Below are positions 1-64,000 of a stretch of 64,000 bases of DNA, piece by piece. Numbering within the stretch: position 1 is the stretch's first letter; each line of letters opens with the position of its first letter. Source of the stretch: Bacteroides fragilis (GTDB taxonomy: Bacteria; Pseudomonadota; Alphaproteobacteria; Rs-D84); contig CAVGNU010000003.1 in assembly GCA_963630775.1 (NCBI GenBank), forward strand, positions 19,190-83,189. The letters run 5' to 3'. The notes beneath the pieces are model-generated. The model ran no database searches. It saw nothing but the letters and a program-made list of their open reading frames with translations, and was not told the origin of the DNA. Made by a program: the position numbers and the translations under genes.

Positions 1-482
1 TCAACCACACTCCATGAATTTAACTTTACAGGCCGTTTATCAAATACAACCGTCATGTGCCCCAGACCTTCTTGGCCGCGCAAATTCATCTTTAACGCAA
101 AGGTTTTATCCGACGCGCTTGTTTCAACAACATTGATATCGGCGTTTTTCAAATCAATATGTTTACGAATTAAAATACCCGCTGGTGTACTGGTCAACGG
201 CACGGTTGTAATCTGATCCAATGATTTATCAAAAAAATACAAATCCTGTCCATCGGCAATCAGTTGCACAGGCATATCGCGATAGTCCAAACGCACGCGC
301 CCCGGACGCAGCATTGCGAATATGCCACGCTGTTGTTTGCCCGATGCGGTTTGAATAAATTCGCCAGACAACCCAGTGATAGAATTTAAATATTTTTCCG
401 CAGAATTCACCAAATTGCTGTCGACCCCTGCATACGCCGAAATCGTGCACATACACAGAATTATCGTGAATAATTTTTTCAT
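1..482 (-). CDS. lolA: LolA-like outer-membrane lipoprotein carrier protein (3' end cut by window edge)
   Basis: Absent from the ORF track because it runs off the window. The ATG at 482-480 overlaps the TGA of the upstream gene (ATGA). My translation is MKKLFTIILCMCTISAYAGVDSNLVNSAEKYLNSITGLSGEFIQTASGKQQRGIFAMLRPGRVRLDYRDMPVQLIADGQDLYFFDKSLDQITTVPL... This gives a signal peptide plus the LolA-type pattern (RPG..R..Y..P....I..DG..L..FD..L.Q.T). Confidence 0.7.
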   Translation of the reverse strand, partial: MKKLFTIILCMCTISAYAGVDSNLVNSAEKYLNSITGLSGEFIQTASGKQQRGIFAMLRPGRVRLDYRDMPVQLIADGQDLYFFDKSLDQITTVPLTSTPAGILIRKHIDLKNADINVVETSASDKTFALKMNLRGQEGLGHMTVVFDKRPVKLNSWSVV

Positions 483-1441
483 AATTCCTCTCCCTTTAAC
501 AATTCCAACAGGCGTGCGCGAACATTTTCCAATGTGTCTGCAATAACCGCACCAGCGGCATACGTGTGTCCGCCCCCACCCAACGCAGATGCGATATGAT
601 CCACAGGATGCATGCGACCACGCAGTGATACACCAATTTGATTTTCTTTCTGCTGCTTTAACAGCGCAATCAGTTCAACACCCTTGATTTGCGCCAGCAA
701 ATTCAAAATCAATTCACCTCGCCCGTCCAGATGCTTGTAATCTTTCTTTTCAACCATAGCCAACGCAATTTTACCATGACGCAAAAATTCCGTGTTTGAA
801 ACAATGGCGGCCTCGGTCTGAACCGCGCGACGCGGTTTGTTATTCAGACCATCTGCCAATGTGGCAATATTGACACCGCCATCAACCAATCGCGCCATTA
901 TGCGCAACGCATCACCACGCCCTGCACGTACAAACTTAAAGAACCCGGTATCGGTCAATATTGCCACCGCCAACAGGTTCAAAACGGTCACGTCCGCCGT
1001 CCATGACAAAGCGTTCATCATTTGAAAGACAATTTCACCTGTGGCCGCCGCCGTATCGTCGTCGATGCACATTTCCGCCACATGCGCGTCATTAATATGA
1101 TGATCAATTTCAATCGTGTATTTGGCATTTTCCAGAATCTGGGACGGCCCACCGATATTGCGTGCCGTGCCATAATCCATAACAATCGCAACATCAAAGG
1201 GACGCGACAAATCAATACGCTGATAAAATTGGATTCTGTGTCTGTCGGGCACATTATCCAATGCATCTGGAATATTTCCATCATATACGCAAATCGGACG
1301 CCGACCAAAATTCAATTCAATCAATCGCGCCAGTGCCAACACGCTACACAACGCATCACCATCTGGATTTTTATGTGCAAATATTGCAACGCTGCGCGCC
1401 GTCTTGATTTTTTCGGCAAATTTTTTCAGATTTTCGTCCAT
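479..1441 (-). CDS. nrnA: DHH/DHHA1 phosphoesterase, NrnA-like oligoribonuclease/pAp phosphatase
   Basis: 320 aa. N-terminal AIFAHKNPDGDALCS, IEIDHH (DHH motif) and C-terminal GGGGHTYAAG (DHHA1 GGGH motif). Confidence 0.8.
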   Translation of the reverse strand: MDENLKKFAEKIKTARSVAIFAHKNPDGDALCSVLALARLIELNFGRRPICVYDGNIPDALDNVPDRHRIQFYQRIDLSRPFDVAIVMDYGTARNIGGPSQILENAKYTIEIDHHINDAHVAEMCIDDDTAAATGEIVFQMMNALSWTADVTVLNLLAVAILTDTGFFKFVRAGRGDALRIMARLVDGGVNIATLADGLNNKPRRAVQTEAAIVSNTEFLRHGKIALAMVEKKDYKHLDGRGELILNLLAQIKGVELIALLKQQKENQIGVSLRGRMHPVDHIASALGGGGHTYAAGAVIADTLENVRARLLELLKGEEL

Positions 1442-3247
1442 CTATATACCCTGTCCAACTGCAATATCTTCGACAAAGAACTGTGCACTCTTGCGACCGT
1501 TATACTCGTTTTCTTTCAGTTTGCCCAGCATTGTTATTGTAGTGTTTGTGTTTGCATCGTCCAGTAAAAAATCACCAACTGGCGTTCCGACCAAATTAAA
1601 GCCAACAAATGCCAACTGGCCGCCACTGGTTGCGACCGACCCGCGCAAATGAGCCCCGCCCCCCATAATGGTTGCGAAACGCAACATCGCACCATGCAAA
1701 ATAAATGTCGGTTCTGGATTCCCTTGGCCAAATGGTTCCAGTGCGTCCAGCGCAGAAATCAGTTTCATTGTTGCCGCACCCGCGTCCAGTTCGGCATCCG
1801 CCACGATTTCACATGTGGGCCTCTGCCCATTTAATTGCTGGCTGACCGCATGTTCCAGAAATTCGCGAAACGCTTCTTCGTTTGCCACATTCAGCGAAAA
1901 TCCCGCAGCGGCGGCGTGCCCGCCCCCCTCTGATATAACGCCAGCGGCCAATGCCTGATGTATAATATGCCCCAAATCAATTCCAGCAATCGAACGCCCA
2001 GAACCGTTTATAACGCCATCTGGGCCACGGGTCGCCACACACGACGGCAGGTTATATTTATCTTTCAGTCGTCCCGCAATAATCCCCATAACACCACCGT
2101 GCCAATTATCGCCACACACAAACAAACTGCACCGACCTGCACGACAAGATTGTTCGGCCTGCTCGCTGGCGTGCAACATAATTGCATTTTGAATATCAAT
2201 GCGTTCCTGATTCATATGATGCAACTTATTCGCCAAATCATTCGCAATAAGTGGATTATCAGTCAACAACAATTCCAACGCTGGTGTGGCCGAATCCAGA
2301 CGCCCTGCTGCATTCAGACGCGGCCCCAATGCGAATCCCGCCGCATAGACCGACGCATGTTTGATACCCGCCACGCCCATCAACGTGCGCAGCCCCAGAT
2401 TTTTTTTCTGATCCAGTATTTTCAGTCCCGTTGCCACAAACGCACGGTTCAACCCCATCAACGGCATCGTGTCACATATCGTACCCAACGCGACCAAATC
2501 CATAAATTCCATCAAATCCAATTTATCAACACGCGCACGCATATCGGACGATAAATTGCGATTTTTTAATTCACGCCGCACCGCAACCATCGTCATAAAC
2601 GCAACACCAACCCCCGCCAAATATGACAGACCCGATGTGTCATCTGTACGTTTTGGATTGACCACGGCTGCGGCCGCCGGCAATGTGGCATCGGGCGAAT
2701 GATGGTCGGTCACAACAACCTGCATTCCAATTTCAGATGCATGCGCAACGTCTGCCGCACCTGATATACCGCAGTCCACCGTTATCATCAGTTTCACGCC
2801 CGCCGCCGCAATTTCATCAATCGCATGCGGATTCAGACCATAACCTTCGCCATCGCGCGTGGGCAGGTGCCACATGCAATCAACCCCCAACGCCCGCAAC
2901 GATTTGATACAAATCGCCGTTGACGTAATTCCATCAACGTCATAGTCGCCATAAATCGCAATTTTATCCCCACGCAAAATACTGTCTGCAATTACGCGCG
3001 CCGCCACGTCCATATCTCGCAACACAGACGGATCTGGCATATAGTCCTTGATACAAGGATTCAGAAAACGCGCCTGTGACGCGGCATCAACAATGCCACG
3101 GGCAACCAAAATGTTTTTTACTAAATTATCTGCACCGATGGTGCCGTCATTCGACGTCGCCACCACCCATGCCCGTCCCAGCATGGACTTATCAACAACC
3201 CTTCTCACGCTATACTCTTTTTTTATTATCAAGGGTATTATAATCAA
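1442..3247 (-). CDS. recJ: Single-stranded-DNA-specific exonuclease RecJ
   Basis: 601 aa with IAIYGDYDVDGITS, VVVTDHH and SEGGGHAAAAG motifs. The true start may be the internal Met (MLGRAWVV..). Confidence 0.93.
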   Translation of the reverse strand: MIIIPLIIKKEYSVRRVVDKSMLGRAWVVATSNDGTIGADNLVKNILVARGIVDAASQARFLNPCIKDYMPDPSVLRDMDVAARVIADSILRGDKIAIYGDYDVDGITSTAICIKSLRALGVDCMWHLPTRDGEGYGLNPHAIDEIAAAGVKLMITVDCGISGAADVAHASEIGMQVVVTDHHSPDATLPAAAAVVNPKRTDDTSGLSYLAGVGVAFMTMVAVRRELKNRNLSSDMRARVDKLDLMEFMDLVALGTICDTMPLMGLNRAFVATGLKILDQKKNLGLRTLMGVAGIKHASVYAAGFALGPRLNAAGRLDSATPALELLLTDNPLIANDLANKLHHMNQERIDIQNAIMLHASEQAEQSCRAGRCSLFVCGDNWHGGVMGIIAGRLKDKYNLPSCVATRGPDGVINGSGRSIAGIDLGHIIHQALAAGVISEGGGHAAAAGFSLNVANEEAFREFLEHAVSQQLNGQRPTCEIVADAELDAGAATMKLISALDALEPFGQGNPEPTFILHGAMLRFATIMGGGAHLRGSVATSGGQLAFVGFNLVGTPVGDFLLDDANTNTTITMLGKLKENEYNGRKSAQFFVEDIAVGQGI

Positions 3248-3250
3248 AAA

Positions 3251-4894
3251 TTATTCAAATAGCAACGGCAGTATACTGTCCAGAATTTTTCCCGTTGTCG
3301 GCACAACATTCCACGCCGCCGTACGCAACCCCCATGATTCAGAGGTACCATGCGGTTCGTCCAAAACAACTAACATCACATACTGGGGCGCGGTCACAGG
3401 AAAGATTGCCACATACGCTGTCAAGTTACGTTTATTATCAACGCGACCATTTGTGTACTTTTCCGCAGTGGCGGTTTTACCACCAATCTGAATACCGGCA
3501 ACACGTGATTTACGACCACTGGTTTCTTCGGCGACACGCAACATAATTCCGCGCAAGCGCGCCGATATTTCAGGCGATAAAACACGCTGGCCTTGTACCG
3601 CACCAACATCACGCTTTTGCAATGTTGGGTAAATATAGATTCCGCCATTGGTCATCGCGTTGACCGCCAACAATACGTGCATCGGCGTCACCGATATACC
3701 GTGTCCATATGACATAGTTGCGCGTTCAACCGGCCACCAACGTTGTGGCAAATGTGTACGCGCCGTACGGCCAAATTCCAAATTCAAAGGTTCATCAAAA
3801 TGCAGGCGGTGGAAAAATTCTTGCTGTGTGCCATCGGGCAAATCCAGCGCAATTTGCGCACTGCCCACGTTACAAGAATGCAACATAATTTCTTCGACCG
3901 ACAGGTACGGACGCGGTGGTTTGAAAGTGCGCACATCACGCACGCTTTTGGCCACCCGACCGCGTTTATCATAAATCTTGAACGGTTCTTTGACATAATA
4001 TTCCTTGGTAATACCATTTTCCATCGCCATAGCGGTGTTAAAGATTTTGAAAATCGACCCCATTTCATAAGCATCGCCCATCGGCCGGAATTTAATATTT
4101 GTACTAATTTCGTTGTTTCTGATTTCAGGATCAAAATCTGGCAACGATACCATCGCCAACATTTCGCCCGTGCGCGAATTCATCAACACACCCATTGCAG
4201 ATTTTGCCTGATACTTTTGCATTGCTGCCGACAACTGTTCATAAAATACCGATTGAATACGCGAATCCAGCGACAGTCGCAATGGTGCAGTATTTTCACG
4301 CAAGTATGCATCATATATGCGTTCTGCCCCCTCTTGGCCACGCTGATTATTTTGGTCATCTTCGCTAACAAAACCAACCGCATGTGCAAACAAACGACGT
4401 TTTGGATATTTACGGGTTTGAACCTGTTTAACCTCTAGCCCTTCAATACGCGCATCGATAACTGCCCTGCGTTGATTTTCACTGGCGAACTTTTGCAAAT
4501 ACATAAAACCACGCCCCGAATCTACCAATTTCAATGCGTCAGACACACTGTATTGATACGGCAAAATTTGGTGTATCAGGTTCGCCGCCTTGTCCTTGTC
4601 TTTCTCGTTTATTTTATTTGGAAATATCTGAATATGTCCCGATACAATATTTTTAGCCAAAATGTCGCCATTTCTGTCCACAATGTCCGCACGACTAACA
4701 ACCCAGTTTCCCGACGAACCCGCATTACGCGTACGATCTGTTCCCTGAATCCCCAGATATAATGTTCGCGCCGCAAATATACACAGCCAAAAAACAAAGA
4801 ACCCATACACCACGCGCAGACGGCCGTAACCGCGTTTGCCTTCGCCCCCGCTAATAAACTTGTACTTTGAAATATCGTGCCCAACTTCAAACAT
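3251..4894 (-). CDS. ftsI: Class B penicillin-binding protein, FtsI-type peptidoglycan D,D-transpeptidase
   Basis: 547 aa with an N-terminal TM helix. Transpeptidase motifs are GSIFK (SxxK), HSCN (SxN) and GGKTATAE (KTG-like). It sits directly downstream of an FtsL-like gene. Confidence 0.85.
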   Translation of the reverse strand: MFEVGHDISKYKFISGGEGKRGYGRLRVVYGFFVFWLCIFAARTLYLGIQGTDRTRNAGSSGNWVVSRADIVDRNGDILAKNIVSGHIQIFPNKINEKDKDKAANLIHQILPYQYSVSDALKLVDSGRGFMYLQKFASENQRRAVIDARIEGLEVKQVQTRKYPKRRLFAHAVGFVSEDDQNNQRGQEGAERIYDAYLRENTAPLRLSLDSRIQSVFYEQLSAAMQKYQAKSAMGVLMNSRTGEMLAMVSLPDFDPEIRNNEISTNIKFRPMGDAYEMGSIFKIFNTAMAMENGITKEYYVKEPFKIYDKRGRVAKSVRDVRTFKPPRPYLSVEEIMLHSCNVGSAQIALDLPDGTQQEFFHRLHFDEPLNLEFGRTARTHLPQRWWPVERATMSYGHGISVTPMHVLLAVNAMTNGGIYIYPTLQKRDVGAVQGQRVLSPEISARLRGIMLRVAEETSGRKSRVAGIQIGGKTATAEKYTNGRVDNKRNLTAYVAIFPVTAPQYVMLVVLDEPHGTSESWGLRTAAWNVVPTTGKILDSILPLLFE

Positions 4895-4896
4895 GC

Positions 4897-5205
4897 TTAT
4901 TTATCGTCCGTAACGCCCCGCATTGGTAATTCGTCAATAGAAACACTTTTGTGAAAACTGATAACCTCTACCTTTGGGCTGACGGCATCAACCGAATTAC
5001 GTAAAATTTCTGGTCTGACATATGATGCAAAATTTGCCTGACGTGCGGCAATGTCTTGTTGTGTCTGGACAATCTGACGACGCACACGATTATGTGCAGA
5101 ATTTTGGGTGCGATAGCAAACCTGTAATCCGGTTGTCAGTATGATTACTGCAACCAATGACCACAGACCAATTTTGAACATTTTCTCGTCTTCGTTCATT
5201 CTCAC
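4897..5205 (-). CDS. ftsL: FtsL-like small bitopic cell-division protein
   Basis: 102 aa with one TM helix (LWSLVAVIILTTGLQV) followed by a polar, probably coiled segment. It lies immediately upstream of ftsI. Assigned from architecture and context only. Confidence 0.5.
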   Translation of the reverse strand: MRMNEDEKMFKIGLWSLVAVIILTTGLQVCYRTQNSAHNRVRRQIVQTQQDIAARQANFASYVRPEILRNSVDAVSPKVEVISFHKSVSIDELPMRGVTDDK

Positions 5206-5226
5206 CCCTTTATGCTCAACAGTGTA

Positions 5227-5589
5227 TCACAAATTCTGCAAAAAACGAATCATAGAATTTACGCCATTCAACCGCCCAGCCCCCAGTGGCAGCCCCAGCG
5301 CAGAAAACGCAGCCACCAAATCCATTTGCTTTATTTCGTCTGGCGTATGCCCGTCCACCATCGCGGTCATAATCGCAACAATGCCACGTACCAATGCCGA
5401 ATCGGCGCGTCCATAAAAGCGGTTACCCACACGACAAATTTCGGCATGTGACGCGCAACCAACAATATCGCCACATACCGCGTCCAGCGGCACGTCTGGC
5501 ATATGTGCGCCAAAATCCATTACCATTTCCAGTTTGTCTGCGGGCGCACTCACCATCGCCAACATATCCTTGATTTGTTCAAACGTCAT
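5227..5589 (-). CDS. sufE: Cysteine desulfuration protein SufE
   Basis: The ORF track gives 5227..5658. I prefer the Met at 5589 (MTFEQIKDML..), which abuts the stop of the upstream gene. It carries the conserved acceptor-Cys motif IVGCASHAEI and follows sufS and sufT. Confidence 0.8.
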   Translation of the reverse strand: MTFEQIKDMLAMVSAPADKLEMVMDFGAHMPDVPLDAVCGDIVGCASHAEICRVGNRFYGRADSALVRGIVAIMTAMVDGHTPDEIKQMDLVAAFSALGLPLGAGRLNGVNSMIRFLQNL

Positions 5590-5591
5590 AA

Positions 5592-5906
5592 TTACCACCC
5601 GTGTTCTGTTAAATCTAGTTCTAGGCGCGCCGCGTCTGACATACGCGATAAATCCCACGCTGGTGTCCAGACCAAATCAACACGCACGGGTACATCACCC
5701 GTAACGCCTTGCACGACATCACGTACTTGGCCCAATAATTCTTCCATCATAGGACATGTTGGGCTGGTAAATGTCATCTTGATTACAACCGACGCATCAT
5801 CAATCGCAATGTCATATACCAAACCCATATCCCAAATATTTACGGGTATTTCTGGGTCAAAGACCGTCTTTAACGCATCAATAATATCATCACGTGTAAA
5901 CGTCAT
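5592..5906 (-). CDS. sufT: DUF59/SufT-type Fe-S cluster assembly protein
   Basis: 104 aa. DALKTVFDPEIPVNIWDMGLVY...TFTSPTCP is the classic DUF59 signature. It lies between sufS and sufE. Confidence 0.8.
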   Translation of the reverse strand: MTFTRDDIIDALKTVFDPEIPVNIWDMGLVYDIAIDDASVVIKMTFTSPTCPMMEELLGQVRDVVQGVTGDVPVRVDLVWTPAWDLSRMSDAARLELDLTEHGW

Positions 5907-5907
5907 T

Positions 5908-6999
5908 TTATTTCACCACACTGTTTATAATATCAACCGCCGCAATCGCATCTGACATTGTATTATAAGAACCAACCGACAAACGCGCACTGCCCGTAAC
6001 ACCTAAATGATTATGAATCCATGTTGCACACATATTTCCCACGCGCAGACACAACCCGCGTGCACCAACCAACGCCCCAAAATCCAATACATGCATATCA
6101 GAAATAATAAACGACAAAATTGCTGCATCACGTGATGTCATGATTTTTATTCGCGGATTTTTTGACAGCGCATCATACATATATTTTATCAATGCCGTAT
6201 CAGGACGATGAAACGAAATATCTGCTATCGCGGCGGCCAATCCCGCAATCTGGGTCAATGGTAATGTTCCGGCCTCCCAACAATCGGGGGCTGGTTGCAC
6301 GGTAAACGTACCATCTGCATTCACGTGATTTACCATGCCACCACCAAATTTATCAGGACGAAACCGATTCGGATTTTTAATGTACATTATACCCAATCCG
6401 GTATCAGCACCAATTTTATGTGCAGACCAACACACAAAATCCGCCTCCCAATCTGCAACATCAATTTTGTTATGCACAACGTACTGCGCCGCATCAACAA
6501 CAGTTATAACATTTGGATTTTTTTCGCGCGCCGCACGCACAATCGCCGCAACATCTTGCGCACGTCCCAACACATTGGACATCGCGGTTATAACCAACAC
6601 ATCAACATTTGGTATGGCGCACACATCAATATTCATCGATGCGTCCAATGGGCATTCTATGATTTCACAGCCCGCTGCCACCCATGGCAGACGCGCACTG
6701 TGATGATCCAACGCCGACACCCCGACGCGCAAATTGGGCGCACCACCAATGATGCGACAAACACGATTCAGCCCATCGGTCGCACCTGACGTGAATATAA
6801 TACTGTCCGGCGCGGCACGCATAAATTCCGCCACCACCCGACGCGTCGCTGAAACCATTTCATCAACCGCCATCGCACGTGCGCAAATCCCGCGCCCCGC
6901 ATTCGCATACGAATCACGCATAAACGTAGTTTCCGCCGTAATTACCGTTTCAGATTTCAGTGCAGACGCCGCCGCATCTAAGTATATGATTTTATTCAT
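5908..6999 (-). CDS. sufS: Cysteine desulfurase (class V aminotransferase, SufS/CsdA-like)
   Basis: PLP-lysine motif SAHKIGADTGLG, active-site loop RVGNMCAT and N-terminal IYLDAAAS. The ORF extends to 7041, but the Met at 6999 (MNKIIYLD) or 7020 is more likely because the trxA promoter region lies beyond. Confidence 0.85.
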   Translation of the reverse strand: MNKIIYLDAAASALKSETVITAETTFMRDSYANAGRGICARAMAVDEMVSATRRVVAEFMRAAPDSIIFTSGATDGLNRVCRIIGGAPNLRVGVSALDHHSARLPWVAAGCEIIECPLDASMNIDVCAIPNVDVLVITAMSNVLGRAQDVAAIVRAAREKNPNVITVVDAAQYVVHNKIDVADWEADFVCWSAHKIGADTGLGIMYIKNPNRFRPDKFGGGMVNHVNADGTFTVQPAPDCWEAGTLPLTQIAGLAAAIADISFHRPDTALIKYMYDALSKNPRIKIMTSRDAAILSFIISDMHVLDFGALVGARGLCLRVGNMCATWIHNHLGVTGSARLSVGSYNTMSDAIAAVDIINSVVK

Positions 7000-7074
7000 T
7001 TTATATGTTTTCTCTTGCATTTTGTCTTGATTATAATACACTTGCCCAGAATATCAATAACTAAGGAGAAAAAG

Positions 7075-7392
7075 ATGGCTTTGGAACACGCAAACGACAC
7101 AAACTTTGATTCAATGTTGGGTGGCGGTATCACACTGGTTGATTTCTGGGCATCTTGGTGTGGCCCATGCCGTATGTTTGGCCCAATCTTTGAAACAGTT
7201 TCTGACGAGATTACTGACGTCAAATTTATAAAATTTGAAATTGACGAAACAAATCGACGCACACCTGCGAAATATGGCATTCGCAGCATCCCCAGCGTTC
7301 TGGCATTCAAGGGCGGTGAATTGATAGAAGCGCGCACAGGTCTGATGGACGCTGATACACTAACACAATGGATAAATGAATTAAAGGGTTAA
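7075..7392 (+). CDS. trxA: Thioredoxin
   Basis: WCGPC active site. AAGGAG RBS at 7063-7068 precedes the ATG at 7075. The ORF-track start at 7015 is rejected because it would overlap the divergent sufS. Confidence 0.93.
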   Translation: MALEHANDTNFDSMLGGGITLVDFWASWCGPCRMFGPIFETVSDEITDVKFIKFEIDETNRRTPAKYGIRSIPSVLAFKGGELIEARTGLMDADTLTQWINELKG

Positions 7393-7395
7393 AAA

Positions 7396-7827
7396 ATGGC
7401 GGCCAAGAAGAATTATAAGACATTGGAATTACCACCAAAGTATACACCGAAAAAGTCTGAACCATACATGTGCGAACAACAGTTGGCATATTTCTACCAA
7501 ATGTTGATGGCACAAAAAGAAGAACTGATGCACGACAGCGATTCGGTTTTAAGTGCGGTACGTTTAGCCGAAAAGACCGAGGCCGCGGGCGTCGGTGACG
7601 ATTCGGATAACGCAACATATGAACAAGATATCACAATGAATCTGCGTATGTCAGAACGCGACAACAACCTGTTGCGCAAAATCAATGCCGCCCTAGATCG
7701 CATTGAAAATGGCACATATGGGTACAGTGTTGTGTCTGGGGATGAAATTGGTCTGAACCGTATGATGGCGCGCCCATTAGCAACCATGACGATTGAAGAG
7801 CAAGAAGAATACGAACAACGCAAATAA
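7396..7827 (+). CDS. dksA: RNA polymerase-binding regulator DksA, Cys-less zinc-finger variant
   Basis: 143 aa with the coiled-coil tip motif DDSDNAT (D..D.A). The C-terminal GTYGYSVVSGDEIGLNRMMARPLATMTIEE aligns with the DksA C4 finger, but all four Cys positions are substituted. Confidence 0.85.
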   Translation: MAAKKNYKTLELPPKYTPKKSEPYMCEQQLAYFYQMLMAQKEELMHDSDSVLSAVRLAEKTEAAGVGDDSDNATYEQDITMNLRMSERDNNLLRKINAALDRIENGTYGYSVVSGDEIGLNRMMARPLATMTIEEQEEYEQRK

Positions 7828-7857
7828 AAAACGCGGGTTAAACCCGCGTTTTTTTTA
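7826..7857. terminator. Bidirectional Rho-independent terminator between convergent dksA and the Cys-rich gene
   Basis: AAAAA-CGCGGG-TTAAA-CCCGCG-TTTTTTTT. Perfect 6-bp GC stem flanked by an A-run and a T-run. Confidence 0.85.
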
Positions 7858-7872
7858 TTTGTGCCCCCCCAC

Positions 7873-8397
7873 TCACTTTGTATAGTAACAATTCTTGTTA
7901 TAAAACTGATACGTATGGCCTGAACTGTCTGTCATTTTTGTATTTGCAGGGATAAAGCAATCCGTTATGGACGATTTGTTGTAACCTGATGTTGTGCCAT
8001 TCACACCATCCAATGCCGGACACCGCGTACATCCGGTGGATACATTACCGTAATATCCAACCGCACACAGGCATGACGTTTTATCATTACTTGTTACCAT
8101 ACCATGTAAATCATTACACGACACGACATAGCACCCTGTTGGTTCACCCACCGCATGATAACTGCTGTCACAACATGGCGACATTTTATATGCAGCGCCA
8201 GACCCCGCCACAGAACATGACGTCGTTCCACCATTGGTAAAATTGCCACAATATATCTGGCCATTAATGGTGACGTAATACCCATAACAACGTGTACATA
8301 AACTGCCCGTGGTGCATGACACACCGGATGCACCCCCGCAAATTCCGGCGATTACAACACCGACAACCATGACACATGCTGTACGATTCCATTTCAT
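7873..8397 (-). CDS. Secreted cysteine-rich protein (family member 1)
   Basis: 174 aa with an N-terminal hydrophobic signal-like segment (MKWNRTACVMVVGVVIAG). About one residue in ten is Cys. The C-terminal module CAVGYYGNVSTGCTRCPALDGVNGTTSGYNKSSITDCFIPANTKMTDSSGHTYQFYNKNCYYTK is alignable with the protein encoded at 39497..39787. Confidence 0.7.
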   Translation of the reverse strand: MKWNRTACVMVVGVVIAGICGGASGVSCTTGSLCTRCYGYYVTINGQIYCGNFTNGGTTSCSVAGSGAAYKMSPCCDSSYHAVGEPTGCYVVSCNDLHGMVTSNDKTSCLCAVGYYGNVSTGCTRCPALDGVNGTTSGYNKSSITDCFIPANTKMTDSSGHTYQFYNKNCYYTK

Positions 8398-8687
8398 TTT
8401 CCCACTCCTTTATTGGGTTAAAAAAAAATACCGCCAAAGAATTGGCGGTCGGGGATTTGAAAAATCATAAGCAAAAATGACCCCGTGACTTTTGAACAAA
8501 ATATGTCCTTATCATCACAGACCCCCGACCGGAATACACACAGTCGGGTTAACAAAACACGGCGCGTAAAACACACCGATGTTTGTTCGGATTTACAACG
8601 CAAGAATGCGCCGTTTTGCTTACAGGATTTTCAAGTCCCAGAGCCAACATCCCTGTTGATTCAGGCAACAGTGTAGAAAATTAATAA
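8398..8687 (-). promoter_or_regulatory. Long structured 5' leader with terminator/antiterminator-like alternative pairings (leader L1)
   Basis: Read on the minus strand: CCCGAC (8548-8543), GGTCGGGGG (8530-8522), CCCCGACC (8454-8447), then CCGCC-AATTCTTT-GGCGG (8448-8431) followed by TA plus T9 (8428-8420), then AAGGAG and the ATG. Possible sigma70 promoter TTGTTT-17 nt-TACACT overlaps the tatA terminator tail. Confidence 0.5.
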
Positions 8688-8716
8688 TAAAAAAACAAGC
8701 GCGGATATCCGCGCCT
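8688..8716 (-). terminator. Rho-independent terminator of tatA
   Basis: Minus strand reads GCGCGG-ATAT-CCGCGC-TTGTTTTTTT, immediately downstream of the tatA stop. Confidence 0.8.
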
Positions 8717-8733
8717 GCCCAATAATGTATAAC

Positions 8734-18115: not shown

Positions 18116-18313
18116 ATGAAAAAAATATCTGTGTCTTTATCGGGTCATCACACCAGTATTTCACTGGAAAAAGAATTTGTTGACGCCTTGCATGAAATTG
18201 CCGCTGCGCGCGGCACAACCCCCAGTGGAATTATAAACCAGATTGACCGCGCACGCGGGTCGCGCAATCTGTCATCTGCAATTCGCGTTTGGATTTTGAA
18301 AAACTACAAATAA
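18116..18313 (+). CDS. Ribbon-helix-helix (RHH_4-type) small protein
   Basis: 65 aa. SVSLSGHHTSISLEKEFVDALHEIAAARGTTPSGIINQIDRARGSRNLSSAIRVWIL matches the conserved alphaproteobacterial RHH_4 family (..GH.TS.SLE..F...L..IA...G.S...L...ID..R...NLSSA.R.). Confidence 0.8.
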   Translation: MKKISVSLSGHHTSISLEKEFVDALHEIAAARGTTPSGIINQIDRARGSRNLSSAIRVWILKNYK

Positions 18314-18341
18314 AAATACCGGTGTTTACCGGTATTTTTTG
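18311..18341. terminator. Bidirectional terminator between the RHH gene and ybeY-lnt
   Basis: AAAAA-ATACCGGT-GTTT-ACCGGTAT-TTTTT. 8-bp perfect stem. Confidence 0.8.
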
Positions 18342-20332
18342 TTAAACAGTACTGACATCACACCTGCAAATGCCAATATGATTATCAACCAGCCATTGCG
18401 GCCAATCGCACGATACGGCGTCATATGCGCGCCCCATACAAATCCATCAACCGTGCCAGTAACCCCAATGTCTAACGATGAAATTATTTCACCGTTTGCG
18501 CCAACAAACGCACTAATGCCTGAATAGTTTGCACGAATAACCGGCAATCCACTTTCGATTGCATAACGACGCACCATGTCCAGATGCTGGTATGTCCCAG
18601 GGGTCGCACCAAACCAAGTATCATTTGTAATATTGATAATCGCATTCGGCGTTGTGCCACGCGGTATCAACGAATCTGAAAAAACAATTTCATAACAAAT
18701 TGCCGGCGCAAATGTAAAATCGCCATGCGCGGTATTTACAGTGATTGTGGTCGCACCAGCACCCGCCGTCAAATTTGCCGGCGATGGCAGGATGCCAAAC
18801 GGACTGTATTCACCAAATGGGACAAGGTGCGATTTATTATACACATCACGCACTACGCCGTCTGTGCCGGCCACAATCATTGAATTATACACACCCGATG
18901 CATCAACGTATGTTGCACCAATAATAATCGGTCGTGATAATTGCGATGCCATTTCCAACGTGTCATCTGGTACAATCGCAAACGGATATGTTGTTTCCGG
19001 AAATACAATTAAATCTGGTGCACTGGCGACATCCGCCAACGACACCAAACCACGCACATTTTCAACCGCATGAGCGATTCTGTCATTGCGCGATGAATAT
19101 AAAATCTTGTCCGATTGTGACCGCGCGGGCTGAACAATACGCACCATTACCGCATTGCTGTTTGCGCCCGCGTTTGACAGCGCAATATTACGTGCACCAT
19201 ACACGCCGCCACATACAGCCAGAATCACAAAAATAATCATCGGCAAAAATACTTTGCGATTACGCAAAAATTCAACCACCGCCGTGGCTACCCCCGTCAC
19301 AACAAATGTCAGCCCAAATGCACCCCACAGGGCCATAGAATTTGCAACAACCGGTATCGGCAATGTAATGTTTGCAATCGGATTCCATGGGAAACCAGTA
19401 CATACCCATTCACGCAGCCACAAAACAAGCGTCCAAAATCCAGCAAACACAAACGGACGTGCGGCGGGCGCGACACGCGTGCGGATTGCAAAAACAAACG
19501 GCCACACAAATACAACCGCCCCAAATAACGCCAACCCCAACAACGCTGGCAATGTCCAAATTGCAAATTGCGTTGCCAATTCTGGCACAACATATATTGA
19601 ATGCAGCGTCCACCAGAACATAGACACGCTGTATGCCGCGCCAAACGGTATCGCGCGCAACCACAGACGCCCCACCCCGTCGTGCGCACCCGCCGCGCGA
19701 CACATCAAATAGTACGCCATGCCAATAGAAATGGCGGTCAACCACCACATATTAAATGGTGCAAATCCAAATGATGCCGCCACACCCAGCACCGCCATCG
19801 CACTATATTGCATAATACCATTCTTACGAATCTTGAATTTTTCCAAAAATGCAATCAGCCGACTGCCAACACAACATTTTTCACTGTCGCACGCCGGTGC
19901 GGCGTCGTCCGCATACGGATTTTTATAGCCCAATTTTTTCATAATCTGGATCTCCAACGGTTCCATAACCGCGGCCTGCGCATCTGTAATATGGTCATAG
20001 CCCATCAGGTGCAATGTGCCATGCACCACCATATGCACGGTATGTTCCGCCACAGATATTTTTGCATCCGCCGCCTGACGCGCAACGGTATCAAATGATA
20101 TATATATGTCACCCAGCAACACCGAATCCCCCAGTTCAAATGACAAAACATTTGTCGGTTTATCAATTCCGCGATACTGGCGATTCAATGCATGAATTTC
20201 ATCATCATTGGTCAATGTAATAGAAACCTCTGAGTCCTTGTATGCAGGACCCGCCACCATGCACACGATTTTTTCAAAATCAATTTTATATTTTTTCCAA
20301 CGGTGATCGTTGTAATTTACCCAGACCTTCAT
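18326..20332 (-). CDS. ybeY-lnt: In-frame fusion of endoribonuclease YbeY (aa 1-140) and apolipoprotein N-acyltransferase Lnt (aa ~157-668)
   Basis: N-terminal YbeY motifs TNVLSF and HMVVHGTLHLMGYDH. After a roughly 15-aa linker (ADDAAPACDSEKCCVG) comes a full Lnt with multiple TM helices and the catalytic triad contexts VFPETTYPF (E), YNKSHLVPFGEY (K) and APAICYEIVF (C). There is no stop codon between the two parts. Confidence 0.85.
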   Translation of the reverse strand: MKVWVNYNDHRWKKYKIDFEKIVCMVAGPAYKDSEVSITLTNDDEIHALNRQYRGIDKPTNVLSFELGDSVLLGDIYISFDTVARQAADAKISVAEHTVHMVVHGTLHLMGYDHITDAQAAVMEPLEIQIMKKLGYKNPYADDAAPACDSEKCCVGSRLIAFLEKFKIRKNGIMQYSAMAVLGVAASFGFAPFNMWWLTAISIGMAYYLMCRAAGAHDGVGRLWLRAIPFGAAYSVSMFWWTLHSIYVVPELATQFAIWTLPALLGLALFGAVVFVWPFVFAIRTRVAPAARPFVFAGFWTLVLWLREWVCTGFPWNPIANITLPIPVVANSMALWGAFGLTFVVTGVATAVVEFLRNRKVFLPMIIFVILAVCGGVYGARNIALSNAGANSNAVMVRIVQPARSQSDKILYSSRNDRIAHAVENVRGLVSLADVASAPDLIVFPETTYPFAIVPDDTLEMASQLSRPIIIGATYVDASGVYNSMIVAGTDGVVRDVYNKSHLVPFGEYSPFGILPSPANLTAGAGATTITVNTAHGDFTFAPAICYEIVFSDSLIPRGTTPNAIINITNDTWFGATPGTYQHLDMVRRYAIESGLPVIRANYSGISAFVGANGEIISSLDIGVTGTVDGFVWGAHMTPYRAIGRNGWLIIILAFAGVMSVLFNKKYR

Positions 20333-22266
20333 GCCATATTACCTTTGTGTTCAATTCCGTAAACCAACAAATCGCCGCGCGATTGATTTTGCAATTTTGC
20401 ACGCGCACCAGCGAACGCTATACGTTTATCACGTGACGCGGCCTTGTTCATATTTTCACGTACACGTGTTATATCGCGCTGCACACGACGATTGCCATTT
20501 GCCAATGCCAGTTTATAGTTCGCCAATGCCTTTTGCAGATTCCCCAGTTGTTCATATGCAAATCCGGCATTATAGTACGCCGCCGCATATTGCCCCTTGT
20601 CCCCGATACGATGAACAATTTCACGAACCTGTGCGATGGCATCATCATACATACCCAGTTTATTGTACGTCGCCGCCAAATCGTTGTGCAACAACGCATT
20701 GTTCGGATACAGTAACAACATATTCTTGTATTTTTCCGACGCCGTGACAAAGTCCCCCGCCTTGTACGAAGAAATTGCATCGGCATACAATTCATCGTAT
20801 TCCAAGACATATGTCTTGACCGCGATATTGTCTGTGTTGCCGATTTCTGTATCCAGCGTTGGCACATGGCGGGCAATTTCGCGATTTCCCAATTCACACT
20901 TTCCCCCGCGACACAGTTCCACAATATCCGGCGGCAAATAATCACTAATTTTCTTCCACCGCGCCAACGATAAACCTCTTTTATTTACTGGATTTTCCAG
21001 CCATTTATAAAATTTTGCATACGTATCATGGTTGACACGACGGTTTTCTGAATCAACACCGATAAAGAATGCCTCTTTGTCTGCATCCATGCACCTATAA
21101 AATTCGTACATACCATTTGCCGGACAATCCAACAGCATATTTGGTGTAATCTCACCGGTGAACAGCCCCGCCTCTAACCAGCGTCGCCATTGCACACCAC
21201 GACCACCAGCCAAGAATCCGCCCAGTTTATCGCCCAACGTATTGGCTGTGCCCCCATGCAACCATTGACGCCCAAACGATGTTTCGTCTTTTTCCAGCAC
21301 AGGATACTGGGCAAAGCGTTTCAAAATCAAACTGTCCGGTGTTGCATAACCAAATTCATCAAAATCCGCACGCAATGCCGCAAAACGTTCACGGGTATTT
21401 CTGGCCTTTGGATTTTCAATCAATTTTGAATACGAATTATACACAATCGACCCTGTCCCCAGCGCACGTTCGGTTGTCGAAATATCAACATCTGGCACGG
21501 CCGTGTCATAACAGTACATAATAAAGTACGTTTCGCCCGCCTCCAAATGCCAACGCGCCAGTTCATATGCCTCGTCATTTGTGATTGGTTTTGTTTTTTT
21601 CGTCACGGGCGTTTTATCTTTCAACATCGTTGAACCGAAACCAATCGTCCAAACCCCACGCGAATCTTGGTACGGCACATGCATACCATTGCTGTCAACA
21701 TGAATACCCTCTTTGGCAATCAGGTCTGCAATCAAGAATGGTGTTATACTCTGCATCTTGTCCAGATACGCGGCATACGTTCCACGACGCGCCTCGGTCG
21801 CTTCACGCTCGGCACGCTGTTCTTGGACTGTTTGCACAATGTCCGGCCCATATTTCATTGTGGCCGCGCCCGCCCCTGCCAAGATGGACAGCGCGAAATA
21901 CCATTTCAAATGTGCAACAAAATTCGGATTCTTTTTTCTGAACTTGGACAATTTATTTTCCGTACCGTCTTTGTTCAGTTTTACATCTTTGGCTGCGCCC
22001 GTCTTTTCCATATGACGCAAAATCGCATTGTCAAATGCCGCCACACGCGCCAGCCACAGCATAAATTGCGTACCGCCCGCCGCCAACCATGCCGACCACT
22101 TTGCCGTGCCCAAGGCCGCGATACCGGCAACCGCGCCAGCATTTAATTTGTCGCCATCGGTGCGGGTGCGTACATATTCCACTGGACGCGTTGCGCCAAT
22201 TTTTTTACGTAGTTTTTTTGCGGCCTCTTCGGGACTGCGCACGATTTTTCTGAACTTTTCCGACAT
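20329..22266 (-). CDS. Membrane-anchored GH24 (phage-type) lysozyme domain protein with C-terminal TPR repeats
   Basis: I prefer the Met at 22266 (MSEKFRKIV), 1 nt after the mucR stop. The ORF-track start at 22380 would overlap mucR. It has hydrophobic segments near the N-terminus, the GH24 signature AKEG...PYQDSRGVWTIGFGST (E...D...T), and C-terminal TPR-like repeats (AISSYKAGDF...YNKLGMYDDAI...YEQLGNLQKALANYKLAL). Its stop overlaps the ybeY-lnt start by 4 nt. Confidence 0.75.
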   Translation of the reverse strand: MSEKFRKIVRSPEEAAKKLRKKIGATRPVEYVRTRTDGDKLNAGAVAGIAALGTAKWSAWLAAGGTQFMLWLARVAAFDNAILRHMEKTGAAKDVKLNKDGTENKLSKFRKKNPNFVAHLKWYFALSILAGAGAATMKYGPDIVQTVQEQRAEREATEARRGTYAAYLDKMQSITPFLIADLIAKEGIHVDSNGMHVPYQDSRGVWTIGFGSTMLKDKTPVTKKTKPITNDEAYELARWHLEAGETYFIMYCYDTAVPDVDISTTERALGTGSIVYNSYSKLIENPKARNTRERFAALRADFDEFGYATPDSLILKRFAQYPVLEKDETSFGRQWLHGGTANTLGDKLGGFLAGGRGVQWRRWLEAGLFTGEITPNMLLDCPANGMYEFYRCMDADKEAFFIGVDSENRRVNHDTYAKFYKWLENPVNKRGLSLARWKKISDYLPPDIVELCRGGKCELGNREIARHVPTLDTEIGNTDNIAVKTYVLEYDELYADAISSYKAGDFVTASEKYKNMLLLYPNNALLHNDLAATYNKLGMYDDAIAQVREIVHRIGDKGQYAAAYYNAGFAYEQLGNLQKALANYKLALANGNRRVQRDITRVRENMNKAASRDKRIAFAGARAKLQNQSRGDLLVYGIEHKGNMA

Positions 22267-22267
22267 A

Positions 22268-22684
22268 TTATTTTTCCTGCTTTGATTTTCCCAGACCTGT
22301 CTTCTTAGCAATCTTTGACCGGCGCGATGCATAGTTCGGCGCAACGAATGGATAGTTCGCCGGCAATCCCCACTTTGCACGATACGCGTCTGGTGTCAGG
22401 TTAAATTTGCGACGAACATAGCGACGCAACATGACATGCCATGTGCCATCTTCCAGACATTGAATTTTGTCTGGACGCACGGAATCCGCAATCTGGCGCG
22501 GGGACACTGACGCCCCACGCAATGTTTCGCGCGCAGACGCCACTGCCGACGCCATGGTCAATTCTGGATTTGCCGCCATTGCCGCCGCCGCCAGATTGGC
22601 AACCGCCAATGTAAATTCGGAATTTTTATCATCATTTACCAATTGATAAAACCTCTTTTTTCTAATACAATTATTATACCACAA
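22268..22684 (-). CDS. mucR: Ros/MucR family transcriptional regulator, zinc-ligand-deficient variant
   Basis: The C-terminal IQCLEDGTWHVMLRRYVRRKFNLTPDAYRAKWGLPANYPFVAPNYASRRSKIAKKTGLG aligns with the Ros/MucR domain (CLECG....LKRHL..HH.LTPEEYR.KWGLP.DYPMVAP.Y). Three of the four Zn ligands are substituted. Confidence 0.85.
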   Translation of the reverse strand: MWYNNCIRKKRFYQLVNDDKNSEFTLAVANLAAAAMAANPELTMASAVASARETLRGASVSPRQIADSVRPDKIQCLEDGTWHVMLRRYVRRKFNLTPDAYRAKWGLPANYPFVAPNYASRRSKIAKKTGLGKSKQEK

Positions 22685-22720
22685 AATAAACAGTAAATAA
22701 AATCAAAGTAAAATATAATT

Positions 22721-24004
22721 ATGTCCGACGAAACCAGACCTCTTGCTGATTTAATGCGACCACGCACGATCGATGAAGTTATCGGGCAAGCACAACTGTT
22801 GGGGGAAAATGGGCTGGTGCGTCGCATGGTCGATAATCACAAGCTGTCTAACCTGATTTTGTGGGGCCCCCCGGGGTGTGGCAAAACAACGATTGCGCGC
22901 GCATTGGCAAATTCTGTGGACGTGGATTTTGTACCAATGTCCGCGGTATTTTCCGGCACCGCCGATATAAAAAAGGCGATGGAAACCGCAAAACTAAATC
23001 GTAATTTGGGGCGCAACACTTTACTGTTTATTGACGAAATTCATCGGTTTAATAAGACCCAGCAGGATACGTTATTGCCATATTTAGAAGATGGCACTGT
23101 CGTATTTGTGGGCGCGACCACCGAAAACCCCAGTTTTAATTTGAACAATGCATTACTGTCGCGTTGCCATGTTGGGGTATTGTCGGGATTGTCACACGAT
23201 GATTTAATGGAATTGATAAATCGTGCTGAAAAATTTACAGATAAAAAGTTACCATTGAATGAAGATGCCCGTAATCATCTGGCCGATATTTCTGATGGCG
23301 ATGCGCGATTCTTGCTGAACACAATTGAATACCTGATAAACGCAAATTTCAAAACAGGTCTTGATGCCGATGGGCTGGACGCCGCGATACAAAAGCGCGC
23401 GCCCCTGTCCGATAAATCGGGCGACGAACATTATAACCTGATTTCAGCGGTACATAAATCATTGCGTGCATCAGACACCGATGCCGCACTGTATTGGACG
23501 GCACGCATGATGACATCAGGTCAAGACCCCATGTACCTGTTCCGCCGCTTGGCACGATTTGCAATGGAAGATGTTGGTCTGGCTGATCCAAACGCAATGC
23601 AGGTGGCATTGACCGCATGGCAACTGTACGAACGCATGGGCAGTCCAGAGGGGGACTTGGCCCTGACCGAACTGGTAATTTATTTGGGCACTGCGCCAAA
23701 AAGTATTGGGAATTATCGCGCACAAAATGCGGCGTATGCCGCCGCACGCGCCAGTGGCAGCGTTCCGCCACCAAAGAATATTTTGAATGCCCCGACAAAA
23801 ATGATGAAAAATATGGGATACGGCGCAGGTTATATTTATGACCCCGATACCGCATCTGGATTTTCGGGGCAAAATTGTTTCCCAGAATCCATGCCACGCC
23901 AGAAATTCTATACCCCCGTGGAACGTGGATTTGAACGCGAAATTAAAAAGCGTTTGGATTATTGGGACGCACTGCGCAAAAAGATAAATTCATCAAAAAA
24001 ATAA
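22721..24004 (+). CDS. rarA: Replication-associated recombination protein A (AAA+ ATPase)
   Basis: Walker A GPPGCGKTT, Walker B/sensor FIDEIHRFNKTQQD, and a MgsA C-terminal domain. Confidence 0.93.
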   Translation: MSDETRPLADLMRPRTIDEVIGQAQLLGENGLVRRMVDNHKLSNLILWGPPGCGKTTIARALANSVDVDFVPMSAVFSGTADIKKAMETAKLNRNLGRNTLLFIDEIHRFNKTQQDTLLPYLEDGTVVFVGATTENPSFNLNNALLSRCHVGVLSGLSHDDLMELINRAEKFTDKKLPLNEDARNHLADISDGDARFLLNTIEYLINANFKTGLDADGLDAAIQKRAPLSDKSGDEHYNLISAVHKSLRASDTDAALYWTARMMTSGQDPMYLFRRLARFAMEDVGLADPNAMQVALTAWQLYERMGSPEGDLALTELVIYLGTAPKSIGNYRAQNAAYAAARASGSVPPPKNILNAPTKMMKNMGYGAGYIYDPDTASGFSGQNCFPESMPRQKFYTPVERGFEREIKKRLDYWDALRKKINSSKK

Positions 24005-24006
24005 AT

Positions 24007-24993
24007 TTACCGCACATGATTCATGCCAGTTGCCAACGCGTCCAGCATTTTGCGCACGCCCGCGACATTATCAGTTGACGCCGCACGCGTACCAACGTCC
24101 GCACGCCTTATCAATTTAGATAACACAGCCCCTGGTCCCAATTCATATGATTGCGTAATTGAATACGTCGGAAATTTTTCCATAATTTCCAACCAGCGCA
24201 CACCATGCGTCATCTGGTCGGCCAACGCATCACGAACGTCCATCGGATTGGACATAAATGCCGCGGTCTGATTTGAAAACCAATTTGTCTTTGGCGCGTC
24301 CACCGGCGTCACGGCCAGTTGTGCGCGCAGCATACGTCCCGCATCACGCATCAATTCACAGTGTGCCGGCACAGACACATTCAGCCGTCGCGCCAACCGC
24401 GCACCAGCGTTTGATGCCGCACGTAACACCACGTCCAATGCATCGTTTTGACCACTGATAATAAATTGATCACGCGCATTATGATTTGATATTGCGGCAT
24501 ACCCATGACCATTTGCCGCCATCAAACAATTTTCCACAGCCGCACGATCCAATCCAACAATGCAGCCCATTCCGCCACCTGATTTGTCCGTCATGGACAT
24601 ATACGAACTGCGCGCGGACAGCAACCGCACCGCGTCTGCAAACGACAGCGCGCCAACACAATGCAATGCCGAATATTGCCCCATTGAATGACCCGCCATG
24701 GCGTACCCCACCTGATACAGCGGGCGGCCAAATTCCGCCTCTATTATTCTAGCAATCGCAACCGAATGCGCAAATGTCCCCAGTGATGTATTTTCTGGCT
24801 TGTTCAATTCGGATTCCGGCCCATTAAAACAAATGTCAGCAATGTCGCGATGCGCAATGTCTGAAACCTGTTGAAACGTATAACGCGCCACAGCAAATTC
24901 ATGAAATAACTCTTTGCCCATACCAACATACTGCGCGCCCTGCCCTGGGAAAACAAAAATAACTTTTTCTTGCATATTCAAAATATAGACCAA
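24007..24993 (-). CDS. fabD: Malonyl-CoA:ACP transacylase
   Basis: FPGQGAQYVGMG and the active-site GHSMGQYSAL. Confidence 0.93.
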   Translation of the reverse strand: MVYILNMQEKVIFVFPGQGAQYVGMGKELFHEFAVARYTFQQVSDIAHRDIADICFNGPESELNKPENTSLGTFAHSVAIARIIEAEFGRPLYQVGYAMAGHSMGQYSALHCVGALSFADAVRLLSARSSYMSMTDKSGGGMGCIVGLDRAAVENCLMAANGHGYAAISNHNARDQFIISGQNDALDVVLRAASNAGARLARRLNVSVPAHCELMRDAGRMLRAQLAVTPVDAPKTNWFSNQTAAFMSNPMDVRDALADQMTHGVRWLEIMEKFPTYSITQSYELGPGAVLSKLIRRADVGTRAASTDNVAGVRKMLDALATGMNHVR

Positions 24994-25056
24994 AAATAAA
25001 AATTGTCAACGCGGATAATAAGAAAAAGCCCCCGCATTCGTGCAGGGGAAAATTTA

Positions 25057-25779
25057 TCAGAACAAAATATTTATTTGCGCACCGACCTGAAAATCTTCGC
25101 TTTCAAATTCATAGTCAACATGCCCTATGTACTGCGTACGGCCATATTGGCGAACAAACTTGCCCCCAAGCCATTCTTGGTCATAGTCCGGATTTGTCGC
25201 CTTGCGCCATGTGAAATCAAAGCCCAAACGCATATCAGGATCCAAGCGGAAATAAACCTCTGGCGTCATGTCGATGTACGACATACCGCGGGTATCGTCA
25301 AAAATCCAATTTGATTTCACCGTTGCCGCCAATGTCACACCCGACCACTGGCGCCCAAACCGCAATCCAGCATAATATGTAGAATCCGCAAAATACGGTG
25401 TGCGCACATGCGATGAACCGCCAAACTTTAACCCAAACAGAACGTCTGATATCATTTGTGCATCATTATCAGAACCATTTGACATACGATACGCCCCACC
25501 AACATCAATCGCGGAAAATCCATCTTCGTCGCCATCAAAATCAATCTGATAATGTACATTTGCACCAATCGTTAAACGATCATTCATACCATACGAAACC
25601 GATTGCCCCGCACGTAATACATTGTCCCAAAACGTCAATGTTGTCTGGGACAGTGTCTCTTCGATACCCAGCATATACAGCGGATCAGACGTATCACGTG
25701 CCAAAGCATCATCTGCACGTGCACCACCCGCCACAACAAAAATCCCAATCAACCCGAACAGTAACTTGCGCATAACCAC
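25057..25779 (-). CDS. Small outer-membrane beta-barrel protein
   Basis: Signal peptide MRKLLFGLIGIFVVAGGARA, alternating hydrophobic beta-strand pattern, and a C-terminal aromatic residue (..AQINILF). Confidence 0.7.
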   Translation of the reverse strand: MVMRKLLFGLIGIFVVAGGARADDALARDTSDPLYMLGIEETLSQTTLTFWDNVLRAGQSVSYGMNDRLTIGANVHYQIDFDGDEDGFSAIDVGGAYRMSNGSDNDAQMISDVLFGLKFGGSSHVRTPYFADSTYYAGLRFGRQWSGVTLAATVKSNWIFDDTRGMSYIDMTPEVYFRLDPDMRLGFDFTWRKATNPDYDQEWLGGKFVRQYGRTQYIGHVDYEFESEDFQVGAQINILF

Positions 25780-25849
25780 ACCCCCACATTTGCAAAATTA
25801 TCGGCTGGCGCGATTTCACCACGCACCAGCCAAATATTTTCACCAGATA

Positions 25850-27088
25850 TTAAAACTGGAAAATCGCTTGCAGACCAACGGTTGTTTCTTTGTAATCGTT
25901 GATGTCTGCGTCGCCGTGCTTTACCCAACTGTCTTGATATACGCCACTGGACGTTTCTGCACCGTACACATAGTAATCCAATTTTTTATCATCGGCACTG
26001 TCATAGACGGCCATCTTGGCATACAGGTTCAGCGCAAACCAATCATTTGGCTGCCACTCCAACGCCGCCTTTAACGACGCCTGATTATGCCAGTCATATG
26101 TACCAAAGATACCCTCTAAATTAAATGTCCAATCTTCGTCCAACACACTGAACACGCCCAATCCGCCTTCGAAATAGAATGCGTTGCTGACGTCTGTCTT
26201 GTATGCCAAGAACAATGATTGTTCGTGACCGGATTCATTCTTGCCTTCGATACCATTACCATAAGAATTGCCATCAAAGTCAACATACCAACCACGTGCC
26301 AAACCATAGATTGTCGAACGTGCAACCTTGTACCCCGCCTTGATATCCAAGATGACGTTGTCCGAAATATCTTTCTGGTGCTGATAATATGCAGACGCCG
26401 TTGCAATCCATTTATCATTATCAACAAAGCGCCACTGGCCACCCAGACCGAACACGTTCAAATCATTGTCGTCCATTTCATCATCTGGCGCGGTCGTCCA
26501 ATCAAATTTGTATTTTGCAGAATCATAACGCAGCATACCCAACACCGCGATACGATCGGTTATACCATAACTGAAATCTTCTTTGACAGAAAACTGCTTG
26601 GTGTGCCATGTCGCCTTGGGATCAGAAATTGAAAATCCTGTCACAGGTGTCAGATTGATTTTATAAGAATTGTCTGTGTACGACAAATCTGTCACCGAAC
26701 CAAACTTGCCCCCCAATGGCTGAAAGAATGGGTGCGCCAAATAATATTTGCGTTGCAGTTCTGTGCGCAATGTTTCCGCGCGTGATGTACGAACCGTTGT
26801 TGTCTGGGACGTGCGACCAGAATCATATTGTTTATACAACGCGCTGCGGCTGGCCGGCTGTGTATAGTACAGGTTTTTGCCATCGTTTGAATTATACGTA
26901 CGTGTTGTTGTACGAGTTTGATATTTTTGATAGTTCACATTTGTACGCTCGCGCGTGGCGGGCTGTGACGATAAATCCACACTGGACGCGGCACGCGTAC
27001 CGCTGTTTGTGGCGGCCACCGCCGTATTCAGCCCCAGCACCGCCGCCACCAAAATAAACCAAGACATTTGTTTCTTCATAATAAACAT
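25850..27088 (-). CDS. Outer-membrane beta-barrel (porin-like) protein with T/R/Q/Y-rich N-terminal extension
   Basis: Signal peptide (MKKQMSWFILVAAVLGLNTAVAA), roughly 95-aa low-complexity region, then beta-strand periodicity ending in ..GLQAIFQF. Confidence 0.65.
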   Translation of the reverse strand: MFIMKKQMSWFILVAAVLGLNTAVAATNSGTRAASSVDLSSQPATRERTNVNYQKYQTRTTTRTYNSNDGKNLYYTQPASRSALYKQYDSGRTSQTTTVRTSRAETLRTELQRKYYLAHPFFQPLGGKFGSVTDLSYTDNSYKINLTPVTGFSISDPKATWHTKQFSVKEDFSYGITDRIAVLGMLRYDSAKYKFDWTTAPDDEMDDNDLNVFGLGGQWRFVDNDKWIATASAYYQHQKDISDNVILDIKAGYKVARSTIYGLARGWYVDFDGNSYGNGIEGKNESGHEQSLFLAYKTDVSNAFYFEGGLGVFSVLDEDWTFNLEGIFGTYDWHNQASLKAALEWQPNDWFALNLYAKMAVYDSADDKKLDYYVYGAETSSGVYQDSWVKHGDADINDYKETTVGLQAIFQF

Positions 27089-27126
27089 CTCCCTTTGAGT
27101 ATAATTATACCATAATCAGGCCATAT

Positions 27127-27163
27127 AAAAAAGAACAAAAAACACCGGCGTTCGCCAGTGTTT
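27127..27163 (-). terminator. Rho-independent terminator of ftsK
   Basis: Minus strand reads ACACTGGCG-AA-CGCCGGTGT-TTTTTGTTCTTTTTT. Confidence 0.75.
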
Positions 27164-27167
27164 TTTA

Positions 27168-29426
27168 CTATAAAATATGACGTTTATTATTGACGTCAGG
27201 TGGACTAACGATTCCCTCTTGCTCCATACGTTCCATAAATCCTGCGGCCTTGTTATAGCCAATTTGCAATCTGCGCTGAATATAGGAAATTGTCGGCTTT
27301 TTATCCCGCAAAACACATTCTTTGGCCTGAGCATATAAATCGGCATCTTTGTTACCCGCGGCCCCCACGCCCGACGACGTGCCACCCATCATCGGTACGG
27401 CACCATCACCACCATCGGTAAGGCCCGCAACATATTCTGGTTCGCATTGTGCGCGCAAGAAATCACCTATACGCTTCAATTCCTCGTCTGATATGAATGC
27501 ACCATGGATACGCACAGGCGGACGTCCGGCCTCGCTAAACAGCATATCACCACACGCCAACAATGTTTCCGCGCCTTTTTCACCCAATGTCGTCATAGAG
27601 TCAATAACACTGCGCGCTTGGAACGATACACGTGTTGGGAAATTCGCCTTGATAACACCAGTGATGGTTGTCGCGTCTGGACGCTGTGTCGCCATGACCA
27701 AATGAATACCCGCTGCACGCGCCTTTTGCGCGATACGCTGGACACATGCCTCAACATCTTTACGTGCCAAACTCATCAGGTCTGCCACCTCGTCAATAAC
27801 AATAACAATATACGGCATATCAGACAGGTCAACCTCTTGTGTTTCAAACAATAATTCGCCTGTTTCTTCATCTGTACCAACGGCAACCTGACGCGTGATT
27901 TTTTCACCTGATGCACGTTTGGCCGCGACAATTTCATTATAACTTTCGATATTACGCGCATTGACCAGTTGCAGTTGTTTATACCGTTCTTCCATTTCAC
28001 GCACGGCCCATTTCAACGCATTGACTGCCGCATTTGGGTCTAACTTTACAATGGGTGTAATCAAATGTGGAATATCATCCCAGAACCCAAAATCAACCCC
28101 CTTTGGATCAATGATTATCAATTTGCACTTGTCCGGCGTAAAGTGATAAACGATAGATGTAATGATGGATTGCACAAATACAGATTTCCCAGACCCCGTA
28201 CGCCCCGCAATCAGCATATGCGGCATTTTGGCCAAATCAAAGTACATATAATTACCGCCAATATCAACACCCAACCCCAATGGAATCTTGTATTTGGACG
28301 TTTGGAATGTATCGCTGGCAACCAAGCCACGAAAACGCACCGTCTGACGTTTCAAGTTCACCATTTCCACACCAATCAGTGGCGTCCCAGGAATCTGTGC
28401 AATACGAATATTTTCAGTCGCCATCGCACGCGTCATATCCTTGACGGTCTTGCTGACATCGGCCCAACGTGTACCACTTTCGGGCATCAGTTCATACAAC
28501 GTGACAATCGGCCCAGGGCGAATACCAACAACCTTGCCATGAACATTGTATTCGGCAAAATGTTCCTCCATCGCGACGGCATTACGCTTTAACTCGGGCG
28601 TCACAACATTTTTACCAAAATTAGAATCCTCCAGAAAATCTGGGTCTGGCAATTCAAATTCATCGTCACCAGACGCACGTGCAACCTTGGCTGTTGATTT
28701 CTTGGCCGCGGGCTTTGCACGACGACGCGTGGCGGTTTTGGAATCCGCCACAAGTATTTCTTCCTCAGCTTCTTCTGCGACGACTTCTTCGGTGTCATCT
28801 GCACATTCTTCCGCGACGGCGGGACGTCCCGACACCATCCGAAATACAGACAAAATCGCACCAATCACGCGACGCAATAAATTCAGCAACGCACGCACAT
28901 GCGCCCATTTAATATGCAATACGCGTGCCGCCAACCACACAAAAATCACCATTGCCGGCACACACAGTGCCGCCGCCCACGTACCAACCAACGCACCCAC
29001 GTCATGCGCCACAATCGCACCCGCAAACCCGCCAAACGTCGCGCTGGGCGCAATCAAACCAAACGCCGCCGCGCCCGCACACAGCGCAACAAAAATTCGC
29101 ATTAAATTATATTCGGGCGCATCATCATCCGTCCAATTCATTGCGCGTGATATTCCCGCCCGCATAATGCACAACAACAAAAACAACGCCGGCACAGCAC
29201 CCACACTGTACCGCAAAAACGCGACCACATTACCCATTGCGGACTGATTGCCAAACGTGCTGGCGGTAGCAAAACCGTTCAAATACGGATTAAAAAATAA
29301 CAACGCAAATATTGCCCAGCCCCCAACTAAAATCAGGGTTGTACCCCACGCGCGACGTGCGATATTCTTTAACGCCCACGAAACACTTTCTGGTAAAAAT
29401 CTTGATTGCCTTTCCATAACGCGCAT
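27168..29426 (-). CDS. ftsK: DNA translocase FtsK
   Basis: N-terminal TM helices and an acidic/basic linker. Walker A GRTGSGKSV, Walker B VIVIDEVADL, and a C-terminal gamma winged-helix (ISYIQRRLQIGYNKAAGFMERMEQEGIV). Confidence 0.93.
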   Translation of the reverse strand: MRVMERQSRFLPESVSWALKNIARRAWGTTLILVGGWAIFALLFFNPYLNGFATASTFGNQSAMGNVVAFLRYSVGAVPALFLLLCIMRAGISRAMNWTDDDAPEYNLMRIFVALCAGAAAFGLIAPSATFGGFAGAIVAHDVGALVGTWAAALCVPAMVIFVWLAARVLHIKWAHVRALLNLLRRVIGAILSVFRMVSGRPAVAEECADDTEEVVAEEAEEEILVADSKTATRRRAKPAAKKSTAKVARASGDDEFELPDPDFLEDSNFGKNVVTPELKRNAVAMEEHFAEYNVHGKVVGIRPGPIVTLYELMPESGTRWADVSKTVKDMTRAMATENIRIAQIPGTPLIGVEMVNLKRQTVRFRGLVASDTFQTSKYKIPLGLGVDIGGNYMYFDLAKMPHMLIAGRTGSGKSVFVQSIITSIVYHFTPDKCKLIIIDPKGVDFGFWDDIPHLITPIVKLDPNAAVNALKWAVREMEERYKQLQLVNARNIESYNEIVAAKRASGEKITRQVAVGTDEETGELLFETQEVDLSDMPYIVIVIDEVADLMSLARKDVEACVQRIAQKARAAGIHLVMATQRPDATTITGVIKANFPTRVSFQARSVIDSMTTLGEKGAETLLACGDMLFSEAGRPPVRIHGAFISDEELKRIGDFLRAQCEPEYVAGLTDGGDGAVPMMGGTSSGVGAAGNKDADLYAQAKECVLRDKKPTISYIQRRLQIGYNKAAGFMERMEQEGIVSPPDVNNKRHIL

Positions 29427-29477
29427 ATTTTATCATAAAAAAAAGAAAAATGCGCCATTTTTTTGACGCATTCTGAT

Positions 29478-30164
29478 TTATTCACAGCGACGTTTCAGCC
29501 ACCACTTTACCAAGTCCGCCATCACCATACCGATGAACGCCCCCAGTATAACGTCGGTTGGCCAATGCGCCCCTATCGCCACACGCGACACACCAATCAG
29601 TATCGCCAGCGACCACGTAAATGGCTTTATACGCGGGGCCAACATACCCAACATAACCAATCCTGCGAATGACGCAACCGTATGTCCCGACGGCATGGAA
29701 TTAAATGCCCAATCACTATGAAATGGGAAAAATCCCGTCATACCCAATGCTTCATAAAATATAGGACGCGCACGACCAATTATGACCTTTAATATCTGGG
29801 CAATTACGGACGCCGACAAAACAGAACAAAATGTAAAAAACGCATAACTATTCTTTGTTTTCAGTAAAAAATCAGACCAGAAACACATAATACTGAACCG
29901 ATTTTTATCATTTTTGAAACAAGGTTTTGATTCCAGTGTCTTTTTGCCATAAAATGCACACATAATAACAAACGATGCCCCAACCCATATTTTGGCATCA
30001 AACACCATATCAAACACGCCCCACAATCTGCAATTAAACCCACGCATCAACAAATACAGTGGCGCGTCAAACCACATCACCCCCAGTACAACAATCACCA
30101 TAACCACGGCGGCGGCATAGGCCAACAAATTCCATTTCATTTTATTGTCTGGGGTCAGAAACAT
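29478..30164 (-). CDS. PAP2 family membrane phosphatase (PgpB/LpxE-like)
   Basis: All three PAP2 motifs are present: KVIIGRARP, PSGH and SRVAIGAHWPTD. Confidence 0.85.
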   Translation of the reverse strand: MFLTPDNKMKWNLLAYAAAVVMVIVVLGVMWFDAPLYLLMRGFNCRLWGVFDMVFDAKIWVGASFVIMCAFYGKKTLESKPCFKNDKNRFSIMCFWSDFLLKTKNSYAFFTFCSVLSASVIAQILKVIIGRARPIFYEALGMTGFFPFHSDWAFNSMPSGHTVASFAGLVMLGMLAPRIKPFTWSLAILIGVSRVAIGAHWPTDVILGAFIGMVMADLVKWWLKRRCE

Positions 30165-30175
30165 CAGGTTGCCTT

Positions 30176-31690
30176 TTATTTTTCAATTAAAATATTATAG
30201 ATTTTTTTATCGGTTAAAATCTTGGCCGATACAGCCGCCGCCAAAGCATCTTCGTCACTGCCACTGGTTATCACAGGACAGCCACTGCGAATTGTAGCAA
30301 CGTCTGTATCTGGTTCTTGGTTAAAATCACGTGCATTAAAATCATCATTGATTACGTTCAAGAAAAACGCATTTTGTTGCGCACTGCTGCGAATATTAGA
30401 TAAACATACAATAGGGAAAATTCCGCGGCCATCAATATCACGCCCCTTACCCGTCTTGATTGATTTGTTCAACAATTCCAACGCACCGCCATCGGACAAA
30501 TCCAGACGTGTTGCGATACGTGCGCTGCCCGCAGTGGGCGTACCCACCAACACGCCACGATTGTATTCATAAAATGCGCTGGCAATCGCCTCGGCTGTAC
30601 CACGCGTCTGGTCAGAAATCAAAACAACAACTGGCACATCAGTTACGGCACGCCCCCCTGGGACAACCTCTACCTGATCGCGGGCAGTTTCCAATATACG
30701 CATAACTGGGCGCGCCCCAATAAACAGCCCCGCTAATTTTGCTGCGGCCCGTTCATCATCACCCGACGACGCACGTAAATCCAATACAATCCCGCCCAGA
30801 TTGTCGTATGTTGCCAACACCTCGTTCACGATGGCCACAGAATTGTCAGATACGTTGTGTACAACGATTTCCAACACATCATGCTCGTCCGCGCCAATGC
30901 CAGCGCGATGGATAATATCAGCGTCCGCCAAAACAATCGTCGCGCGCCGCAACACAACATCACGCGCACCAGACGGGGTCAGCAATTTAACCTTGGACGT
31001 ACCAGAATTAAAACCGGCCAAGAAGCTTTCAATATCATCATCTGACATTTTTGTAACTGGCGTGCCGTTTATTTCGGCAATCAAGTCCCCTTCGCGAATA
31101 CCGGCGATGTCGGCTGGCGCACCCTTGTACACACCGTGCACGCGCCAATTTCCACGCGCGTCACGCGCACCCGTCAAACCAACACCGGTCAATATACGGC
31201 CATCTTCGTTTATTTCAGCCGCACGCGAATAAATATAGCGACCATTTTCATCAATACCGTGCGTCAACGCATCAACAACCATCTGGTACATTTCAGACGA
31301 TGTTGCGCGATGTAACGCAGCGTCATTTTCACGCAATTTCAAAATCAACGCGGTTGTGATTTCGCCGAAGCCGTTCCAATCACCCGCACTGGGACGTGGA
31401 TAGTTTGCAATAATGCTGTCGCGCCAAACCAATACCACGCGATTGTCCGTTGCAGCGATATGTGCGTCCGCGCTCAGGTTTTCCAAGCTTTCAATCGCAA
31501 CGTTGATATTTTTACCAGCCCACTTGACACCGTCCAGTTTTTGATAAATTTCCGCAAAGGTCTTGGACATATCAAAAACCCGCAACCCATCTTGCACTGG
31601 TTCATCTTCGAAAAATAAACTGTCTGCGTGCGCCGCGGGCGAAATCACCAGAATCAATGCAACCAGCAAAAAGATTTGTTTTAATCTCAT
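30176..31690 (-). CDS. S41 (C-terminal processing) peptidase homologue with PDZ domain; catalytic dyad apparently substituted
   Basis: Signal peptide, PDZ-like segment (GAPADIAGIREGDLIAEINGTPV) and S41 core (IVLDLRASSG...VVVLISDQTRGTAEAIASAFYEYNRGVLVGTPTAGSA). Aligned by eye to SASASE...TFGKG, the Ser position is Gly and the Lys position is Ser. Confidence 0.8.
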   Translation of the reverse strand: MRLKQIFLLVALILVISPAAHADSLFFEDEPVQDGLRVFDMSKTFAEIYQKLDGVKWAGKNINVAIESLENLSADAHIAATDNRVVLVWRDSIIANYPRPSAGDWNGFGEITTALILKLRENDAALHRATSSEMYQMVVDALTHGIDENGRYIYSRAAEINEDGRILTGVGLTGARDARGNWRVHGVYKGAPADIAGIREGDLIAEINGTPVTKMSDDDIESFLAGFNSGTSKVKLLTPSGARDVVLRRATIVLADADIIHRAGIGADEHDVLEIVVHNVSDNSVAIVNEVLATYDNLGGIVLDLRASSGDDERAAAKLAGLFIGARPVMRILETARDQVEVVPGGRAVTDVPVVVLISDQTRGTAEAIASAFYEYNRGVLVGTPTAGSARIATRLDLSDGGALELLNKSIKTGKGRDIDGRGIFPIVCLSNIRSSAQQNAFFLNVINDDFNARDFNQEPDTDVATIRSGCPVITSGSDEDALAAAVSAKILTDKKIYNILIEK

Positions 31691-31726
31691 CTATATTCCC
31701 CCCGATATGGCGCGACACACAGATTA

Positions 31727-32590
31727 TCAATATTTTGTTTCACGCAGGTTAAAGTGATACAAAATAACGTTTGAAATATAAATACTGGTCAGTGTACCCA
31801 TCACGACCGAGAATGTCATAGCAATCGCAAATTCTTTCAACATCACCCCGCCCCAAAAATACAGACCAACCATCGCCAAAATCGTTGATACACTGGTCAT
31901 AATTGTACGATGCAACATTTCATTGACCGACAAATCAATCAGTTCTGTCATTGGCATCTTGTGATACTTTTTGATATTTTCATCAATACGGTCATAGTTC
32001 ACAACCTTGTCATTGATAGAATAACCAATACCCATCAAAATGACCGCAATGGACGTCTGGTTAAATTCCAAACCAGTAACAGAAAAGAACCCAAACATCA
32101 ATACAAAGTCCAAGACCAACGATACAAACGAACCAACCGCATATCCACCACGATAGCGAATCCAGATATACACACTCATCAGCACAAATGACACCAAAAT
32201 CGCCAAGATACCACCACGTACCAATTCGCCACCAATCTTTGGTCCAACGATTTGAACCTGTGAATATTGCACTTTGTCGCCCAGAATTTGTTTAATTTCT
32301 GCAACGCGAGTGTTTTGCTGGGCATCGGTTGCCCCCTTGGGCAGACCAACGCGAATCAAGATTGAATCATTGTCCACAGATTGCAATTCCGGACTGAATG
32401 CTGACAGGTCGCTGCGCATCTTGTCAATCGTGTAATTGGCCTCAATAGGTTTAACCTCCATCGAAATACCACCTGCAAAGTCAATGCCGTAATTCAATCC
32501 GTACGTCAGCAATGACACAATCGACAACGCCACCAAAATTCCAGAAACCCAGTACGACAGTTTCCGATATTTCATAAAATGAAATTTCAT
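31727..32590 (-). CDS. secF: Protein translocase subunit SecF
   Basis: 287 aa with GIDFAGGISMEV and six TM helices. It follows secD. Confidence 0.9.
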   Translation of the reverse strand: MKFHFMKYRKLSYWVSGILVALSIVSLLTYGLNYGIDFAGGISMEVKPIEANYTIDKMRSDLSAFSPELQSVDNDSILIRVGLPKGATDAQQNTRVAEIKQILGDKVQYSQVQIVGPKIGGELVRGGILAILVSFVLMSVYIWIRYRGGYAVGSFVSLVLDFVLMFGFFSVTGLEFNQTSIAVILMGIGYSINDKVVNYDRIDENIKKYHKMPMTELIDLSVNEMLHRTIMTSVSTILAMVGLYFWGGVMLKEFAIAMTFSVVMGTLTSIYISNVILYHFNLRETKY

Positions 32591-32602
32591 AACACAACCT
32601 TT

Positions 32603-34162
32603 TTATTTATCTTTAATGTAACTAATCTTTTTGTTTTTGCCACCCATGTACCAATCAATCAGTACGCGCGACAACGCCAAACATGTGAACAGTGTTGTAA
32701 TAACACCAATTGACAGCGTCACTGCAAACCCACGGATTGGCCCCGCACCAAACTGGAACAAAATCAAACTGCAAATCAGATTGGTCAGGTTACCATCCAT
32801 AACGGTCTTGGTCGAACGGGTAAAGCCCAAATCAACTGCACACAGAGTTGGAACACCTTCGCGTACCTCGTCACGGATGCGTTCAAACGGCAAAATATTA
32901 GCGTCCACCGCCATACCCAGCGTCAACACGATACCCGCAATTCCTGGTAACGTCAGCGTTGCACCCAAGAATGCAGATATGCCGATAATCATGGCCAAAT
33001 TCACCATTAAAACGATATCTGCAATCAAACCAAATGTGCGATAAGCAATCAACATAAACAAAATTACGAACAACACACCGACCGCTGATCCGACACGTCC
33101 TGCCTCAATCGCGTCCGCGCCCAAACCCGCACCAACTGTGCGTTCTTCGATAACCTGTAATGGTGCTGGCAACGCGCCACTGCGCAGCAATACCGCCAAA
33201 TCTTTTGCCCCCTGCAATGTGAAGCCACCAGAAATCTGGCCCCGCCCCCCTGGGATTGGCTCGCGAATTGTTGGTGCGGACAAAACCTTGCCGTCCAAAA
33301 CAATCGCAAAACGTTCGTTGACGTGTTCCGTGGTCAGACGCGCAAATTTACGCGCACCAGTTGCATCAAACGCCGTCGTTACAACCGGCATATTATTTTG
33401 GTCAAAATCTGCCTGTGAATCTTTCAGTGATTCACCAGATACCTCCACACGGCTGTACACTGGTACAACCTGCTGCGGATTTTCCATATATGGCAAGAAT
33501 TGTGTGCCGTTCGGCGCATGCCCCGATGCAATCTGTTCCTGCGTAACATTTTCATTTACCAAATGGAATGTCATCTTGGCTGTCTGACCAATCAAATCCT
33601 TGATGTGTTCTGGATTATCAACCCCTGGCAACTGAATCAGAATGTATTTTCCACCCTGTGACTGAATAGACGGTTCTTTTGTTCCCAACGCATCAATACG
33701 ACGACGCACAATTTCAATACTGCGCGTCAATGCGTCTTTGACCATTTCTTCTTTCTGCTTTTCGGTGTACTTTAATGTGATTGTGCGACCCGATGATGAA
33801 ATATCAACCCCAGATCCCAGAACACTCTTCAAGCGACCCTTGGCACGCGACACATCATCATCTTCGCGAACGACCAACGACACAACACCGTCAACATTAC
33901 GCAGGTTCGAAAAACGAATAACCCCACGATCGCGATCAATCATCGCACTGCGCGCTTCGTCATACAGTTGCGCTGCTTTTTCTTGGAACATGGTGTTTGT
34001 GTCCACTTCCAATAACAACTGCGCCCCACCCTTTAAATCCAATCCTAATGGAATCGGACGCGCCCACGATGGAAAATACGGAGCCAAGCGCGGTGAAATC
34101 GTCGGCACAGCCAGCAACACACCAAACACCGCAACAAAAATTATCGCCAGTTTCTTAAACAT
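32603..34162 (-). CDS. secD: Protein translocase subunit SecD
   Basis: 519 aa with GLDLKGGAQLLLEV, a large periplasmic domain and a C-terminal 5-TM bundle. Confidence 0.92.
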   Translation of the reverse strand: MFKKLAIIFVAVFGVLLAVPTISPRLAPYFPSWARPIPLGLDLKGGAQLLLEVDTNTMFQEKAAQLYDEARSAMIDRDRGVIRFSNLRNVDGVVSLVVREDDDVSRAKGRLKSVLGSGVDISSSGRTITLKYTEKQKEEMVKDALTRSIEIVRRRIDALGTKEPSIQSQGGKYILIQLPGVDNPEHIKDLIGQTAKMTFHLVNENVTQEQIASGHAPNGTQFLPYMENPQQVVPVYSRVEVSGESLKDSQADFDQNNMPVVTTAFDATGARKFARLTTEHVNERFAIVLDGKVLSAPTIREPIPGGRGQISGGFTLQGAKDLAVLLRSGALPAPLQVIEERTVGAGLGADAIEAGRVGSAVGVLFVILFMLIAYRTFGLIADIVLMVNLAMIIGISAFLGATLTLPGIAGIVLTLGMAVDANILPFERIRDEVREGVPTLCAVDLGFTRSTKTVMDGNLTNLICSLILFQFGAGPIRGFAVTLSIGVITTLFTCLALSRVLIDWYMGGKNKKISYIKDK

Positions 34163-34176
34163 ATCAAAAACCTTTA

Positions 34177-34485
34177 TTATTCAACACTGGCAACGGCGTT
34201 TTTATTTACCTCAATAACAACACCTTTGGCCACTTCTATTTCAATCGTTTTTTCGTTTATCTTTTTAATAGTGCCGTAAATACCCGCCGCCATGACGCGA
34301 TTACCAACCTTTAATGAATCCAACATTTTCTGGTATTCCGCCATTCTGCGTTTATTTGGACGCACCATAAACAGATAGATTATTCCAAACACAACCGCAC
34401 AATACAGCAACATTCCCCACCAATTCCCTGTTGCGGCCTGTGCAATGTTTGCACCATTTTCAACAACAACTGTTGTTTCTTCCAT
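34177..34485 (-). CDS. yajC: Preprotein translocase subunit YajC
   Basis: 102 aa with a single TM helix and the motif LKVGNRVMAAGIYGTIKKINEKTIEIEV. Order yajC-secD-secF. Confidence 0.88.
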   Translation of the reverse strand: MEETTVVVENGANIAQAATGNWWGMLLYCAVVFGIIYLFMVRPNKRRMAEYQKMLDSLKVGNRVMAAGIYGTIKKINEKTIEIEVAKGVVIEVNKNAVASVE

Positions 34486-34543
34486 GCTATTTCTCCTTGG
34501 TATTTATGCACAAAAGATAGTAAAAAAAAACGCACCTGTAAAG

Positions 34544-34572
34544 GCAAAAAACAAGGGCTGGCGCCCCCTGTT
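34544..34572 (-). terminator. Rho-independent terminator of mutL
   Basis: Minus strand reads ACAGGGGGC-GCCA-GCCCTTGT (imperfect stem) followed by TTTTTTG, starting 2 nt after the mutL stop. Confidence 0.6.
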
Positions 34573-34573
34573 T

Positions 34574-36325
34574 TTATACACGTTCAAACCATGCGTCCAT
34601 ATCGGCAATGGGAATAAATTTATACACCGGCCGACCGTGATTACACTGGCCCGCGCGCGCGGTATTTTCAATCGCACGCAGCAACGCATCACACGACGCC
34701 ATGTCTAACGTCTGACCCGCGCGAACACTGTGATGGCACGCGTAATTTGCCAGTTTCAAATGCAACCGTTCACCCAGTTGTGATGAATGGCCGTTGGCCC
34801 GAACCTCGTCCGCGATGTCGTGAAACAGGTTTGCCCAGTTCAAGTCCCAATCGGCGGGTTTTTCAAAAATGGCAATGGCATCATCACCAAATGCATCGAT
34901 ATGCAGACCCGACGCCCGCATTTCGTCCGCAACGGTCAACACGACCACCACATCATCACTGCGCATAGAAACAACAATCGGCGTCAACAGCGGTTGCGTC
35001 TTTATCGCGTGTTGTCGCAAACGTTCATACGTAATGCGTTCATGCGCAGCATGCTGGTCAACCACAACCAGATTATCGCCCGATGCCGCCAAAATATATT
35101 TGTTACCAATCTGACCAATCACGCGCCCCAATGGTTGCATTGCGTCGGTATCAGATGGTGCACTTGACGGTGCAGACATGGCGGGCTTAAAAACCTCGCC
35201 CTGCGCCGGCTGGTGCACGCGCATTGTGGCGGGCGTAATACCAAAATCCATACGTACCGTGGCGGGACTGGCCGGACTGATTGGCGTTGCGGCCGTCGCC
35301 ATTTCAAATTCACAGGGCGCGTGATGCACCACATCTATTTCCGGTGCATCATTCATTGTGCGCGCCAATGCTGCACGCAGAGTTTTGATAATGAATCCGC
35401 GAATATGCGCTGGCTCTAAAAAATGCACCTCTGTCTTGGCGGGCGAAACATTTACGTCAACACTGCGTGATGGCACGGTCAAATACAGCGCGCACAGCGG
35501 AAATTCACGCGCATGCATAACATCCATATACGCCGCGCGCAATGCGCCAACCAGAACCTTGTCCTTGACCGGACGCCCATTTACAAACAGATATTGATCC
35601 ACTGACGAGGCGCGCCGCAATGTTGGTTCTGAAATAAAACCGTGTAATTCAATGCCAGCATCTGATGTGCTGACCCCATCAACCGGTATCATACGTCCCG
35701 CGACATCATCGCCCATAACGGCGACAATGCGATCACGCATATTTTGATTTTTTGGAAATCGCCATTTATTATTTAACGTAAATCCAACATCGGGGCGCGC
35801 CATTGCCAAACGACGCACAACGTCCAACACAGAAATCATTTCCGCCCGATCCGTACGTAAGAATTTCAACCGTGCCGGCGTACGTGCAAACAGGTTTGCC
35901 ACACGAATACGCGTCCCCGCATCCCAATCAGACGGCCGCACATCACCGGTATTCGCATTCAGTTGCCAACCATTTTCGTCCGCGCCATTGCACGTATCAA
36001 TCGTCATATCAGACACAGACGCGATTGACGGCAACGCTTCGCCACGAAACCCCATAAAGTTTATATTCAACAAATCATCATCGGGCAACTTTGACGTTGC
36101 ATGGCGCGTAATACTGCGCGTCAGGTCATCACGCGACATTCCCGACCCGTTGTCGACGACCGTAATCAGCGTGCGTCCGCCATCGGCGACATCAATCATA
36201 ATCTGGTCTGCGCCCGCGTCCAGCGCATTTTCAACCAGTTCTTTGACCACGCTGGCGGGGCGTTCTACAACCTCGCCAGCGGCAATTTGGTTTATCAAAA
36301 AATCAGGCAAGATGCGTACAGGCAT
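34574..36325 (-). CDS. mutL: DNA mismatch repair protein MutL
   Basis: N-terminal GHKL ATPase motif INQIAAGEVVERPASVVKELVENALDAGA. 583 aa. Confidence 0.93.
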   Translation of the reverse strand: MPVRILPDFLINQIAAGEVVERPASVVKELVENALDAGADQIMIDVADGGRTLITVVDNGSGMSRDDLTRSITRHATSKLPDDDLLNINFMGFRGEALPSIASVSDMTIDTCNGADENGWQLNANTGDVRPSDWDAGTRIRVANLFARTPARLKFLRTDRAEMISVLDVVRRLAMARPDVGFTLNNKWRFPKNQNMRDRIVAVMGDDVAGRMIPVDGVSTSDAGIELHGFISEPTLRRASSVDQYLFVNGRPVKDKVLVGALRAAYMDVMHAREFPLCALYLTVPSRSVDVNVSPAKTEVHFLEPAHIRGFIIKTLRAALARTMNDAPEIDVVHHAPCEFEMATAATPISPASPATVRMDFGITPATMRVHQPAQGEVFKPAMSAPSSAPSDTDAMQPLGRVIGQIGNKYILAASGDNLVVVDQHAAHERITYERLRQHAIKTQPLLTPIVVSMRSDDVVVVLTVADEMRASGLHIDAFGDDAIAIFEKPADWDLNWANLFHDIADEVRANGHSSQLGERLHLKLANYACHHSVRAGQTLDMASCDALLRAIENTARAGQCNHGRPVYKFIPIADMDAWFERV

Positions 36326-36331
36326 ATGCGA

Positions 36332-36802
36332 TTATTCCCTGAATTTAACTTCCAAAATCTCGTACTCTTTTTCACCAGACGGCAATTTTACAATACATGT
36401 ATCACCAACGCATCGGCCAATCATGGCGCGCCCAACCGGCGATGTACACGAAATAACCTGCTTGCCATCAGATTCAATATCCGACAGAATCCGGCACTGC
36501 ATACGATTGCCGTCTTCGTCTTCGGCGACGACACGTGCGCCAAACACCACACGGTCACCGGTCAATGAATCCACATCAATAATCGCGGCGTTTTCAATAA
36601 CCCCTTCGATAAACTGAATCCGCTTGTCAATCTGGCGTTGTTTTTCCTTGGCCGCACTGTAATCGGCATTTTCAGACAAATCACCCAGCGAACGCGCCCA
36701 TTGGACGGTTTTCAATATTTCCGGACGCTGAACTTCTTTCAGGTCTTTTAATTCTTTCACCAGCGAGTCAAACCCCTCGCGCGAGATTGGTCTTTTATCC
36801 AT
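36332..36802 (-). CDS. greA: Transcription elongation factor GreA
   Basis: 156 aa with the GDLSENADYSAAKE coiled-coil tip motif and a C-terminal FKBP-like domain. Confidence 0.93.
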   Translation of the reverse strand: MDKRPISREGFDSLVKELKDLKEVQRPEILKTVQWARSLGDLSENADYSAAKEKQRQIDKRIQFIEGVIENAAIIDVDSLTGDRVVFGARVVAEDEDGNRMQCRILSDIESDGKQVISCTSPVGRAMIGRCVGDTCIVKLPSGEKEYEILEVKFRE

Positions 36803-36890
36803 TTTCGTAAATCCTATTTTTCGTACCCAAAATTATAAGCATTCATTTTAATTTTGCAATTATCAATTCAACAGGTTATACTTTTCAATT

Positions 36891-37952
36891 ATGGCACTAA
36901 AACCGTCTATTTTGACAAAATTCCTGTTGCGACGTTTCTTTTCGGGCGTCGGGCTGGTAATGTTGGTCGTATGTGGCATTATTTTTGCAATTACGTTTGT
37001 TGAACGTCTGCCGTCAAATCCAACGGCGGTGGCGGCATTAGCGGAATCATGGACACGCCTGTTGGAATATGTACCGCTGTTTTTGCCGCTGGCGGTGTTT
37101 ATGGGGACGCTGTTGGCGTCTTATAACCTGACAAAATCCAGTGAAAGTATTATTGTCGCCAGTGCGGGCCTGTCCCCGTACCAGTCGTCACGTCCGTTTT
37201 TACTGGGCGCAGTGCTGATTGGCATATTTGCAACCACGGTCGTAAATCCATATTCAGTTAAACTGAGCAATCAGACCATCACATCAGACCACCTGAAATT
37301 GATTGATGGGGCAATTTGGCTGCGTGAATCGTCCGATGCGGGTTACATCACGATGAACGCAACCGGCATGCGCAAATCAGGCGACGCGTTGGAATTCCAA
37401 AACGCAATCGTATACGCCCAAGATGCATCTTTCAAATTGACCGCTCGGGTCGAGGCCGAAAATATCACCCTGTCGGACGATGGATTAAATGCTGCACGCG
37501 CAAACGTATGGGACGCAAACGGTCAAATGACAACCCGCGCATGGCAAACAGAAACTCTGCTGAACCCGCGCACTGTTCTGGACAGGTACCTGCAACCAGA
37601 CCAAATTTCGTTCTGGCAATTACCATCATTTATTAAAAAGATGGAATCCATTGGTGCACCGGTACGCGGGCATTGGGTACAACTGTGGACATTGGTATTT
37701 TTACCGCTGTCATTGGTTGCGATGGCAACATTGGGTATTGCATTTTCCCTGACCCGTCAACGCCGTAATTACAGTTTTGGGACGAAATTTGCATTGGGCA
37801 TCATCACATGCTTTGCCCTGTACTTTATAACCAATATGTTTAACGCACTGGGGGCGACAGGCGCATTGCCACCAATACTGGCAATCGTTGCGCCACAGCT
37901 GATTATTATCGCCATGGCGGCAACATTTATCGCCAGTTTTGATACAATTTAA
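36891..37952 (+). CDS. LPS export ABC permease, LptF/LptG (YjgP/YjgQ) family
   Basis: 353 aa. Three N-terminal TM helices, a periplasmic beta-jellyroll-sized insert, and three C-terminal TM helices. The start L.RFFS... is typical of this family. I cannot tell LptF from LptG. Confidence 0.8.
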   Translation: MALKPSILTKFLLRRFFSGVGLVMLVVCGIIFAITFVERLPSNPTAVAALAESWTRLLEYVPLFLPLAVFMGTLLASYNLTKSSESIIVASAGLSPYQSSRPFLLGAVLIGIFATTVVNPYSVKLSNQTITSDHLKLIDGAIWLRESSDAGYITMNATGMRKSGDALEFQNAIVYAQDASFKLTARVEAENITLSDDGLNAARANVWDANGQMTTRAWQTETLLNPRTVLDRYLQPDQISFWQLPSFIKKMESIGAPVRGHWVQLWTLVFLPLSLVAMATLGIAFSLTRQRRNYSFGTKFALGIITCFALYFITNMFNALGATGALPPILAIVAPQLIIIAMAATFIASFDTI

Positions 37953-37964
37953 TGGGGAAATATT

Positions 37965-38102
37965 ATGCCACTGAACAACAGACGCAGTCACGCAACACGT
38001 AACAAAATTATAATTTGGTCACTGGTAATTATTCTGGTGGTGCTGATGATTGTATCATTTCCCGCCCCACAAAATATGACCGAAGTTGTATTGTATCCAT
38101 GA
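37965..38102 (+). CDS. Candidate 45-aa single-pass membrane protein translationally coupled to xerD
   Basis: Below the ORF-track size cut-off. My translation is MPLNNRRSHATRNKIIIWSLVIILVVLMIVSFPAPQNMTEVVLYP. GGGGAAA lies 5-7 nt upstream of the ATG. Its TGA overlaps the xerD ATG (ATGA at 38099-38102). Confidence 0.45.
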   Translation: MPLNNRRSHATRNKIIIWSLVIILVVLMIVSFPAPQNMTEVVLYP

Positions 38103-38971
38103 ACTATATAGATGTGTTTTTAGAGGCCCTGTCCGCCGAAAAAGGTCGCAGTGCCAAAACACTGGACAGTTATGGCGCGGATTTGCGCGCGGCCGATGCG
38201 GCGTTACCAAATGGCCTGATGTCGGCCACGGCGGACGACGTCCAGAATTATCTGGCGTCCCTGCCCGACAAGGCATCGTCCATCGCACGCCACGCCAGCG
38301 CACTGCGTGGGTTCTATAAATTTTTAATGCTGGAAAAAATCATCACAGAAAACCCAACGGCAAATCTGGAATTACCAAAACGATCGCGCGCCCTGCCCAA
38401 ATTTTTGACGGTGGACGAAATAGAATTATTGATTTCATCAGCGGGCGATGTAAAAAATTCGGTGCGCCTGCGCGCGATGATTGAATTGGTTTACGCGTCG
38501 GGATTGCGCGTGTCGGAATTATGCGAATTACCCATAACCGCAATTCTGGGCGATAAATTATTGATTCACGGCAAGGGGGCCAAGGAACGCATTGTTCCCA
38601 TGCACGCGGGCGCGGTCGCGGCATTGAATAAATGGCTGGCAATGCGTGACGACGAAAAATCAAAATATGTTTTTCCGTCTGGTGGCGCGTCCGGCCACAT
38701 CACCCGCGATGGATTTTTCAAGATACTTAAAAAGTGCGCTGTTTTGTCCGGCATTGACCCGCACCGCGTGTCGCCACACGTGCTGCGCCATTCGTTTGCA
38801 TCGCACCTGTTGGCGGGGGGTGCGAACCTGCGCGCGATACAAACCATGCTGGGACACGAGGATATTTCCACAACGCAAATTTATACCCATGTGATGCCAG
38901 AACAGTTACGCGAAACGGTTGTGGCGCATCACCCACTGGGACATGCAAAATCAATGGACGATATAAAATGA
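38099..38971 (+). CDS. xerD: Tyrosine recombinase XerD
   Basis: I prefer the Met at 38099 (MNYIDVFLEALSAEKGRSAKTLDSYGADL). C-terminal catalytic motifs HVLRHSFASHLL and LGHEDISTTQIYTHV. Confidence 0.85.
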   Translation: MNYIDVFLEALSAEKGRSAKTLDSYGADLRAADAALPNGLMSATADDVQNYLASLPDKASSIARHASALRGFYKFLMLEKIITENPTANLELPKRSRALPKFLTVDEIELLISSAGDVKNSVRLRAMIELVYASGLRVSELCELPITAILGDKLLIHGKGAKERIVPMHAGAVAALNKWLAMRDDEKSKYVFPSGGASGHITRDGFFKILKKCAVLSGIDPHRVSPHVLRHSFASHLLAGGANLRAIQTMLGHEDISTTQIYTHVMPEQLRETVVAHHPLGHAKSMDDIK

Positions 38972-39465
38972 TACGTAAATGTGATCATACGGGCTGTACC
39001 AAGGCCGGCACATGTCGCGCGCCAAAATCGCGCGACCTGCGTGATTATTGGTGGTTTTGTCAGGAACATGCAGCGGAATATAACAAGAATTGGAATTTCT
39101 ATGCCGACATGACGCCCGATGAAATAGAAGCAGATTGGGAACGCCAAACATTTGGCGCGCCCCTGAAAGACAAAGACACCGCCAACAAGGACGAAGCGGA
39201 CTATGTAAAATTCCTGAATGATTTTATCATGGGTCGCAGTGCATTTGACCATGTTGCGCCCAAACCGCGCCCGAACACCACCATCAGCAATGCGTTAAAG
39301 ACCCTGAACCTGCCCCCAACGGCAACGATGCGCGAAATTGGGGCAAGGTACCGCGCGCTCGCAAAAAAATACCACCCCGATACGGGTGGCACGGCAAACG
39401 CCACAGAATTTACCAAGGTAAATAATGCATACCAAACACTGAAAAAGCATTTTGACAAGAAATAA
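38968..39465 (+). CDS. J-domain (DnaJ-like) protein with Cys-containing N-terminal region
   Basis: C-terminal J domain with YRALAKKYHPDTGG (HPD motif). N-terminal CDHTGCTKAGTCRAP...WWFCQEHAAEYNKNWNFY is typical of a conserved alphaproteobacterial J-protein. Confidence 0.8.
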   Translation: MIRKCDHTGCTKAGTCRAPKSRDLRDYWWFCQEHAAEYNKNWNFYADMTPDEIEADWERQTFGAPLKDKDTANKDEADYVKFLNDFIMGRSAFDHVAPKPRPNTTISNALKTLNLPPTATMREIGARYRALAKKYHPDTGGTANATEFTKVNNAYQTLKKHFDKK

Positions 39466-39467
39466 CA

Positions 39468-39500
39468 GAACAGCGCGCCAATGGCGCGCCGATTCTTTAT
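39468..39500. terminator. Hairpin terminator between convergent J-domain gene and the Cys-rich operon
   Basis: GCGCGCC-AAT-GGCGCGC followed by CGATTCTTTATTTT. Confidence 0.6.
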
Positions 39501-39787
39501 TTTGAATAACAACATTTACTCTGTATCACTTGTACACCTGAACCGGTGGTGTCTTGGTAATCAAATTCCGTTCCTGCGGCAAAACAACACGATGTTATGT
39601 CGCCGGTATTTTTATCTGGCGTTGTTGGATACACACCCCCAGACGACGGACACTGGTAACAATTTGAACCACTCAGATAGTATCCTGCCTCGCACGAATA
39701 AGATGTTGTTGTCGTGCATGCCGCATGCGCAACATTCACAATAAATATAACAAATAATGCAGTAATAATTTTTTTCATATTTCTCAC
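39497..39787 (-). CDS. Secreted cysteine-rich protein (family member 3)
   Basis: 96 aa with signal peptide MRNMKKIITALFVIFIVNVAHA. The mature part, CEAGYYLSGSNCYQCPSSGGVYPTTPDKNTGDITSCCFAAGTEFDYQDTTGSGVQVIQSKCCYSK, aligns with the C-terminal module of the 7873..8397 protein. Confidence 0.65.
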   Translation of the reverse strand: MRNMKKIITALFVIFIVNVAHAACTTTTSYSCEAGYYLSGSNCYQCPSSGGVYPTTPDKNTGDITSCCFAAGTEFDYQDTTGSGVQVIQSKCCYSK

Positions 39788-39793
39788 TCTCGA

Positions 39794-40195
39794 TTACAAT
39801 TGATTACACGCCTCACAAGTACCTACCACTTTCCCGGATGCGACACTGCAACATGTACTACACGTGTTCGCATCACACAACCTGGCACAGTACCAATGTT
39901 CCTCGTCTGTGGTGCTGCACGAACCATACATTGCTGTTACATATCTGTGATTGGTGGTATCGTGGGTTGTGCCGGACGTACGTGTGCACGTACCGGAGTT
40001 ATTCGTCCACCCTGATGGACAACTGGCCTCTACCACAGAATAACACGCCCCCAACGAACAGTTTTGTGCGCAAAGAGACAATGATGCATAATACGGATCG
40101 AGCAGCGAAAAATCAGGATTTAATTTTGACGCATCTACCGCAAATGCGCACGGCATCATGACCAGTATCAGCGGAATTGCAAACAGTTTCTTCAT
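39794..40195 (-). CDS. Secreted cysteine-rich protein (family member 2)
   Basis: I prefer the Met at 40195 (MKKLFAIPLILVMMPCAFA signal peptide), preceded by AAGGGGG. 133 aa, about 10% Cys, with CxxC/CC pairs (CSTCC, CEAC). It lies 6 nt upstream of the next Cys-rich gene. Confidence 0.65.
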   Translation of the reverse strand: MKKLFAIPLILVMMPCAFAVDASKLNPDFSLLDPYYASLSLCAQNCSLGACYSVVEASCPSGWTNNSGTCTRTSGTTHDTTNHRYVTAMYGSCSTTDEEHWYCARLCDANTCSTCCSVASGKVVGTCEACNQL

Positions 40196-40330
40196 TTCAC
40201 ACCCCCTTATGTGTTTTGCAAACAAAAAACCACCGAAATAATTCAGGTGGTTGGAGGTTCGAAACAATTATCAAGAATTGTGGGCCTATTCAATATATTC
40301 AGCCACCCTCCAACCGCATGGTTGGGGGTG
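40196..40330 (-). promoter_or_regulatory. Conserved leader module L2 (alternative-pairing element plus hairpin/U-tract before the RBS)
   Basis: Minus strand: CCCCCAACC (40328-40320) atgc GGTTGGAGG (40315-40307), 49 nt, CCTCCAACC (40257-40249) overlapping AACCACC-loop-GGTGGTT (40252-40228), then TTTTTT, AAGGGGG and ATG. Near-identical to 60552-60690. Confidence 0.55.
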
Positions 40331-40338
40331 ACGGCATT

Positions 40339-40378
40339 GAAAAAACGAAACATCGCAAGGATATAAATCCATGCGATG
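40339..40378 (-). terminator. Intrinsic-terminator-like hairpin about 10 nt upstream of leader module L2
   Basis: Minus strand reads CATCGCATGGA-TTTATA-TCCTTGCGATG-TTTCGTTTTTTC. Confidence 0.5.
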
Positions 40379-40529
40379 CCGAAATCTCTACCGTCTGCAT
40401 TTTATGACGCGTAATGCGTTCATCTTGATAAAGGGTTTCGACACCCCGCCAATGGAACACCCATCGGCAATGGAATAATAAAATAAAAAAACACTATACA
40501 CAAGAGAAAAAAATATTTTGACCAAATTT

Positions 40530-40579
40530 GAATAAATTTAGAATGGCGGTAGATATGCGTGAGGCGGGTTGCGTAGTGT
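40530..40579. repeat. Half copy (left arm only) of a palindromic repeat, type B
   Basis: GAATAAATTTAGAATGGCGGTAGATATGCGTGAGGCGGGTTGCGTAGTGT matches 40705-40753 apart from one extra T. Confidence 0.8.
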
Positions 40580-40597
40580 CAGCGTGTCAGCCGACCG

Positions 40598-40706
40598 CGA
40601 ATAAATTATAATGGTGCAGATGACACGTGGGGCGAAGGCGAAGTGTACAACTAGTTACATGAGCCGCCGCCCCGCGCGCCAGATGTGCCATTATAACTTT
40701 ATTCGA
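40598..40706. repeat. Imperfect palindromic repeat element, copy A
   Basis: Termini are CGAATAAATTATAATGG...CCATTATAACTTTATTCG. Arms GGTGCAGATGACACGTGGGGCGAAGGCG and CCGCCGCCCCGCGCGCCAGATGTGCC flank the apex AAGTGTACAACTAGTTACATGAG. Confidence 0.75.
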
Positions 40707-40815
40707 ATAAATTAGAATGGCGGTAGATATGCGTGAGGCGGGTTGCGTAGTGTACAATCAGTTACATGAGCAACCCGCGTCGCACATAGATACCCCATTA
40801 TAATTTATTTAGGTA
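40704..40815. repeat. Imperfect palindromic repeat element, copy B (right end overlaps the trxB stop and last codons)
   Basis: Arms GAATGGCGGTAGATATGCGTGAGGCGGGTTGC and GCAACCCGCGTCGCACATAGATACCCCATTAT flank the apex GTAGTGTACAATCAGTTACATGAG. The terminal CCATTATAATTTATTT contains the trxB TAA (40800-40798). Confidence 0.75.
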
Positions 40816-41703
40816 TGCGATGGCGTCCATGGCCGCCGTACACCCCGTCCCGACGGCGGTTGCAATCTGCATTTTTATATCGGATTCAACATCGCCGGCA
40901 ACAAACATACCGGTGGGTAATGCAGATGGTGCAATGCGCCCCATATTGTCACGGGCGACATCTTCGGTCAGGTAATCTGTATTGGCCTCGTGCCCGATGG
41001 CGACAAAAATGCCGTCAACGGTAATGACATCACCAGTGGTGGTGGTTGCCGCCAAGCGGTCATCGGCGGTCTGTTCGATTTTGACCAAATCAGTATTGAA
41101 CAGGCATTCAATATTTTCACGTTCGGCAACGCGGCTGCGCACGATTGCCTCGGCACGGGTAAATGCCCCCTTGCGATATACGATTTTTACGGTCTTGGCA
41201 ATATCAGACAGATACAATGCATCGTTCAACGCACTGTTACCACCGCCGATAACAATGACCTCTTTATCATAATAGAAAAATCCATCACATGTGGCGCAAT
41301 ATGATACGCCATGGCCAAACAGTTCACGTGCACCCGCGATTTCCAATTTGCGTGGTGATGCGCCGGTGGCAATGATGACAGATTTACCAACGTATTTTTG
41401 ACCATTGTCACACGCAACATTAAACGCGCCAATCGCATCACCTGAAATACTTTTGGCAGATGTGAATACAACCTCTGCCCCGAATGATGTTGCCTGATTT
41501 TTCATAAATTCCGCCAGTTCTGCGCCATTGCCGGCCCACCCTGGGTAATTTTCCAATTTGGCAATGCCCGCCATTTGACCGCCCAGTGTATCACCACCCA
41601 GAACGATGGTCTTTTTCCCACCGCGCGCGCAATACAGTGCCGCCGTCAGACCCGCCGGCCCTGACCCCAGAATAATCACATCATACATAACAATATCGGT
41701 CAT
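40798..41703 (-). CDS. trxB: Thioredoxin-disulfide reductase
   Basis: I prefer the Met at 41703 (MTDIVMYDVIILGSGPAGLTAALY, FAD GxGxxG). Redox-active CATC in SYCATCDGFFY, plus an NADPH GGGNSA motif. Confidence 0.93.
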   Translation of the reverse strand: MTDIVMYDVIILGSGPAGLTAALYCARGGKKTIVLGGDTLGGQMAGIAKLENYPGWAGNGAELAEFMKNQATSFGAEVVFTSAKSISGDAIGAFNVACDNGQKYVGKSVIIATGASPRKLEIAGARELFGHGVSYCATCDGFFYYDKEVIVIGGGNSALNDALYLSDIAKTVKIVYRKGAFTRAEAIVRSRVAERENIECLFNTDLVKIEQTADDRLAATTTTGDVITVDGIFVAIGHEANTDYLTEDVARDNMGRIAPSALPTGMFVAGDVESDIKMQIATAVGTGCTAAMDAIAYLNKL

Positions 41704-41957
41704 GATACCCTTTCCTTTTTGTACTATTATTTTCGCACAGCATAGCATAACAGCACGGCGCACGCAAATCAAAGATTATATTGATTTTGCCCTGAAATAA
41801 AATTATAATATCCGCGTTATGTCAGATGGTTATGTGTTTTTCAGTCGCATCTCGTCCCCGTTGGGGGAATAATTTTGCATATTTAATTACATAAAATAAT
41901 TGCGATTTACGTCGCACAATCTTATTATTAGCACAGATAAAAAACAAGGATACAGAA

Positions 41958-43235
41958 ATGTTGGACATCAGATTTATTCGCGAAAACCCAGACGTGGTTA
42001 AAAACGCTTGCCGCGTCAAGGGGTTTGACGACCATGTTGATGAATTGTTGGCATTGGACGCACGCGTGCGCGAATTGAAAACAGCGACACAAACAATGAC
42101 GGCTGAAAAGAACAAGGTTACACGTGAAATTCCGACCGCAACCGACAAAGCCCCATTGATTGCACGCAGCAAGGAAATTGCTAACGAAATCGCCGCCGAT
42201 ATGGCAGAATTGGCAGACAAAGAAGCGTTGTTAAATGATTTAATGCACCGCGTACCACAAATACCCGATGCGTCCGCCCCAATCGGCCCAGACGACACTG
42301 CAAACGTAGAGGTTCGTCGTGTCGGCGCACCACGTAAATTTGATTTCACCCCACGTGCCCAGTGGGATTTGTTGGACATGAATGGTTGGTGGTTGCCTGA
42401 AAAAATCGGCAAGATTTGTGGCACGCGCACATACGCATTGGTTGGCGAAGCCACCGAATTGCAACTGGCGATTGAAACATATGTTATTCAGAAATTGATT
42501 GCAAAAGGGTTCACATTTATTGAATGCCCATCTATCACCAAACCACAAACGATTTTCGACGCGGGCCACTTTATGGGCTCTGACCTGTCGGTGATGGACA
42601 ACGACGTGTTTATGCTGGCGGGCACAGACCGTTGTTTGGCGGGCACGGCAGAAATCATTTTGAACTCGCTGCACGGTGGCGAAATTCTGAACGAACGCGA
42701 TTTACCAATTAAATACGCTGGATTTTCACCCTGCTTTCGCAAAGAAGCCGGCGCGGCGGGACGCGACACACGTGGGCTGGCCCGTTTCCACCAGTTTAAC
42801 AAGGTGGAACAGTACATCTATTGCACCCCAGCGCAGTCGAACGAAATGCACGAACACATTTTGAATAATCTGTGCGAGGTTATGGCCGACTTGGAATTAC
42901 CGTATCGCGTAATTGCAAATTCCACCGGCGACATGGGTTTCAACAAGGTTAAAATGAACGATGTCGAGGCATGGGTTCCATCTGAAAACGCATACAAAGA
43001 ATTGGGCAGTTGTTCGTCCATCGGTCAATTCCAAGCGCGCCGCACCAACACCCGTTATCGTGATGCAAACGGTGATGTACAATATGTTGCGACATTAAAT
43101 AACACGGGTATTGCCGTGCCACGTGCACTTGTGCCCGTCTTGGAAAATCACCAGAATGCCGACGGCAGTGTGAATATTCCAAAGAAATTGCAATCCCTGA
43201 TGGGTGGCCGCACCAAGATTGGTGGCAAGCATTAA
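41958..43235 (+). CDS. serS: Serine--tRNA ligase
   Basis: 425 aa with an N-terminal coiled-coil arm and class II motifs (GFSPCFRKEAG, NNTGIAVPRALVPVLENHQ). Confidence 0.95.
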   Translation: MLDIRFIRENPDVVKNACRVKGFDDHVDELLALDARVRELKTATQTMTAEKNKVTREIPTATDKAPLIARSKEIANEIAADMAELADKEALLNDLMHRVPQIPDASAPIGPDDTANVEVRRVGAPRKFDFTPRAQWDLLDMNGWWLPEKIGKICGTRTYALVGEATELQLAIETYVIQKLIAKGFTFIECPSITKPQTIFDAGHFMGSDLSVMDNDVFMLAGTDRCLAGTAEIILNSLHGGEILNERDLPIKYAGFSPCFRKEAGAAGRDTRGLARFHQFNKVEQYIYCTPAQSNEMHEHILNNLCEVMADLELPYRVIANSTGDMGFNKVKMNDVEAWVPSENAYKELGSCSSIGQFQARRTNTRYRDANGDVQYVATLNNTGIAVPRALVPVLENHQNADGSVNIPKKLQSLMGGRTKIGGKH

Positions 43236-43262
43236 AAAACGGGGCAACGCCCCGTTTTTTTC
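43234..43262. terminator. Bidirectional terminator after serS
   Basis: AAAAAA-CGGGGC-AAC-GCCCCG-TTTTTTTT. Confidence 0.85.
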
Positions 43263-43272
43263 TTTATGTAAT

Positions 43273-43746
43273 TTATTTCTGGAATTGTTTTTTTGCAGCA
43301 AAATATTTCGGCGACAAAAATCCAAAATACAAATCTTTGAATTTGTTTTTTGACACTACATAGTTCCATTCTTTTATCGCAACCAGTAAATCGTGCTGTT
43401 CAAAATCAAATTTTTCATTTTTGTAAAAACTGTCCAACACGCGCATTACATGCATATACGCCAAATATATCGTGTTATCCTGTGTGCCATATGGAATAAA
43501 CACATTGGGTGATATAAGCAGATTTTCTTTGACACGTGCGGCATAATCCGCATATTTGCGTGGGTTCGCCGCGATTGCGCGCAACTGGGCAAACGCCCGA
43601 TAGAATTCCTGCGCTTGTTCAGGGAATTTTTTGCCCGTTTTGTGCTGCCAGTGTTCAAAATTCGCTTTCAGTGCATTTTCCACCGATGTGAAAAATTTTG
43701 CCACCGTCGCATCCCAATCAACATACAATAAATCAAATCTGTCCAT
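43273..43746 (-). CDS. Hypothetical protein (predicted all-alpha, no recognisable motif)
   Basis: 157-aa ORF filling the gap between the serS terminator and the typA promoter. No competing ORF and no motif I recognise. Confidence 0.5.
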   Translation of the reverse strand: MDRFDLLYVDWDATVAKFFTSVENALKANFEHWQHKTGKKFPEQAQEFYRAFAQLRAIAANPRKYADYAARVKENLLISPNVFIPYGTQDNTIYLAYMHVMRVLDSFYKNEKFDFEQHDLLVAIKEWNYVVSKNKFKDLYFGFLSPKYFAAKKQFQK

Positions 43747-43823
43747 ATTAAATACCTCTTATTCTACATCTAATATAGACAAAATTATTAAAATGTCAAT
43801 TTTATAAGCATTTTTTATCATAA

Positions 43824-43853
43824 TTTCTTGAATTTTGAAAATTATGGTATAAT
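43824..43853 (+). promoter_or_regulatory. Candidate sigma70-type promoter of typA
   Basis: TGgTATAAT (extended -10, TATAAT at 43848-43853) lies 34 nt upstream of the typA ATG. The -35 is ambiguous: TTGAAT at 43828 is only 14 nt away, and TTTCTT at 43824 is 18 nt away. Confidence 0.35.
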
Positions 43854-43887
43854 CTAGCGTTTACGAAAAAATTTTTAAGGCAGACAG

Positions 43888-45720
43888 ATGAATATTCGCA
43901 ATATTGCAATCATTGCACACGTTGACCACGGCAAAACGACCTTGGTTGATAATATGTTGAAACAGGCCGGCACATTCCGCGCCAATGAAAAGGTTGAAGA
44001 TCGCGTTATGGACAGTGGCGATATCGAACGCGAACGCGGCATTACCATTTCGGCAAAACCAACCTCTATTTTGTGGCACGATTATAAAATCAATATCGTG
44101 GACACCCCAGGGCACGCGGACTTTGGGGGCGAGGTTGAACGTATTTTATCCATGGTTGATGGCGTTGTATTGCTGGTCGATGCGGCCGAAGGGCCCCTGC
44201 CCCAGACCAAGTTTGTATTGTCCAAGGCATTGAAACTGGGCCTGCGTCCAATCGTTTGCATCAACAAGGTTGACCGTTCCGATGCACGTCCCGATGAAGT
44301 ATTGAGCGAAACATTCGATCTGTTTGATAAATTGGGCGCAACCGATGAACAGTTGGATTTTCCATACCTGTACGCGGTGGGCCGCGATGGTTGGGCGGTG
44401 CGCGATTTGAATGACGAGCACAAAGATTTAACCCCACTGTTTGAACTGATTGTTGACCATGTGCCGGCCCCCGATTGCAATGGCACCCGTTGCCAGTTGG
44501 ACGCGCCATTTTCTATGTTGGCTACAACACTAGAGGCAGACCCGTATGTTGGTCGTATTTTAACCGGTAAAATTGAATCTGGCACGGTTCACGTTGGTCA
44601 ATCGGTCAAGGCAATCAATATGCAAGGCGAATTTGTTGAAAACGCCAAGATTACAAAAATCATTGAACATCGCGGTGTCGAGAAAATTTCACGCGACAGT
44701 GCATCTGCGGGCGACATTGTCGTTGTTGCCGGATTTTCCAAGGCAACCGTGGCGGACACCCTGTGCGACCCATCGGTTACCGAACCAATTCCTGCAATGC
44801 CAATTGACCCACCAACCCTGACCATGACATTCTTTGTAAACACATCGCCATTGGCGGGCAAATCGGGCAAGAAATTGACATCGCGTATGATTGGCGAACG
44901 CCTGTTCAAAGAAGCCGAAACCAATATCGCGTTAAAGGTCACACAAAGTGCGAATAATGAAGCGTTTGAGGTTTCTGGTCGTGGTGAATTGCAACTGGGT
45001 ATTCTGATTGAAACAATGCGCCGCGAAGGATTTGAACTGTCCGTGTCGCGCCCACGCGTTGTTATGCACGAAGATGAAGGCGGCGAAAAACTGGAACCAA
45101 TCGAAGAAGTCGTTATTGATGTAGATGACGAATTCTCGGGCGTTGTTATTGAAAAGATGACAAAGCGCAAGGCAACAATCACAGAAATGAAGGCGTCTGG
45201 TGCGGGAAAAACACGTATCGTATTTTCTGCGCCATCGCGCGGGCTGATTGGTTACCTGTCGGAATTTCGTACCGATACGCGCGGTACTGGTATTATGAAC
45301 CGCGTGTTTGATAAATATGGCCCGTATCGTGGTCCGATTATGCAGTATCGCCCAGGCGTGTTGGTTTCCATGGAAAATGGTGTCACTGCGACATATGCAT
45401 TGTTTAATTTGCAACCACGCGGGACATTGTTTGTTGGCCCCCAGACCGAGGTTTATTCTGGTATGATTATCGGCGAACACAGCAAGGAAAATGACTTAGA
45501 AGTAAATCCAGTAAAGGGCAAAGAATTGACCAATATGCGTAGCGTGACGGCCGATGAAAAATTGTTCTTGGCACCACCGCGCAAGATTTCACTGGAAGAG
45601 GCCCTGTCCTATATTCAGGACGACGAATTGGTAGAGATTACCCCCGCAACCATTCGCCTGCGCAAGAAAGAATTGGACAGCAACACCCGCAAAAAAACAC
45701 GTAAAAATGTTGAGATATAA
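43888..45720 (+). CDS. typA: Translational GTPase TypA/BipA
   Basis: 610 aa with G1 AIIAHVDHGKTTLVD, DTPGHADFGGEV and NKVDR. Confidence 0.95.
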   Translation: MNIRNIAIIAHVDHGKTTLVDNMLKQAGTFRANEKVEDRVMDSGDIERERGITISAKPTSILWHDYKINIVDTPGHADFGGEVERILSMVDGVVLLVDAAEGPLPQTKFVLSKALKLGLRPIVCINKVDRSDARPDEVLSETFDLFDKLGATDEQLDFPYLYAVGRDGWAVRDLNDEHKDLTPLFELIVDHVPAPDCNGTRCQLDAPFSMLATTLEADPYVGRILTGKIESGTVHVGQSVKAINMQGEFVENAKITKIIEHRGVEKISRDSASAGDIVVVAGFSKATVADTLCDPSVTEPIPAMPIDPPTLTMTFFVNTSPLAGKSGKKLTSRMIGERLFKEAETNIALKVTQSANNEAFEVSGRGELQLGILIETMRREGFELSVSRPRVVMHEDEGGEKLEPIEEVVIDVDDEFSGVVIEKMTKRKATITEMKASGAGKTRIVFSAPSRGLIGYLSEFRTDTRGTGIMNRVFDKYGPYRGPIMQYRPGVLVSMENGVTATYALFNLQPRGTLFVGPQTEVYSGMIIGEHSKENDLEVNPVKGKELTNMRSVTADEKLFLAPPRKISLEEALSYIQDDELVEITPATIRLRKKELDSNTRKKTRKNVEI

Positions 45721-45725
45721 TACAC

Positions 45726-45755
45726 AACTGCGCCCATAACAGGACGCAGTTTTTA
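45726..45755 (+). terminator. Rho-independent terminator of typA
   Basis: AACTGCG-CCCATAACAGGA-CGCAGTT-TTTAATT. Confidence 0.6.
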
Positions 45756-45812
45756 ATTGAATAATATTCTTTATCCTTTTAATATGTATTTATAAATACT
45801 CAAAGGAATCTT

Positions 45813-46736
45813 ATGTCATTGCCAACAATATCAAAAACCAGAAAATTTATATCTACAGCGTTGACATGGTGGATACCAATCAAATCATACCGACGTGCAT
45901 TTCGTGGTATATTACAACTGGGCGTCATGAATTATTTTCGTGTATTGCGAACTGACCGTAATACCACGTTTCCTGTTGAATTGGCCGTTGGTGCCATAAT
46001 GAAAGACGAAGGGCCATATTTGAAAGAATGGCTGGATTTCCATATTTTAGTTGGTGTCGGAAAATTCTATTTGTATGACAATGGTTCAACCGACAATACA
46101 GCCGATATTTTGAAACCATATATTGACCAAGGTATCGTTGAATACCATTATTTCCCAGGCCCCCGCATGCAGGCCCCCGCATATGTTGAGATACTGAACA
46201 ATCACGCCAATGATTCACGATGGCTGGCACTGATTGATTTGGACGAATTTCTTGTTCCCGTGAACCATAAAACCATACCGGAATTTTTGCACACAATGCC
46301 ACAAAATTTTGCCCAGTTGGTTGTGACATGGGTAATGTACGGATCGTCTGGACACATTGAAAAACCAGATGGATTGGTAATGGAAAATTACAAGTATCAC
46401 GCCGCCCGCCAAAGCGGAATTAAATCTATTATAAATCCACGTTTGTTCTTGAAATTGCACAGTTTACACGCCAATTTGGTTGGTGGTTTTACGATTGATA
46501 ACAACGGCAAAAAACTTGGTCGCATTGATCAAACCAACAATCCCCCCCCCTACAACCAATTACGTTGCAATCACTATTACACCAAATCTTTCAACGAATA
46601 TATGACAAAATTCAACCGTGGCACAGCCACGGGACAGAGCAATGCTTATCGTGGCCCAGACAAATTTCATCAATACGATTTGAACGATGTATATGATGAT
46701 ATTATGGACAAATATATAGAGCAGTTAAAAAAATAA
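45813..46736 (+). CDS. Glycosyltransferase, GT92/DUF23-like
   Basis: AIMKDEGPYLKEWLDFHILVGVGKFYLYDNGSTDNT followed by IDLDEF (DxD-like). This pattern is typical of the GT92 / Glyco_tranf_2_4-type family. Confidence 0.65.
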   Translation: MSLPTISKTRKFISTALTWWIPIKSYRRAFRGILQLGVMNYFRVLRTDRNTTFPVELAVGAIMKDEGPYLKEWLDFHILVGVGKFYLYDNGSTDNTADILKPYIDQGIVEYHYFPGPRMQAPAYVEILNNHANDSRWLALIDLDEFLVPVNHKTIPEFLHTMPQNFAQLVVTWVMYGSSGHIEKPDGLVMENYKYHAARQSGIKSIINPRLFLKLHSLHANLVGGFTIDNNGKKLGRIDQTNNPPPYNQLRCNHYYTKSFNEYMTKFNRGTATGQSNAYRGPDKFHQYDLNDVYDDIMDKYIEQLKK

Positions 46737-47581
46737 TGTCAAAACGTCTGTTTCTTTTGGCGGGTTATAATGCCCATGGTTTAATTGATGAATCACTGAT
46801 GTTTTATATTCAGGCATTGTCAAAATGCGGCGATGTCGTGCTGTGCATGGATTCTGATTGCAGTGATACCGAATTACAAAAATTGACCCCGTATGTTCTG
46901 CACTCGGTCGCGCAACGCCACGGTGAATACGATTTCGGTTCGTATAAACGTGCATATACGTATGCGACGGACGCCGACATTTTGAAAAATTACGAATTTG
47001 TGTATATGGTAAATGATTCTGTATATGGCCCACTGATGGATATTGAACCATCGCTGCGCCGTATGGAGGCATTAAATCGCGACACATTTGGTCTGGTGTA
47101 TAACGGGACATCATCGCGCCCACATATTCAATCGTGGTTTATCGGTATGCGCAAAAATGTATTCTTGTCACCATGGTACGATGAATTTATGCGCGCTATT
47201 ACGCGCCAAAATGACAAGGGTGCAATCACATACCTGTACGAACAGGGTTTCACCGAAATGCTGCGTGCGCACCACGTAAAATTTGCATGTTTGTATAATT
47301 GCCCTGGGCGCAGCGTATATAACAATGTTGCCGCCCTGTTCCGTCGCGGTATGCCATTTATGAAAAAGGTTGCCTTTACCCGCGCAGATGGTGCATTGGG
47401 AAATCGCATTTTGTATATCTTGCGTCACGCGTCGCCCGCGGTGCGCGATATGATTTTGGCATCGGCACGCCGCACATGGGGCGACGAATATATCAAATGG
47501 TTGTTGACACGCAATCCAATGAAAATCGCATATCGTCATATCAAACACGCTTTGCGCAAGATATTTATAGAGGGTCTGTAA
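46736..47581 (+). CDS. RgpF-like (rhamnan synthesis protein F family) polysaccharide biosynthesis protein
   Basis: Pattern HG.IDES..FYIQALSKCGDVV...RHGEYDFGSYK...MVNDSVYGPL...HIQSWF...YEQGFT matches my memory of the RgpF family consensus (..ReN.GyDFgsWk..NDSvyGP..HlQSYF..YEiG). Coupled to flanking genes (TAATG). Confidence 0.55.
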   Translation: MSKRLFLLAGYNAHGLIDESLMFYIQALSKCGDVVLCMDSDCSDTELQKLTPYVLHSVAQRHGEYDFGSYKRAYTYATDADILKNYEFVYMVNDSVYGPLMDIEPSLRRMEALNRDTFGLVYNGTSSRPHIQSWFIGMRKNVFLSPWYDEFMRAITRQNDKGAITYLYEQGFTEMLRAHHVKFACLYNCPGRSVYNNVAALFRRGMPFMKKVAFTRADGALGNRILYILRHASPAVRDMILASARRTWGDEYIKWLLTRNPMKIAYRHIKHALRKIFIEGL

Positions 47582-48433
47582 ATGCAAACAACACAACCGC
47601 AAAAAACAAGCATTCGTATTGCCGCCGTGACAATGGCGCGTAATGATGAATTTTTCCTGAACCGCTGGATTAAATATTACGGCGGACAAATCGGGTCTGA
47701 AAACCTGTATATCTATCTGGACGGATTGGATCAAAAAATTCCATCGGGCCATGCGAACGCCAACATAAAAAAATTACCGCATCGAGACGAAGAACGCCAA
47801 CGCGGGGACAAGACGCGCATATTGCTGTTATCTGATTTGGCGAAAAAATTATTCGCCGATGGCTACGACATTGTTATTGGTTGCGATTGCGATGAATTTC
47901 TGGTTGTTGACCCAGATACCGGTATGTCATTGGCCGAATATTTATCCAAAATAAAAAATCGCACAACGGTGTCTGGTCTGGGACTGGACGTCGGAATGGA
48001 TTTAGAATCTGAACACGCATTGGACACGCGCGCACCATTTTTAACCCAGCGCAAATACGCCGTTCTGTCCACACGCTATACCAAACCGGTGGTTTTGTTC
48101 CGCCCCCGCACATGGGGCAGCGGTTTCCACAGTGTCAAGGGCACAAATTTCCACATTGATAAAAACCTGTACCTGTTGCATTTCGGTGGCGTGGATTTAG
48201 ACATGATAAAAAATAAAATCGGCGACCGCACTGCATCATGGGGTGCGCACCTGAAAAAGCGCGCGCGCACGATTGACATTATCACGCACGCAAAAAACAA
48301 GAATCATTCAATGCGCGCGGCACGCATATTGCAGACATTCCTGCGCCCAATTTATGATTTGAACAAGCCCGCAATGCTGGGCCTGAAATGGGTTGCAACA
48401 ATCCCCGCACGTTTTGCAAAAACAGGAATATAA
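47582..48433 (+). CDS. Glycosyltransferase-like protein (GT2/GT92-like N-terminal pattern)
   Basis: IAAVTMARNDEFFLNRWIKYYGGQIGSENLYIYLDGLDQ and DCDEFLV (DxD). Third gene of a coupled + strand trio. Confidence 0.55.
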   Translation: MQTTQPQKTSIRIAAVTMARNDEFFLNRWIKYYGGQIGSENLYIYLDGLDQKIPSGHANANIKKLPHRDEERQRGDKTRILLLSDLAKKLFADGYDIVIGCDCDEFLVVDPDTGMSLAEYLSKIKNRTTVSGLGLDVGMDLESEHALDTRAPFLTQRKYAVLSTRYTKPVVLFRPRTWGSGFHSVKGTNFHIDKNLYLLHFGGVDLDMIKNKIGDRTASWGAHLKKRARTIDIITHAKNKNHSMRAARILQTFLRPIYDLNKPAMLGLKWVATIPARFAKTGI

Positions 48434-48450
48434 CACAAACGGGGCGAGTG

Positions 48451-48718
48451 TTAGAGAGCAAAGCGCAGAGAGCAGAGAGCAATGAATGTGTCCGCCAATG
48501 GCGGACAATTTTTATTTTCTGGATTGCTTCACTGCGTTTGCAATGAAACCGAGCGGTACGCGAAGGTTGCGGCAAGGACGTAAGTCCGCAGGCGACACAT
48601 GCACAAAACAACGTCATTGCGAGCGAGCGAGCGCAAGCGACGCGCGGCAATCCAGTTTATTTTATGTTGCGCGCAGCGCACAAACATTGCTCTCTGCTCT
48701 CTGCGCTTTGCTCTCTAA
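48451..48718. mobile_element. Nested palindromic MITE-like element with perfect 34-bp terminal inverted repeats
   Basis: Left TIR TTAGAGAGCAAAGCGCAGAGAGCAGAGAGCAATG (48451-48484) is the exact reverse complement of 48685-48718. Inside are the terminator hairpin GTCCGCC-AAT-GGCGGAC-AATTTTT (48490-48516) and a second inverted pair CTGGATTGC (48519-27) / GCAATCCAG (48647-55), with GCAATGA / TCATTGC nested within. No transposase. Confidence 0.7.
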
Positions 48719-48743
48719 ATAAAAATGCGCCGATGGCACATTT

Positions 48744-49895
48744 TTATTTTATCACTTTCATTATCTGTTCTGTGATTTTGGTGGCATCAAAACGCGACAG
48801 ATTTTCTGTGGCGACCGCTATCATTTTTTCTGTGTCCGCGCGTCGCGTCCATGCGTCCATCATACGCAATGCCAAATCCGTTGCGTCACCGGCGACAAAC
48901 AATAACCCTGCCCGTCCGTCCATCAGAATCTCGCGCGGGCCATTACGACAATCCGACGCAATATTCAATGTACTGACGGCCGCGGCCTCTATCAACACGG
49001 TGGGCAAACCTTCGGAATAACTGGACAATATATTTGCGCGGGCATGTGCCATATACCCAAACGGATTTGCGGCACGTCCCACAAATTCAATCTGGCGCGA
49101 TGCCGGCAATGTACGCGCAATCTGTTCATATTCAGCGCGCATATCGCCATCGCCAACAAACACCATTTTAATATTTGGCCGTCCCGCGTTTTGCCAGAAC
49201 ATATCAAACCCACGCAGCACCGTTTCAATATCTTTGTCACGTGTCAGCCGCGACACGCAAACGAAATAATCCCCGCGAATAAATTTACCCGCGGTCGCCA
49301 ATTCGCGCGCACGCGCAATATCAATCGGATTATAAATCTGAATAATCTTGTCAGAATATTCTGGATACTTTACGCGCAGTTCTGTTGCCGCGTCACGGGT
49401 CAGCATTACCAATTTATCATACATCGGCATATACCGCATGCGGCCACCCGCATACAGCGCATCAATCGATGAATGCCACCATGTGATTTTCTTGCCCTGA
49501 AACTTTTTGAACTCGCGTGCGAATGAAAAATTATAGTAATCAATAAACACATCAACGTCATCAAAACGATGCGATGACATCATCATATATTTACCAAATC
49601 GGTATATATCACGCGCCACGTGTTTTATAATTCGCCACAGGAAAAAGTGTGGCATCTGCGTTCCCAAAAACCGGCATGGGTACAATGCGGTCAATTTTAC
49701 ATCAGGGTGCGCCGCAAACCAATCGCGATATTGTGGAACGCTGATATTCGTGTATGTTATCACACGAATGTCCACGTCCCCGTGCGCCAACAGCGCGGCA
49801 ATCGTCTGAATCACCACGGATTCGACGCCACCCACCTGCATATCACGCAGACATATCGCGATTGTTTTACGTTTCATTTTATGCAACACCCACAT
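48744..49895 (-). CDS. Glycosyltransferase family 4 (GT-B, GT1/GT4 type)
   Basis: 383 aa with the C-terminal E-x7-E region SSYSEGLPTVLIEAAA and an N-terminal GGVE motif. Confidence 0.85.
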   Translation of the reverse strand: MWVLHKMKRKTIAICLRDMQVGGVESVVIQTIAALLAHGDVDIRVITYTNISVPQYRDWFAAHPDVKLTALYPCRFLGTQMPHFFLWRIIKHVARDIYRFGKYMMMSSHRFDDVDVFIDYYNFSFAREFKKFQGKKITWWHSSIDALYAGGRMRYMPMYDKLVMLTRDAATELRVKYPEYSDKIIQIYNPIDIARARELATAGKFIRGDYFVCVSRLTRDKDIETVLRGFDMFWQNAGRPNIKMVFVGDGDMRAEYEQIARTLPASRQIEFVGRAANPFGYMAHARANILSSYSEGLPTVLIEAAAVSTLNIASDCRNGPREILMDGRAGLLFVAGDATDLALRMMDAWTRRADTEKMIAVATENLSRFDATKITEQIMKVIK

Positions 49896-50905
49896 TTAAT
49901 AAATTCTGCAATTCCGCATCTGATTTTGCGTGCCCACCCGTATGGCGGCGTGTCCAGCGCACCGCAATTTTTCAAATTTGAAAAACATTTCTGTGCCAAC
50001 GCAACATCATCCGCATTGTCCAGATATTTAATCTTGCGATATGCCCACTTGATAAAGTACCAGCGGAAGCGTCGTGACCACGCGTCCATTTGATATGGGG
50101 TCGCCTGCTCTTTATACAACTTGTACGATGTTTCGATTCCGGTGCATAAACTCTGCATTATACGCAGTTGTTTCGCAGACAAAACAATTCCGCCAAAATT
50201 CGGCACATAGAAATACAGCGGCAACGGTGCAATCGTCACAACCGGATTTTTCAGCATAATCGCCGACCACCACGGGAAATCTTCGAACAAAATCCCCTTG
50301 ATAAACGGTGTGTCCGCAATCAAACTGCGACGATACAGATTCTTCCACACCTGACAGTGTTTAATCAGCCATTTGCGACGCGGGTTAAATGCATTATGCG
50401 CGCGTTCCGTTGCATATTTATATACATCATCGGTCAACAATGTTTTAATGCGCGTCACATCATACTTTTTGTGCATGCGATACGGCACAACAGAATCCGT
50501 ATCCATATGCAACACATGCCGCACCATCAGTTGCGGGCGATAAATTCTGTCATACGTGAACGACACAATATCAGAATTATCACGCATCGCCAGATAGTGC
50601 GTAATTTCCATCGTCTGGGGGTGAATAAAATCGTCACTGTCCAGATACAAAACATAATCACCCGTTGCCACCGCCATACCGGCATTACGCGCATCAGACA
50701 GGCCACCATTTGGTTTATTCACAATTTTGAATCGCGCATCACGGGCGGCATATTCAGACAAAATATCGGCAGATCCATCTGGACTGCCGTCATTGACACA
50801 AATCGCCTCCCAATCAGAAAAAGTTTGGTTTAATACACTGTCCAAACATCTGCGCAAATACTTTTCCACATTGTATATCGGTATTATCACAGAAATTGCA
50901 GGCAT
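49874..50905 (-). CDS. Glycosyltransferase family 2
   Basis: I prefer the Met at 50905 (MPAISVIIPIYNVEKYLRRCLDSVLNQTFSDWEAICVNDGSPDGS). DxD motif LDSDDF. Confidence 0.88.
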   Translation of the reverse strand: MPAISVIIPIYNVEKYLRRCLDSVLNQTFSDWEAICVNDGSPDGSADILSEYAARDARFKIVNKPNGGLSDARNAGMAVATGDYVLYLDSDDFIHPQTMEITHYLAMRDNSDIVSFTYDRIYRPQLMVRHVLHMDTDSVVPYRMHKKYDVTRIKTLLTDDVYKYATERAHNAFNPRRKWLIKHCQVWKNLYRRSLIADTPFIKGILFEDFPWWSAIMLKNPVVTIAPLPLYFYVPNFGGIVLSAKQLRIMQSLCTGIETSYKLYKEQATPYQMDAWSRRFRWYFIKWAYRKIKYLDNADDVALAQKCFSNLKNCGALDTPPYGWARKIRCGIAEFIKCGCCIK

Positions 50906-50922
50906 GTGTTTCCCTCCTGTTC

Positions 50923-51849
50923 TTATTTTTTGGTTTTCGTTTTGTACATGTGATTTATCATCTCGTCCGCGATGCTGCCTGGGATTGGGTTTTTCGCCCA
51001 CGGGCTGTTATACGTTGTTTTCTGAAAGAATGCACCCGACGTATATTCTTTGAACAACTTCTTGGTATATGGTTCATTCGCGACCGACCACCATAGTGCA
51101 TGCGTTGGGGCCTGATCAATATGTGGCATCATATCAAAATACTTTTTAGCAACAGGGTCGTGTTCAACCAATGATTTGAACATCAACTGGTGCATAAAAT
51201 AATCAAACTCGCGGGGTTCCGCCGTCCAGAAATTCAGAATCATCTGACGCCACGCCGCCAACAAATAAGACCCCTTGCGTGCACGAATGAAACAGTTCTG
51301 AATAAAACTGTACGCACTGCCAACCATATTGCCCGCCATATAGACAAAGAAGTCCTGATTTATAATTTCGTCTGGAATTGGCGCGGTTGCAAATCCGGTT
51401 GAATCCAACCAAATGCCACCATGTTCATACAACAATTCAACACGACAAATGTCGGCAAAATGCGCATGCTTTATCTGGCCCGCCTTGCGCTTTGCAACAA
51501 TTTCTGGGGGCAACGTGATATAGTCCCAAATGGTGTTTTCATCCAAGACAACCAATTCCTGTTTGCAATTTGCACGAATACTGCGGAAACATGCTTTGAC
51601 CAATGGTGGTGCCTTGTCTTCGCCCTGTAACCACAGTGTCCAAATCTTTTCACGTTTGTCGTTATGGGTGGGACGAACCTCTGGCACAGTGCCGGCGGTC
51701 GGCACATAACGCGCCATATACCGCGGAATTGCGGTTGCCGCAACATTACATCTATGTTCACGACGCTTGTCACGTGGCCACCACAATGGGTTCAAGATAT
51801 GCGCGCGCAACACAATGTCCGCCAACGCAAATGTTCTGGATAGTTTCAT
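50923..51849 (-). CDS. Capsular polysaccharide synthesis-type glycosyltransferase (Caps_synth / Gly_transf_sug-like)
   Basis: I prefer the Met at 51849 (MKLSRTF..), which avoids overlap with recA. Motifs IWTLWLQGEDKAPPLVKAC and HFADICRVELLYEHGGIWLDST. Confidence 0.7.
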   Translation of the reverse strand: MKLSRTFALADIVLRAHILNPLWWPRDKRREHRCNVAATAIPRYMARYVPTAGTVPEVRPTHNDKREKIWTLWLQGEDKAPPLVKACFRSIRANCKQELVVLDENTIWDYITLPPEIVAKRKAGQIKHAHFADICRVELLYEHGGIWLDSTGFATAPIPDEIINQDFFVYMAGNMVGSAYSFIQNCFIRARKGSYLLAAWRQMILNFWTAEPREFDYFMHQLMFKSLVEHDPVAKKYFDMMPHIDQAPTHALWWSVANEPYTKKLFKEYTSGAFFQKTTYNSPWAKNPIPGSIADEMINHMYKTKTKK

Positions 51850-51868
51850 TCCACACCCCTGGTTTTTG

Positions 51869-52951
51869 TTATTCCATTGTTGGCAACGCATCATCGCCCG
51901 CGTCGTCATCAGCTGGGCCGATGGTCATTTCTTCGGCAATGCCCGATGCGCGCGCCATAATTTTATCCAACAATTCCTGCTGTACATCCGCGTGATCTTT
52001 CAGCCACTGGCGGGCATTTGCCTCGCCCTGGCCCATGCGTTCATTGTTGTATGAATAAAAACTGCCCGCTTTTTCAATCAGGTCATATTTCACACCCATG
52101 TCCAAGATTTCGCTGATGCGCGATATACCCTCGCCATACATGATTTTGAAATCAACCGTGCGAAATGGTGGTGCAACCTTGTTCTTTACAACCTTGACAC
52201 GGGTTTCGTTACCAATAACGTTTTCTTTGTCTTTAATCTGGCCGGTGCGACGAATGTCCAAACGTACAGACGCATAGAACTTTAACGCATTGCCACCCGA
52301 CGTCGTTTCCGGATTACCAAACATAACACCAATCTTCATACGAATCTGGTTGATGAAAATCAGCAACGTATTACTGCGCGATACCGAACCCGCCAGTTTT
52401 TTCAAACTCTGCGACATCAGGCGTGCGGTTGTACCAACGAAAGAATCGCCGATATTCCCTTCCAGTTCTGCCTTGGGCACCAAGGCCGCAACCGAGTCGA
52501 TTACAACCACGTCAACCGCCCCAGATTTAATCAATGTGTCGGCGATTTCCAATGCCTGTTCACCCGAATCTGGCTGCGATATAATCAGATTTGCAACATC
52601 AACCCCCAATTTTTTCGCATAGGACGGATCCAACGCATTTTCGGCATCAATGTATGCGCATGTGCCACCTTTCTTTTGCGCCTCGGCCACGGCGTGCAAT
52701 GCCAATGTTGTTTTACCAGAACTTTCTGGCCCATAAATTTCAACAATACGACCACGCGGATACCCACCGATACCCAGCGCAATATCCAATCCCAATGAAC
52801 CGGACGAAATCGCCTCTATATTCTGTTGTGAACCATCACCCATTTTCATGATGGCTTCTTTACCAAACTGTTTTTGAATTTGTGCCAACGCCGATTCCAA
52901 CGCAGGATTCTTTGCGGGTACGGCGGTGGTTGCTGCTTCTTTCTTTGCCAT
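51869..52951 (-). CDS. recA: Recombinase RecA
   Basis: Walker [13 protein letters not shown], plus [37 protein letters not shown]. Confidence 0.97.
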
Positions 52952-53040
52952 AAAATTTTCCCCTTTTCCTTATACAGAAATCATACACAGAATCACGTGC
53001 GCACGCAATGAAAATAATAGGAATAAAGCACGTACAAATT

Positions 53041-54225
53041 TTACTTTTTGGCAACCAAAATAATTGATGTCAGCACACCAATCACCGCCGTCACAACCCA
53101 TACCGCCGACGTCCCACCAAACAGGGTAATACACCCTGCCGCCAATACCGGCGCAACCACATTCGGCAAATTCACACTGGTACGGAACACGCCATAGAAA
53201 CGCGTCTGTTCGGCTTTTTGTGTATTATCAAAGAACAGCAAATCATGCACCGATTCCATCAATGCGCCCGAAATCTGCCATGCGACAAAGATAACCAACA
53301 ACGGATACCCTGTCACAAATGTTGCCAGCACCGACAGTCCCGCAAACGACAACAGTCCAGACAACAACCAAATCTTTTTACCAAACGCGCGCACCAGATG
53401 GGCCATCGCCTCTGACAAAATCAGATACGGAATAATCCCCAGTGTCAAAACCCACCCCAGCGCATCATTTGAAAATCCGTTTTCAATAACCACAATCGGC
53501 ACATACAGGTAACGCATCGCCCGCAATGCATAGTACCCAAAATTCACAATATACGCACGCAACATTCCGGGCTTTCTGAAAAATGCAACCGTATTACGCC
53601 ACAGCGCACGTGCCGTGCGACGCGGGCTGACGGGCTTTATCTGTTTATCTTGCTGAACAATACGGAAATACTTAAAGAATCCCCACCCCGCCAAATAAAT
53701 TACCGCCGATGCAAAGAACGCCGCACGATTACCCGCCACATCTGAAATTGCAACCGCAATCATTGGCGCAAACAACGCCCCGATATTCAGCCACAAATGA
53801 TACCGCGAATTTAATCGTGCCATACCAATCCCACGCGAAAAATCAGACATAAACAACGGAATTAACATTGTCACCAACGTTGTCGCAATACCAGTTGTAT
53901 AGTCCAATATGATAAACGTACTGGGACGAATAGAAAAACTCATCATCGCATAACACACCGCCAACATCAGCATCACAAAATAAAACACGCGCACCTTGGA
54001 AAACTGGCGAAACAGTTCATTGGCAAACAGCCCCACAATCATACAGAAGGCCGCATACAGACCAACATATAGCCCAACCACCGCGGACGAACGAAATATT
54101 TCCAACAATACCAACGAATATACGGCATTATAAATACCGTCTGCAAACCCTGTGAACAGCCCCAGATTTGCAAACGAAAAACCACTGACCGAACTTCTGA
54201 CTGATAAATACGTATCCTTTGCCAT
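53041..54225 (-). CDS. MFS-type transporter
   Basis: 394 aa with about 12 TM helices in a 6+6 arrangement and a central basic loop (PRRTARALWRN). Confidence 0.7.
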   Translation of the reverse strand: MAKDTYLSVRSSVSGFSFANLGLFTGFADGIYNAVYSLVLLEIFRSSAVVGLYVGLYAAFCMIVGLFANELFRQFSKVRVFYFVMLMLAVCYAMMSFSIRPSTFIILDYTTGIATTLVTMLIPLFMSDFSRGIGMARLNSRYHLWLNIGALFAPMIAVAISDVAGNRAAFFASAVIYLAGWGFFKYFRIVQQDKQIKPVSPRRTARALWRNTVAFFRKPGMLRAYIVNFGYYALRAMRYLYVPIVVIENGFSNDALGWVLTLGIIPYLILSEAMAHLVRAFGKKIWLLSGLLSFAGLSVLATFVTGYPLLVIFVAWQISGALMESVHDLLFFDNTQKAEQTRFYGVFRTSVNLPNVVAPVLAAGCITLFGGTSAVWVVTAVIGVLTSIILVAKK

Positions 54226-54273
54226 AGTGGATAAATTTTATCACAAAAACGTAAAAAAAGCAAAGTACGGCAC

Positions 54274-54306
54274 AAAAAATAAAAACGCCCCGTATGGGAC
54301 GTTTTG
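54274..54306 (-). terminator. Rho-independent terminator downstream of secB
   Basis: Minus strand reads AACGTCCC-ATAC-GGGGCGTT (one mismatch) followed by TTTATTTTTTG. Confidence 0.6.
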
Positions 54307-54331
54307 TTGGAACGAAAAAGAACCAAATAAA

Positions 54332-54775
54332 TTATTTTGCGTTTGCTGCATTACCCTGCTGCTTTTGCGCATACAGTTCCGCAAAATCAACCGGCTGCAT
54401 CGCAAATGTTGGGAATCCAGATTCAGATGTCAGACGTACAATCAAACTGCGAACCGCTGGGAACAACAGCGTTGGTACATCAATCAACAATGTACGCTTT
54501 TTCGCTTCGTCATCTTTTTCTTCTTCCATTTGAACCAAACCAGAATATGTCGATTCAATCAAGAATATGGATTTATCGCCCGCGTCCAGTTTCGAATGAA
54601 CCTTGGTAATCAAATCAACCATAAACAGATTGTTTTCTGCGCCCTTGATTTGAATATCGATATTGATTTCCAATTTTGCCTGACCATTGTCCTGCTTAAA
54701 GAACAATTCTGGAACATTTGGGCTCTCAAACGAGATATCTTTCAGAAACTGTGAAATAATTTTGAATTTTGACAT
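54332..54775 (-). CDS. secB: Protein-export chaperone SecB
   Basis: 147 aa. The start KIISQFLKDISFESPNVPE is typical of SecB, with an acidic C-terminal region. Confidence 0.88.
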   Translation of the reverse strand: MSKFKIISQFLKDISFESPNVPELFFKQDNGQAKLEINIDIQIKGAENNLFMVDLITKVHSKLDAGDKSIFLIESTYSGLVQMEEEKDDEAKKRTLLIDVPTLLFPAVRSLIVRLTSESGFPTFAMQPVDFAELYAQKQQGNAANAK

Positions 54776-54868
54776 TATGCTTTACTCCTGTTGTACGCTG
54801 GGGGTAAAACCCGTCTGGACTTAGCCCCACCTTTTATGATAATATAGCATTATAAATTTATTTTACAA

Positions 54869-55990
54869 GTGGGGGGATTTACAAAAATGCTTATGCAGAT
54901 TTTTTTCAAACCAGCGCGATTGATTGCTGTGGTTCTGGGGGTTGTCGCGTTGGCGGCATGCGATCTGTCTGCGCCAACGCACAGTGGCGATAATTCCGTC
55001 GTCCCCAGCAATTTGCGCCGCGCGTCTTATGATGACCTGCCCGGGTGGCGTGATGACGACGTGCGCTATGCATTACAGGCATTCCGCAATTCGTGTCAGG
55101 CGAAAATCCAATACACCGGTCGCGTTGTGCCTGACCGCGAACTGTTCGCAGAAAAATGCCGTATGTTGCCATCTGCATCGGCGGATGTTGCAACCGTGCG
55201 CGCATGGTTTGAATCAAATTTCCAACCGTACAAGGTATATAATGACAACGGCACAGACCGCGGGACATACACTGGATACTATTCCCCAATTATCCCCGGC
55301 TGTCGCACCAAAACCGCCACATGTAACGAACCACTGATGGGCGTGCCAACCGATGGTCGCACGTACAAAGGCGTGGAAAAGAAAGACATTGTTGAAAAAC
55401 AAATTGGGCGCGTTCTGTATTGGGCAAACATCGTTGATGTTCAAAATATTCAAATTCAGGGCAGTGGTATGTTACAACTGGACGATGGCAAAATGGTCAA
55501 ATTGAACTTTGCCGCGGTCAATGATATGCCATTCAAATCCATCGGCGAAGAATTACGTCGCCGCGGCATTCGCCCCGAGGGTGGCTATTCAGCCGACGCC
55601 GTATGGACATATCTGAAAAAGAACCCTGCATTGGCCAAAGATGTGATTTATAAAAATCCACGCTATGTGTATTTCTATGAATCCACACCACCAGATGTGA
55701 TTGGTAAATTGGGTACGCCCCTGTCCAAGATTCGCTCTATCGCCATGGACGACAGCATTTATACATTGGGTATGCCGGTATATATCAGCACAAACCTGTC
55801 TGACGGTCGCCGTTTCCGTCGCCTGATGATCGCCCAAGATACAGGCAGCGCAATTCGTGGCTGGATTCGTGCCGATATCTTCTTTGGCAAAGGCGATGAA
55901 GCATATAAATACGCGCACGGTCAACATGCCCAAGGGGAAATGTTTATCTTGATGCCAAAAGAATACACCTATGTCAAACCAACCAGATAA
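54869..55990 (+). CDS. mltA: Membrane-bound lytic murein transglycosylase A
   Basis: Lipoprotein signal (..VVALAAC). MltA motifs LQAFRNSC, TGYYSPII, IQGSG and the 3D-domain AQDTGSAIRGWIRADIFFG. The start could be the Met at 54887. Confidence 0.85.
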   Translation: MGGFTKMLMQIFFKPARLIAVVLGVVALAACDLSAPTHSGDNSVVPSNLRRASYDDLPGWRDDDVRYALQAFRNSCQAKIQYTGRVVPDRELFAEKCRMLPSASADVATVRAWFESNFQPYKVYNDNGTDRGTYTGYYSPIIPGCRTKTATCNEPLMGVPTDGRTYKGVEKKDIVEKQIGRVLYWANIVDVQNIQIQGSGMLQLDDGKMVKLNFAAVNDMPFKSIGEELRRRGIRPEGGYSADAVWTYLKKNPALAKDVIYKNPRYVYFYESTPPDVIGKLGTPLSKIRSIAMDDSIYTLGMPVYISTNLSDGRRFRRLMIAQDTGSAIRGWIRADIFFGKGDEAYKYAHGQHAQGEMFILMPKEYTYVKPTR

Positions 55991-56300
55991 GTTTTCACAC
56001 CGCGTTGCACGTCCCCAGACACTGGCGGGGGCGATGGGCGGTTTGATGCGCCGTTTTGGTCTTCGCGCATCGGACGCGGACTTGACAGCACGCTGGACGG
56101 AAATCATGGGTTCTGACATCGCCGCGATTGCACAAATTGCCGCAATCAAAAAAATGCGCGACGGGCGGTATCACATTGCAATTCGTCCAAAAAATTCGGC
56201 ATTCACATTACAGTTGTCATACATGACCGACGAAATTACAAAGAAGTTGAATAACTATTTCGGTCGCGCGACAATCGGAAAAATCAGTTTCAGGAAATAA
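55971..56300 (+). CDS. DUF721 (DciA-like) protein
   Basis: 109 aa. L...M..L..RFG....DA.L...W.EI.G..IA is the typical DUF721 N-terminus. It overlaps the mltA end by 20 nt. Confidence 0.7.
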   Translation: MSNQPDKFSHRVARPQTLAGAMGGLMRRFGLRASDADLTARWTEIMGSDIAAIAQIAAIKKMRDGRYHIAIRPKNSAFTLQLSYMTDEITKKLNNYFGRATIGKISFRK

Positions 56301-56306
56301 ACGCAC

Positions 56307-56786
56307 ATGACACGTATTTTGGGCATTGACCCTGGGTTATTACATACTGGTTGGGCGGTAATCGATACCGCCGGCAGCAATCGCATATATATTGCCAGTG
56401 GTGTGATATTGCCCCCCACCCGCGACACGTTGCCGGTGCGATTGGCAAATATATTTCGCGGTGTGTCTGAATTGATTGATACCTTTTCACCCGACGTGTG
56501 CAGTATCGAAATCACATTTGTAAATAAAAATCCACAAACGACATTGACATTGGGACACGCCCGTGCGGCGGCAATCGTCGCTGTGTCATCGCGCGATATT
56601 CCAATATACGAATACGAGCCGAACAAGGTTAAAAAGGCACTGACGTCTGCAGGCCACGCCGACAAAGATCAGGTGTACAAAATGGTGCGCATATTGCTGC
56701 CGACAGCACACCCCAAAACACCAGACGAAAGTGACGCATTGGCCATCGCATTGACGCACGCCAATATGACTAAATTCAAATTCTAA
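56307..56786 (+). CDS. ruvC: Crossover junction endodeoxyribonuclease RuvC
   Basis: ILGIDPGLLHTGWAVID (catalytic D7 context), EYEPNKVKKALTSAGHADKDQV and DESDALAIAL. Confidence 0.92.
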   Translation: MTRILGIDPGLLHTGWAVIDTAGSNRIYIASGVILPPTRDTLPVRLANIFRGVSELIDTFSPDVCSIEITFVNKNPQTTLTLGHARAAAIVAVSSRDIPIYEYEPNKVKKALTSAGHADKDQVYKMVRILLPTAHPKTPDESDALAIALTHANMTKFKF

Positions 56787-56829
56787 AAAAACGCGCTATG
56801 TGCTATGATATCTAGCAAAGGGGGAAATT

Positions 56830-57111
56830 ATGAAAAAAGATTTTTATGAAATGATGAATGCAAAAATGGCGATGAAGCAAGGGACACTGTTTCGCGCATT
56901 TTTCATCAATTTAATTCTGGGTGTGATTGTTCTGGCACTGACATTATTTGTGCCACATTTTCTGTTGGCACTGGTGGTGCTGACTGGAATATCGCCAATG
57001 GTAATTTTCTTTTCCGCAATCAGTGGAATCGCCCTGTGGCAGATGCTGGGAATTTTATTCTTTCTGTGCCCTGCAATCGCCATCTGGTGGCAACGTAAAA
57101 AAATCCATTAA
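56830..57111 (+). CDS. Small hypothetical membrane protein (3 predicted TM helices)
   Basis: 93-aa ORF with GGGGAAA 4 nt before the ATG and strongly hydrophobic segments. No homology recognised. Confidence 0.5.
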   Translation: MKKDFYEMMNAKMAMKQGTLFRAFFINLILGVIVLALTLFVPHFLLALVVLTGISPMVIFFSAISGIALWQMLGILFFLCPAIAIWWQRKKIH

Positions 57112-57166
57112 AATAAGTGCGCCAAACAGCGCACCATCTATTATCTATTCTCTATTGTCTATGCTC

Positions 57167-57197
57167 TAAAAAAATGCCCCAATCGGGGCATTTTTTA
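57167..57197. terminator. Bidirectional terminator between the small membrane gene and yebC
   Basis: AAAAAAA-TGCCCC-AATC-GGGGCA-TTTTTT. Confidence 0.85.
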
Positions 57198-57914
57198 TTA
57201 CGCTGCTGCGGTAAATACTTTTTGAACGTCGTCGTTATCGTCCAGCGCATCTACCAACTTTTCCAGCTTGGCATACGCCTCGTCGTCCAAATCAACAGGC
57301 ATATTTGGAATCCATGTCAATTCCGCACTGTCTGGTTCACCCAGTACATCATTCAACGCCTTTTGCACGTTGATAAAATCATCTGGCTTGGTCGTGATAA
57401 TGAACCCTTCGTCCGCGGTTTCGATATTGTCCGCACCGGCTTCCATGATGATTTCCATCATTTCATCTTCGTTTTTGCCGATTGACGCTGGGTACATAAT
57501 CTGGCCAGCACGTGTGAACATAAATACAACGCTGCCCTCTTCGCCCATATTGCCGCCATTCTTCGCAAATATGTTGCGGATTTCTGGCACAGTACGACGT
57601 GGGTTATCGGTCAATGCCTCTACAATTACAGGAACTGCGTTCGGGCCGTACCCTTCGTAACGGACGGCAACATAACTTTCGGTGTTGCTGCCCGACGCTT
57701 TTTCAATCGCGCGTTTGATGTTATCGTTCGGCATAGAATTTTTACGTGCATTCAGAACCGCCAAGCGCAGACGTGGATTATTGTCCGGATTTTTATCGCC
57801 CAGTTTTGCGGCCATCGTGATTTCACGCGCCAGTTTTGTGAACAAACCGCTGCGTGCGGCGTCCACAGCACCCTTCTTGTGCTGAATATTGTGCCATTTG
57901 CTGTGTCCACTCAT
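57198..57914 (-). CDS. yebC: YebC/PmpR family DNA-binding transcriptional regulator
   Basis: MSGHSKWHNIQHKKG N-terminus. 238 aa. Confidence 0.93.
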   Translation of the reverse strand: MSGHSKWHNIQHKKGAVDAARSGLFTKLAREITMAAKLGDKNPDNNPRLRLAVLNARKNSMPNDNIKRAIEKASGSNTESYVAVRYEGYGPNAVPVIVEALTDNPRRTVPEIRNIFAKNGGNMGEEGSVVFMFTRAGQIMYPASIGKNEDEMMEIIMEAGADNIETADEGFIITTKPDDFINVQKALNDVLGEPDSAELTWIPNMPVDLDDEAYAKLEKLVDALDDNDDVQKVFTAAA

Positions 57915-57964
57915 ATTTGACCTTTTTATTTAATTAGGTTAAAATTACGCCAAAAGGATAACAA

Positions 57965-58546
57965 ATGATTGGCAAATTGCAAGGGGTTGTTGATTATATT
58001 GGCGACGGATACGTAATTTTAATGGTATCCGGCGTCGGATACAAGGTTTTTACCCCCGACGTGCTGTCCCCACGCGAAACGGTCGCATTGTGGATTGAAA
58101 CCGTCGTACGCGAGGATTCAATCCGCCTGTTCGGGTTCAAAACGCTGGCGGGACAAAACCTGTTTGTGCAACTGACGAGTGTGTCGGGCGTCGGGCCACG
58201 TGGGGCATTGTCTATATTGAACACACTGCCAACCGATACGCTGATGTCCGCGATTGCAACGGGCGATGCCAAAACCATCACCGCCGCCCCAGGCGTCGGG
58301 AAAAAGGTTGCCGAGAAAATCATTCTGGAATTAAAGAACAAAATCGCCGGCAACGCGTTTAACTGTGATGCGGCGACGGAAACCAGCGGATCTGCCCTGC
58401 CCGATTTGCTGGCGGCATTGGAATCATTGGGCTATCGCCGTCTGGACATTGTTGATATGGCGCAAAAATTGGTTGCTGCAAATCCGGAGGCGGACGTCGC
58501 CCGCCTTGTCCCATTAGCACTGAAAGAAATATCTGGAAATAAATAA
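57965..58546 (+). CDS. ruvA: Holliday junction branch migration complex subunit RuvA
   Basis: MIGKLQGVV start, an OB domain, and two HhH motifs (LTSVSGVGPRGAL, ITAAPGVGKKVAEKI). Confidence 0.9.
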   Translation: MIGKLQGVVDYIGDGYVILMVSGVGYKVFTPDVLSPRETVALWIETVVREDSIRLFGFKTLAGQNLFVQLTSVSGVGPRGALSILNTLPTDTLMSAIATGDAKTITAAPGVGKKVAEKIILELKNKIAGNAFNCDAATETSGSALPDLLAALESLGYRRLDIVDMAQKLVAANPEADVARLVPLALKEISGNK

Positions 58547-59853
58547 TGAATAATAATGACACGATTTTTGCCCTGTCGTCGGGCCACGGGAAAAGTGGCG
58601 TTGCCGTTATTCGCATTTCTGGTGACAACCTGCGCGATTTGTTTGCGCGATTGCTGGGGCGCAATAATTTTGAACCGCGCCGCACATATTTTGCAAACCT
58701 GACCGATAATGCGGGTGATTTGATTGACCAAACCATATTGGTATTCTTTGCCGCACCACATTCGTTCACCGGCACGGACGTAATCGAAATCTATTCGCAT
58801 GGCGCACCAGCGGTGATAAATAAAATCTTTGATTTTTTATCAGAAACCGGTGCGCGTATGGCAACCCGTGGGGAATTTTCGCGCCGCGCATTTCTGAACG
58901 GTAAAATGGATTTGGCCGACGTCGATGGTTTGGCCGCATTGCTGGACGCCCAGACCGAACGTCAGCGTCGCGCCGCATTACAATCAATGACCGGCCGCGA
59001 CAGTCGTATTTACGATACATGGCGCGCGCAGATGGTTGAAATCGCCGCATACGCCGCCGCAATCTTGGACTATGCCGATGATGAATTACCAACAAATATC
59101 GGCGAAAAAATTCGTGACAAAGTGCAAAAATTATACGGCGAAATAGACAATGCAATTTCGCGCTATGCCGCGTCCCGCGCCATCCGCAGCGGTTTTAACA
59201 TCGCACTGGCAGGCAACACAAATGCTGGTAAATCATCATTGTTTAATCGTCTGGTTGGTGAAAATCGTGCGATTGTATCTGATATCCCTGGTACCACACG
59301 CGATGTTGTGTCGTGCACATTGGACATTGATGGGTACATGGTAAACATTTCTGATACGGCCGGCCTGCGCGATACAGACGATGCGATTGAACAAATCGGG
59401 ATTCAGCGTACAAATGATGAAATTAAAAACGCCGATTTGATTTTGCATGTGATTGACGGCGGTCAAAGTTCAGAGTTCAAAGTTCAAAGTTCAAATAATG
59501 AAATTATCGTTATAAATAAATCCGACCTGTGTGATTGTAAAAATAAAAGCGATGCAATTTATGTATCTGCAAAAACAGGCGACGGTATTGATAACCTGAT
59601 GATTGCAATTCGCCGCCGTATCACCGAATTGGTGGGCACGTCCGAATCCCAACTGACCGTCAACGCGCGCACACGCGCATTACTGACAGACGCACAAAAC
59701 GAATTACACGATGCAATCGCCGCCGGTGATAATTATGATATTTTTTCAGAACATGTTCGTCGCGCCGCCGACGCAATCGGCAAAATCCTGGGAACCATCA
59801 CCGCCGCTGATGTAATGGACGCCACATTTTCACAACTGTGTTTGGGGAAATAA
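58546..59853 (+). CDS. mnmE: tRNA uridine-5-carboxymethylaminomethyl modification GTPase MnmE
   Basis: DTIFALSSGHGKSGVAVIRISG, G1 GNTNAGKSSLFN, DTAGLR and a C-terminal CLGK. The start overlaps the ruvA stop (TAATG). Confidence 0.93.
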   Translation: MNNNDTIFALSSGHGKSGVAVIRISGDNLRDLFARLLGRNNFEPRRTYFANLTDNAGDLIDQTILVFFAAPHSFTGTDVIEIYSHGAPAVINKIFDFLSETGARMATRGEFSRRAFLNGKMDLADVDGLAALLDAQTERQRRAALQSMTGRDSRIYDTWRAQMVEIAAYAAAILDYADDELPTNIGEKIRDKVQKLYGEIDNAISRYAASRAIRSGFNIALAGNTNAGKSSLFNRLVGENRAIVSDIPGTTRDVVSCTLDIDGYMVNISDTAGLRDTDDAIEQIGIQRTNDEIKNADLILHVIDGGQSSEFKVQSSNNEIIVINKSDLCDCKNKSDAIYVSAKTGDGIDNLMIAIRRRITELVGTSESQLTVNARTRALLTDAQNELHDAIAAGDNYDIFSEHVRRAADAIGKILGTITAADVMDATFSQLCLGK

Positions 59854-59880
59854 AAACACCGGCAAACGCCGGTGGTTTTA
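59852..59880. terminator. Terminator after mnmE, between convergent genes
   Basis: AAAAA-CACCGGC-AAAC-GCCGGTG-GTTTTA. Confidence 0.7.
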
Positions 59881-59888
59881 ATATTATC

Positions 59889-60551
59889 TTAAAATGTATG
59901 TCTCAATCCAAAATCAATGCTATATGCACCCTGCAGGTCAAAATCATCATCTGCATTCAAACCGATAAAGTTCAAACTCACATTCCAACCAAGTCCTTCA
60001 ACGGCGGTTTCGCCATTCAGGCCAAACTTTAATACCCCCGCGGCACCATTATCAGACATTGTTTCTTTGCCATATCCGTAAACCTTTACAGATTCATTTA
60101 CCCATGCATGACCCAAGCCGAATGAAAAAACAAAATCTAAACGCCGCCCTTCATTACCAGACAAACGAATATAATTATCGTATGTAAAATACAATGTTGT
60201 TAAATCTATTTTGCCATCCATGTTGACTCTATAAAAATTCCCATAGGAATCTTCCAAAATAAAATTTGGACCAGCGGTTAAATGACCTACCTGGGGCATA
60301 TACGATAATGTTGCACTGACACCACCATTATAAACACTGCTGTGTTCACCAAAACGCAGTCCGAATACCCCAGACCACGTTATGGTGACACCATCAGATT
60401 TTAATATATCGTCATCAATGGAATCTTCCACATCATCTGAAAATACTGGCCCAGCAAAACCAACTTTCATCCCCAGAAACAATTTTGTTTCTGCCATTGC
60501 TGGCATGGCCAAAATAGACAGCAACCCCGTTGTTAAAAATAATTTTCTCAT
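59889..60551 (-). CDS. Small outer-membrane beta-barrel protein
   Basis: I prefer the Met at 60551 (MRKLFLTTGLLSILAMPAMA signal peptide). Beta-strand periodicity and a C-terminal ..GLRHTF. Confidence 0.7.
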   Translation of the reverse strand: MRKLFLTTGLLSILAMPAMAETKLFLGMKVGFAGPVFSDDVEDSIDDDILKSDGVTITWSGVFGLRFGEHSSVYNGGVSATLSYMPQVGHLTAGPNFILEDSYGNFYRVNMDGKIDLTTLYFTYDNYIRLSGNEGRRLDFVFSFGLGHAWVNESVKVYGYGKETMSDNGAAGVLKFGLNGETAVEGLGWNVSLNFIGLNADDDFDLQGAYSIDFGLRHTF

Positions 60552-60690
60552 TTCACACCTCTGTTTATGTTCTGTTAAACAAAAACCACAATGGAATACC
60601 AAAGTGGTTGGAGGTTGAATACTATTATTTACGGAATAGTGTCGCTTATTCTAATATATCGCGACCCTCCAACCATCAAGGATTGGAGGT
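60552..60690 (-). promoter_or_regulatory. Conserved leader module L3 (same module as 40196-40330)
   Basis: Minus strand: CCTCCAATCC (60689-60680) ttgat GGTTGGAGG (60674-60666), 51 nt, CCTCCAACC (60614-60606) overlapping CCAC-loop-GTGG (60607-60586), then TTTTT, AGAGG and ATG. A TATAAT on the minus strand at 60765-60760 could be the promoter. Confidence 0.55.
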
Positions 60691-60805
60691 ATTTTTTGTC
60701 CCCACGGACACGTAAATAGAGGGTATTCACACCCTGCACCATTTCTGTGGTACACGTTGATTATATTCTATGGCACATTCAAATTCCAGATAAAATTTAC
60801 GCTGA

Positions 60806-60925
60806 TTTCAAAAACAAAAACCGCCCAGCGGGCGGTCTAAATATAAAGTAAACTGTTCATTGTGCCGACTGCGCGGGTTTAATGCGGCGTAAAAATAAAC
60901 CGCCCAGCGGGCGGTCTAAATTAAA
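60806..60925 (-). terminator. Two tandem copies of the same terminator hairpin (79-nt period) downstream of the acyl-CoA ligase gene
   Basis: CCGCCCAGCGGGCGG occurs at 60821-60835 and 60900-60914 inside a roughly 30-nt direct repeat (AAACCGCCCAGCGGGCGGTCTAAAT.TAAAG). On the minus strand each copy reads CCGCCC-GCT-GGGCGG followed by a T-rich run. Confidence 0.65.
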
Positions 60926-60928
60926 GAG

Positions 60929-61026
60929 AACGGTGCAGATACGCCGATGTCGGCAAGCGTAGTGTATATGTAATACATGAGCGCGCCGACATCAAGCAGA
61001 TGTGCTGTTATATTTAATTTATTCCT
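60929..61026. repeat. Imperfect palindromic repeat element, copy C (end overlaps the stop of the acyl-CoA ligase gene)
   Basis: Arms ACGGTGCAGATACGCCGATGTCGGCAAGC and CGCGCCGACATCAAGCAGATGTGCTGTT flank the apex GTAGTGTATATGTAATACATGAG. The right terminus TATATTTAATTTATTC is the reverse complement of the GAATAAATTA-type end seen at 40598 and 40704. Confidence 0.7.
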
Positions 61027-62599
61027 TTCTGATGGGGTATTTGCCATCTATCAAATTCTGCCGCACCACATGATGTTTCACTTTCTGTGTGCTGGTCATC
61101 GGCAGGTCATCTGTGGTCATGGCAAAGTGCGTCACCCATTTATATGACGCAACCTTTTTGTTCGCCTGGGCAATCGCGGCAGACAATTTTTCCAACGTCA
61201 TATCCGCGTCAACACTGAATACACCGTATGTCACGGTTTTATCCTTGACCCGATGTTCAAACACGGCAACGTTTTTAACCCCAGGGATTTTCATAAACAG
61301 GCCTTCCAGTTCATCTGGATAAACGTTTTTACCACTGTCCAAAACAATCACTTGTTTTTTACGGCCGGCAAAGTGCAATTCGCCATTTTTATCCATGGAT
61401 ACCATATCGCCTGTGTTAAAGAAACCGCGTTCATCAAACACCTGTTCATTAACCGTTGGGTTGTTCAGATACCCACCGAACACCTGGTGGCCGCGCAACC
61501 ACAGAACGCCAACACCGTCTTCGTTTTTATCGCGAATTTCGCATTCATTGTGTGATGTTGGCGCACCAAACGCAAACGGGAAACGTTTCTTGGTTGGTTT
61601 TGAAATACAGATTGGCCCAACGGTTTCTGTCAAACCATATCCCTGAATAAAAGTCAACCCTAAACGCTCATAGAACTTTTCCACCTCGGGCTTGGTCGCA
61701 GCACCACCAGCAACCAACAAACGCGCGCGACCACCAAATATTGCCAGAACTGGTTCTTGAACCTTGCGCACCAAAAATTCCAACCCCAATTTTTCCAATG
61801 TTTTTCCATATTTCAGGACAAACGATGCCATCCACCACATGTGCTTTTCTTTCAATGTGTCGATAATGCGGTTTCTGATAACCTCGAATAATCTGGGAAC
61901 TGCTGGAATAATTTGCGGCTGGTACTTTTTGAAATCCGTCATGATTTCTTTTGGGTTGACTGTTGATTGCAACAGCATACCCGACCCAAAATGCAGTGTA
62001 GCCAAGATTTCAACCGCAAAACCAAAGATATGATACATCGGCAAGAAACCATACATAATGTCGCCTGCTTTTATCCATTCCGCCATATCTTCCAACGAAT
62101 TTGCGCATTCAATCAGATTAAAGTGTGTCAGTGGCACAACCTTGGGCGTGCCGGTTGAACCCGATGTGAATGACAGCGTTGCAATTTCGGTCGATTCCAC
62201 TGGTGCCGCGGTCAAATCCGGATTTGGTTTGCCGTCTTTTTTCATAATGTCATAAAACTTGAATTTGTCTGTTTTATAGAAAAACGACTTTTCCGCGCAC
62301 ACCATTTTGCATTTTGTGATTTCTGCCATGTTGTCATATTCAAATGGTGTCAGGTTTGTATCCAACAACAACACGCGCCCACCTAAATACCAAATTGCAA
62401 ACATAGTAATTGGGAACTGTGGCACATTGTGCGACAGTACACCCACAACATCGCCACGGACAACCCCCGCCGCATGCAGTGATGCCGCGCGCGCTTTGAC
62501 CAAATCCAAGAACGCCGAAAACGTTACCTCTTCGCGAACCAGAATCAAATTGTCTGGCCATGTTACGACTGCCTTTTCCAGCAGTTGATACATATTCAT
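61019..62599 (-). CDS. AMP-dependent acyl-CoA synthetase/ligase (long-chain fatty acid-CoA ligase-like)
   Basis: I prefer the Met at 62599 (MNMYQLLEKAV). AMP-binding motif SFTSGSTGTPKVV, plus GYGLTE and GDMVSMDKNGELHFAGRKK. Confidence 0.85.
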   Translation of the reverse strand: MNMYQLLEKAVVTWPDNLILVREEVTFSAFLDLVKARAASLHAAGVVRGDVVGVLSHNVPQFPITMFAIWYLGGRVLLLDTNLTPFEYDNMAEITKCKMVCAEKSFFYKTDKFKFYDIMKKDGKPNPDLTAAPVESTEIATLSFTSGSTGTPKVVPLTHFNLIECANSLEDMAEWIKAGDIMYGFLPMYHIFGFAVEILATLHFGSGMLLQSTVNPKEIMTDFKKYQPQIIPAVPRLFEVIRNRIIDTLKEKHMWWMASFVLKYGKTLEKLGLEFLVRKVQEPVLAIFGGRARLLVAGGAATKPEVEKFYERLGLTFIQGYGLTETVGPICISKPTKKRFPFAFGAPTSHNECEIRDKNEDGVGVLWLRGHQVFGGYLNNPTVNEQVFDERGFFNTGDMVSMDKNGELHFAGRKKQVIVLDSGKNVYPDELEGLFMKIPGVKNVAVFEHRVKDKTVTYGVFSVDADMTLEKLSAAIAQANKKVASYKWVTHFAMTTDDLPMTSTQKVKHHVVRQNLIDGKYPIRKE

Positions 62600-62669
62600 C
62601 TTATAAAATTCCTTGTGTTTTTTATATTGGACTGCCAGTATTATATAACCAAAGGAAAAGATTGCAAAT

Positions 62670-63440
62670 ATGAAAATTCTGACATTAAATATAAATTCAA
62701 TCCGTGCCCATGCCGAGAGTTTTATTGATATTCTGCGGTCTGGTGAATACGACACGATTATGGTTCAAGAATTAAAGGTTGAAACCGCAGGATTTCCGCA
62801 TAACCTGTTTGACGAATATGGTTATAATATCAAGGTTTTTGGCCAAAAGAGTTGGAACGGCGTTGCGACCTTTTCCAAGTATTCTATCGAAGATGTGACG
62901 ATGGGACTGCCTACATATTCCGACGTGAACGCGCGATTCTTGGAATGCGTTGTTGATGGACGTGTGCGCCTGATAAACGTGTATATGCCAAATGGCGACA
63001 CAATCGATTCACCGAAATTCCCGTACAAGATGGAATGGCTGGTGGCATTTACAAAATACATTGAACAATATTTGCATTCCCCAGAACCCGTTATCGTCGG
63101 TGGCGATTTTAACATCGCATTGACTGATCGCGACGTATGGAAACCGGCAAACTATACCAACATCGCCATTGCCGCGCCGGCCGCGCGCGCCATAATGCAA
63201 TCGTGGATTGATGCCGGCTGGGCGGACGTATGGCGCACTATGCACCCAGACGAAATTGCATACACTTGGTTTGGATATCGCGGTGGTGATACGATTGGCA
63301 AAAACATGGGATTGCGTTTGGATTATTTCTTGGCAAATCCCACAGCAATGCAGATGATTAAAAATTGTGAGATTGATACCGCGCCACGTATGGCGACAAA
63401 GCCAACCGATCATTGCGGATTGATGTTGACCATTAAATAA
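62670..63440 (+). CDS. xthA: Exodeoxyribonuclease III
   Basis: MKILTLNINSIRAH, VQELK and a C-terminal DHCGL. 256 aa. Confidence 0.92.
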   Translation: MKILTLNINSIRAHAESFIDILRSGEYDTIMVQELKVETAGFPHNLFDEYGYNIKVFGQKSWNGVATFSKYSIEDVTMGLPTYSDVNARFLECVVDGRVRLINVYMPNGDTIDSPKFPYKMEWLVAFTKYIEQYLHSPEPVIVGGDFNIALTDRDVWKPANYTNIAIAAPAARAIMQSWIDAGWADVWRTMHPDEIAYTWFGYRGGDTIGKNMGLRLDYFLANPTAMQMIKNCEIDTAPRMATKPTDHCGLMLTIK

Positions 63441-63442
63441 TA

Positions 63443-64000: not shown

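Follow-up and report, generated by a model that had tools for sequence, protein, structure and literature searches.

The DNA analysed here is a stretch of 64 kb, referred to below as the window. On its minus strand, a gene for a 220-aa OMP-like protein (59889-60551) opens with an ATG at 60551-60549 in the Shine-Dalgarno context AGGUGUGAA (60549-60560). Upstream of it lies an acyl-CoA synthetase gene, to which two terminator-like hairpins at 60918-60896 and 60838-60818 belong; these are the two tandem terminators that an earlier, sequence-only reading had assigned to the preceding gene. Between these hairpins and the start codon, a structured unit on the minus strand extends from a -10 box at 60765-60760 to a terminator at 60609-60577. 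Leaders of this type, about 175 nt long, were found three times in the window (the 60k, 40k and 8k copies) and twice in a related 20-kb locus.

The pattern GGTTGGAGG-N-CCTCCAACC occurred exactly twice in the window, at 40249-40315 and 60606-60674, and in none of 100 shuffled versions. The 300-nt regions of the 60k and 40k copies aligned with 76% column identity, and their RNAs folded better than shuffled controls (z = -4.7 and -3.7, respectively). It had been proposed that a module at 60552-60690 repeats one at 40196-40330. This repeat is real, both units being on the minus strand and each just 5' of a start codon, although its extent had been drawn too small: the intervals cover the 3' two-thirds of a larger unit, and the hairpin domain Pa/Pb/P0, both pseudoknots, the strand exchange among A, B, C and the terminator, and the existence of a third copy, all described below, had not been recognised. 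The 12-mer at the ribosome binding site (RBS), GGTGTGAAATGA, had been counted as part of the module. It is identical at 40192-40203 and 60548-60559, but is not conserved in the other copies compared; among orthologues of the OMP-like gene it was present in L243 (59% protein identity) and absent from L241 (55%), and probably represents a strong extended Shine-Dalgarno context.

On the RNA strand, the parts follow one another in the order -10 box, Pa, Pb, linker, P0, A-rich stretch, segment A, a short loop and segment B, and continue with P2, a single purine, P3, the joining strand J3/1, segment C, segment D with the U-tract, about 27 nt of spacer and the start codon. P1, P2 and P3 constitute a three-way junction, and Pa, Pb and P0 are the hairpins of a 5' domain. 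In the 60k copy, the -10 box reads TATAAT (60760-60765) and stands at the distance that is fixed throughout the family; transcription would start at about 60755-60753. The 5'-terminal hairpin Pa (GUACCA/UGGUGC, 60736-60753) is a 7-bp helix with strong mutual information, paired in 87-97% of sequences in the anchored alignment, and is followed by the hairpin Pb (60720-60735), the stem of which is 91% paired. The Pb loop contains U60731, which pairs with A60640, and the strand PK1a (UGAAUAC, 60729-60723), which pairs with PK1b (GUAUUCA, 60616-60622) in J3/1. The linker between Pb and P0 carries PK2a (UAUUUACG, 60711-60718), the partner of the P3 loop (60633-60626). P0 (UGUCC GUGG GGACA, 60697-60710) showed two-sided changes at all five pairs and is followed by an A-rich linker (60696-60690).

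Segment A (CCUCCAAUC, 60681-60689) is predicted to form an 'off' helix with segment B (GGUUGGAGG, 60666-60674), a pairing indicated by the predicted fold and by covariation in variant copies; B is the common strand, with either A or C as its partner. P2 (GUCGC/GCGAC, 60641-60665) has the conserved loop GAUAUAUUAGAAUAA and, like P3 (60623-60639), is supported by covariation; the loop of P3, CGUAAAUA, is PK2b (60633-60626) and is complementary to PK2a. Segment C (CCUCCAACC, 60606-60614) forms with B the helix P1, which closes the three-way junction, and the 3' end of C doubles as the 5' strand of a terminator-like hairpin (60577-60609; AACCAC...GUGGUU, 60609-60604 with 60589-60584) that ends in a U-tract at 60585-60577.

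The 40k copy (40225-40480, minus strand) was recognised by its sequence, its pseudoknots and its score with the full-length covariance model R2, which was 113 bits (112.6) for 40469-40225 as compared with 134 bits for 60757-60581 in the 60k copy. It comprises a -10-like TATTAT (40480-40475), Pa (40468-40448), PK1a (UCGAAAC, 40441-40435), PK2a (UUAUCAAGA, 40431-40423), an insertion of about 95 nt that replaces P0, and segments A (approximately 40330-40322), B (40315-40307) and C (40257-40249). Its terminator ends at 40224, and the ATG at 40195 opens a 133-aa Cys-rich gene. The third copy is divergent (approximately 8671-8421, minus strand) and scored 24.9 bits (E = 0.003) with the core model R1 and 16.3 bits with R2. 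Its Pa lies at 8671-8653, PK1a (UUGAAAA) at 8634-8628, PK2a (UAAGCAAAA) at 8622-8614, segment A (CCCGAC) at about 8546-8541, B (GGUCGGGGG) at 8530-8522, C at 8456-8447 and D (GGCGGU) at 8435-8430, followed by a run of nine U; the ATG at 8397 opens a 174-aa Cys-rich gene (7873-8397). This divergent subtype was also found in L241. The 60k and 40k copies differ by compensatory changes in P2, P3 and both pseudoknots, which argues against a recent segmental duplication. A scan of the window for exact triple repeats recovered the 60k copy alone, and a scan for interrupted long-range complements recovered the three known copies and noise.

One genome per species (GTDB) was scanned for the exact pattern GGTTGGAGGG-N35-65-CCTCCAACCAC, which yielded at least 119 loci. 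At least 118 loci, in at least 87 assemblies, belong to uncultured gut Alphaproteobacteria, and among the matches listed one was a chance match in Streptomyces. The matches listed comprised Ca. Enterousia, 'Rickettsiales' and 'Alphaproteobacteria bacterium' metagenome-assembled genomes from humans, ruminants, horses, chickens and termites. Enterousia is placed in the order Rs-D84, whose members are uncultured and mostly have genomes of less than 1 Mb (PMC12306168). Several assemblies carry multiple copies, with five exact matches in JAFUTJ01 among the matches listed. Recurrence in at least 118 loci indicates a family rather than a local duplication: the family scan revealed neither a random placement with respect to gene starts nor a segmental duplication confined to two copies, the two outcomes that would have spoken against the module. 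A phage origin was considered and rejected, the motif being on only 1 of 2.9 million viral contigs (IMG/VR). The leader family is apparently undescribed. A literature search with the core sequences returned unrelated primers and similar strings only, publications on 'Enterousia' made no mention of an RNA, and the RNA-motif literature contained nothing relevant; a description elsewhere is possible.

The fold was assessed on an alignment of 58 sequences. For all helices pooled, the observed covariation was reached by none of 500 shuffles, and when partner columns were slid against each other, pairing fell from 85% to 39-47%. P2 and P3 showed mutual information and covariation in the core alignment too. 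RNAalifold on plain MAFFT alignments returned P1 alone; P2, P3 and the pseudoknots required anchored alignments and covariance models. The consensus of the P2 loop in the family is GAAUA-UAUU-GAAUAAG, with an extra hairpin inside the loop in some copies. The strongest mutual information was found for PK1, in which 7 nt of the Pb loop pair with a 7-mer ending one nucleotide 5' of C, and Pa was second only to it. Among the matches listed, 103 of 117 copies had a perfect 7-of-7 Watson-Crick complement of the PK1 7-mer at 45-65 nt 5' of B, where 0.5 would be expected with permuted partners; 37 different 7-mers were used among the matches listed, and PK1 was 94.8% paired in the 58-sequence alignment. 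A further pair joins a pyrimidine of the Pb loop to the purine that separates P2 from P3 (C-G in 24 copies, U-A in 24). For PK2, between the Pb-P0 linker and the P3 loop, an uninterrupted run of 6 or more Watson-Crick pairs was present in 93 of 98 copies among the matches listed (median 8), and about 2 of 98 permuted controls reached 7 or more. The 60k, 40k and 8k copies each have both pseudoknots, in a different sequence every time. The idea that the pseudoknot sequences act as an 'address code', kept distinct within a genome against cross-talk, was rejected, because identical PK1 7-mers within an assembly exceeded chance (9 of 48 pairs vs 2.9).

Homologues of the OMP-like gene shared 47-92% identity, and in L241 as well as in L243 and L244 (both 59% protein identity) the order AMP-binding enzyme, leader, OMP-like gene and MnmE is kept. 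The leaders at these three loci scored 65-70 bits with R1 and 132-133 bits with R2 and carried compensatory changes in Pa, P2 and PK2, those in Pa being present in L241.

A -10 hexamer matching at 5 or more of 6 positions was present in 90 of 101 copies among the matches listed (exactly TATAAT in 33), as compared with 29 of 92 unpositioned control windows, and its distance to PK1a had a sharp peak at 33 nt in the copies among the matches listed. The TATAAT noted earlier at 60765-60760 on the minus strand is therefore the local instance of a -10 box found family-wide at a fixed distance, and its position bears out the 5' UTR of roughly 200 nt that had been suggested on its account. At the other end, a same-strand open reading frame preceded by a Shine-Dalgarno sequence followed 113 of 120 copies among the matches listed. 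The distance from C to the start codon had a median of 49 nt (IQR 45-54), and that from the U-run to the start codon a median of 27 nt (IQR 24-31), both among the matches listed. The latter spacing leaves no room for a separate promoter, so that the gene would be transcribed only via read-through. The genes that follow are unrelated to one another, and the earlier view of a portable regulatory leader acting at the RNA level, rather than a part of a duplicated gene, agrees with this placement.

Among the matches listed, the downstream proteins were mutually unrelated and most of the 84 scanned had no Pfam family. A signal-peptide-like start was seen in 64 of 119 and a Cys content of at least 5% in 31 of 90, again among the matches listed. 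The remaining proteins with a Pfam assignment included XRE-type HTH proteins, two DNA methylases, an ABC exporter, a PAP2 and an EamA protein. No common metabolic theme pointing to a ligand was found among the 84 downstream proteins scanned. The description of the module as an export cassette was not upheld, given that only those 64 of 119 proteins among the matches listed begin like secreted ones and that XRE-type regulators, DNA methylases and an ABC transporter are among the rest; the signal peptide is a property of the genes and not of the module. The label 'beta-barrel OMP' for the gene after the 60k copy is plausible and weakly supported. The protein has a signal-peptide-like start and a C-terminal Phe; it has no Pfam match itself, and PF13505 (OMP_b-brl) was matched in 2 of 34 homologues.

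Segment B is complementary to both A and C, which are identical in sequence, and C also contributes the 5' strand of the hairpin in front of the U-tract. A:B was paired in 95% of the 58 aligned sequences. Because the search pattern dictated B and C in most copies, variants were sought by covariance model; the evidence for covariation of B and C comes from about 25 variant copies. In L082 and L094 the set A, B and C reads CUCCUGA, GGUCAGGAGG and CCUCCUGACC, in L083 it reads CUCCUGUC, GGCAGGAGU and ACUCCUGCC, and L098 has a compensated G-to-U change. The 8k copy has CCCGAC, GGUCGGGGG and UCCCCGACC, with D changed to GGCGGU. A metagenome scan for GGUCAGGAGG...CCUCCUGACC found 16 further members, in which A matched exactly in 15 of 16 and in 16 of 16 when wobble pairs were allowed. 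D follows the 3' end of C in the variants (GACCGC with GCGG), and one assembly, JAISAB01, contains both the standard and a variant set of A, B and C. These concerted changes indicate that both pairings are under selection, and A:B and B:C cannot coexist.

Calculated without pseudoknots, the two states had similar average energies, -28.7 kcal/mol for A:B with the terminator and -28.2 kcal/mol for B:C (SD of the difference 4.3). In the window, A:B with the terminator was favoured by 5.2 kcal/mol in the 60k copy and by 10.3 kcal/mol in the 40k copy. A D segment and a U-run within 40 nt were present in 103 of 120 copies among the matches listed. The predicted terminators have short stems of 6-7 bp and loops of 8-14 nt, and a simple scanner listed none of them in the window; the window copies do have the G+C-containing hairpin followed by a U-tract that marks intrinsic terminators. 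Not all members of the family carry the complete switch: L049 has no A, and L028 has neither A nor the terminator. A pairing of the A-rich linker with the U-tract or D in the 'on' state was also considered and rejected on inspection, as no consistent complementarity was seen when D varies.

Taken as a whole, the element is probably a cis-acting leader of about 175 nt with its own promoter, serving as a two-state transcription switch before the gene. It would constitute the 5' leader of the mRNA, made from its own sigma-70-type promoter, with an intrinsic terminator at its 3' end, some 27 nt short of the start codon. In the off state, B would pair with the upstream A, leaving C free for D, and the terminator would form. 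In the on state, B would pair with the downstream C, which would close the three-way junction and remove the 5' strand of the terminator, and RNA polymerase would read through. The logic is that of a four-segment attenuator, with A:B and C:D on one side and B:C on the other. The 5' domain would clamp the junction, the Pb loop binding J3/1 and the Pb-P0 linker binding the P3 loop, and so place C beside B. Both pseudoknots are compatible with either state. We infer that they favour C over A, the pseudoknotted fold raising the local concentration of C at B and thereby read-through, because the 5' domain ties J3/1 and L3 and J3/1 is one nucleotide from C. An effector, which could be a small molecule, a protein, an ion or temperature, may act at the invariant P2 loop and aid this fold. 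In a read-through RNA that keeps A:B, the free CCUCC of C may mask the Shine-Dalgarno sequence, as a possible second, translational lock; folding predictions for the 60k and 40k copies show the CCUCC of C, or J3/1-C, paired with the Shine-Dalgarno region.

A search of the window with Rfam 15 gave no family at its gathering score, and at E <= 10 the only relevant match was a sub-threshold one to sRNA-Xcc1 (RF02221). The 40k copy scored 37.6 bits against a gathering score of 53, the 60k copy had no match at E <= 10, and in a scan of 14 further loci with at least one copy each, a single site matched, at 36.8 bits. By the Rfam criterion the window element is not a member of sRNA-Xcc1. The two nevertheless share a 9-bp G-rich P1 that closes a three-way junction, a P2 stacked directly on P1, a P3, an AAUA-containing P2 loop and a short J3/1, followed by CCACC and a U-run. 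Both are also multi-copy and lie upstream of, and co-oriented with, assorted accessory genes: sRNA-Xcc1 precedes symE in integron cassettes of Xanthomonas (10.1101/2025.06.18.660453) and, in the APSE phage, a gene for an ORF6N-domain protein (10.1101/2020.03.17.996009), with several copies per genome in Xylella (PMC12189769). sRNA-Xcc1 was described as an RNA of 88 nt with mapped ends, the 5' end being at P1 (PMC2996969). The gut leader, in contrast, is extended at its 5' end by a domain of some 100 nt and also has the competing segment A and two pseudoknots; its -10 box is about 100 nt upstream of P1 and the intervening 5' domain co-varies and pairs with the core, so that its transcription would start upstream of that domain. 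The hosts differ as well, with sRNA-Xcc1 mostly in beta- and gammaproteobacterial mobile elements and the leader family in gut Alphaproteobacteria. Minimal members that lack the 5' domain, such as L049, look most like Xcc1, and the second L028 copy resembles it as well. We regard the leader family and sRNA-Xcc1 as one architectural class and possibly as distant relatives.

Like trp-type attenuators, the leader has mutually exclusive helices and lies between a promoter and the first gene. Unlike them, it has no conserved leader peptide, its segments 1 and 3 share one sequence, so that either strand builds the same helix, and the presumed sensor is a pseudoknotted domain in place of a translating ribosome. 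With 'ON' riboswitches such as the pbuE adenine riboswitch it shares a three-way junction in which the 3' strand of P1 is common to the terminator stem, so that a stabilised P1 would prevent termination, and the conservation of junction and loop while the stems co-vary. A structured, co-varying 5' UTR domain and an expression platform that shares C between P1 and the terminator, as expected of a riboswitch, were both found, whereas a common downstream pathway was not found in the 84 proteins scanned. It further differs from these riboswitches in being multi-copy per genome before mostly orphan secreted proteins, with no coherent metabolic regulon, and in having the anti-P1 strand A and a 5' domain pseudoknotted to J3/1 and L3. 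In phage P4 immunity, similarly, seqB of the CI RNA is complementary to two like segments of one transcript, seqA upstream and seqC downstream, and the pairing is linked to premature termination; in P4 it is a processed RNA that pairs in trans. The leader has no sequence or structural similarity to the P4 system, and no C4/isrK match was obtained from Rfam at the motif.

Several other explanations were weighed against a cis-acting switch. The leader's own -10 box and terminator would also suit a stand-alone sRNA gene of about 175 nt that acts in trans, for instance through an exposed CCUCC as an anti-Shine-Dalgarno sequence, with expression of the downstream gene resulting from leaky read-through. 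The nearest Rfam family, sRNA-Xcc1, was itself detected as a small RNA of 88 nt whose ends were mapped (PMC2996969), and the CCUCC of C is single-stranded in the A:B state. The tight spacing to the start codon (IQR 45-54 nt), always on the same strand among the matches listed, would not be expected of such a gene; the lack of room for a further promoter makes the downstream genes depend on read-through, and CCUCC can be lost where the three segments change in concert, as to CCCGAC in the 8k copy. We consider a purely trans-acting sRNA unlikely, while noting that roles in trans and as a cis leader are not mutually exclusive. Alternatively, the leader could be constitutive, concerned with mRNA stability or processing or acting as a self-cleaving ribozyme, with A:B as a folding intermediate. 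A large double-pseudoknotted fold in multiple copies per genome before unrelated genes would fit, and such a distribution is also known for self-cleaving ribozymes; nor was a ligand-related gene set found in the 84 proteins. However, the terminator stem includes part of C, with which D co-varies, A stays complementary to B even when B changes, and the two states are balanced in energy, all of which would be purposeless without switching. As no Rfam ribozyme family matches either, a non-switching leader seems decidedly improbable.

The same four-segment logic, 1:2 and 3:4 versus 2:3, underlies trp-like attenuation, in which a ribosome positioned across A would free B for C, and in the 60k copy an ATG at 60743 does open a 37-codon frame across A and B. 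This frame is shifted in the orthologue L241, however, and the region 5' of A consists of hairpins with two-sided changes, insertions and deletions, including the insertion of about 95 nt in the 40k copy; a conserved short open reading frame with an RBS overlapping segment 1 was not found. A leader peptide is thus a highly improbable sensor. That the motif is a DNA-level repeat, either a MITE/REP or a palindromic operator for an XRE-type repressor with the inverted repeats as protein-binding sites, could be suggested by the near-perfect palindrome CCTCCAACC-N4-6-GGTTGGAGG and by about 11 copies before small XRE-like genes among the matches listed. MITE/REP elements would show sequence-conserved inverted repeats without strand bias, which is not what was observed. 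The helices vary between copies and yet stay complementary (37 PK1 7-mers among the matches listed), JAISAB01 has both standard and variant A/B/C sets, and gene orientation is fixed. Moreover, G-U pairs far exceeded A-C pairs (128 vs 10 in the helices and 53 vs 5 in A:B), and model scores were strand-specific, R1 giving 43-92 bits on the gene strand and at most 30 bits on the antisense of the same sites. This excess and this strand specificity make a DNA-level repeat or operator very unlikely, to the point of being scarcely tenable.

A cis-acting conditional leader remains the reading we prefer. If it is true, the motif would serve annotation by flagging promoters, terminators and the true starts of genes in over 80 assemblies. 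The family would in that case add a class of orphan riboswitch or attenuator with a complex fold, in which two identical strands compete for one partner, and sRNA-Xcc1 elements would be worth re-examining as cis-acting leaders. A bolder version is conceivable, though we hold it only tentatively: a new RNA class, large and double-pseudoknotted, might govern much of the secreted and surface proteome of the sub-megabase Rs-D84 bacteria (Ca. Enterousia) through a 'strand-swap' of A and C at B in response to a single cellular or host signal, with the sRNA-Xcc1 elements as minimal relatives mis-filed as trans sRNAs. Should the terminator be conditional, the leader would be a principal regulatory device of the small-genome Ca. 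Enterousia and relatives. Its regulon would consist mostly of orphan Cys-rich secreted and outer-membrane proteins, those likeliest to meet a host or partner cell, and the leader would offer a handle on the signal to which Enterousia-type bacteria respond.

A third, divergent member of the leader family, the pseudoknotted RNA leaders of about 175 nt that precede genes, was found on the minus strand of the window at 8421-8671. It carries its own set of the co-varying leader segments A, B and C (CCCGAC, GGUCGGGGG and UCCCCGACC, respectively), together with both pseudoknots and the terminator, and is followed by a gene for a 174-aa Cys-rich secreted protein (7873-8397). A leader of the subtype shared with this copy is located at 15169-15390 of L241, one of the orthologous loci of the OMP-like gene behind the 60k window copy. 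Behind the 40k copy, two neighbouring genes for Cys-rich secreted proteins of 133 and 96 aa (39497-40195) lie together on the minus strand and probably form a single operon. One protein encoded downstream of a leader of this family weakly matched PF07699, the ephrin-receptor-like Cys-rich repeat (E = 2e-4).

Reduced forms of the leader were detected in two other loci. In L049 (2770-3093), two tandem minimal copies, 174 nt apart and both lacking segment A and the 5' domain (hairpins Pa, Pb and P0), precede one gene, and in L028 (1137-1202) the second tandem copy has neither segment A nor the terminator. The resemblance of the leader family to sRNA-Xcc1 (RF02221), the nearest known RNA family, appears greatest in these minimal forms.

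Distinct from the leader, a repeated hairpin element was identified on the minus strand at approximately 61000-60925, 40790-40710 and 40690-40610, adjoining the 3' ends of the upstream genes (acyl-CoA synthetase, thioredoxin reductase). Its stem is variable in sequence and co-varying, its loop (CTCATGTA-N-TRTACAC) is conserved, and a tail (CATCTGCACC) is present. The element was also present in L004, L027, L040 and L243, and no Rfam family matched it at gathering score. A unit of about 80 nt bearing the terminator AGACCGCCCGCTGGGCGGTTT is repeated in tandem, with two copies on the minus strand of the window (60818-60918) and about three in the orthologous locus L243 (9560-9740). Scanning the window for interrupted complements yielded a long-range inverted repeat at 48451-48718, in which a 19-nt arm (AAGCGCAGAGAGCAGAGAG) is separated from a 14-nt arm by about 250 nt.

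Only one viral contig with the leader motif was found (IMGVR_UViG_3300024303_004416, L245), and the copy at its positions 8440-8613 is full-length (137 bits with R2, the full-length covariance model). The motif also occurred on two short contigs of 2.2 and 2.6 kb (L093 and L099, CAZJGX01) in a MAG labelled Muribaculaceae; as all other hosts are alphaproteobacterial, this placement is probably a binning error.
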